DNA of 32,000 nt, from positions 332,745 through 364,744 of the forward strand of contig CP028150.1 in assembly GCA_003028315.1 (NCBI GenBank), in the 5' to 3' direction. Below the pieces are notes generated by a model. That model was not told the DNA's origin. It saw nothing but the letters and a program-made list of their open reading frames with translations, and did no database searches. The number at the start of each line of letters is the position of its first letter. The first letter of the stretch is position 1. Below, one piece after another: positions 1-32,000 of the stretch. Source of the stretch: Neisseria mucosa. Lineage in GTDB: Bacteria; Pseudomonadota; Gammaproteobacteria; Burkholderiales; Neisseriaceae. Both the position numbers and the translations under genes were made by a program.

Positions 1-1829
1 ACGTATTTAATCGCAGTCAGGCGCGTGTGCAGCAGGTGCGGCACGGTAATCTGTTTCACGCCCAATTTTTTGGCGATACGGTTGGTCAACTCTTGCAGCG
101 AACCGAAGGGGCAGAGCCAGCCGCAGAATGTACCGCGGTTCCACAGCAGCATGGTTGCGGCGGTAAACAGCCACAGGATGAACACAATCGGATCCATCAG
201 GAAGAAGTCCCAACGGAATTCGGTCAGGATGGCGGAGAACAGTGTCAGCGTATTGACGACCGACAGTTGCGCCTGAGCGTACCAACCGATATAGAACAGG
301 GTAAATGTCAGGAATACCAGGCGGAAGCGGTCGTACCATTTCTCATAGCGGACAATCCAGTCTTGGAACAGGAAGACCAAAAGCAGGATGGTCAAGGCGA
401 TGCCGACTACGGCGATTTGTCCCTGTTTCGCTTTCCACACCTGTTTCCAGAGTTGGTTGGATGCACCGTCGTTTGAAGAGGCTTCAGAGGCTTCTTCGGC
501 TATGCCTTTGGTGTCTGAGGCTTGGTCGGCGGCAGGAGCGGCTGCCGGTTCGACTGGCGCGCTGATTTCGACAGGCGGTGCTTTCGGGTCATCGACATAG
601 TAACCTTGAGGCAGCTCGTAATCCAAATCGGCGGTTACGAACGCTTTGTCGTTTACGCTCAGTACGCGTTGAACCATCAACTGCAAACGCCAAGGTTCGG
701 CAGCATCGAATTCCACACCTTCGGGAATCGTAAACCAAGATACTTCTTTAAAGTGGGGCGCGCCTTCGGCTGCCAAATCAACCAAGCGTTCGTGTTGCGC
801 GTCAGTAAAGCGGAAGCTGTTTTCGCCTTGAATCATCTCGATACGGTCGAAAATACCGCCGCGGACATAGCCCGAACCTTTCCAAGAATAACGGCCTTCA
901 CCGGCAACCAAGACAGCTTGTTGACCCGGTTGCAGACGGTTTTGCAGGTTTTTCCAACCTTCCTCGCCCAACAGGCTTTTGCCGATGGAAGGCTGGCTGA
1001 CTACGGCAGTGTACAAATCGATAAAGGTATCGTCGCCTGCGCCTTGTTCGGCGTGTTCGGCAACACCTGCTTTGCCGCCTTTTTCAAACAGCTTGTTGAT
1101 TTCGTCAACAGTAATGTGCAGATGACCGATGGCTTTTTGTTCCAGCAGCGCATTCCAAGATTGGATGTCCTGTTTGTCAGGGTTGACAGCGCGGCGAGGT
1201 CGGGTTTGAGCCGCAGGTGCGGCAGCCTGTTGCGTATCCGCAGCATTGGCGGAGGTCGTCTGAACGGTTTTGTCAGTGCCCAAACCATATTTGCCGGCAA
1301 CAACTTTGAACGAACGCTGGATGCTGTCGTTAATCACCATCAGCGTAACGGTCGCGCCGCTGATGATGTCCCCGGGTGCAACACCCGGAGTAGGCGGATT
1401 TTTAATAAAATTCAAACCGATATACTTATTGATGAATTTATCCACACGCGACTGCGGGATACCAATAAGCATAATCGGCTCATGGTGATCGACCAGCTTC
1501 GCACCGGCGATCGTTCCGTCGTTGGCCAAAGCCATCATCGTATCAATCGGTTTGCTCGAATAGCCGCGTGTATTGACCACGTCCGTCGTGATATACACCA
1601 AGCCCAACTGCTCGTTGCCCTTATAAACACGGGCAACCATAGGCTTGCCTTCAGGCTTGCCATAACGGTCTGCACCCGGAAAAATTTCCGAAGGCTGGAC
1701 TTTTGACAGGAAGTCAGGCAAACGCTCGGCGTAAGCGGGCAGTGTCGAAAACAATAGGACAAATACGGCAAACATCGCCAGCATCGTATTCAAGATGCCT
1801 GATGTGTGTTTCGTTTTTAGGCAGGACAT
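1..1829 (-). CDS. nosR: NosR/NirI-family membrane FMN/Fe-S protein needed for nitrous-oxide reductase expression; first ~609 codons, 3' end beyond the left window edge
   Basis: Hand translation of the reverse strand: ATG at 1829-1827, open to position 3 with no stop. It is missing from the ORF track, and the 394-aa + ORF 522..1706 is its antisense shadow. Product: MSCLKTKHTSGILNTMLAMFAVFVLLFSTLPAYAERLPDF..., then NTRGYSSKPIDTMMAL (FMN-binding domain), TM helices, and WNRGTFCGWLCPFGSLQEL (CX3CP motif). Confidence 0.85.
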   Translation of the reverse strand, partial: MSCLKTKHTSGILNTMLAMFAVFVLLFSTLPAYAERLPDFLSKVQPSEIFPGADRYGKPEGKPMVARVYKGNEQLGLVYITTDVVNTRGYSSKPIDTMMALANDGTIAGAKLVDHHEPIMLIGIPQSRVDKFINKYIGLNFIKNPPTPGVAPGDIISGATVTLMVINDSIQRSFKVVAGKYGLGTDKTVQTTSANAADTQQAAAPAAQTRPRRAVNPDKQDIQSWNALLEQKAIGHLHITVDEINKLFEKGGKAGVAEHAEQGAGDDTFIDLYTAVVSQPSIGKSLLGEEGWKNLQNRLQPGQQAVLVAGEGRYSWKGSGYVRGGIFDRIEMIQGENSFRFTDAQHERLVDLAAEGAPHFKEVSWFTIPEGVEFDAAEPWRLQLMVQRVLSVNDKAFVTADLDYELPQGYYVDDPKAPPVEISAPVEPAAAPAADQASDTKGIAEEASEASSNDGASNQLWKQVWKAKQGQIAVVGIALTILLLVFLFQDWIVRYEKWYDRFRLVFLTFTLFYIGWYAQAQLSVVNTLTLFSAILTEFRWDFFLMDPIVFILWLFTAATMLLWNRGTFCGWLCPFGSLQELTNRIAKKLGVKQITVPHLLHTRLTAIKY

Positions 1830-1865
1830 GGCTGTTCCCGATTATTCGATACTCTAAACATTAAC

Positions 1866-1907
1866 ATTATATGAATCCATTATTTGCAATAATTTGACCT
1901 ATGTCAA
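1866..1907 (-). promoter_or_regulatory. Class II FNR-type promoter of nosR (FNR box plus -10)
   Basis: The minus strand reads TTGACATAGGTCAA (1907-1894; symmetric, 8/10 to TTGAT-N4-ATCAA), then 22 nt, then a perfect TATAAT (1871-1866). This places the box centre near -41.5. The nosR ATG lies 36 nt after the -10. Confidence 0.6.
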
Positions 1908-2101
1908 ATTTACAAATCTTAAAACCAGATTTGGAGGGTATGTAATACTTTATAAGTATATGGATATGGGTCTGATTTCATTACAAATAGAAATAGAAAA
2001 CAAAGTGATTATATGCTTTTGCCTGCTTCTAGATGTCTTGGTTTGGATTGATTATTAGTTGAAATAAACATATGTATTGAATGAGGGCTATCTAAATAAA
2101 G

Positions 2102-2141
2102 AGATCGTCTGAAAACCGAAAAATCAGTTTTCAGACGACCT
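2102..2141. terminator. Inverted DUS pair hairpin, terminator of accD
   Basis: AGATCGTCTGAA (2102-2113, one-base variant) pairs with TTCAGACGACCT (2130-2141). It lies 25 nt past the accD stop, and the sequence after it on the minus strand is T-rich. Confidence 0.6.
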
Positions 2142-2165
2142 TTGTTTAGCTCAAACCTCCCCGGT

Positions 2166-3041
2166 TTAAGCAGCGTTGACTTTGTCTTCGCGGCGCAGCA
2201 GGGTAATCAGGTCGCTGATGCGCTGTTTCATGCTGCGGCGGTCGACGATTTGGTCGATAGCGCCTTTTTCCAGCAGGAACTCTGCGCGTTGGAAGCCTTC
2301 GGGCAAAGTTTCGCGGACGGTTTGTTCAATAACGCGAGGGCCGGCAAAGCCGATAAGGGCGTTGGGTTCGGCAAGCACGACATCGCCGAGGAAGGCGAAG
2401 CTGGCGGATACGCCGCCCATGGTCGGGTCGGTCAGGACGGAGATGAACGGCAGGCGTTTTTCAGTCAGAAGATGCAATGCCGCGCTGGTTTTGGTCATCT
2501 GCATCAATGAGTTGACACCTTCCTGCATACGCGCACCGCCCGATGCGGCAACGCAGATGAAAGAGCAGTTGTCGGCTACGGCGCGGCGTACGCCTTGAAC
2601 GAAGCGTTCGCCGACGACGGAACCCATAGAGCCGCCGATAAAGCGGAATTCGAAGGCGGCAATCACGACGGGCAGGCCGTTCATAAAGCCTTTCATCACG
2701 ACCAACGCATCATCTTCGCCGGTGGCTTTGCGCGCTGCGGCCAAGCGTTCGGGATATTTTTTGCTGTCTTTGAATTTCAGCGGGTCGGTCGGTTTGATAT
2801 TGGCGGCGATTTCTTCGCGACCTTCCTCGTCCAAAAGCAAATTGAGGCGTTCGCGCGCGGAAAGCGGGTTGTGGTGGTTACATTTCGGGCAAACTTGGTC
2901 GTTTTGCTGAAGTTCGGTCGAGTAGATGGTTGCCGAGCAGGAAGGGCATTTGTGCCACAGGCCTTCGGGAACGTTGGACGAGCCTTCGCTTTTACTGCGG
3001 TTTTTGATTTTGGGCGGTAGGATTTTGTCTAACCAACTCAT
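2166..3041 (-). CDS. accD: Acetyl-CoA carboxylase carboxyltransferase beta subunit
   Basis: 291 aa. N-terminal zinc ribbon CPSC..CPKC, then a carboxyltransferase fold ([21 protein letters not shown]). Confidence 0.95.
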
Positions 3042-3100
3042 GGATGACTCCTTGGAATTCGGGATTCAGACGACCTTTGCGTGTGTTTTCGGAAAAGGCC

Positions 3101-3886
3101 TTAACGGATTGCGTCTTTTAATTCTTTTACCAACGCGCCGACGGCTTCTGCTTCGCGGCCTGCGTTATTTTCAATTTCTTTGACGATGCGGCTGCCGACG
3201 ATGACGGCATCGGCAACGGCACCGATTTTGCGCGCGCTTTCGGCGTTGCTGATACCGAAGCCGACACCGATCGGGATGTCGATATACTTGCGCAAAAGCT
3301 CTATTTTACGCGAAACTTCTTCGGTATCCAAACTTGCCGCGCCAGTAACGCCTTTGAGCGAAACATAATAGACAAAGCCGCCTGCAACGCGGGCGATGGT
3401 TTGGATACGCTCTTCGGTCGTGGTCGGGGCAATCAGGAAGATGCAGTCGATACCGCGCGCTTTGAGTTCGTCGTGCAGCGGGGTGATGGTTTCGACAGGG
3501 GAATCAACGGTCAGCACGCCGTCCACGCCCGCTTCGGCAGCCGCTTGGGCAAATGCCTGATAACCCATTTTATGAATCGGGTTCAGATAACCCATCAGGA
3601 CGACGGGCGTGTTGCCGTTTGTTTCACGGAAGCGGCGTACGATGTTCAATACGTCGTTGAGGGAAACTTTGTTTGCCAACGCACGCTCGGCGGCGCGCTG
3701 GATGGTCGGACCGTCCGCCATCGGGTCGGAAAAGGGAACGCCCAATTCCAGGATGTCGGCGCCGTTTTCAACCAAACTGTGCATCAGCGCAAGCGTGGTA
3801 TCGAGATCGGGATTGCCTACGGTAATATAGGGAATCAGGGCTTTTGCGCCGTCAAGCGCGGCAAAGGTTTGCTGGATTCTGCTCAT
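3101..3886 (-). CDS. trpA: Tryptophan synthase alpha chain
   Basis: Track ORF 3101..3985 trimmed to the ATG at 3886 ([13 protein letters not shown]...). Motifs [17 protein letters not shown] and GFGIS. Confidence 0.92.
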
Positions 3887-4231
3887 CTTGATTTCTCGTT
3901 TCCGTAACGGCTGTTTCCAGCCGGTTTTCATCGACAATAAGTTGGCAAGTATAGCATTGACTGTCTGTTTCGGGCGAAACTGCATGACATTTCCTGATGA
4001 TTTTCTGCATGGAAAGGTCGTCTGAAAAAGGGCAGGGCGGTTGTTTTACTGTTATGGAAGCCGTGATGATTTGAATTGTTGTCCATATCGCGCAGTCGCC
4101 TTCGAAAATGCTTCAACTTTCCCGCCAAATTCCGTTAATTTCCATTAAAGGTCGTCTGAAAGCCTTCGGTGTCATACTTTCTCGGTTATAATAGCCGGTT
4201 TCTTCAATCTGACCCTTTTCGGAAATATATC

Positions 4232-5098
4232 ATGGCATTTGCCTCGCTTTTCACCCTTTTGGACGATATTACCGCTGTCTTGGACGACGTTGCCCTGATG
4301 ACCAAAATGGCCGCGAAGAAAACGGCGGGCGTGGTCGGCGATGATTTGGCGCTCAATGCGAATCAGGTTACCGGCGTGTCGGCAGAACGCGAGCTGCCAA
4401 TTATTTGGGCGGTGGCGAAAGGTTCTTTGGTGAACAAGCTGATTTTGGTGCCGCTGGCTTTGCTGCTGTCTGCCTTTTTGCCGAAGCTGATTACGCCTTT
4501 ATTGATGATGGGCGGGATTTATTTGTGTTTCGAGGGCGTGGAAAAGCTGCTGCATAAGTTTTTACACCGCCACGAAGCGCATGAAGACGAGGAGGCAGAC
4601 GCCGAAACGCTGGACGAAAAAACCAAGATTAAAGGCGCGATTCGTACGGATTTCATCCTGTCTGCCGAGATCATTATTATTGCTTTGGGCGTGGTTGAAA
4701 AATACGATCTGATGACCCGTTCGCTGGTGATGACGGCAATCGGCATCGGTATGACCGCTTTTGTGTACGGTTTGGTCGGCGTTATCGTCAAACTCGACGA
4801 CTTCGGTATGCTGCTGATGCGTCAAAAAAGCACGGGCATTCAAATGGTCGGACGGGGCTTGATTGCCTTTATGCCTTGGTTCATGCGCGGTTTGAGCGTG
4901 GTGGGTACGCTTGCCATGTTCCTTGTCGGCGGCGGTTTGATTATCCACAACTTGGGTTTTTTGCATGATTTCTTACACGCGCAACATTGGGACAGCGGCT
5001 TGATGGAGCATGTTGCTAACCTTGCCGTCGGGCTGATTGCCGGTGCCATCGCCTGCGCTGTTGCGCTGCCTTTGATGAAGCTGTTTCAAAAACACTAA
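4232..5098 (+). CDS. DUF808 (YedI-like) inner-membrane protein
   Basis: Track ORF trimmed to the ATG at 4232 (MAFASLFTLLDDITAVLDDVALMTKMAAKKTAGVVGDDLALNA...), the characteristic DUF808 N-terminus. Several TM helices follow. Confidence 0.8.
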   Translation: MAFASLFTLLDDITAVLDDVALMTKMAAKKTAGVVGDDLALNANQVTGVSAERELPIIWAVAKGSLVNKLILVPLALLLSAFLPKLITPLLMMGGIYLCFEGVEKLLHKFLHRHEAHEDEEADAETLDEKTKIKGAIRTDFILSAEIIIIALGVVEKYDLMTRSLVMTAIGIGMTAFVYGLVGVIVKLDDFGMLLMRQKSTGIQMVGRGLIAFMPWFMRGLSVVGTLAMFLVGGGLIIHNLGFLHDFLHAQHWDSGLMEHVANLAVGLIAGAIACAVALPLMKLFQKH

Positions 5099-5107
5099 AC
5101 AACCGAT

Positions 5108-5159
5108 ACGTCGTCTGAAAATGGTTCAACTTTGTTGAGGCTGTATTTTCAGACGACCT
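5108..5159. terminator. Inverted DUS pair hairpin after the DUF808 gene
   Basis: GTCGTCTGAA (5110-5119) pairs with TTCAGACGAC (5148-5157). The following sequence is T-rich (ctcttattttctttt). Confidence 0.6.
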
Positions 5160-5179
5160 CTTATTTTCTTTTCTCTGCA

Positions 5180-6721
5180 ATGAACATTTTCCGCAAACTC
5201 GAACAATATTGGCAGCATCCTGTGCTGTACTGGCCGCTGGTGATCCTGATTGCCGCCGTCACGCCGTTGACTTTCGCGCCTTATTACCATTTTTGGCTGA
5301 TGCCTTTGCTGTTTGGCGCGCTGATCCGACTGATTGAACTGCGTCCGCGCTTTGCTGTTTCTACCGCCTATCTGTTTGGGCTGGTTGCTTATACGGCACA
5401 GTTTTATTGGATACATACCGCGCTGCACGATGTTTCCGGCCTGCCTAATTTATACGCGGTTCCGCTGACTTTCCTGCTGCCGGCGTTTCTCGCGCTGTAT
5501 CCTGCCGCCTGTTTTTGGTTGTGGAAGAAGTTTCATCTGCCGCGTTGGGTTAAGGTCGGCATCGTTTTGCCGATTTTGTGGACGCTGGCAGAATTTGCCC
5601 GCGAACGCCTGTTGACCGGCTTCGGCTGGGGGGCAATCGGCTATTCCCAAATCGTCAAAGAAAGCCCGCTTGCCGGCTTTGCGCCTTTGGGCGGTATTCA
5701 TCTGGTGACGCTGGCGACGGCATTTGTCAGCGCATGGCTGGTGTTGCTGATTGACAATACGGGTCGTCTGAAACAGCGCCTGCTGCCGATGTGTATGATT
5801 GTTATGTTGTGTACCGTCGGCTATGTCGCCCAGCAAACCGACTTTACCAAACCTGACGGCAGCACCAGTACCGTCGCGCTCGTGCAGGGCAATATCGAAC
5901 AGAGTCTGAAATGGAATGAAGAACAAGTCGTCCCCACCATTCAGAAATACTACGGTCAAATCAGCAAAACATCCGCCGACATCGTTATCCTGCCTGAAAC
6001 CGCTCTGCCTGTAATGCGTCAGGATTTGCCGGAAAACATCCTGACCCAGTTTGCCGAGCAGGCGCGCACGAACGGCAGCGCATTGGCCGTCGGTATCGGT
6101 CAATACACTGCGGACGGCAGCGGATACGAAAACGCCGTAATCAATTTGAGCGACTACGATGATATTTCAGACGACCTCCCGTATTACGCCAAAAATCATC
6201 TGGTTCCCTTTGGCGAATACAAACCGCTGCCCTTTTTGACCGAACCGTTGTATAAGCTGATGAATATGCCGCTTGCCGACTTCCGTCGCGGCGGAGCGGG
6301 GCAGGCTCCCTTGACGATGAAAGATCAAAAAGTCGCCTTCAACATCTGCTATGAAGACGGCTTTGGCGACGAACTCATTGCTACCGCCAAAAACGCTACG
6401 CTGCTTGCCAACGTCAGCAATATGGCGTGGTATGGCGATTCCAACGCGATGTACCAACAGCTCCAGCAATCCCAAGCCCGCGCGATGGAGCTTGGACGCT
6501 ATATGGTCCGTGCCACCAATACCGGTGCAACCGCCATTATTTCTCCCAAAGGCAGCATCATCGCCGAGAGCGAACCCAATACCGATGCCGTCTTGGAAGG
6601 GCATATCAAAGGCTATATCGGCGAAACCCCTTATATGAAGGCAGGCGGTTCGCTGTGGCTGATCGGGGTATTATCAATTATTGCCATCGCACTGTTTTTA
6701 ATCAGGAAAAAAGCAGATTGA
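5180..6721 (+). CDS. lnt: Apolipoprotein N-acyltransferase
   Basis: Trimmed to the ATG at 5180 (MNIFRKLEQYW...). Polytopic N-terminal membrane part plus a C-terminal CN-hydrolase domain (VILPETA, NICYEDGF). Confidence 0.9.
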   Translation: MNIFRKLEQYWQHPVLYWPLVILIAAVTPLTFAPYYHFWLMPLLFGALIRLIELRPRFAVSTAYLFGLVAYTAQFYWIHTALHDVSGLPNLYAVPLTFLLPAFLALYPAACFWLWKKFHLPRWVKVGIVLPILWTLAEFARERLLTGFGWGAIGYSQIVKESPLAGFAPLGGIHLVTLATAFVSAWLVLLIDNTGRLKQRLLPMCMIVMLCTVGYVAQQTDFTKPDGSTSTVALVQGNIEQSLKWNEEQVVPTIQKYYGQISKTSADIVILPETALPVMRQDLPENILTQFAEQARTNGSALAVGIGQYTADGSGYENAVINLSDYDDISDDLPYYAKNHLVPFGEYKPLPFLTEPLYKLMNMPLADFRRGGAGQAPLTMKDQKVAFNICYEDGFGDELIATAKNATLLANVSNMAWYGDSNAMYQQLQQSQARAMELGRYMVRATNTGATAIISPKGSIIAESEPNTDAVLEGHIKGYIGETPYMKAGGSLWLIGVLSIIAIALFLIRKKAD

Positions 6722-6770
6722 GTTTGAAAAGCGGTCTTTTCATAAGGCCGTTTTTCTTGAACTTTAATAT

Positions 6771-6799
6771 TTACATACAAGAATGTTTGTAATATACTG
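6771..6799 (+). promoter_or_regulatory. Candidate sigma-70 promoter of rpoH (long leader)
   Basis: TTTACA (6771-6776), 17-nt spacer, TATACT (6794-6799). This would give a ~190-nt 5' UTR. A second extended -10-like TGATATACT lies closer to the gene. Confidence 0.3.
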
Positions 6800-6993
6800 A
6801 ACTTATTCCCAGTAAAACAGTCAAATTTTCAAAATCAATCGAATTTCAAAAAGCAAGAAAATCCACCTATCAAACAGTCTTTTACAGAAAAAGGCATTTG
6901 ACAGCATACGATAGGGCAACAGGCAGTGATATACTGCACGGCAAACAACAAGTAAACAATAGTTTCTACATCATATAAAGGAAAGCAACTCTC

Positions 6994-7857
6994 ATGAATA
7001 ACGCCTTTGCATTACCCGTCATCCACAGCGGCAACGGCAGCCTTGAGCAATACATTCATACCGTCAACAGCATTCCCATGTTGACGCCCGAAGAAGAAAG
7101 CCAACTCGCGGAGCGTCAGCAAAAAGGCGACCTTAACGCCGCCAAACAACTCATCCTTTCCCATTTGCGCGTCGTCGTCTCCATTGCACGAGGCTACGAC
7201 GGCTATGGCCTGAACCAAGCCGACCTTATCCAAGAAGGCAACATCGGATTGATGAAGGCGGTCAAACGCTACGAGCCCAGCCGTGGCGCGCGCCTGTTTT
7301 CATTCGCCGTACACTGGATTAAGGCCGAAATCCACGAATTTATCCTGCGCAATTGGCGACTGGTACGCGTAGCGACCACCAAGCCGCAACGCAAACTGTT
7401 CTTCAATCTGCGCAGTATGCGTAAAAACCTGAATGCCTTGTCTCCGAAAGAAGCGCAAGACATCGCCGACGATTTGGGCGTCAAATTGTCCGAAGTCATG
7501 GAAATGGAACAACGCATGACCGGACACGACATCGCCATCATGGCGGACAACAACGATGACGAAGACAGCTTCGCCCCCATCGACTGGCTTGCCGACCACG
7601 ATGCCGAGCCCAGCCGCCAACTGTCCAAGCAAGCCCATTACGCCCTGCAAACCGAAGGTCTGCAAAACGCATTGGCGCAACTGGATGACCGCAGCCGCCG
7701 CATCGTAGAAAGTCGCTGGCTGCAAGACGATGGCGGATTGACCCTGCACGAACTGGCAGCCGAATACGGCGTGTCTGCCGAGCGCATCCGCCAAATCGAA
7801 GCCAAAGCCATGCAAAAACTGCGCGGTTTCCTCGCAGAAGAAGCTGAAGCGGTTTAA
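6994..7857 (+). CDS. rpoH: RNA polymerase heat-shock sigma factor sigma-32
   Basis: 287 aa. Sigma-70 regions 2-4 plus the RpoH box QRKLFFNLR. AAAGGAAAG SD upstream. Confidence 0.95.
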   Translation: MNNAFALPVIHSGNGSLEQYIHTVNSIPMLTPEEESQLAERQQKGDLNAAKQLILSHLRVVVSIARGYDGYGLNQADLIQEGNIGLMKAVKRYEPSRGARLFSFAVHWIKAEIHEFILRNWRLVRVATTKPQRKLFFNLRSMRKNLNALSPKEAQDIADDLGVKLSEVMEMEQRMTGHDIAIMADNNDDEDSFAPIDWLADHDAEPSRQLSKQAHYALQTEGLQNALAQLDDRSRRIVESRWLQDDGGLTLHELAAEYGVSAERIRQIEAKAMQKLRGFLAEEAEAV

Positions 7858-7885
7858 AAAACAAAACAGTTCAGTAGAAGGAAAA

Positions 7886-7930
7886 AGGTCGTCTGAAACC
7901 CGAAATATCGGTTTCAGACGAGCTTTTTGT
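7886..7930 (+). terminator. Inverted DUS pair terminator of rpoH
   Basis: AGGTCGTCTGAA (7886-7897) pairs with TTCAGACGAGCT (7913-7924, one-base variant), followed by TTTTGTTTTT. Confidence 0.7.
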
Positions 7931-7969
7931 TTTTCTTGAATCCACCCAAGGTGGTCGGACTTCATTCAA

Positions 7970-8416
7970 TTATGAAGTCAGCGCAGCTTTGAGGATTTTG
8001 TTGACTTCGCCCATATCGGCTTTGCCTGCCAACTGGGTTTTCAATACGCCCATGGCTTTGCCCATGTCGGCCATACCGGAAGCACCGGTCATGGCTATTA
8101 CGGTTTCCACAGCAGTGCGGATTTCTTCGGCAGACATCATTTGCGGCAGGTAGCGGTGCAGGATTTCGATTTCGGCATTTTCTTTGTCCGCCAAGTCCTG
8201 ACGGCCTGCTTCGGCGTAGATGTTGGCGCTGTCTTTGCGCTGTTTGACCATTTTGGTGATGATGGCAATCACTTTGCCGTCATCGGCTTCGGTGCGCTCG
8301 TCCACTTCAAATTGTTTGATGGCGGCATTGATGAGGCGGATGGTGCTTAACGTAGTTTGATCTTTGGCACGCATCGCGGTTTTCATGTCTTCGGTTAATT
8401 GTGCTTTCAGGCTCAT
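7970..8416 (-). CDS. yqeY: GatB/YqeY-domain protein
   Basis: 148 aa, MSLKAQLTEDMKTAMRAKDQTTLSTIRLINAAIKQFEVDE..., typical of the YqeY family. Confidence 0.85.
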   Translation of the reverse strand: MSLKAQLTEDMKTAMRAKDQTTLSTIRLINAAIKQFEVDERTEADDGKVIAIITKMVKQRKDSANIYAEAGRQDLADKENAEIEILHRYLPQMMSAEEIRTAVETVIAMTGASGMADMGKAMGVLKTQLAGKADMGEVNKILKAALTS

Positions 8417-8479
8417 AGGATGACTTTCAGGAAAAATGGAAGATGGTATTGCACATACTGCCTTAGGGATTCTCTATTT

Positions 8480-8513
8480 TTCAGACGACCTTTTGTCTTA
8501 CAGGTCGTCTGAA
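8480..8513. repeat. Inverted DUS pair between rpsU and yqeY
   Basis: TTCAGACGACCT (8480-8491) pairs with AGGTCGTCTGAA (8502-8513). Confidence 0.8.
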
Positions 8514-8550
8514 AAACAAAACACACCGCAGGTCAAGCCTTGCGGTGTGT
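8511..8550 (-). terminator. Intrinsic terminator of rpsU
   Basis: The minus strand reads ACACACCGCAAGG-cttgac-CTGCGGTGTGT followed by TTTGTTTTT, starting 34 nt past the rpsU stop. Confidence 0.7.
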
Positions 8551-8583
8551 TTCGGCATCACAGGGCAGACCTGCAATTGATGT

Positions 8584-8796
8584 TTAGTACATTTTAGGAG
8601 GCAGTTGTTGGCTGCGCAGGCGTTTTTGCAGGCGTTTTACGGCTGCGGCTTTTTTGCGTTTGCGCTCGGTAGTCGGTTTTTCGTAAGCTTCACGGGCACG
8701 CAGCTCAGTCAACAGACCGGTTTTTTCTACGGCACGTTTGAAACGGCGCATGGCTACTTCGAAGGGTTCGTTCTCTTTAACGCGGATTGCAGGCAT
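8584..8796 (-). CDS. rpsU: 30S ribosomal protein S21
   Basis: Track ORF trimmed to the ATG at 8796 ([42 protein letters not shown]..., 70 aa). AAGGAA SD upstream. Confidence 0.95.
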
Positions 8797-9157
8797 TTTA
8801 TTTCCTTTAAATTTAATTCTGGTTTCAAACCGCCAAAAGGGATAAGGATAAAAGGGGCGGTTTGTAAAAAAGTGGTTGTTTGTATCTCGGGTGTCTTGCG
8901 ACCGGCGGGATACGCGCCGTGATGTAAACATCACCTCCTAACAAGTCGGCTTGGTGCCAAATATGCCGTCGATGCGGCTGCAAATGAATTGCGGGATTAT
9001 CTTTGATTAGACAGTTTCTGTCAAGCTGGGGGATTGTCTAAAAAACAGTGTCAGAGTTTCGGAAGCCTTCTTCAAACATCCGACACCAATCGCATTAATT
9101 TGCGTATAATGGCGCAACTCCCGATTAACCGACTATGTCAATAAGGAATACCACACC

Positions 9158-9469
9158 ATGACCTCTATTCATGACCAAATTAAAGAAGTTGTTACCACTC
9201 ACCGTGTTGTTTTGTTTATGAAAGGCACGAAGCAGTTCCCGCAATGCGGTTTCTCATCCCGTGCCGTTCAAATTCTTAATGCCGCAGGTTGCACCGATTA
9301 TGTAACCGTTAATGTTTTGGAAAACGATGCCGTCCGCCAAGGTATTAAGGAATACAGTGATTGGCCGACCATCCCCCAACTTTACGTCAACGGGGAATTT
9401 GTCGGCGGTTCCGATATTTTGATGGAAATGTTTGAAGCCGGCGAATTGCAAGATTTGCTGAAAGCCTGA
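9158..9469 (+). CDS. grxD: Monothiol glutaredoxin (Grx4 family)
   Basis: 103 aa with a CGFS active site ([13 protein letters not shown]) and [16 protein letters not shown]. Confidence 0.92.
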
Positions 9470-9483
9470 TGAAATATAGCAAA

Positions 9484-9516
9484 AGGTCGTCTGAAAAATT
9501 TTTCAGACGACCTTTT
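9484..9516 (+). terminator. Inverted DUS pair terminator of grxD
   Basis: AGGTCGTCTGAA (9484-9495) pairs with TTCAGACGACCT (9502-9513), followed by TTT. Confidence 0.7.
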
Positions 9517-9595
9517 GCCGTGTTCTGCCTGCTTTTCCGAATATTCAAAAAAAAGTATAATCACACCCATTCAAAAACAATCCGAAGCCTGCCAA

Positions 9596-10222
9596 ATGAA
9601 CGTAACCGTTATCAATCACCCCCTTGTCCGCCACAAACTCACGCTCATGCGCGAGGCCGATTGCAGCACTTACAAATTCCGCACCCTCACTACCGAGCTG
9701 GCACGCCTGATGGCTTACGAAGCCAGCCGTGATTTTGAAATTGAAAAATACATTATCGACGGCTGGTGCGGTCAAATCGAAGGCGACCGCATCAAGGGCA
9801 AAACCTTGACCGTCGTACCGATTTTGCGTGCCGGTTTGGGTATGCTCGACGGCGTGCTCGACCTGATTCCGACTGCCAAAATCAGCGTGGTCGGATTGCA
9901 GCGCGACGAAGAAACGCTCAAACCCGTTTCCTATTTTGAAAAATTCGTGGACAGCATGGACGAACGCCCCGCGCTGATTATCGACCCCATGCTCGCGACC
10001 GGCGGCTCTATGGTGGCCACTATTGATCTGTTGAAGGCGAAAGGTTGCAAAAATATCAAAGCGTTGGTACTCGTTGCCGCGCCCGAAGGCGTCAAAGCCG
10101 TCAATGAAGCGCATCCCGACGTTACCATCTACACCGCCGCCCTCGACAGCCATTTGAACGAAAACGGCTACATCATCCCCGGCTTGGGCGATGCGGGCGA
10201 TAAGATTTTCGGTACGCGCTGA
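9596..10222 (+). CDS. upp: Uracil phosphoribosyltransferase
   Basis: Trimmed to the ATG at 9596 ([20 protein letters not shown]...). PRPP-binding loop [12 protein letters not shown] and C-terminal [16 protein letters not shown]. Confidence 0.95.
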
Positions 10223-10233
10223 TTCGTGATTTG

Positions 10234-10272
10234 AGGTCGTCTGAAACTGAATGTATGGGTTTCAGACGACCT
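10234..10272 (+). terminator. Inverted DUS pair terminator of upp; its 3' end is the left prophage junction
   Basis: AGGTCGTCTGAA (10234-10245) pairs with TTCAGACGACCT (10261-10272). Confidence 0.7.
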
Positions 10273-10360
10273 TATATATTTCGCTTCCGTTAAGGGAGCG
10301 TAAAATACATTTAGAACCCCTTGACAAATTCGATTAACCGACATTTGAGAGGGGTCTAAA

Positions 10361-11296
10361 ATGTTTTTACAGCAACAAATTGAGTTTCAGCAGCAAGCGG
10401 CCGCGAAGCGTGCCGTGCTTCCTTGTCTAAATAGTAACAACTGCATTGACGAAAAAAATACCAATGTAATCAAGGAAAAGCAAAAACCCGCAAGTATAGA
10501 AAAATACCTGCCGAACACAGCAAAACCCGAATTCAACGAATTTTCCACCTCACACAAGAAATCCGCCGCCGCCCTTGAGATGAATGTACGCCAATTCATC
10601 GAAGTTTTCGGAATTGAAAAGGTCGGATTCCTTACCCTCACATTTGCCGACGAAGTACAAGACGTTAAAGAGGCAAGCCGCCGCTTTCACAGCCTGCGCA
10701 CAAACTTTCTTAAAAAGCATTTCGAACACTATGTCTGTGTATACGAGCGCATGAAAAGCGGTCGTATTCACTTCCATCTTATCGTCAACACCCGCGAAGA
10801 CATCCGCCGCGGTCTGAATTTCCAACAAATTCAAGCTCGTAACTACACAAGCGCAAATAAAAATCTACGTCAGCTTTGGCAAGTTCTCCGTGAAAACATG
10901 GAAAAGTACGGATTCGGACGATCCGAACTGCTGCCCGTTAAAACCAACAGCAAAGGTCTTGCCAGATATGTTGGCAAGTACATCGCCAAACACATTGATA
11001 GCCGTCTGCCTGAAGACAAAGGCTACCGTCTTATTCGTACCACCATAGACAAAAAACAGTTGTGGAAGATTGCGAACAGCAATTTTTCGTTTGTATCCGC
11101 AGGTTCGCGCCAGTGGCGCGAGAAGCTGCAAAAGTGGGTTATCTGCATTGAACCCCTTTTACAGGCGCATGCCGAGCTTTTTTACGAAAGAAAGCCCAAA
11201 AAGATTACAGAGGACAATTACAACGCCGTCCTATCAGCCCTTTTAAGCCCGAAATGGGCGTTTTATAACCGAGAAACCATCATCAATATGCCCTAA
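10361..11296 (+). CDS. Phage rolling-circle replication initiator (HUH endonuclease)
   Basis: 311 aa. RCR motif 1 FLTLTF, motif 2 RIHFHLIV (HUH), motif 3 ARYVGKYIAKH (catalytic Tyr). GAGAGGGG SD. The first ~74 aa are low-complexity, so the true start could be internal. Confidence 0.8.
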   Translation: MFLQQQIEFQQQAAAKRAVLPCLNSNNCIDEKNTNVIKEKQKPASIEKYLPNTAKPEFNEFSTSHKKSAAALEMNVRQFIEVFGIEKVGFLTLTFADEVQDVKEASRRFHSLRTNFLKKHFEHYVCVYERMKSGRIHFHLIVNTREDIRRGLNFQQIQARNYTSANKNLRQLWQVLRENMEKYGFGRSELLPVKTNSKGLARYVGKYIAKHIDSRLPEDKGYRLIRTTIDKKQLWKIANSNFSFVSAGSRQWREKLQKWVICIEPLLQAHAELFYERKPKKITEDNYNAVLSALLSPKWAFYNRETIINMP

Positions 11297-11316
11297 GTTG
11301 GCAGAAAGGAAACATC

Positions 11317-11586
11317 ATGTCTCAAGAAAACGAACGCAAACAAGGTATTTTCGTCATCGCCGCATTTGACCGAATGTTCACACGCGAACGCAAAAACCAA
11401 GACGGCACATTCAGCAAAACCCACTATGTCGGTCTGATTATCCGTTCAGACACCGAAACCCGCCTTTGCGAAGTCCGCACCAAACATCCCGAAAAGTACG
11501 AGCAGTATAAACCGCAGCAAATCGTCTCCATGCAGGTATTTCCCCGTGCATTTAAAGACAACATCTACTATTCGGACGAAGCATAA
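11317..11586 (+). CDS. Phage ssDNA-binding protein (gene V position)
   Basis: 89 aa, immediately after rep. GAAAGGAAAC SD. Assigned by size and position as in Ff/Nf phages, with no motif-level proof. Confidence 0.55.
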   Translation: MSQENERKQGIFVIAAFDRMFTRERKNQDGTFSKTHYVGLIIRSDTETRLCEVRTKHPEKYEQYKPQQIVSMQVFPRAFKDNIYYSDEA

Positions 11587-11591
11587 ACCAG

Positions 11592-11619
11592 TTTCAGGGG
11601 TTCGGCGGTGTCCCCTGAA
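11592..11619 (+). promoter_or_regulatory. Hairpin between the ssDNA-binding and coat genes
   Basis: TTCAGGGG (11593-11600) pairs with CCCCTGAA (11612-11619). An alternative stem is GGCGGTGT/ACACCGCC. It shares the 14-mer TTTCAGGGGTTCGG with 15850-15863. Confidence 0.4.
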
Positions 11620-11673
11620 TTGACCCCGAAACACCGCCATAACCATTTTTTTAACTCCATAAAGGAAAACATC

Positions 11674-11895
11674 ATGAGTATCAAAACCAAATTTCAAAAA
11701 GCAGCCGCATTTGTAACCGTTTCAGCATTGCCGGTAATGGCATTCGCAGAAGATAGCGGCATGGTTGAAGCCGCCAAAACGGAACTCGGTGGATTGAAAA
11801 CAGGCATTATTGCCGTCGGCGCAGTTGCTGTTGCTTTGGCTGTTGCCGCCGTTTCCATCAGTGTTATCAAATCCGCAGTGAAACGTTCCGCATAA
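11674..11895 (+). CDS. Inovirus major coat protein
   Basis: Trimmed to the ATG at 11674 (AAAGGAAAAC SD). 73 aa: signal peptide MSIKTKFQKAAAFVTVSALPVMAFA, acidic mature N-terminus EDSGMVE, hydrophobic core GIIAVGAVAVALAVAAVSISVI, basic tail KSAVKRSA. Confidence 0.85.
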   Translation: MSIKTKFQKAAAFVTVSALPVMAFAEDSGMVEAAKTELGGLKTGIIAVGAVAVALAVAAVSISVIKSAVKRSA

Positions 11896-11903
11896 GGTGC
11901 AAC

Positions 11904-12206
11904 ATGGGTTATCAGGTCGGTCGAATATGTCATGAAACGGCAGAGCAGGCAAAAAACGAAGTGATGACCCAAGTCGTACCGACCATAGATAAAGACGGGG
12001 TGCTGCATCACCCCGTTTTTAACGGGCAGACTTGGACTTATAACGAACAGACCGTAAAACTTCAGTTTCCGCAGTGCGACAGCATGAAATATTACCGTCT
12101 CGGCGAACAAATCGGCATACAGATGATGTTTGTAATGATTTCACTTTTTGCCGTTGTCGTTATTGTGAAACTGGTTTTATGGCAGAGAGAAAGAAATGAA
12201 GAATGA
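11904..12206 (+). CDS. Phage minor protein with C-terminal TM anchor
   Basis: 100 aa. AAGGTG SD. C-terminal helix MMFVMISLFAVVVIVKLVLW. Overlaps the next gene by 11 nt. Confidence 0.6.
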   Translation: MGYQVGRICHETAEQAKNEVMTQVVPTIDKDGVLHHPVFNGQTWTYNEQTVKLQFPQCDSMKYYRLGEQIGIQMMFVMISLFAVVVIVKLVLWQRERNEE

Positions 12207-13977
12207 CACCCGAATCAGCGTTTTTACTGGGTATGGTAAAGCCCCTAACATTAGCCGTCTTTCTGTATGTCTTGGCTCGCTCTTGGTCGTAGGGCAGGCA
12301 TGGGCAGACGCAGGACTGCCGCCGCCAGCACAACATCAGGGGGCGGGTTTCCCGTCTGAGCAAGCATTAAGACAAAAGGGCTACGACCCGAAAACGGGCG
12401 TATGGCGAGTGCAAAGCCAAAACAACGGCAGACCGACCGTAACCAAGTCGGGCGATACCATCAAGGGGTCACAACCGAAGACCGTAACCGTAACGGGCAA
12501 TTATGGAGAAAAGGGAACGATTCGGACGACACAAACGCAGACTGTAAGCTCGTCAAAATTGCAGAATACTATAAATGGCGTTTGGGCAGGTGGTGCATTG
12601 GCAGCTTCGGTTGATAAACATAGTGGTTTGATGGGAGCAAGAATAAGGTCAGGAGATTATAAAGGTGCTGTCGAAAGTGGTGTTTTAATGGCTGGTACCT
12701 TTGGAAATAATTTGTTTGGAGGAATTGCAGAGTCCTTGGGGAATTTAGGACGTGGATTAGGTTTGATTGATAGCCCGTCTCCTCAAGATTTAAGACAAGC
12801 TGGAGAACGTTTTTATCAATGGCAAATGCAGAAGGAACAAAGCGGTCAATTAGGCGAAGCAGTCGCAGCCGCAGCCGCCCGAAAAGCAGCCGAAGGAGCA
12901 GCAGAAGCAGCCAAACAGCAAGAGCAATGGCAGAAAGCAAAAGAAAGTCAAAAAGAAAATGGTCTTTATCCCGTCAACGTTATTTTTAGGGAACAATCGC
13001 CAACGGGGAAAATATATTACTCAAACAAAATATATTATTCATATTTAAAAAATTTTTATAACAATAATAATGGTGTAAATCAAGGTGGTTCGGCAAAAAT
13101 TTATTTAAGAGGTGTGCAAGGTGATTATGTTTATTATCAATTTAAAGATAAGAATTCTAGTACTGTTGGAGTAGAAGCATCATCGACTTTTAAACCTGAC
13201 CCACAAAAAACAGTCGAAAATATGACGCTCAATCAAAAGGATATCAAAGACATATTAGAGCGTATGTTGAATAACCAACAGACTAACCATGCCGAACTGA
13301 TGAATCAGTTGTCCAAAATTGGCGATTCCGTTGAAAAATCCACGATTTCGAATGAATTCACGCCGATGACCGCCGATTCAGCACCCTACACCCCGCAAGG
13401 CAGCAATACACCTCAACAAACAAGATTCACGATAAATAGAGACGGTTCGATTACGACAACCATTATTCCGCGTCCTGATCTGAAACCAAATTCAACCCTA
13501 GCACCGACACGCAGCGAAATAATACCGACACCGAATAAAGGACAGAACACACCGACAACACCCAATAGTCCGAATACACCTACAACGCCTGATAGTCCGA
13601 ATGTACCGACGACACCGAACATTCCGAATACGCCGAACAATCCGACAGGGCAGCAAAATCAAAACCAAGAGAATCAGAAGCAGGACTTTTGTCAGCAAAA
13701 CCCGAATGCTGCTCAATGTATGCCGGGTGGCGATGCGAGCTATGAAGACATCGTCTTGCCTGAAAACACAATAGATTTGGATTTCAAGCCTTTGGACGTA
13801 TTCCAGTCTGACGGGACGTGTCCCGCTCCCCGTTCCGTCGATTTCGGTGCATTGGGACAGGTAGAGTTCAGTTATGACCCGTTGTGCGATTTGGCGCGCA
13901 AGCTTCGCCCTATCTTCATCGCAATATGCGTGCTGACCTGTGCCTATTTTGTCTATGAATCCGTAAAGGAATTGTGA
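12196..13977 (+). CDS. TspB-like / pIII-analogue adsorption (receptor-binding) protein, mosaic
   Basis: 593 aa. Signal peptide ending VVGQAWA-DA, Gly-rich and Ala-rich segments, a low-GC central cassette, a Pro-rich linker (aa 444-484), a Cys-containing C-terminal domain and a membrane anchor IFIAICVLTCAYFVY. It is the largest ORF and sits where TspB/ORF6 sits in MDA/Nf phages. Confidence 0.65.
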   Translation: MKNDTRISVFTGYGKAPNISRLSVCLGSLLVVGQAWADAGLPPPAQHQGAGFPSEQALRQKGYDPKTGVWRVQSQNNGRPTVTKSGDTIKGSQPKTVTVTGNYGEKGTIRTTQTQTVSSSKLQNTINGVWAGGALAASVDKHSGLMGARIRSGDYKGAVESGVLMAGTFGNNLFGGIAESLGNLGRGLGLIDSPSPQDLRQAGERFYQWQMQKEQSGQLGEAVAAAAARKAAEGAAEAAKQQEQWQKAKESQKENGLYPVNVIFREQSPTGKIYYSNKIYYSYLKNFYNNNNGVNQGGSAKIYLRGVQGDYVYYQFKDKNSSTVGVEASSTFKPDPQKTVENMTLNQKDIKDILERMLNNQQTNHAELMNQLSKIGDSVEKSTISNEFTPMTADSAPYTPQGSNTPQQTRFTINRDGSITTTIIPRPDLKPNSTLAPTRSEIIPTPNKGQNTPTTPNSPNTPTTPDSPNVPTTPNIPNTPNNPTGQQNQNQENQKQDFCQQNPNAAQCMPGGDASYEDIVLPENTIDLDFKPLDVFQSDGTCPAPRSVDFGALGQVEFSYDPLCDLARKLRPIFIAICVLTCAYFVYESVKEL

Positions 13978-13978
13978 A

Positions 13979-14260
13979 ATGAACTGGGCTTCATTGATAA
14001 CCGGCGTCCTCATGTCCGTAGCAGGGCGCATACTGACCGCCGTAGGTTTGAGTTTTATTTCAGTAACAGGACTGAATTCTTTGCAGAGTTATTTCATAAA
14101 CGAAATAAGTCGAAGTATCGGCGGTTTCCCCGACGAAGCTTTGCAAATCCTGTATATAGCGGGATTTGGTGTCATTCTGAACTGGATATTTGGCGCATTC
14201 AGCTTCGTCATATCCCTAAAAGGCTTTAAAAAACTGTCTACCATCATTCAGTCGAAATAG
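13979..14260 (+). CDS. Small phage membrane protein (pVI position)
   Basis: 93 aa with about three hydrophobic segments. AAGGA SD. Starts 1 nt after the preceding stop. Confidence 0.6.
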   Translation: MNWASLITGVLMSVAGRILTAVGLSFISVTGLNSLQSYFINEISRSIGGFPDEALQILYIAGFGVILNWIFGAFSFVISLKGFKKLSTIIQSK

Positions 14261-14269
14261 GAAGAAAAC

Positions 14270-15445
14270 ATGTTATATCTGTTTACAGGCGTACCCGGTT
14301 CGGGCAAGACACTTCAAGTAGTTTCCATGCTCGCCAAACGCAAAGATTTTAAAAACCGTCCCCTGTTCATTGACGGCATACCTGATTTAAAAATACCCCA
14401 CGAAGAAATACCCGAAGGCGAAAGCATTAAAACGTGGCCCAAATGGGCGCCCGACGGTGCAATCATCGTCGTTGACGAATGTCAGCGTATATTTCGCCCC
14501 CGTTCCAGTAGTTCCGCCGTTCCCGACTATGTCGCAGAACTGGAAACCCACAGACACAGAGGATTAGACTTCCTGCTTATTACACAGCATCCTCGCCTTA
14601 TAGACGTACACCTCCGCTCCCTGATTGAACACCATACCCATTTCGGAAAGACCAACCTAGGACTTCGCCGCAAGCTCGAATGGACGACAGGGGGCGCAAA
14701 AGAACCCGAAAGCAGGGCGAACATCAAAGAAGCCCTTGTCAGCGTATATAAGCTCGATAAGAGCGTGTACGGACTGTACAAGTCAGCCGAAGAACACACC
14801 AAAATCAGAACCAAGCGCAGCAAGGTTCTGTACCTGATACCCGTCGCAATAGCCATGCTTGGCGGAGGTTTGTATTATTTCGCTTCCTTTTGGAAAAATT
14901 TGGAAAAACCCATAGAGACAGCGGGACAGACGGCACAGGCACATATTGCCGCGCCAGCGGCAAGCCCCGAAGCGCAGGCGGCAGCCGCTCCCGCGGCGGA
15001 CGACGGCGCAGCGGGGCGCTACGCAGCCGCAAAGGTGCAAACGCCGTCCGAACCGCCAAAGCCCCATCTGACTGAAGAAGACTATAAGCCCCGTATCGAA
15101 GAACGTCCTGAAACCGCCCCGATATACGACGGCATGAACAAAGCCGTAAAAGTCATGCCGTGGCCTGCTGCCTGTATCAAAGCAGAGAACCGCTGCACCT
15201 GCTATACCGACCAAGGAACGAAGATTAAAGACATCGGCAAACAAACCTGCCTGAACTATGTAAAAGACGGCTTGCCGTTTAATCCGTACAAAGCTCAAAC
15301 AGCCGAAAACGCCAAACCGACGCAGACAGCCTACACTCCTGACGCCCCGCAGGTCTTGACAATGGGCGGTCAGATCCCGCAGAATTTGATGTATGACGGA
15401 TACAATGATAAAGCCCTTACCAATGTGGGCGGGAAAATAAATTAG
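14270..15445 (+). CDS. Zot-like / pI assembly ATPase
   Basis: 391 aa. Walker A at the N-terminus (LFTGVPGSGKT), Walker B-like IIVVDECQ, a central TM (VLYLIPVAIAMLGGGLYYFASFW), and an Ala/Pro-rich periplasmic C-terminal part. Confidence 0.85.
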   Translation: MLYLFTGVPGSGKTLQVVSMLAKRKDFKNRPLFIDGIPDLKIPHEEIPEGESIKTWPKWAPDGAIIVVDECQRIFRPRSSSSAVPDYVAELETHRHRGLDFLLITQHPRLIDVHLRSLIEHHTHFGKTNLGLRRKLEWTTGGAKEPESRANIKEALVSVYKLDKSVYGLYKSAEEHTKIRTKRSKVLYLIPVAIAMLGGGLYYFASFWKNLEKPIETAGQTAQAHIAAPAASPEAQAAAAPAADDGAAGRYAAAKVQTPSEPPKPHLTEEDYKPRIEERPETAPIYDGMNKAVKVMPWPAACIKAENRCTCYTDQGTKIKDIGKQTCLNYVKDGLPFNPYKAQTAENAKPTQTAYTPDAPQVLTMGGQIPQNLMYDGYNDKALTNVGGKIN

Positions 15446-15452
15446 GGAAACG

Positions 15453-15644
15453 ATGAATGCATTAGAATTTGTTATTTCGTGTTTGGTTGTGTATGCAATA
15501 ATTCATATTCATAGAAAGCATGGCACGGCTTATTTCAAAATGTTGATTAAAGAATTTGGCATTTTTATTTTTGGTCTTGCTATTATTTTTCTTGTATTAT
15601 GTGCCGCAGGGGTTTTAATGTTCGCAGCTCAATCGCACACCTAA
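15453..15644 (+). CDS. 63-aa two-TM hydrophobic protein, low-GC cargo position after zot
   Basis: AGGGA SD 6 nt upstream. Two hydrophobic helices (ALEFVISCLVVYAIIHI; FGIFIFGLAIIFLVLCAAGVLMFA). My hand count is 63 G+C in 192 nt (~33%). Confidence 0.5.
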   Translation: MNALEFVISCLVVYAIIHIHRKHGTAYFKMLIKEFGIFIFGLAIIFLVLCAAGVLMFAAQSHT

Positions 15645-15650
15645 CCACAA

Positions 15651-15727
15651 GTCAAGGGGAGGGCGTCCAGAAAGATTTGTAAAGACGGCTTTATTGTCTT
15701 TATAAATCTTTTTGGATACCCCTTGAC
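15651..15727 (+). other. 77-nt imperfect hairpin, candidate phage packaging signal or origin element
   Basis: GTCAAGGGG..CCAGAAAGATTT..AAAGAC-ggctttatt-GTCTTT..AAATCTTTTTGG..CCCCTTGAC. Starts 7 nt after the last morphogenesis-side ORF. Confidence 0.5.
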
Positions 15728-16006
15728 GCTAACCCACCCAAAGACGCTGCCCGCAAGGGGTGGGGTGTGTTTTTTACCCCACCCTCTGCCACGTGGCGAA
15801 CGTCGCCGAAGGCAAAAAGAGTCCAAAGCCCTGAACGGGTAACCAACCCTTTCAGGGGTTCGGATTCATGACCCGAACCGCAGTCCGCGACTTCCAAAGC
15901 ACGACCAAAGCTACAGCTTGGAAAAAAGATAGAAGCGCGGGCTTTTTGTACATACTCAGTTTGAACACTATACAAGGCTGCGAGCCTGAATAAATAAGGC
16001 AAAACA

Positions 16007-16954
16007 ATGTACTACCTAGGGATAGACGTATCAAAGAAAACCATAGATTGCTGTCTGATTTCAGACAGCATTTTTTATGAACGGAGGTTTGACAACACAG
16101 AGGACGGATTCGGACGGTTGGACGACTGGATACAGGAGTACACAGCCGAAGCAGTGCATTGCTGTTGCGAATCGACAGGAATCTACCACGAAGCCATAGC
16201 CGCCCACCTAAGGCAGAAACACACCGTAAGCATAGTCAATCCAAGCAAGATAAAAGGCTTCAGAGAAGCCGAACAGACACGAACCAAGACCGACAGGCAG
16301 GACGCTAGGCTGATAGCCGAATACTGTCGAAGAATGCAGCCGCAAGCATGGCAGCCGCCGACAGAAGAGCAAGAATACCTCCAAGCCATCACAGACTATA
16401 TAGCTCGCCTTAAGCAGCAGAGAGCCGCAGAGCAGACCAAACACCAAACCGCCCCCGATACTATCCGCCATCACATACAGACCACAATAGACCATCTGAA
16501 CAGGCTTATAGCAACCGTACAAAACGAACTCAAAGACTTCTACCGCCAAAATCCAATATACAACGAAAAGAAGAACCGCCTGAAAACCATAGACGGTATA
16601 GGCGAATCCGCCGCTTCTGCCCTGCTCGCCAAACTCATACGCTACGACTTTGCAAATCAAAACCAATTTGCCGCTTACCTCGGTTTAGACCCAAAAATCA
16701 AAGATTCGGGGACAAGCGTCAAAGGAAAGTCCCGAATATCAAAACAGGGGCAAAAGAACGCCCGTAAAGCCCTGTATATGCCCGCCCTCGTCGCTTACCG
16801 TATGAACGCCTTTCCAGCCTTTACAGCCCGCCTCAAAGCGAGGGGAAAGCCCCCGAAGCTGATAATAGTCGCCATAATGCGAAAACTGGCCGTCATTGCC
16901 TACCAACTGTATAAAACAGGTAAAGATTACGACCGTTCCCGATACCGAAATTAG
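16007..16954 (+). CDS. IS110/Piv-family DEDD recombinase (transposase) of the prophage
   Basis: 315 aa. N-terminal RuvC-like DEDD signatures ([28 protein letters not shown]). C-terminal Tnp domain with [14 protein letters not shown] and [34 protein letters not shown]. Confidence 0.9.
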
Positions 16955-16971
16955 ACAGCGGCATGAAAAAA

Positions 16972-16991
16972 CGCCCCGAAAAATCGGGGCG
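16972..16991. other. GC hairpin at the extreme right end of the prophage
   Basis: CGCCCCGA-aaaa-TCGGGGCG. A6 precedes it on the + strand, so on the minus strand it reads as hairpin plus T6. It lies 3 nt before the right GACCTT. Confidence 0.5.
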
Positions 16992-17052
16992 CAGACCTTG
17001 TGTATCTTTAAGATATGTAAATGTTGTTGACGGTGGAATACACTATCTTTTT

Positions 17053-17159
17053 TATAGTGGATTAAATTTAAATCAGGACAAGGCGACGAAGCCGCAGACA
17101 GTACAGATAGTACGGCAAGGCAACGCAACGCCGTACTGGTTTAAAGTTAATCCACTATA
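17053..17159. mobile_element. Correia repeat-enclosed element (short ~107-bp form)
   Basis: TATAGTGGATTAAATTTAAATCAGGACAAGGCGACGAAGCCGCAGACAGTACAGATAGTACGG...CAACGCCGTACTGGTTTAAAGTTAATCCACTATA. It has the canonical Correia terminal inverted repeats and TA ends, with the internal segment missing as in the short class. Confidence 0.9.
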
Positions 17160-17202
17160 CAAGGTATTTTTCGTTGAAAATCCCATGTTAGAAAGGACAA
17201 CC

Positions 17203-17520
17203 ATGAGCTTCCAAGACAACCTCGCCGCCATGCCCGACATCGGTCATTTGAGCGGGCTCGACATCCTCGACGCACAAGGCAAAGCCGTCCATCACATCCC
17301 CAACGAGCCCGGCAAGCAAGGCTCGCTGAAACTGTATAACGCTTTGGCATTGAATTTCGGCGGCAAACTCGATGCCGCCGCCGCTGCGCAGGGCTTGGAT
17401 TGGTTTGCCGAACACGTTGCCGATGCGCAAGCCAATCCGGGCAAACATCCCAATATCGATCTGCTGTTGCAAGTGAAAAACGAAAACCTCAGATTGCTTC
17501 TAAAGCCGGTTGAGGCATAA
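17203..17520 (+). CDS. Small conserved hypothetical protein (105 aa)
   Basis: Track ORF 16963..17520 reads through the Correia element, so I trimmed it to the ATG at 17203, which has an AAAGGA SD (an alternative ATG is at 17185). Product [33 protein letters not shown]... I cannot verify the family. Confidence 0.6.
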
Positions 17521-17536
17521 GCACTAGATAAGTAAA

Positions 17537-17575
17537 AGGTCGTCTGAAAATGGGATTCCCGTTTTCAGACGACCT
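17537..17575. terminator. Bidirectional inverted DUS pair terminator between convergent genes
   Basis: AGGTCGTCTGAA (17537-17548) pairs with TTCAGACGACCT (17564-17575), with T-runs on both strands. Confidence 0.7.
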
Positions 17576-17590
17576 TTCTTAAGCTTAGGC

Positions 17591-18913
17591 TTACCGTTTG
17601 CCGATATTGTGAAATATCTTGCCCATATCGTTTAAGAAACGGGGTTCGCGCTGTATCAGGTAAACAATCAAGGGGATATTGCCGATGGCGACGATCAGGT
17701 AAAGCAGGGAAATGCTGTCGAACAGCATCAAGAGTACCGCGCTTAAAATGGCAGCCGATACCATGAACACGCCATTGATGATGTTGTTGGCGGCGACGGC
17801 GTGGGCGCGGAAGGATTCGCTGCTGGCGGTTTGCAGCCAAGTGTAGAGCGGGACGGAGAAGAAGCCGCCGAAGAAGCCGATCAGCGTCATGACGAGCATG
17901 ACGGGATACGCCATGCCTTGCGACAGGAACCAGGTGATGCCGTTGAGTTCGGTAAAGCGTTGCCCTTGGGTCAGCCATACCAAAATCAAGCCGAATACGG
18001 TCAAACCCGTCGTGCCGACGGTTACCAAGCCCAAGAGCAGGCGTTCGTGGCTGAGTTTGGCGCACAACACCGAGCCGGCGGCGATGCCGATGGAGAATAG
18101 GGCGAGCATGAGGTTGAAGACGTTGTCGTTGCCGCCCAAATGGATTTGCGTGAAAGTCGGCAGTTGGGTGGTGTACACCGAGCCGATAAACCAAAACCAT
18201 GATATGCCGATGATGGATGTGAAGACGGAATCATATTGCGCGGTTTCGCGTAGGAGCGCGTGCGTACCTTTGACGATGTTCCATTCGATTTTGGTGTTGG
18301 GGGCTTTGGCGGGGACGTTAGGCATGAAGAAGCTGGTCAGCGTGCCGCCGATGGCGACGAGCAAGACTAAGATGCCGACGACGGAGGGCGGCAAGCCTGC
18401 GACGGACGTGCCTAAAATCTGACCGAACAAAATGGCGATGAATGTTCCTGATTCGATCAGGCTGTTGCCCATAATCAGCTCTTTGTCGTTGAGGTAATCG
18501 GGCAGGATGGCGTATTTCAGCGGGCCGAACAGCGTCGATTGTGCGCCCATGCAAAACAGACAGACCAAGAGCAGCGGGGCGGACTGGATATAGAAGCCGA
18601 ACGCCGCCACCGCCATGATGACGATTTCCAATACTTTGATCCATCGCGCCAAGACGGCTTTGTCGAATTTGGTGCTCAGTTGTCCCGACAGTGCGGAAAA
18701 CAGGAAATACGGCAGGATAAACAGCAACGCGCCCAAGTTCAGCATTTGGCTGGCGGGCAGGAAGTTGTTTTTGCCCAAACCGTAGAAGCTGATCATCACA
18801 AACAGCGCGGTTTTGAACATATTGTCGTTGAACGCGCCCAGAAACTGCGTGCCGAATAATGGGGCGAAACGGCGGCTGGTCGGGAAATTCAGATTGTCTT
18901 TTTTGAGGCTCAT
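17591..18913 (-). CDS. MFS transporter, LplT-like (lysophospholipid transporter family)
   Basis: 440 aa, about 12 TM. N-terminus FAPLFGTQFLGAFNDNMFKTALF and the GPLKYAILPDYL..GNSLIESGTFIAILFG pattern resemble E. coli LplT. Confidence 0.7.
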   Translation of the reverse strand: MSLKKDNLNFPTSRRFAPLFGTQFLGAFNDNMFKTALFVMISFYGLGKNNFLPASQMLNLGALLFILPYFLFSALSGQLSTKFDKAVLARWIKVLEIVIMAVAAFGFYIQSAPLLLVCLFCMGAQSTLFGPLKYAILPDYLNDKELIMGNSLIESGTFIAILFGQILGTSVAGLPPSVVGILVLLVAIGGTLTSFFMPNVPAKAPNTKIEWNIVKGTHALLRETAQYDSVFTSIIGISWFWFIGSVYTTQLPTFTQIHLGGNDNVFNLMLALFSIGIAAGSVLCAKLSHERLLLGLVTVGTTGLTVFGLILVWLTQGQRFTELNGITWFLSQGMAYPVMLVMTLIGFFGGFFSVPLYTWLQTASSESFRAHAVAANNIINGVFMVSAAILSAVLLMLFDSISLLYLIVAIGNIPLIVYLIQREPRFLNDMGKIFHNIGKR

Positions 18914-19107
18914 TTTTCGGATTCTTGTTCTTCTTTTTCTATTTCGTTTTCAAGCAGTTTGTCGGTGGAATCGTCGTCCATCAGGATGCGGTGTGCCGGT
19001 CCTTCGAGATCGTCAAACTGCCCGTTTTTGCCCGACCACCAGAAAAAATAGCCGATGGCAAACGCCAAAATAATGCTGATGGGCACTAAGATAAACATAC
19101 TTTCCAT
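18910..19107 (-). CDS. ccoS: cbb3-type cytochrome oxidase maturation protein CcoS/FixS
   Basis: MESMFILVPISIILAFAIGYFFWWSGKNGQFDDLEGPAHRILMDDD: single TM plus the conserved QFDDLEGPAHRIL motif. The ATG at 19107 shares its A with the upstream TGA. Its own TGA overlaps the next ATG (ATGA). Confidence 0.85.
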   Translation of the reverse strand: MESMFILVPISIILAFAIGYFFWWSGKNGQFDDLEGPAHRILMDDDSTDKLLENEIEKEEQESEK

Positions 19108-19454
19108 CACATCGCTCCGGTCAAATCGGTTAAGACAAAAGTCTGTCCCGATACGGTCAGATATTCGTTGCGCAGCGAGCCGACGGGGGCGTCGTCAAAA
19201 AACAGCTCGATACGGTCTTTCACGACGCGCCAATATTGCGGAATCTCGGTTTGCCCGAAAGGCGCCAAAACCTCCGCCGCCACGCCTTCTTCACTTTGCA
19301 ACTTGACAGCGAAACGTCCGCTCTGCGGCTGCGTTTCGGATTCATCATCCGGCAGCATGATGAAAAAGCCCACATGGGCGCCTTGTTGCGTATGGATACT
19401 GAAATAGTGCATATCAAAGAATCTTAAAAGGCTGCCGCTGTTTTCAGACGACAT
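19107..19454 (-). CDS. Hypothetical protein translationally coupled to ccoS
   Basis: 115 aa with no recognisable motif and no clear SD. Support comes from the stop/start overlap with ccoS and the lack of a competing ORF. Confidence 0.45.
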   Translation of the reverse strand: MSSENSGSLLRFFDMHYFSIHTQQGAHVGFFIMLPDDESETQPQSGRFAVKLQSEEGVAAEVLAPFGQTEIPQYWRVVKDRIELFFDDAPVGSLRNEYLTVSGQTFVLTDLTGAM

Positions 19455-19934
19455 AGTGAATACAAAAACTTTCTAAATGTAACAGTTTGACACGCCCCTG
19501 CAAAGGGCTTTACGCCCCCGCGTTCGACAGGTTGTCTGAAAACAAACCGTTTCCCTTTAAACATCAATATCTTCTTTTATCGCTTTCCGCCTGCTCCAAG
19601 TTAAACATTAAGCCAAGCAGCCGCCCCCGTTTTTTGCTAGAATAGAGCGGTTTACATTCATCAACCGATTTCAGACGACCCCGTCCAACCGGCGGCGGCA
19701 GAAACCACACGGAAAGCAATATTCATAAAGTTGCCCCATTCCGAATGTAGCAATCATTTTTCTTTCATAGATTTTACGCCACCAACCGATACGGCCTGCC
19801 GCGCAGATGCCCGGCTCGAACCTCAAGCGCATCCACTATGCCTGCGGGAGGTGTTTGGCGGTATATCTACGACAAAGAACAGATTGCCGATACTGCCCGC
19901 ACAGGTCGTCTGAAACATCCAGGAGCCACAACAA

Positions 19935-21131
19935 ATGACCCAAAAACTCATCTTAGTTTTGAACTGCGGCAGCTCATCCCTCAAAGGCGCCGTGCTGGAT
20001 AACGACAGCGGCGAAGTCCTGCTCAGCTGCCTTGCCGAAAAACTCAACCTGCCCGACGCTTACATCACGTTCAAAGTAAACGGCGAAAAACACAAAGTCG
20101 ACCTGTCCGCCAAGCCCGACCACACCGGCGCAGTTGAAGCCCTGATGGAGGAACTCAAAGCCCACGGCCTCGACAGCCGCATCGGCGCTATCGGCCACCG
20201 CGTCGTCAGCGGCGGCGAACTGTACAGCGAATCCATCCTCGTTGACGACGAAGTCATCGCCGGCATCGAAAAATGTATCCCGCTCGCCCCGCTGCACAAC
20301 CCCGCGCACCTCTTGGGCCTGCGTGCCGCACAAAGCATTTTCAAAGGCCTGCCCAACGTTGTCGTGTTCGACACCGCCTTCCACCAAACCATGCCGGAAC
20401 ACGCCTACACATACGCGATTCCGCATGAACTGTATGAAAAATACGGCTTGCGCCGCTACGGCGCACACGGTACCAGCTACCGCTACGTTTCTGATGAAAC
20501 CGCCCGTTTCCTCGGCAAAGATAAAAAAGACCTGCGCATGGTGATTGCCCACTTGGGTAACGGCGCGTCCATTACCGCCGTCGCCAACGGCGAATCACGC
20601 GATACCAGCATGGGCCTGACCCCGCTGGAAGGCCTCGTGATGGGTACGCGCAGTGGCGACATCGATCCCGCAGTCTTCGGCTTCCTCGCTGAAAACGCCA
20701 ACATGACCATCACCCAAATCACCGACATGCTGAACAAAAAATCCGGCCTGCTCGGCTTGTCCGGCCTGTCCAATGACTGCCGTACCATCGAAGAAGAATC
20801 CGGCAAAGGCCATCCCGGCGCGAAACTCGCCCTGGACGTCTTCATCTACCGCCTCGCCAAATACATCGGCAGCATGGCTGTGGCAGCCGGCGGCCTGGAC
20901 GTGCTCGTCTTCACCGGCGGTATCGGCGAAAACTCCGACATCATCCGCGAGCGCGTACTCGGCTACTTGGGCTTCCTCGGTCTGAAAGCCGACCACGAAG
21001 CCAACCTGAAAGCCCGCTTCGGTAACGCAGGCGTGATTACGACTGCCGACAGCGCAGCCGTCGCCGTTGTTATCCCGACCAACGAAGAATTGATGATTGC
21101 ACACGACACCGCCCGTTTGAGCGGTCTGTAA
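19935..21131 (+). CDS. ackA: Acetate kinase
   Basis: 398 aa. LVLNCGSSSLK N-terminus, HRVVSGG, VFDTAFHQTMP, AHLGNGASI, FTGGIGENS. AGGAG SD. Confidence 0.95.
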   Translation: MTQKLILVLNCGSSSLKGAVLDNDSGEVLLSCLAEKLNLPDAYITFKVNGEKHKVDLSAKPDHTGAVEALMEELKAHGLDSRIGAIGHRVVSGGELYSESILVDDEVIAGIEKCIPLAPLHNPAHLLGLRAAQSIFKGLPNVVVFDTAFHQTMPEHAYTYAIPHELYEKYGLRRYGAHGTSYRYVSDETARFLGKDKKDLRMVIAHLGNGASITAVANGESRDTSMGLTPLEGLVMGTRSGDIDPAVFGFLAENANMTITQITDMLNKKSGLLGLSGLSNDCRTIEEESGKGHPGAKLALDVFIYRLAKYIGSMAVAAGGLDVLVFTGGIGENSDIIRERVLGYLGFLGLKADHEANLKARFGNAGVITTADSAAVAVVIPTNEELMIAHDTARLSGL

Positions 21132-21153
21132 TAAGCGAGTCATCCGATAAAAA

Positions 21154-21179
21154 ACCTGCCGTTTTTGGCAGGTTTTTTT
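21154..21179 (+). terminator. Intrinsic terminator of ackA
   Basis: ACCTGCC-gttttt-GGCAGGT followed by T7. Confidence 0.85.
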
Positions 21180-21266
21180 GTTGCCGACTGTTTTCAGACG
21201 ATCTATTTGGAAGGTGTTGTAAATAAAATAATAAAAATCAGATGTATAAAATTTCAATAAGAAAAA

Positions 21267-21319
21267 TTTGAATAAATATAGAAAATCTTATTCAAACTAT
21301 AAAAAATCTTAGTTATAAT
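21267..21319 (+). promoter_or_regulatory. recN promoter with overlapping palindromic operator candidate
   Basis: TTCAAA (21291-21296), 17 nt, TATAAT (21314-21319). The palindrome TTTGAATAA (21267-21275)-N12-TTATTCAAA (21288-21296) covers the -35. Confidence 0.45.
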
Positions 21320-21375
21320 CAGCATATCTAAAGTTATGCCGCCGATGCGCGGTCGATTTACTAAGGAACACTACC

Positions 21376-23037
21376 ATGCTGTTGGCACTTTCCCTGCGCG
21401 ATTTTGTCATTGTTGAAAACCTCAATCTGGATTTCCAAAGCGGTTTTACCGTCTTGACCGGCGAAACAGGCGCGGGCAAATCGATTACGTTGGATGCAAT
21501 CGGGCTTTTGTTGGGCGACAAAGCCGATTACAGCCAAGTCCGCAGCGGCGCGAAGGAAGCGCAGTTGTCGGCATTGTTCGACATCAGCCTTTTGCCCGAA
21601 CTTAAAGCCCAATTGCAGGAGCAGGGTTTTTTGGACGAAGACGCGGAAGAACTCAGCATCCGCCGCATCATCGACGCCAAAGGAAAAAGCCGCAGCTTCA
21701 TCAATAATCAGGCAGCCACGTTGGCACAGCTTAAAGCAGTCGGCGGGCAGCTTATCGACATCCACGGGCAAAACGCCCACCATTCCCTCAATCAAGAATC
21801 CGCCCAGCGCGAATTGTTGGACGCATTTGCAGGCAGTAAGGCGCAGGCGGAAACCGTCAGACAGCTTTATCAAAACTGGGTCAATGCGAAAAAAGCCCTC
21901 CAAGAGGCGCAGGAACACGCCGAGACCATCATTATCGAGCGTGAGCGTTTGGAATGGCAGTTCAACGAATTGAACCAGTTAGACGTCAAACAAGGCGAAT
22001 GGGAAGCCCTCAGCCAAAGCCACGACAGCCTTGCCCATTCTGCCGAGCTGTTGCAAGCCGCCGAAGAAGTCGGCGACTACATTGATGGCGACAACGGCAT
22101 CCAACGCCAAATTTATCAATGCCAAAAGCTATTGACCAATCTGCAAAACATCGAGCCGCGCTTTGCCGAAAGCCTGAATATGCTGGCGAGCATTGAAGCC
22201 GAATTGGGCGAAATCAGTGCCAATATGCGCGACGTCGCAGGCCGAAGCGACATCGATCCCAATGAATTGGCGGCGCAGGAGCAGCGCATGGGCGAGCTGA
22301 TGGGGATGGCGCGGAAATACCGCATCGAGCCTGAAGCCCTGCCGCAAAAGCTGGCTGAAATCGACGAGCGCCTGCAAAGCCTGCAAGCCGCTGCCGATTT
22401 GGAAGCGTTGGCGCAAACCGTTGCCCGCAACCTTGTCGAATATCAGGAAGCCGCCCATGTTCTTTCCGCCATGCGCCATCAGGCGGCGGGCAGGTTGGGC
22501 GAGGAAACGACCGGACATATGCAGCATCTCGCCATGAAAGGCGCGCGTTTCGACATCGTCCTGCTGCCGTCTTCGCCCACAGCGCACGGTTTGGAGCAGG
22601 TACAGTTCCAAGTTGCCGCCAACAAAGGCAATCCGTCCCGTCCGCTGAACAAAGTCGCCTCTGGCGGCGAACTTGCCCGCATCAGCCTTGCCTTGCAGGT
22701 GGTCACCAGCCAATACACGCAAGTCCCCACGCTGATTTTTGACGAAGTTGATACCGGTATCGGCGGCGGCGTGGCAGAAATGGTCGGCAAAGCCCTGCGT
22801 GCTTTGGGTAAAAAACATCAGGTGCTCGCCGTGACCCACCTGCCGCAAGTCGCTTCCTGCGGTGAAAACCATTGGCAGGTGCGCAAACACAGCGAAGGCG
22901 AACAAACTGTCAGCGAAATCAGCGTGTTGGACCATCAGCAGCGTATCGAAGAAATCGCCCGTATGCTTGGCGGCGAAATCATTACCGACACGACCCGCAG
23001 CCATGCGGCAGAGTTAATCAGCCTTGCCGCCGCTTAA
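21376..23037 (+). CDS. recN: DNA repair protein RecN
   Basis: 553 aa. N-terminal Walker A LTGETGAGKS, long coiled-coil, C-terminal SMC signature ASGGELARISLAL and Walker B LIFDEVDTGIGG. Confidence 0.95.
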   Translation: MLLALSLRDFVIVENLNLDFQSGFTVLTGETGAGKSITLDAIGLLLGDKADYSQVRSGAKEAQLSALFDISLLPELKAQLQEQGFLDEDAEELSIRRIIDAKGKSRSFINNQAATLAQLKAVGGQLIDIHGQNAHHSLNQESAQRELLDAFAGSKAQAETVRQLYQNWVNAKKALQEAQEHAETIIIERERLEWQFNELNQLDVKQGEWEALSQSHDSLAHSAELLQAAEEVGDYIDGDNGIQRQIYQCQKLLTNLQNIEPRFAESLNMLASIEAELGEISANMRDVAGRSDIDPNELAAQEQRMGELMGMARKYRIEPEALPQKLAEIDERLQSLQAAADLEALAQTVARNLVEYQEAAHVLSAMRHQAAGRLGEETTGHMQHLAMKGARFDIVLLPSSPTAHGLEQVQFQVAANKGNPSRPLNKVASGGELARISLALQVVTSQYTQVPTLIFDEVDTGIGGGVAEMVGKALRALGKKHQVLAVTHLPQVASCGENHWQVRKHSEGEQTVSEISVLDHQQRIEEIARMLGGEIITDTTRSHAAELISLAAA

Positions 23038-23051
23038 ACTCAGAATCGGAG

Positions 23052-23143
23052 AGGTCGTCTGAAAAGGAAGTTTGTGTAACCATTCACAAACTGCTTTTCA
23101 GACGACCTCTTTGCCAAACCGCCTGCGCCCTTTCAGACGACCT
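23052..23143 (+). terminator. Long DUS-pair hairpin terminator of recN plus a third DUS
   Basis: AGGTCGTCTGAA (23052-23063) pairs with TTCAGACGACCT (23097-23108), enclosing the inner stem TTTGTG/CACAAA. An extra TTCAGACGACCT lies at 23132-23143. Confidence 0.65.
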
Positions 23144-23187
23144 CAATACAAGGTATGATTACGTCGTTTGTTTATAAGGAAGTTCCC

Positions 23188-24144
23188 ATGAAAGTCCTGT
23201 TTATTGCCGATCCGATGGCAAGTTTCAAAACCTACAAAGACACCACCTACGCCATGATGCGCGAGATGGCAAAACGCGGCTGGCAGCTTTTCCATACCTT
23301 GAGCGGCGAATTGTCCGTACAGCAAGGATTGGTGACAGCTCAGGCTGCACCGTTTGAGTTTCTCGGTGCAAAAAGCGACGATGACCATGAATGGTTTAAA
23401 GCGGCAGACAAAGTTCAGACGACCTTGAAAGACTTCGATGCCGTCATTATGCGCACCGACCCGCCGTTCGATATGCAATACCTCTACGCTACCCAATTCC
23501 TGACGCTGGCCGAACAGCAGGGCGCGAAGGTCTTTAACAGCGGGCAGGCGATGCGCGACTTCAATGAAAAACTGGCGATTTTGAATTTCAGCCAGTTCAC
23601 TGCGCCTACGCTGGTTACGACCCGTTCCGCCGATGTCCGCGCATTTTTGAAAGAACACGGCGACATCATCATCAAACCGCTGGACGGCATGGGCGGCATG
23701 GGCATTTTCCGCCTGACCGAAAAAGACCCCAACATCGGCAGCATCCTCGAAACCCTGATGCAGCTTGATTCCCGCACCATCATGGCGCAACGCTACATCC
23801 CCGAAATCATCCACGGCGATAAACGCATCCTGATTATCGGCGGCGAAGTCGTCCCCTATGCTTTGGCGCGTATTCCGCAAAACGGCGAAACGCGCGGCAA
23901 CCTTGCGGCAGGCGGACGCGGCGTGGCGCAGGAATTGAGCGAACGCGACCGAGAAATCGCCGAAACCCTCGCCCCCGAACTCAAACGCCGCGGCATCTTG
24001 TTGGCAGGTTTGGACGTCATCGGCCGCAACCTGACCGAAGTCAACGTTACCAGCCCGACCGGTTTCCAAGAAATCATGAAACAAAAAAACTTCGACGTCG
24101 CCGCGATGTTTGCCGACGCTGTCGAAGCTTGGTCCAAACAATAA
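23188..24144 (+). CDS. gshB: Glutathione synthetase
   Basis: Trimmed to the ATG at 23188 (AAGGAAG SD). MKVLFIADPMASFKTYKDTTYAMMRE, ATP-grasp part IIKPLDGMGGMGIF, NLAAGG, EVNVTSPT. Confidence 0.93.
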   Translation: MKVLFIADPMASFKTYKDTTYAMMREMAKRGWQLFHTLSGELSVQQGLVTAQAAPFEFLGAKSDDDHEWFKAADKVQTTLKDFDAVIMRTDPPFDMQYLYATQFLTLAEQQGAKVFNSGQAMRDFNEKLAILNFSQFTAPTLVTTRSADVRAFLKEHGDIIIKPLDGMGGMGIFRLTEKDPNIGSILETLMQLDSRTIMAQRYIPEIIHGDKRILIIGGEVVPYALARIPQNGETRGNLAAGGRGVAQELSERDREIAETLAPELKRRGILLAGLDVIGRNLTEVNVTSPTGFQEIMKQKNFDVAAMFADAVEAWSKQ

Positions 24145-24151
24145 TCCCGAA

Positions 24152-24260
24152 AGGTCGTCTGAAATCCGAATCTGTTTTAGTAAAACCCGCTTTGCTCGTT
24201 TTAGCGAAACTCGCTGCGCTCGTTTTGGCGAAACTCGCTTCGCTCGTTTTCAGACGACCC
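24152..24260. repeat. Inverted DUS pair enclosing 2.6 copies of a 24-bp tandem repeat
   Basis: AGGTCGTCTGAA (24152-24163) and TTCAGACGACCC (24249-24260). Units: CGCTTTGCTCGTTTTAGCGAAACT (24188-24211), CGCTGCGCTCGTTTTGGCGAAACT (24212-24235), CGCTTCGCTCGTTTT (24236-24250). Confidence 0.85.
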
Positions 24261-24297
24261 CTTTTTACAAATATAAATATTGATACAAACATTACTT

Positions 24298-24690
24298 ATG
24301 AAACCATCTTCTTACGCTGCCGATAAAAAAGGTAAAAGCGGTATCAAACGCATCATCAACGCATTCGGCTATTCCAAAGACGGGCTTGCCGCCGCCTACC
24401 GCTATGAAAGCGCGTTCCGCCAAGTATTGTGGCTGAACCTGATTTTGATTGTCTTGACCTTCATCCTCAATTTCGACTCCGCGACCAAAATGCTGCTGAT
24501 TATTGCGTCGTTTGTTTCGCTGATTACCGAATTGTTCAACACCGCCGTCGAAGCCGCCGTCGATCACACTTCCACCGAAAAACACGAGTTGGCAAAACGC
24601 GCCAAAGATGCCGGCTCCGCCGCGCAATTGCTCGCTTTGACGATGTTGGGTATCGTGTGGGCGATCGCATTATGGCGCGGGTATGTTTAA
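24298..24690 (+). CDS. dgkA: Diacylglycerol kinase
   Basis: Trimmed to the ATG at 24298. 130 aa, 3 TM. GIKRIINAFGYSKDGLAAAYRYESAFRQ and ELFNTAVEAAVD motifs. Confidence 0.9.
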   Translation: MKPSSYAADKKGKSGIKRIINAFGYSKDGLAAAYRYESAFRQVLWLNLILIVLTFILNFDSATKMLLIIASFVSLITELFNTAVEAAVDHTSTEKHELAKRAKDAGSAAQLLALTMLGIVWAIALWRGYV

Positions 24691-24883
24691 ATTTACTTTG
24701 AGATGATTTATACTTACTAAGTATTAATTCTCATGAATTAATTTGAATCATTTTGTTTAATCTGAGTCAAAGCATTCAGACGACCATTGCATGTAGGATG
24801 AGAACAGTATTACCGACATGCAATGTCGCGCGGAAAGCTTTTGCCGCAACAAAACCACCCATTTCATCATAAAGGAGCAATAC

Positions 24884-25363
24884 ATGAAAAAATTATTGGC
24901 AACCCTGATCGCAGCAGGTTTGGTATCCACCGCTTCCGCAGCCGGTGTTCACGTTGAAGACGGTTGGGCGCGTTCTACTGTCGAAGGCATGAAAATGGGC
25001 GGTGCGTTCATGAAGATCCACAACGATGAAGCCAAACAAGACTTCTTGGTCGGTGGCAGCAGCCCGGTAGCCGACCGCGTTGAAGTGCATACCCATGTAA
25101 ACGACAACGGCGTAATGCGCATGCGCGAAGTTAAAGGCGGCATCCCGCTGGAAGCAAAAGGCGTAACCGAGCTGAAACCGGGCAGCTACCACGTTATGTT
25201 CATGGGTCTGAAAAAACCGCTGAAAGAAGGCGAAAAAGTACCTGTTACCCTGAAATTCAAAAATGCCAAACCTCAAACCGTACAACTGGAAGTGAAAACC
25301 GCACCGCAATCCGGCATGGACCACGGTCACGGCCATGGTCACGGTGGCGCACATCAACACTAA
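24884..25363 (+). CDS. Periplasmic copper chaperone PCu(A)C (DUF461) with His-rich tail
   Basis: Trimmed to the ATG at 24884 (AAAGGAG SD). Signal peptide MKKLLATLIAAGLVSTASA, H(M)X10MX21HXM-type region (AFMKIHN..VEVHTHV..MRMREV), YHVMFMGLK, C-terminal MDHGHGHGHGGAHQH. Resembles the gonococcal AccA-type chaperone. Confidence 0.85.
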   Translation: MKKLLATLIAAGLVSTASAAGVHVEDGWARSTVEGMKMGGAFMKIHNDEAKQDFLVGGSSPVADRVEVHTHVNDNGVMRMREVKGGIPLEAKGVTELKPGSYHVMFMGLKKPLKEGEKVPVTLKFKNAKPQTVQLEVKTAPQSGMDHGHGHGHGGAHQH

Positions 25364-25385
25364 TCGTTCATAGTTTGAACTCAAA

Positions 25386-25418
25386 AGGTCGTCTGAATAT
25401 TTTCAGACGACCTTTTTG
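25386..25418 (+). terminator. Inverted DUS pair terminator
   Basis: AGGTCGTCTGAA (25386-25397) pairs with TTCAGACGACCT (25402-25413), followed by TTTTGTT. Confidence 0.7.
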
Positions 25419-25564
25419 TTATTTTGGTTGAGTAAATTCAATCATTTCTTGCGGTATGAAATTCATCCGAACGCCATTTCTCTTTTAGGGCCTTCCTTAT
25501 CCCTTCATCAAAATGTGCTAAAATCCGCCTTTAAAAACTGCTGTTTCCTACCCATATCCCCTTT

Positions 25565-26668
25565 ATGGACATTACTCAACAACCTTCAAATATCATCGTC
25601 GGACTCTCCGGCGGTGTCGATTCCTCCGTAACCGCCGCCTTGCTCAAACAGCAGGGTTACCAAGTGCGCGGTGTATTTATGCAAAACTGGGAGGACGACG
25701 ACAATGACGAATATTGCAGCATCAAGCAAGACTCTTTCGATGCCATTGCCGTCGCCGACATCATCGGCATAGACATCGACATCGTCAATTTTGCCGCCCA
25801 ATACAAAGACAACGTATTCGCCTATTTCCTCAAAGAATACAGCGCGGGGCGCACGCCGAATCCGGATGTGTTGTGTAACGCCGAAATCAAATTCAAATGC
25901 TTTTTGGACTACGCCATAGAGCAGGGCGCGGATACCATTGCCACCGGACACTATGCGCGCAAAGAAGTCCGCAACGGCACTCATTACCTGCTCAAAGGTT
26001 TGGATCAAAACAAAGACCAAAGCTATTTCCTCTACCGCCTCAAGCCTTTCCAACTCGAGCGCGCGATTTTCCCATTGGGCGGTTTGGAAAAACCTGAAGT
26101 CCGTCGCCTTGCCGCCGAATTCAATTTGCCGACTGCCGCCAAAAAAGACAGTACCGGCATCTGCTTCATCGGCGAACGTCCGTTCCGCGAGTTCCTGCAA
26201 AAATACCTGCCGACCAACAACGGCAAAATGGTCACGCCCGAAGGCAAAACCGTCGGCGAACACGTCGGGCTGATGTTCTACACGCTCGGACAGCGCAAAG
26301 GATTGGGCATCGGCGGCGCAGGCGAGCCGTGGTTTGTCGCTGCGAAGGATTTGACGAAAAACGAACTCATCGTCGTACAAGGTCATGACCATCCGCTGCT
26401 CTATACCCGCAGCCTCGTCATGAACGATTTGAGTTTCACCCTGCCCGAACGCCCGAAAGAAGGGCGCTACACCTGCAAAACCCGCTACCGCATGGCGGAC
26501 GCGCCCTGTGAATTGCGTTATCTTGATGATGAAACGGTCGAGCTGGTGTTTGACGAACCGCAATGGGCGGTAACGCCCGGTCAATCCGCCGTGCTGTACG
26601 ACGGCGATGTCTGCTTGGGCGGCGGCATTATCATGTCCACCGACAAGCCCGTTATTATTACCGCTTGA
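25565..26668 (+). CDS. mnmA: tRNA-specific 2-thiouridylase (tRNA U34 2-thiolation)
   Basis: 367 aa. PP-loop [36 protein letters not shown]. Confidence 0.95.
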
Positions 26669-26682
26669 ATAAAAAAGATAAA

Positions 26683-26735
26683 AGGTCGTCTGAAAACCAT
26701 TACAGCAGGTTTGTTCCCGTCTTTTCAGACGACCT
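26683..26735. terminator. Inverted DUS pair hairpin after mnmA
   Basis: AGGTCGTCTGAA (26683-26694) pairs with TTCAGACGACCT (26724-26735). No clear T-run. Confidence 0.5.
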
Positions 26736-26773
26736 CAAGACAACCATAAAACCAACGAAACAAGACTATTTAT

Positions 26774-28447
26774 ATGGAAAAACTCTGGCTCAACAGCTAC
26801 GAACAAGGCGTCAATGCCGAAATCGACATCACGCAATACAGCTCGATCAGCGACGTATTCCGTCAAAGCGTTGAAAAATTCGCGCACCAACCCGCGTTTC
26901 AAAACATGGGCAAAACGCTCACTTACGCCGAGGTCGGCAAGCTGGCGGAAAATTTCGCCTCCTATCTGCAAAACGTCCTGAAGTTGCCGCGCGGCGAGCG
27001 CGTGGCGATTATGCTGCCCAACCTGCTGCAATACCCGATTGCGCTTTTCGGCATCCTGCAGGCGGGGCTGGTGGCGGTAAACACCAATCCGCTCTACACC
27101 CCGCGCGAGCTGGAGCATCAGTTGAAAGACAGCGGCGCGACCACTATCATCGTTTTGGAAAATTTTGCCAACACGCTGGAGCTGGTGCTGCCGCGCACGC
27201 AAATCAAACACGTCATCGTCGCTTCTGTCGGAGAAATGTTCGGCTTCTTCAAAGGCACGCTGATGAATTTCGTGCTGCGCAAAATCAAAAAAATGGTGCC
27301 CGAATACCGTATTTCCGGCGCCATCCCTTTTCAGACGACCCTGAAAGAAGGTGCAGCGCATACCTTCCGCCCCGTTACCCTGACCCGCGAAGATACCGCG
27401 CTGTTGCAATATACGGGCGGCACGACCGGTGTGGCAAAAGGCGCCGTCCTCAGCCACGGCAACATCTGCGCCAATATGCTGCAGGCGAAAGAATGGATTA
27501 AGAACCAACTGCGCGAAGGTAAAGAAACCGTCATCGCCGCGTTGCCGCTTTACCACATCTTCGCCCTGACGGTGAACCTGATGATTTTCACCAACGCCGG
27601 TTCCAAAATCATCCTGATTACCAACCCGCGCGACATGAAAGGCTTTATCGGCGAACTCAAAAAAGAGCGCATCAGCGTCTTCATCGGCGTGAACACTTTG
27701 TTTAACGGCATGGTCAACCAACCCGATTTCGCCGCCGTCGATTTCTCCAACCTGCGCCTGACTTTGGGCGGCGGCATGGCGACTCAAAAAGCCGTCGCCG
27801 AAAAATGGAAAAAAATCACCGGCACGCCCATCGTTGAAGCCTACGGCCTGACCGAAGCCAGCCCCGGCGTGTGCTGCAACCCGCTCAATATCGAAGCATA
27901 CAGCGGCGGCATCGGATTGCCCGTTCCCTCCACCGAAGTCGAATTGCGCGATGCGGACGGCAAGGAAGTCGGCATCGGACAGCCGGGCGAACTTTGGGTG
28001 CGCGGCCCGCAAGTGATGAAAGGCTATTGGAACCGCCCCGAAGAAACCGCCAAAACCATAGACGCGCGCGGCTTTTTGGAAACCGGCGACATCGCCGTCA
28101 TGGACGAAAAAGGCTGGTTGAAACTGGTTGACCGCAAAAAAGACCTCATCGTCGTTTCCGGTTTCAATGTTTATCCGAACGAAATCGAAGAAGTCGTTTC
28201 ACACAACGATAAAGTCATGGAAGTCGCCTGTATCGGCGTGCCCAACGAAAAAACAGGCGAAGCTCTCAAAGTCTTCGTCGTCAAAAAAGATCCGAGCCTG
28301 ACCAAAGAAGAACTCATCGAATTCTGCCGTACCGAGCTGACCGCTTATAAAGTGCCGAAAGACATCGAGTTCCGCGACGAACTGCCCAAGTCCAACGTCG
28401 GCAAAATCCTGCGCCGCGAGCTTCGCGAACAAGCGCAAAACAAATAA
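26774..28447 (+). CDS. fadD: Long-chain fatty acid-CoA ligase (AMP-forming)
   Basis: 557 aa. AMP-binding signature LQYTGGTTGVAKGAVLSH, EAYGLTE, TGDIAVMDEKGWLKLVDRKKD, FadD-type C-terminus PKSNVGKILRRELR. Confidence 0.88.
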   Translation: MEKLWLNSYEQGVNAEIDITQYSSISDVFRQSVEKFAHQPAFQNMGKTLTYAEVGKLAENFASYLQNVLKLPRGERVAIMLPNLLQYPIALFGILQAGLVAVNTNPLYTPRELEHQLKDSGATTIIVLENFANTLELVLPRTQIKHVIVASVGEMFGFFKGTLMNFVLRKIKKMVPEYRISGAIPFQTTLKEGAAHTFRPVTLTREDTALLQYTGGTTGVAKGAVLSHGNICANMLQAKEWIKNQLREGKETVIAALPLYHIFALTVNLMIFTNAGSKIILITNPRDMKGFIGELKKERISVFIGVNTLFNGMVNQPDFAAVDFSNLRLTLGGGMATQKAVAEKWKKITGTPIVEAYGLTEASPGVCCNPLNIEAYSGGIGLPVPSTEVELRDADGKEVGIGQPGELWVRGPQVMKGYWNRPEETAKTIDARGFLETGDIAVMDEKGWLKLVDRKKDLIVVSGFNVYPNEIEEVVSHNDKVMEVACIGVPNEKTGEALKVFVVKKDPSLTKEELIEFCRTELTAYKVPKDIEFRDELPKSNVGKILRRELREQAQNK

Positions 28448-28454
28448 CACCGAA

Positions 28455-28493
28455 AGGTCGTCTGAAAAGCATCCCGCACCTTTCAGACGACCT
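28455..28493. terminator. Inverted DUS pair hairpin after fadD
   Basis: AGGTCGTCTGAA (28455-28466) pairs with TTCAGACGACCT (28482-28493). Confidence 0.6.
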
Positions 28494-28515
28494 TTAATCA
28501 TCATGGAAACAAGAT

Positions 28516-29496
28516 ATGACCCATACCGTCCATCTTCAATTTGAAGACATCGACAACACCGTCCTCCAACGCCTCTGCGGCGCGCTCGACGGCAACCTCG
28601 AAGCCTTGGGCAAAGCCCTCGATATCCAAATCAGCCGCCGCTTCGAACACTTCACCTTCATGGGCGAACTCGCCCACGCCGGCCGCCGCGCCTTGCTCGC
28701 GCTGGCCGAAGCCGCCGAACAAGGCGATTTGGACGACAACGCCATCCGCCTCGCTGCCGTCGAAGCCAAAACCGCCGACGAGAAACACGAAGAAAAACAC
28801 CACGACCAACAATATTATTTCCGCACCAAACGCGGCAGCATAGGCGGGCGTACACCGCGCCAAAACGGCTACATCCGCGCCTTGTTAAACCACGACGTCG
28901 TCTTCGGGTTGGGCCCCGCGGGTACGGGTAAAACCTATCTCGCCGTCGCCGCCGCCGTCGATGCTATGGAAAAACACCAAATCGAGCGCATCGTCCTCGT
29001 CCGCCCCGCCGTCGAAGCAGGCGAAAAACTCGGCTTCCTGCCCGGCGATTTGGCGCAAAAAGTCGACCCCTACCTGCGCCCGCTTTACGACGCGCTCTAC
29101 GACCTGATGGGCTTCGACCGCGTGACCAAACTGATGGAAAAAGGCCTGATTGAAATCGCCCCGCTCGCCTACATGCGCGGCCGCACGCTCAACGGAGCGT
29201 ATGTGATTCTGGACGAAGCGCAAAACACCACGCCCGAACAGATGAAAATGTTCCTGACCCGCATCGGCTTCGGCGCAAAAGCCGTCATCACCGGCGACAT
29301 CAGCCAAATCGACCTTCCGCGCAACATCAAATCCGGCTTGAAAGACGCCCGCGAAAAACTGCGCGACGTGGAAGGGCTGTATTTCCACACCTTCACCAGC
29401 GAAGACGTCGTCCGTCACCCGTTGGTACAGAAAATTGTGGAAGCGTATGAAGCGGCAGAAGAGCAAGCCGAAAGAAGCAGCGCCGCCGAACGGTAA
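28516..29496 (+). CDS. phoH: PhoH-family ATPase (YbeZ-like)
   Basis: 326 aa. Walker [16 protein letters not shown], Walker [21 protein letters not shown]. Confidence 0.9.
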
Positions 29497-29512
29497 ACGA
29501 TGAGGTTAAAAA

Positions 29513-29553
29513 AGGTCGTCTGAAAACCTGAAATACGGGTTTTCAGACGACCT
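29513..29553. terminator. Bidirectional inverted DUS pair terminator between phoH and spoT
   Basis: AGGTCGTCTGAA (29513-29524) pairs with TTCAGACGACCT (29542-29553), with T-runs on both strands. Confidence 0.7.
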
Positions 29554-29597
29554 TTTTATGTTTTAGAGCAGATTCAATTTAAATCGATACCGTCCCG

Positions 29598-31754
29598 TTA
29601 GCTTCGGACCACTTTGCGCACTTGGGGAATGGCGTGCAGGTTGTGAATAATTTGGTTGATTTGCGCCAAGTCCTTCACTTTGATGATGAACTTGAATTCG
29701 ACAAAGCCTTCCGTACCTGCCAGCGCTTTGTTGGGGGTTTCGACGGACTCGATATCTGCGCCGGAGTTAGAGATGGCTTGCGCCATAAGGGCGAGCAGGC
29801 CGTGGGCATCTTCGGACTGGATGCTGAGTCCGGTGCGGTAGGTATGGCTGCCTATTCCTTCCCAGTTCGCATCAAGCTGCTGTTCAGGGTCGGATTTGAG
29901 CAGGGTCGGACAGGTATCGCGGTGAATAATCATGCCTTTGTCTTTGACCAAAAGGGCGCGGACGGAATCGCCCGGGACGGGGTGGCAACATTCGGCAAAA
30001 TGGATGCGGCCGGTTTCTTGGTCGTTGACTTTGATGGGGCTGAGTTTGACTTCGCTGCCGAAGTGCTGCCCTGCCAGTTCGGCGATGTGCATGGCGACGT
30101 ACACGGGCAGGGTATGCCCCATGCCGACGTTGTAGAGGACTTCTTCAAACGAGGTTTGTTTGTCGTTGAGGTCGGCGAGGTATTTTTCTTTGAGGTCGTC
30201 TGAAAGCAATACGTCTTTGGGCAACAGGCTGGACAGGGCTTTTTGCAGGAGGTTTTCGCCGAGGACGATGGCGTCGTGACGGTTGAGGTTTTTGACGTAT
30301 TGGCGGATGGCGCTGCGCGCACGGCTGGAAACGGTGAAATTCAGCCATGCCGGATTGGGCTTGGCGTGTTCGGATGTGATGATTTCAACGGAATCGCCGG
30401 TTTTGAGTTTGGTGCGCAGGGGCATCATGGTGTTGTTGATGCGGGCGGCAACGGTTTTGTGGCCGATGTCGGTGTGAACGGCGTAGGCGAAGTCTATGGG
30501 CGTCGATCCTTTAGGCAGGGTGAGGATTTTGCCTTTAGGTGTCAGGATGTAGACTTCGTTGGGGAACAGGTCGACTTTGACGTGTTCGAGGAATTCGATG
30601 GCGTTCGCGCTGCTGGCTTGCAAATCGAGGATGTTTTTAAGCCATTGGTTGGTATGGAGGACGGCTTGATCGACGGTATTTTCGCCGGATTTGTATATCC
30701 AGTGGCCGGCGATGCCGCCTTCGGCTACGGCATCCATTTCGCGCGTGCGGATTTGGACTTCAATCGGCAAGCCGTATGGGCCGACCAGGGTCGTGTGCAG
30801 GCTTTGGTAGCCGTTGCTTTTCGGGATGGCGATATAGTCTTTGAAGCGGCCGGGTTTGGGCTGATAGAGATTGTGCAGCGCGCCCAGTGCGGCGTAACAC
30901 GCGGGAATGCTGTTGACGATGACGCGGAATCCGTAAATGTCCATGACTTCGGCAAATCGCAATTTTTTCGCCAACATTTTTTGATGGATGCTGTACAGGT
31001 TTTTTTCCCTGCCTTTGATTTTGGCTTCGATGTTCGCGCCGACCAAACGCTGACTGAAGGCGCGCAAAACTTTGCCGACGACATCGCGGCGGTTTTTGCG
31101 GCTGTTGTCCATCGCTTTTTTAAGGGTTTCGTAGCGGTTCGGGTGAAGGTTTTGAAACGATAAATCTTGAAGCTCTTGGTAGGCGTTGTTCAAGCCGATG
31201 CGGTTGGCGATTTGGGCGTAGATTTCGAGGGTTTCTTTAGCGATACGGCGGCGTTTGTCGGGACGCATGGAGCCGAGCGTGCGCATATTGTGCAGGCGGT
31301 CGGCGAGTTTGACGACGATCACGCGCACGTCTTTGGTCATGGCGAGGATGAGCTTGCGGAAACTTTCCGCCTGATGCTCGGCATGATCTTCAAATTTGAG
31401 TTTTTCGAGTTTGGAAAGTCCGTCCACCATCTCGGAGATGGTTTCGCCGAACTCTGCCGCCATTTCGATTTTGGATACGCCCGTGTCTTCGAGTACGTCG
31501 TGCATTACGCCCGCGCACAAACCTTGTATGTCCATGTGCCACAACGCAAGTTGCGTGGCGACGGCAAGGGGGTGGGTAATGTAGGGTTCGCCGCTTTTAC
31601 GGGTTTGTCCGTCATGGGCGTGAAAGGCGTAGGCGACGGCTTTTTCAAGCTCGGCCTGTTCGGATGGGCTGAGATAGGAGGCGGTACGGAACAAAAGTTC
31701 GCGTGCTTCGGCAGTCAGCGCGTCGTAGGGGGCAGTGGGCTGGGGGGCGGGCAT
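29598..31754 (-). CDS. spoT: Bifunctional (p)ppGpp synthetase/hydrolase
   Basis: Open from 31826. I prefer the ATG at 31754 (MPAPQPTAPYDAL...). HD hydrolase motifs HDGQTRKSGEPYITHPLAV and HDVLEDT, synthetase domain YQSLHTTL, TGS and ACT-like C-terminus. Lies directly downstream of rpoZ as in other proteobacteria. Confidence 0.92.
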   Translation of the reverse strand: MPAPQPTAPYDALTAEARELLFRTASYLSPSEQAELEKAVAYAFHAHDGQTRKSGEPYITHPLAVATQLALWHMDIQGLCAGVMHDVLEDTGVSKIEMAAEFGETISEMVDGLSKLEKLKFEDHAEHQAESFRKLILAMTKDVRVIVVKLADRLHNMRTLGSMRPDKRRRIAKETLEIYAQIANRIGLNNAYQELQDLSFQNLHPNRYETLKKAMDNSRKNRRDVVGKVLRAFSQRLVGANIEAKIKGREKNLYSIHQKMLAKKLRFAEVMDIYGFRVIVNSIPACYAALGALHNLYQPKPGRFKDYIAIPKSNGYQSLHTTLVGPYGLPIEVQIRTREMDAVAEGGIAGHWIYKSGENTVDQAVLHTNQWLKNILDLQASSANAIEFLEHVKVDLFPNEVYILTPKGKILTLPKGSTPIDFAYAVHTDIGHKTVAARINNTMMPLRTKLKTGDSVEIITSEHAKPNPAWLNFTVSSRARSAIRQYVKNLNRHDAIVLGENLLQKALSSLLPKDVLLSDDLKEKYLADLNDKQTSFEEVLYNVGMGHTLPVYVAMHIAELAGQHFGSEVKLSPIKVNDQETGRIHFAECCHPVPGDSVRALLVKDKGMIIHRDTCPTLLKSDPEQQLDANWEGIGSHTYRTGLSIQSEDAHGLLALMAQAISNSGADIESVETPNKALAGTEGFVEFKFIIKVKDLAQINQIIHNLHAIPQVRKVVRS

Positions 31755-31862
31755 TTCAGACGGCCTTCGGTGTGTGTTTTGTTTTGAGCCGTCAGACTGT
31801 ATCGGTCGGATGTCGCGCCGATACAATCCGCGCGGCGGTTGGGCAGGTTTTGCCTGCCGGTA

Positions 31863-32000
31863 TTATTTGTTGCGTGTCAGCAGTTCGGTACCGATTTGAC
31901 CGGCGGCGATTTCGCGCAGGGCGGTAACGGTCGGCTTGTTGTTGCGGATGTCGTCAACCATAGGGGCGTTGCCGTTTTCAAGCTGGCGTGCGCGACGGGC
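31863..32000 (-). CDS. rpoZ: RNA polymerase omega subunit, C-terminal 45 codons (5' end beyond the right edge)
   Basis: Hand translation of the reverse strand gives [45 protein letters not shown]-stop (TAA at 31865-31863). Not in the ORF track because it has no start inside the window. Confidence 0.85.

What the first reader, a model, noticed from the sequence alone, without database searches (positions are those of the whole stretch)
15730..16080. Structured 5' leader of the prophage IS110-family recombinase looks like a bridge/seek guide RNA for phage integration
What the sequence shows:
- The DEDD recombinase gene (16007-16954) is preceded by 362 nt with no credible ORF. Only ~40 nt follow it before the element end. 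This is the IS110-subgroup layout, in which the guide RNA lies 5' of the recombinase.
- The leader is packed with stems: 15829-15835/15851-15857, 15857-15863/15873-15879, AGGCT-gcg-AGCCT at 15975-15987, and GTACAT 15948-15953 / ATGTAC 16007-16012. The last two create a large internal loop.
- TATACAAGG (15969-15977) is the reverse complement of CCTTGTATA. The right junction reads CCTTGTGTA (8/9).
- AAATAAGG (15992-15999) is the reverse complement of CCTTATTT. The left junction reads CCTTATAT (7/8).
- Forward GCAGTCC (15880-15886) matches the phage right end GCAGACC (6/7).
- Forward ACGACC (15901-15906) matches the host left flank ACGACC (6/6).

These are candidate right and left target and donor guides sharing the CT core.

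Established knowledge:
- IS110/IS1111 recombinases use a bispecific RNA encoded next to the recombinase gene (2024 work on IS621 and seekRNA).
- Nf prophages were proposed in 2005 to integrate through their own Piv/IS110-type transposase at CT-containing sites, with an inverted CTtat upstream of the transposase.

Inference: integration of this filamentous phage is RNA-programmed. Each match is short and individually near chance.
Basis: partly seen in the sequence, partly recalled or inferred. Interest (0 to 1): 0.8.

Follow-up and report, generated by a model that had tools for sequence, protein, structure and literature searches.

The report
Bridge RNA guiding filamentous phage integration
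The non-coding stretch in front of this Neisseria filamentous prophage's IS110-type recombinase very probably encodes a bridge RNA like that of IS621, with one loop matching the phage's own joined ends and the other matching the host DNA-uptake-sequence terminator where the phage sits, so the phage seems to choose its integration site with a guide RNA.

Summary
Window 15880-16005 is a two-loop RNA gene directly 5' of an intact DEDD/Ser recombinase. A covariance model built from 27 related phage leaders hits the window only there (103.6 bits). It also finds the experimentally validated IS621 bridge RNA, which was not in the model (34.6 bits, E 1e-5).

Thirteen empty-site metagenome contigs and circular phage genomes confirm this.

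With the corrected ends:
- LTG ACGACC (15901-06) copies the host DUS left flank.
- RTG+HSG AAAAAAGAUA (15922-31) is complementary to attR.
- LDG ACACUAU (15965-71) copies the phage right end.
- RDG AUAAAUAAGG (15990-99) is complementary to attL (9/10).

Across about 95 relatives in about 33 lineages, guides covary with attP and with targets: three DUS dialects, dRS3 and others. Four helices show compensatory changes.

The element differs from IS621. It is a 6.8-kb inovirus, and its bridge RNA lies about 5.6 kb from the junction promoter. No expression or activity data exist. I found no paper describing this.

The parts
10271..17048 (+). Integrated inovirus (Nf-type prophage), from the CT core at attL to the CT core at attR. 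Gene order: Rep, small ORFs including a weakly coat-like one, TspB-like, DUF2523, Zot, bridge RNA, recombinase.
   Evidence: Pfam hits: REP_ORF2-G2P, Neisseria_TspB, DUF2523, Zot. The boundaries come from the divergence of flanks among 7 copies and from 13 empty sites that join 10272 to 17049.
10260..10272 (+). attL host side: left target TTTCAGACGAC plus core CT (10271-72). This is the 3' arm of an inverted DUS pair that forms the terminator of the upstream host gene.
   Evidence: The same 14-mer, GTTTCAGACGACCT, is a host repeat, with 31 copies of TTCAGACGACCT in the window. It is present in the empty sites.
10273..10281 (+). Right donor (RD) TATATATTT, the phage left end. It contains the -10 element TATATT (10275-80) of the junction promoter.
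   Evidence: It follows LD-CT in circular relatives, e.g. L008 ACACTAT-CT-TATATATT. The promoter is called across attP in L008.
15857..15879 (+). 5' stem-loop directly before the target loop (GGTTCGG...CCGAACC). It is probably the counterpart of the IS621 5' stem-loop.
   Evidence: It is in the MFE fold. A hairpin occupies this position in most relatives, but the alignment register was too poor to count pairs.
15880..16005 (+). Core of the bridge RNA gene: target-binding loop followed by donor-binding loop.
   Evidence: It is the only hit of model R1 in the window: 103.6 bits, E 3e-20, with the next best at 11 bits.
15883..15942 (+). Target-binding loop (TBL). The basal stem is 15883-94 paired with 15932-42. 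The distal hairpin is 15906-20.
   Evidence: The 11-12 basal pairs are 94-99% paired across the family, and all show compensatory changes.
15901..15906 (+). Left target guide (LTG) ACGACC. It has the same sense as host ACGAC plus core C (10266-71).
   Evidence: LTG changes with the target: ACGACC with the GTCGTCTGAA-type DUS, ACGGCC with GCCGTCTGAA, GUAGCC with the GGCTACCTGAA-type, CCCGCC with dRS3.
15922..15931 (+). Right target guide AAAAA (15922-26), core-pairing AG (15927-28) and handshake guide AUA (15929-31). Together they are complementary to attR top strand TAT-CT-TTTTT (17044-53).
   Evidence: Together with G15932, this is an 11/11 match to attR. RTG-RT covariation: mean contiguous match 4.66 against 1.73 when shuffled, 0/20000. 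Within this clade, GGAAAAA pairs with TTTTT and GGGAAAA with TTTTC in 6/6 loci.
15959..16005 (+). Donor-binding loop (DBL). The closing stem is 15959-62 paired with 16002-05. The distal hairpin is 15975-87.
   Evidence: The distal hairpin is 94% paired with compensatory changes. The closing stem is 85-88% paired, with A:U to U:A swaps.
15965..15971 (+). Left donor guide (LDG) ACACUAU. It has the same sense as the phage right end ACACTAT (17040-46).
   Evidence: There are 10 LDG variants across the family. The cognate LDG+CT is found downstream of the recombinase in 62/64 loci, against 0/576 non-cognate tests. It is exact in 13/13 circular genomes where attP was located independently.
15990..15999 (+). 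Right donor guide AUAAAUA (15990-96), core-pairing AG (15997-98) and handshake G (15999). Complementary to attL top strand C-CT-TATATAT (10270-79) at 9 of 10 positions.
   Evidence: UAAG goes with CTTA and CAAG with CTTG in all lineages. The G always faces the C that ends every left target.
16007..16954 (+). IS110-family (DEDD/Ser) recombinase, 315 aa.
   Evidence: Pfam. It is 37% identical to the IS621 recombinase. D7/E55/D96/D99/S234 align with IS621 D11/E60/D102/D105/S241.
16971..16992 (+). GC-rich hairpin after the recombinase gene (ACGCCCCGAAAAATCGGGGCGC).
   Evidence: The terminator scan called this hairpin as terminator-like only on the - strand, and called a partly overlapping weaker site at 16985-17000 on the + strand. 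The sequence is conserved for a further 50 nt in all copies.
17027..17048 (+). -35 element TTGACG (17027-32), left donor AATACACTAT (17037-46) and core CT (17047-48). This is the phage right end.
   Evidence: The junction promoter TTGAC(G/T)-18 nt-TATATT is called in circular L008. IS621 has the equivalent TTGCAG...TATTAT.
17049..17053 (+). Right target TTTTT, the host T-run after the DUS terminator.
   Evidence: It is contiguous with the DUS in the empty sites.

Best explanation
Window 15880-16005, probably starting at the 15857 stem-loop, encodes a bridge RNA of the IS110/IS621 type. It serves the recombinase encoded immediately downstream.

Proposed mechanism:
1. The RNA has two internal loops. 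The donor-binding loop carries a copy of the phage right end (ACACUAU) on its 5' strand. Its 3' strand carries the complement of core plus phage left end (AUAAAUA-AG), so it recognises the joined ends, ACACTAT-CT-TATATAT, of the circular replicative form (attP).
2. The target-binding loop carries ACGAC-C on its 5' strand and AAAAA-AG on its 3' strand. It therefore recognises ACGAC-CT-TTTTT, which is the 3' arm of a host DNA-uptake-sequence terminator plus its T-run (attB).
3. A recombinase tetramer holding both loops exchanges strands at the CT core. The handshake bases (AUA after the RTG, G after the RDG) pair with the incoming non-cognate strand, which favours insertion.
4. The result is the observed prophage, DUS-CT-TATATAT ... 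ACACTAT-CT-TTTTT.

Shown here: the anatomy, the homology to the IS621 bridge RNA, the true junctions and empty site, guide/att covariation, helix covariation and the catalytic residues.

Inferred from IS621 work: that the RNA is made, that it binds the recombinase, and that it is required. The strand-exchange chemistry is also inferred.
For: - Model R1, built from 27 related leaders, hits the window once, at 15880-16005 (103.6 bits). It also finds the IS621 bridge RNA full-length (L098:145-284, 34.6 bits, E 1.3e-5). IS621 was not in the seed.
- R1 hits just upstream of the recombinase in all relatives where that DNA is held.
- Helices: 87% of cells are paired against 59.6% when shuffled and at most 44% when slid. 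23 of 26 pairs show changes on both sides. On the CM alignment the figures are 91% against 62.5%.
- Junctions: flanks diverge at 10271 and 17048 in 7 copies. 13 empty-site contigs carry exactly LT-CT-RT. Circular genomes carry LD-CT-RD.
- Donor loop: LDG equals LD in 13/13 circular genomes where attP was located independently. Cognate LDG+CT is found in 62/64 loci against 0/576 non-cognate. RDG U/C covaries with RD A/G.
- Target loop: RTG-RT contiguous match is 4.66 against 1.73+-0.23, 0/20000. LTG-LT is 3.72 against 2.22+-0.28, 0/20000. Targets include three DUS dialects and dRS3.
- Handshake positions behave as in IS621.
- All five IS621 catalytic residues are conserved.
Against: - There are no transcript data.
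- No sigma-70-like promoter was found on the + strand between 15400 and the RNA, so the 5' end and the source of transcription are unknown.
- Rfam has no matching family, and the published IS110 covariance models were not available.
- In this copy the LDG does not match the core (ACACUAU-AC against ACACTAT-CT), and the LTG matches only the C of the core.
- The guides are short: 5-6 nt per side.
- One close relative (L005) sits in a DUS that differs from its LTG by one base. A few loci (L061, L026, L038) match their RTG poorly.
- The RDG has one internal mismatch.
Confidence: 0.88

Rival explanations
1. The leader holds only ordinary inovirus intergenic elements: a packaging signal, a minus-strand origin, operon terminators and a 5' UTR that controls recombinase translation. 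The matches to the ends would be coincidental.
For: A 77-nt near-perfect hairpin (15651-15727) and a hairpin with a T-run (15747-75) lie in the leader. Every relative has a long unrelated hairpin upstream. The GTACAT/ATGTAC stem covers the start codon.
Against: These elements lie upstream of 15857 and are not part of the modelled RNA. The 15880-16005 segment is homologous to the IS621 bridge RNA. Its loop sequences change together with attP and with the targets in dozens of lineages. An origin or a UTR would not be expected to do this.
Confidence: 0.04
2. The copies of the end sequences in the leader act as double-stranded DNA sites, for example recombinase arm-type binding sites, rather than through an RNA.
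For: LDG and RDG are a direct and an inverted copy of the phage ends. Sequence alone cannot tell DNA from RNA.
Against: The target loop copies host sequence that is absent from the phage ends. Four helices show compensatory changes, which indicates a folded single strand. The homologous IS621 element is known to act as RNA (PMC11208160, PMC11208158).
Confidence: 0.04
3. The folded guide is the packaged single-stranded phage DNA itself (a 'bridge DNA'), not a transcript. This assumes the plus strand of an inovirus has the same sense as its genes.
For: All genes, and the modelled structure, are on one strand. No promoter was found in front of the RNA.
Against: The recombinase must first be expressed from double-stranded DNA. 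The donor site must be duplex, because LDG and RDG read opposite strands. The IS621 recombinase binds RNA. There is no precedent for this.
Confidence: 0.03

Closest known systems
IS621 / IS110-group bridge RNA (Durrant et al. 2024, PMC11208160; Hiraizumi et al. 2024, PMC11208158)
   Same: - It is encoded immediately 5' of a DEDD/Ser recombinase (37% identity, catalytic residues conserved).
- It has the same order: 5' stem-loop, then target loop (LTG...RTG+HSG), then donor loop (LDG...RDG+HSG).
- It uses a CT core.
- The donor sequence is nearly the same: IS621 ACAGTAT-CT-TGTAT, some phage relatives ACAGTAT-CT-TGTAT, this phage ACACTAT-CT-TATAT.
- A -35/-10 promoter is split by integration.
- The target is an abundant host repeat (REP for IS621, DUS or dRS3 here).
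- The CM hit is full-length.
   Different: - The element is a 6.8-kb filamentous phage, not a 1.3-kb IS.
- About 5.6 kb of phage genes separate the left end and junction promoter from the bridge RNA, so the RNA is not the first product of that promoter.
- The target guides are shorter, about 5+1 and 5-6+2 nt.
- In this copy the LTG and LDG do not pair with the full core.
- Nothing has been tested experimentally.
IS1111-group seekRNA (Siddiquee et al. 2024; cited from my own knowledge and via PMC13604230)
   Same: It belongs to the same recombinase superfamily and uses the same principle of a bispecific RNA.
   Different: seekRNA lies 3' of the recombinase gene. Here only 93 nt follow the gene, and model R1 finds nothing significant there (best hit 6.8 bits). 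The RNA is 5' of the gene.
Nf1-Nf4 / MDA filamentous prophages of pathogenic Neisseria (Kawai et al. 2005, paper not held; as summarised in PMC7058167)
   Same: They share the gene set (Rep, TspB, Zot, IS110/Piv-type recombinase at the end) and integration at a CT inside an abundant repeat. dRS3-targeting relatives are in my set: L023, L088 and L092 show attR ...-CT-GCGCGGGAAT, and L022 and L023 show attL GGATTCCCGC-CT-TATATATT.
   Different: This phage and many commensal relatives target the DUS terminator, not dRS3. The earlier work proposed protein-directed integration by the phage's own transposase. No guide RNA is described in any paper I could search.
CTXphi-type integration of filamentous phages by host XerCD
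   Same: It is an inovirus that lysogenises by site-specific recombination.
   Different: CTXphi uses host tyrosine recombinases and a folded single-stranded attP. Here there is a phage-encoded DEDD/Ser recombinase with an RNA guide and, by analogy with IS621, a duplex attP.

Membership tests
IS110-group bridge RNA (IS621 type) | Non-coding gene directly 5' of an IS110-family DEDD/Ser recombinase with intact catalytic residues | tested here: met
   Pfam domains. D7/E55/D96/D99/S234 align with IS621 D11/E60/D102/D105/S241. The RNA ends 1 nt before the ATG.
IS110-group bridge RNA (IS621 type) | Sequence-and-structure homology to an experimentally validated bridge RNA | tested here: met
   Model R1, which has no IS621 sequence in its seed, finds the IS621 bridge RNA full-length at 34.6 bits, E 1.3e-5. 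The published models were not available. Rfam has no hit.
IS110-group bridge RNA (IS621 type) | Two internal loops in the order target loop then donor loop, each closed by a stem and capped by a hairpin, with the helices conserved through compensatory changes | tested here: met
   The basal stem is 94-99% paired, the DBL hairpin 94% and the DBL closing stem 85-88%. The TBL distal hairpin is only 75%, with alignment register problems.
IS110-group bridge RNA (IS621 type) | Donor loop: the 5' strand equals the left donor and the 3' strand is complementary to core plus right donor | tested here: met
   In the window, ACACUAU equals 17040-46 and AUAAAUAAG is complementary to 10271-79 (8/9). Across the family: 13/13 and 62/64 against 0/576. 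In this copy the LDG does not match the core.
IS110-group bridge RNA (IS621 type) | Target loop: the 5' strand equals the left target and the 3' strand is complementary to core plus right target, covarying with insertion sites | tested here: met
   with the empty site. The LTG covers only 5 nt plus the C of the core.
IS110-group bridge RNA (IS621 type) | Handshake guides complementary to position 7 of the non-cognate substrate | tested here: met
   The TBL base after AG is A in every locus, and it faces the T that ends every left donor (..AT). The DBL base is G, and it faces the C that ends every left target.
IS110-group bridge RNA (IS621 type) | CT core dinucleotide shared by donor and target | tested here: met
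   CT is present at 10271-72 and 17047-48, in all attP sites and in the empty sites.
IS110-group bridge RNA (IS621 type) | RNA transcribed from the promoter rebuilt at the RE-LE junction, immediately upstream of the RNA | tested here: not met
   The junction promoter is present: TTGACG 17027-32, 18 nt, TATATT 10275-80. It is called in circular L008. However, the RNA lies about 5.6 kb downstream of it, behind the phage genes. No promoter of its own was found.
IS110-group bridge RNA (IS621 type) | RNA is expressed, binds the recombinase and is required for recombination | not testable with these tools
   There are no transcriptome or biochemical data.
IS1111-group seekRNA | Guide RNA encoded 3' of the recombinase gene | tested here: not met
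   Only 93 nt lie between the stop codon and the element end. The best R1 hit there is 6.8 bits.
Nf-type neisserial filamentous prophage | Inovirus gene set with a TspB-like protein, Zot and a terminal IS110/Piv-type recombinase, inserted at a CT within an abundant genomic repeat | tested here: met
   Pfam, junctions and annotated circular relatives. The repeat here is the DUS, not dRS3.

The most novel reading that the evidence does not exclude
Inoviruses of the Neisseriaceae have turned the IS110 bridge-recombinase module into a programmable phage integrase. The donor loop is fixed on attP. The target loop has been re-written many times during evolution, so that different phage lineages land in the DNA-uptake-sequence dialect of their own host (GTCGTCTGAA-, GCCGTCTGAA- and GGCTACCTGAA-type), or in dRS3 repeats in relatives that probably come from pathogenic or closely related Neisseria. 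This would be the first described case of a virus that chooses its lysogeny site with a guide RNA. It would explain the 2005 observation on Nf and MDA prophage site choice. The split junction promoter would switch the phage operon off on integration.
Probability: 0.75. Interest if true: 0.8.

Novelty: new variant of a known kind. Interest (0 to 1): 0.72.

Why it matters
It would give a mechanism for how Nf-type phages pick their many integration sites. These phages include relatives of the meningococcal disease-associated phage.

It would also show that bridge recombination in nature already carries 6-9 kb cargoes and serves a virus rather than a minimal IS. The family provides a natural series of re-programmed target loops (three DUS dialects, dRS3 and others) with matched insertion sites.

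It predicts that prophage-borne bridge RNAs could drive the prophage-associated rearrangements seen in gonococcal genomes. It makes site choice directly testable by editing 5-6 bases. It also flags that public inovirus records annotate small hypothetical ORFs over this RNA.

Tried and rejected
- Rfam, at gathering and at E-value thresholds, gave only chance miRNA-like hits on the 77-nt hairpin. No bridge RNA family was found.
- The genome-contig scan with the single protein returned only four near-identical copies. These were useful for locating the ends but not for covariation.
- Megablast against GenBank phages found nothing useful. The protein-mode search was the productive route.
So was my own first thought that the 55 bp beyond it might be a host repeat: it occurs only next to the phage.
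- I considered that the DUS at attL belongs to the phage. I rejected this because circular genomes have no DUS at attP and the empty sites keep the DUS.
- The promoter scan upstream of the RNA found nothing on the + strand.
- The E. coli phage record NC_049343 was cut too short to hold the IS621 left end. OR844797 served instead.
- Kawai et al. 2005 is not in the held library.
- The MAFFT register of the LTG and of the TBL distal hairpin is imperfect, so the LTG statistics are conservative.
Full report
CONTEXT
The window comes from a commensal Neisseria. It carries 31 copies of the AG-mucDUS-type uptake sequence TTCAGACGACCT in 32 kb (dialect names from PMC3630211). The closest relatives of the prophage are in Neisseria sp. 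genomes.

Between 10271 and 17048 lies an inovirus. It encodes a G2P-type Rep, a TspB-like protein, DUF2523 and Zot. At its right end is a 315-aa IS110-family recombinase at 16007-16954. The five catalytic residues defined for IS621 (D11, E60, D102, D105, S241; PMC11208158) align with D7, E55, D96, D99 and S234 at 37% overall identity.

CHECK OF THE OBSERVATION
The left junction is right, but the right junction is not.

It diverges only after ACACTAT-CT-TTTT.

Circular phage genomes from saliva carry the two ends joined as ACACTAT-CT-TATATATT. Thirteen metagenome contigs hold the unoccupied site. There, the host gene's terminator ...GTTTCAGACGAC-CT runs straight into TTTT(T)ATAGTGGATTAA... That is window 10272 joined to 17049.

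The resulting assignments are:

| Part | Sequence | Window position |
|---|---|---|
| Left target (LT) | TTTCAGACGAC | 10260-70 |
| Core at attL | CT | 10271-72 |
| Right donor (RD) | TATATAT | starts at 10273 |
| Left donor (LD) | ACACTAT | 17040-46 |
| Core at attR | CT | 17047-48 |
| Right target (RT) | TTTTT | 17049-53 |

Its LTG (15901-06) and RDG (15992-99) stand.

ANATOMY WITH THE CORRECTED ENDS
- The target loop is closed by the stem 15883-94/15932-42 and capped by the hairpin 15906-20.
- Its 5' strand holds ACGAC-C, a copy of LT plus the first core base.
- Its 3' strand, AAAAA-AG-AUA (15922-31), is complementary to the attR top strand TAT-CT-TTTTT. Counting G15932, the match is 11/11.
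- The donor loop is closed by 15959-62/16002-05 and capped by the hairpin 15975-87.
- Its 5' strand holds ACACUAU, a copy of LD.
- Its 3' strand, AUAAAUA-AG-G (15990-99), is complementary to the attL top strand C-CT-TATATAT at 9 of 10 positions.

This is the IS621 logic. LTG and LDG read the bottom strand. RTG and RDG read the top strand. The bases just 3' of the core-pairing AG are handshake guides that pair with the other substrate after strand exchange (PMC11208160; PMC11208158).

COMPARATIVE TEST
I collected 4 genomic loci, about 80 IMG/VR loci and 12 GenBank inovirus genomes. Their recombinases are 34-97% identical to the window's. The 94 leaders fall into 35 clusters at 90% identity, and 33 of these clusters share the same architecture.

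Donor loop:
- There are ten LDG variants: ACACTAT, ATACTAT, AAGCTAT, ACAGTAT, ACGGTAT, GTAGTAT, GTAGCAT, ATATCAT, CTATCAT and ATACCAT.
- In the 13 circular genomes where attP was located from the RD motif alone, the 7 nt before CT equal the LDG in 13/13.
- The cognate LDG+CT occurs downstream of the recombinase in 62 of 64 loci with enough sequence. Non-cognate LDGs occur in 0 of 576 tests.
- RDG ..UAAG goes with RD CTTA.., and ..CAAG with CTTG.., without exception.

Target loop:
- The contiguous match of RTG to the observed right flank averages 4.66 nt, against 1.73+-0.23 for shuffled pairings (0/20000).
- LTG to left flank averages 3.72 against 2.22+-0.28 (0/20000). This is despite register errors in the alignment.
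- Even within the window's own clade, RTG GGAAAAA goes with TTTTT and GGGAAAA with TTTTC, in 6/6 loci.

Targets differ widely among lineages:

| Target (left-CT-right) | LTG | RTG | Note |
|---|---|---|---|
| CAGACGAC-CT-TTTT | ACGACC | - | as in this window |
| CAGACGGC-CT-TTTxx | ACGGCC | - | - |
| CAGGTAGC-CT-TTTTT | GUAGCC | - | Eikenella-type dialect; assignment from my own knowledge |
| ATTCCCGC-CT-GCGCGGGAAT | CCCGCC | CGCGCAG | the dRS3 repeat known as the Nf1/MDA target (PMC7058167) |
| CTAAAAC-CT-CGTCATT | - | GAUGACGAG | group of 14 loci from IMG isolate-genome records |

Exceptions exist. L005 sits in a GCCGTCTGAA-type DUS with an ACGACC guide. L061 has a right flank that fits another lineage's RTG. 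L026 and L038 match only partly.

STRUCTURE AND HOMOLOGY
On a MAFFT alignment of 31 representatives, the four proposed helices are 87% paired. The shuffled control gives 59.6% (0/500 shuffles as high), and the control with partners slid gives at most 44%. Changes on both sides occur in 23 of 26 pairs. RNAalifold alone recovers the basal stem and the donor hairpin.

A covariance model of 126 positions and 24 pairs gives these results:
- It hits the window only at 15880-16005 (103.6 bits; next best 11 bits).
- It hits directly upstream of the recombinase in every related locus that holds that DNA.
- It hits the IS621 bridge RNA full-length in OR844797 (34.6 bits, E 1.3e-5). No IS621 sequence was used to build it.

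The IS621 copy shows attL ATCAGGC-CT-TGTAT and attR ACAGTAT-CT-ACGCC. This fits the published target ATCAGGCCTAC. Several phage relatives have the very same donor, ACAGTAT-CT-TGTAT.

HOW IT DIFFERS FROM IS621
In IS621 the bridge RNA starts right after a promoter rebuilt at the RE-LE junction. The phage keeps such a promoter: TTGACG at 17027-32, an 18-nt spacer containing LD and the core, and TATATT at 10275-80. The scan tool calls the equivalent TTGACT-18-TATATT across attP of circular L008 with 10/12 matches.

However, that promoter faces the Rep-to-Zot genes. The bridge RNA lies about 5.6 kb downstream, directly before the recombinase. No sigma-70-like promoter was found in front of it.

Its transcription is therefore unexplained. 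It could be read-through from the phage operon, or an unrecognised promoter. Extended read-through transcripts do work for IS621 (PMC13626964).

The handshake bases here pair with the products of insertion. In IS621 this arrangement favours insertion over excision.

LITERATURE
Five full-text searches combined bridge RNA, seekRNA or bridge recombinase with Neisseria, inovirus, filamentous phage or prophage. None found a paper that describes a bridge RNA in these phages. A September 2026 review of the field does not mention phage-borne systems. The library is incomplete, so prior description elsewhere cannot be excluded.

VERDICT
This is a real bridge RNA gene of the known IS110 kind, in an unusual carrier and with an unusual layout. 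The identification is well supported computationally. Function is inferred by homology and covariation and has not been demonstrated.

Noticed in passing
window 17027-17048 with 10273-10280: A sigma-70-type promoter is split by integration. The -35 element TTGACG lies at the phage right end and the -10 element TATATT at the left end, 18 nt apart once the ends are joined. In the circular form it faces the Rep operon, so integration should switch the phage operon off. The same arrangement is seen in all circular relatives and in IS621.
   Followed up: partly
window 15651-15727: A 77-nt near-perfect hairpin lies just after the small ORF that follows zot. Close relatives keep it through compensatory changes (for example C>T with G>A in L006). 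Every distant relative has an unrelated long hairpin at the same place. It may be the packaging signal, the minus-strand origin or an operon terminator. It is not part of the bridge RNA model.
   Followed up: partly
window 16049-16075: A terminator-like hairpin, TGCTGTCTGATTTCAGACAGCA followed by TTTTTT, lies inside codons 15-23 of the recombinase gene. In relatives it reads ...TTCAGACGGC, a true DUS, and it is conserved in lineages down to 46% protein identity. It could end the bridge RNA transcript or attenuate recombinase expression.
   Followed up: partly
window 17053-17159: A 107-bp Correia-type inverted-repeat element (TATAGTGGATTAAAT...ATCCACTATA) abuts the right target T-run. It is also present at the empty sites, so it predates the phage insertion.
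   Followed up: partly
It lies just after the hairpin that follows the recombinase gene. This is unexplained.
   Followed up: no
L005:75-100: The left end of this prophage carries a tandem duplication of core plus right donor: CTTATATATTGCA CTTATATATTGCA.
   Followed up: no
L061:6483, L065 and L056: In L061 the right flank (CT-CCCACAT) does not fit its own RTG, but it fits the RTG of another lineage (L051, GAGUGGGAG). L065 and L056 hold a second bridge RNA copy on the opposite strand. This is compatible with recombination between resident prophages.
   Followed up: no
L008:1413-1661 (OR148970) and similar GenBank inovirus records: The public annotation places small hypothetical-protein ORFs over the leader. 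One of them (1554-1661) overlaps the bridge RNA hit at 1578-1700.
   Followed up: no
L010, L011, L035, L036, L038, L039: This lineage (46% protein identity) has about 48 extra nt in the distal hairpin of the donor loop. The guides remain in their normal places.
   Followed up: no
one search hits H22-H25 (Thermus inoviruses) and H17-H18, H26 (Wolbachia phage WO): Phages of unrelated hosts also carry IS110-family recombinases (28-35% identity). I did not examine whether they carry bridge RNAs.
   Followed up: no
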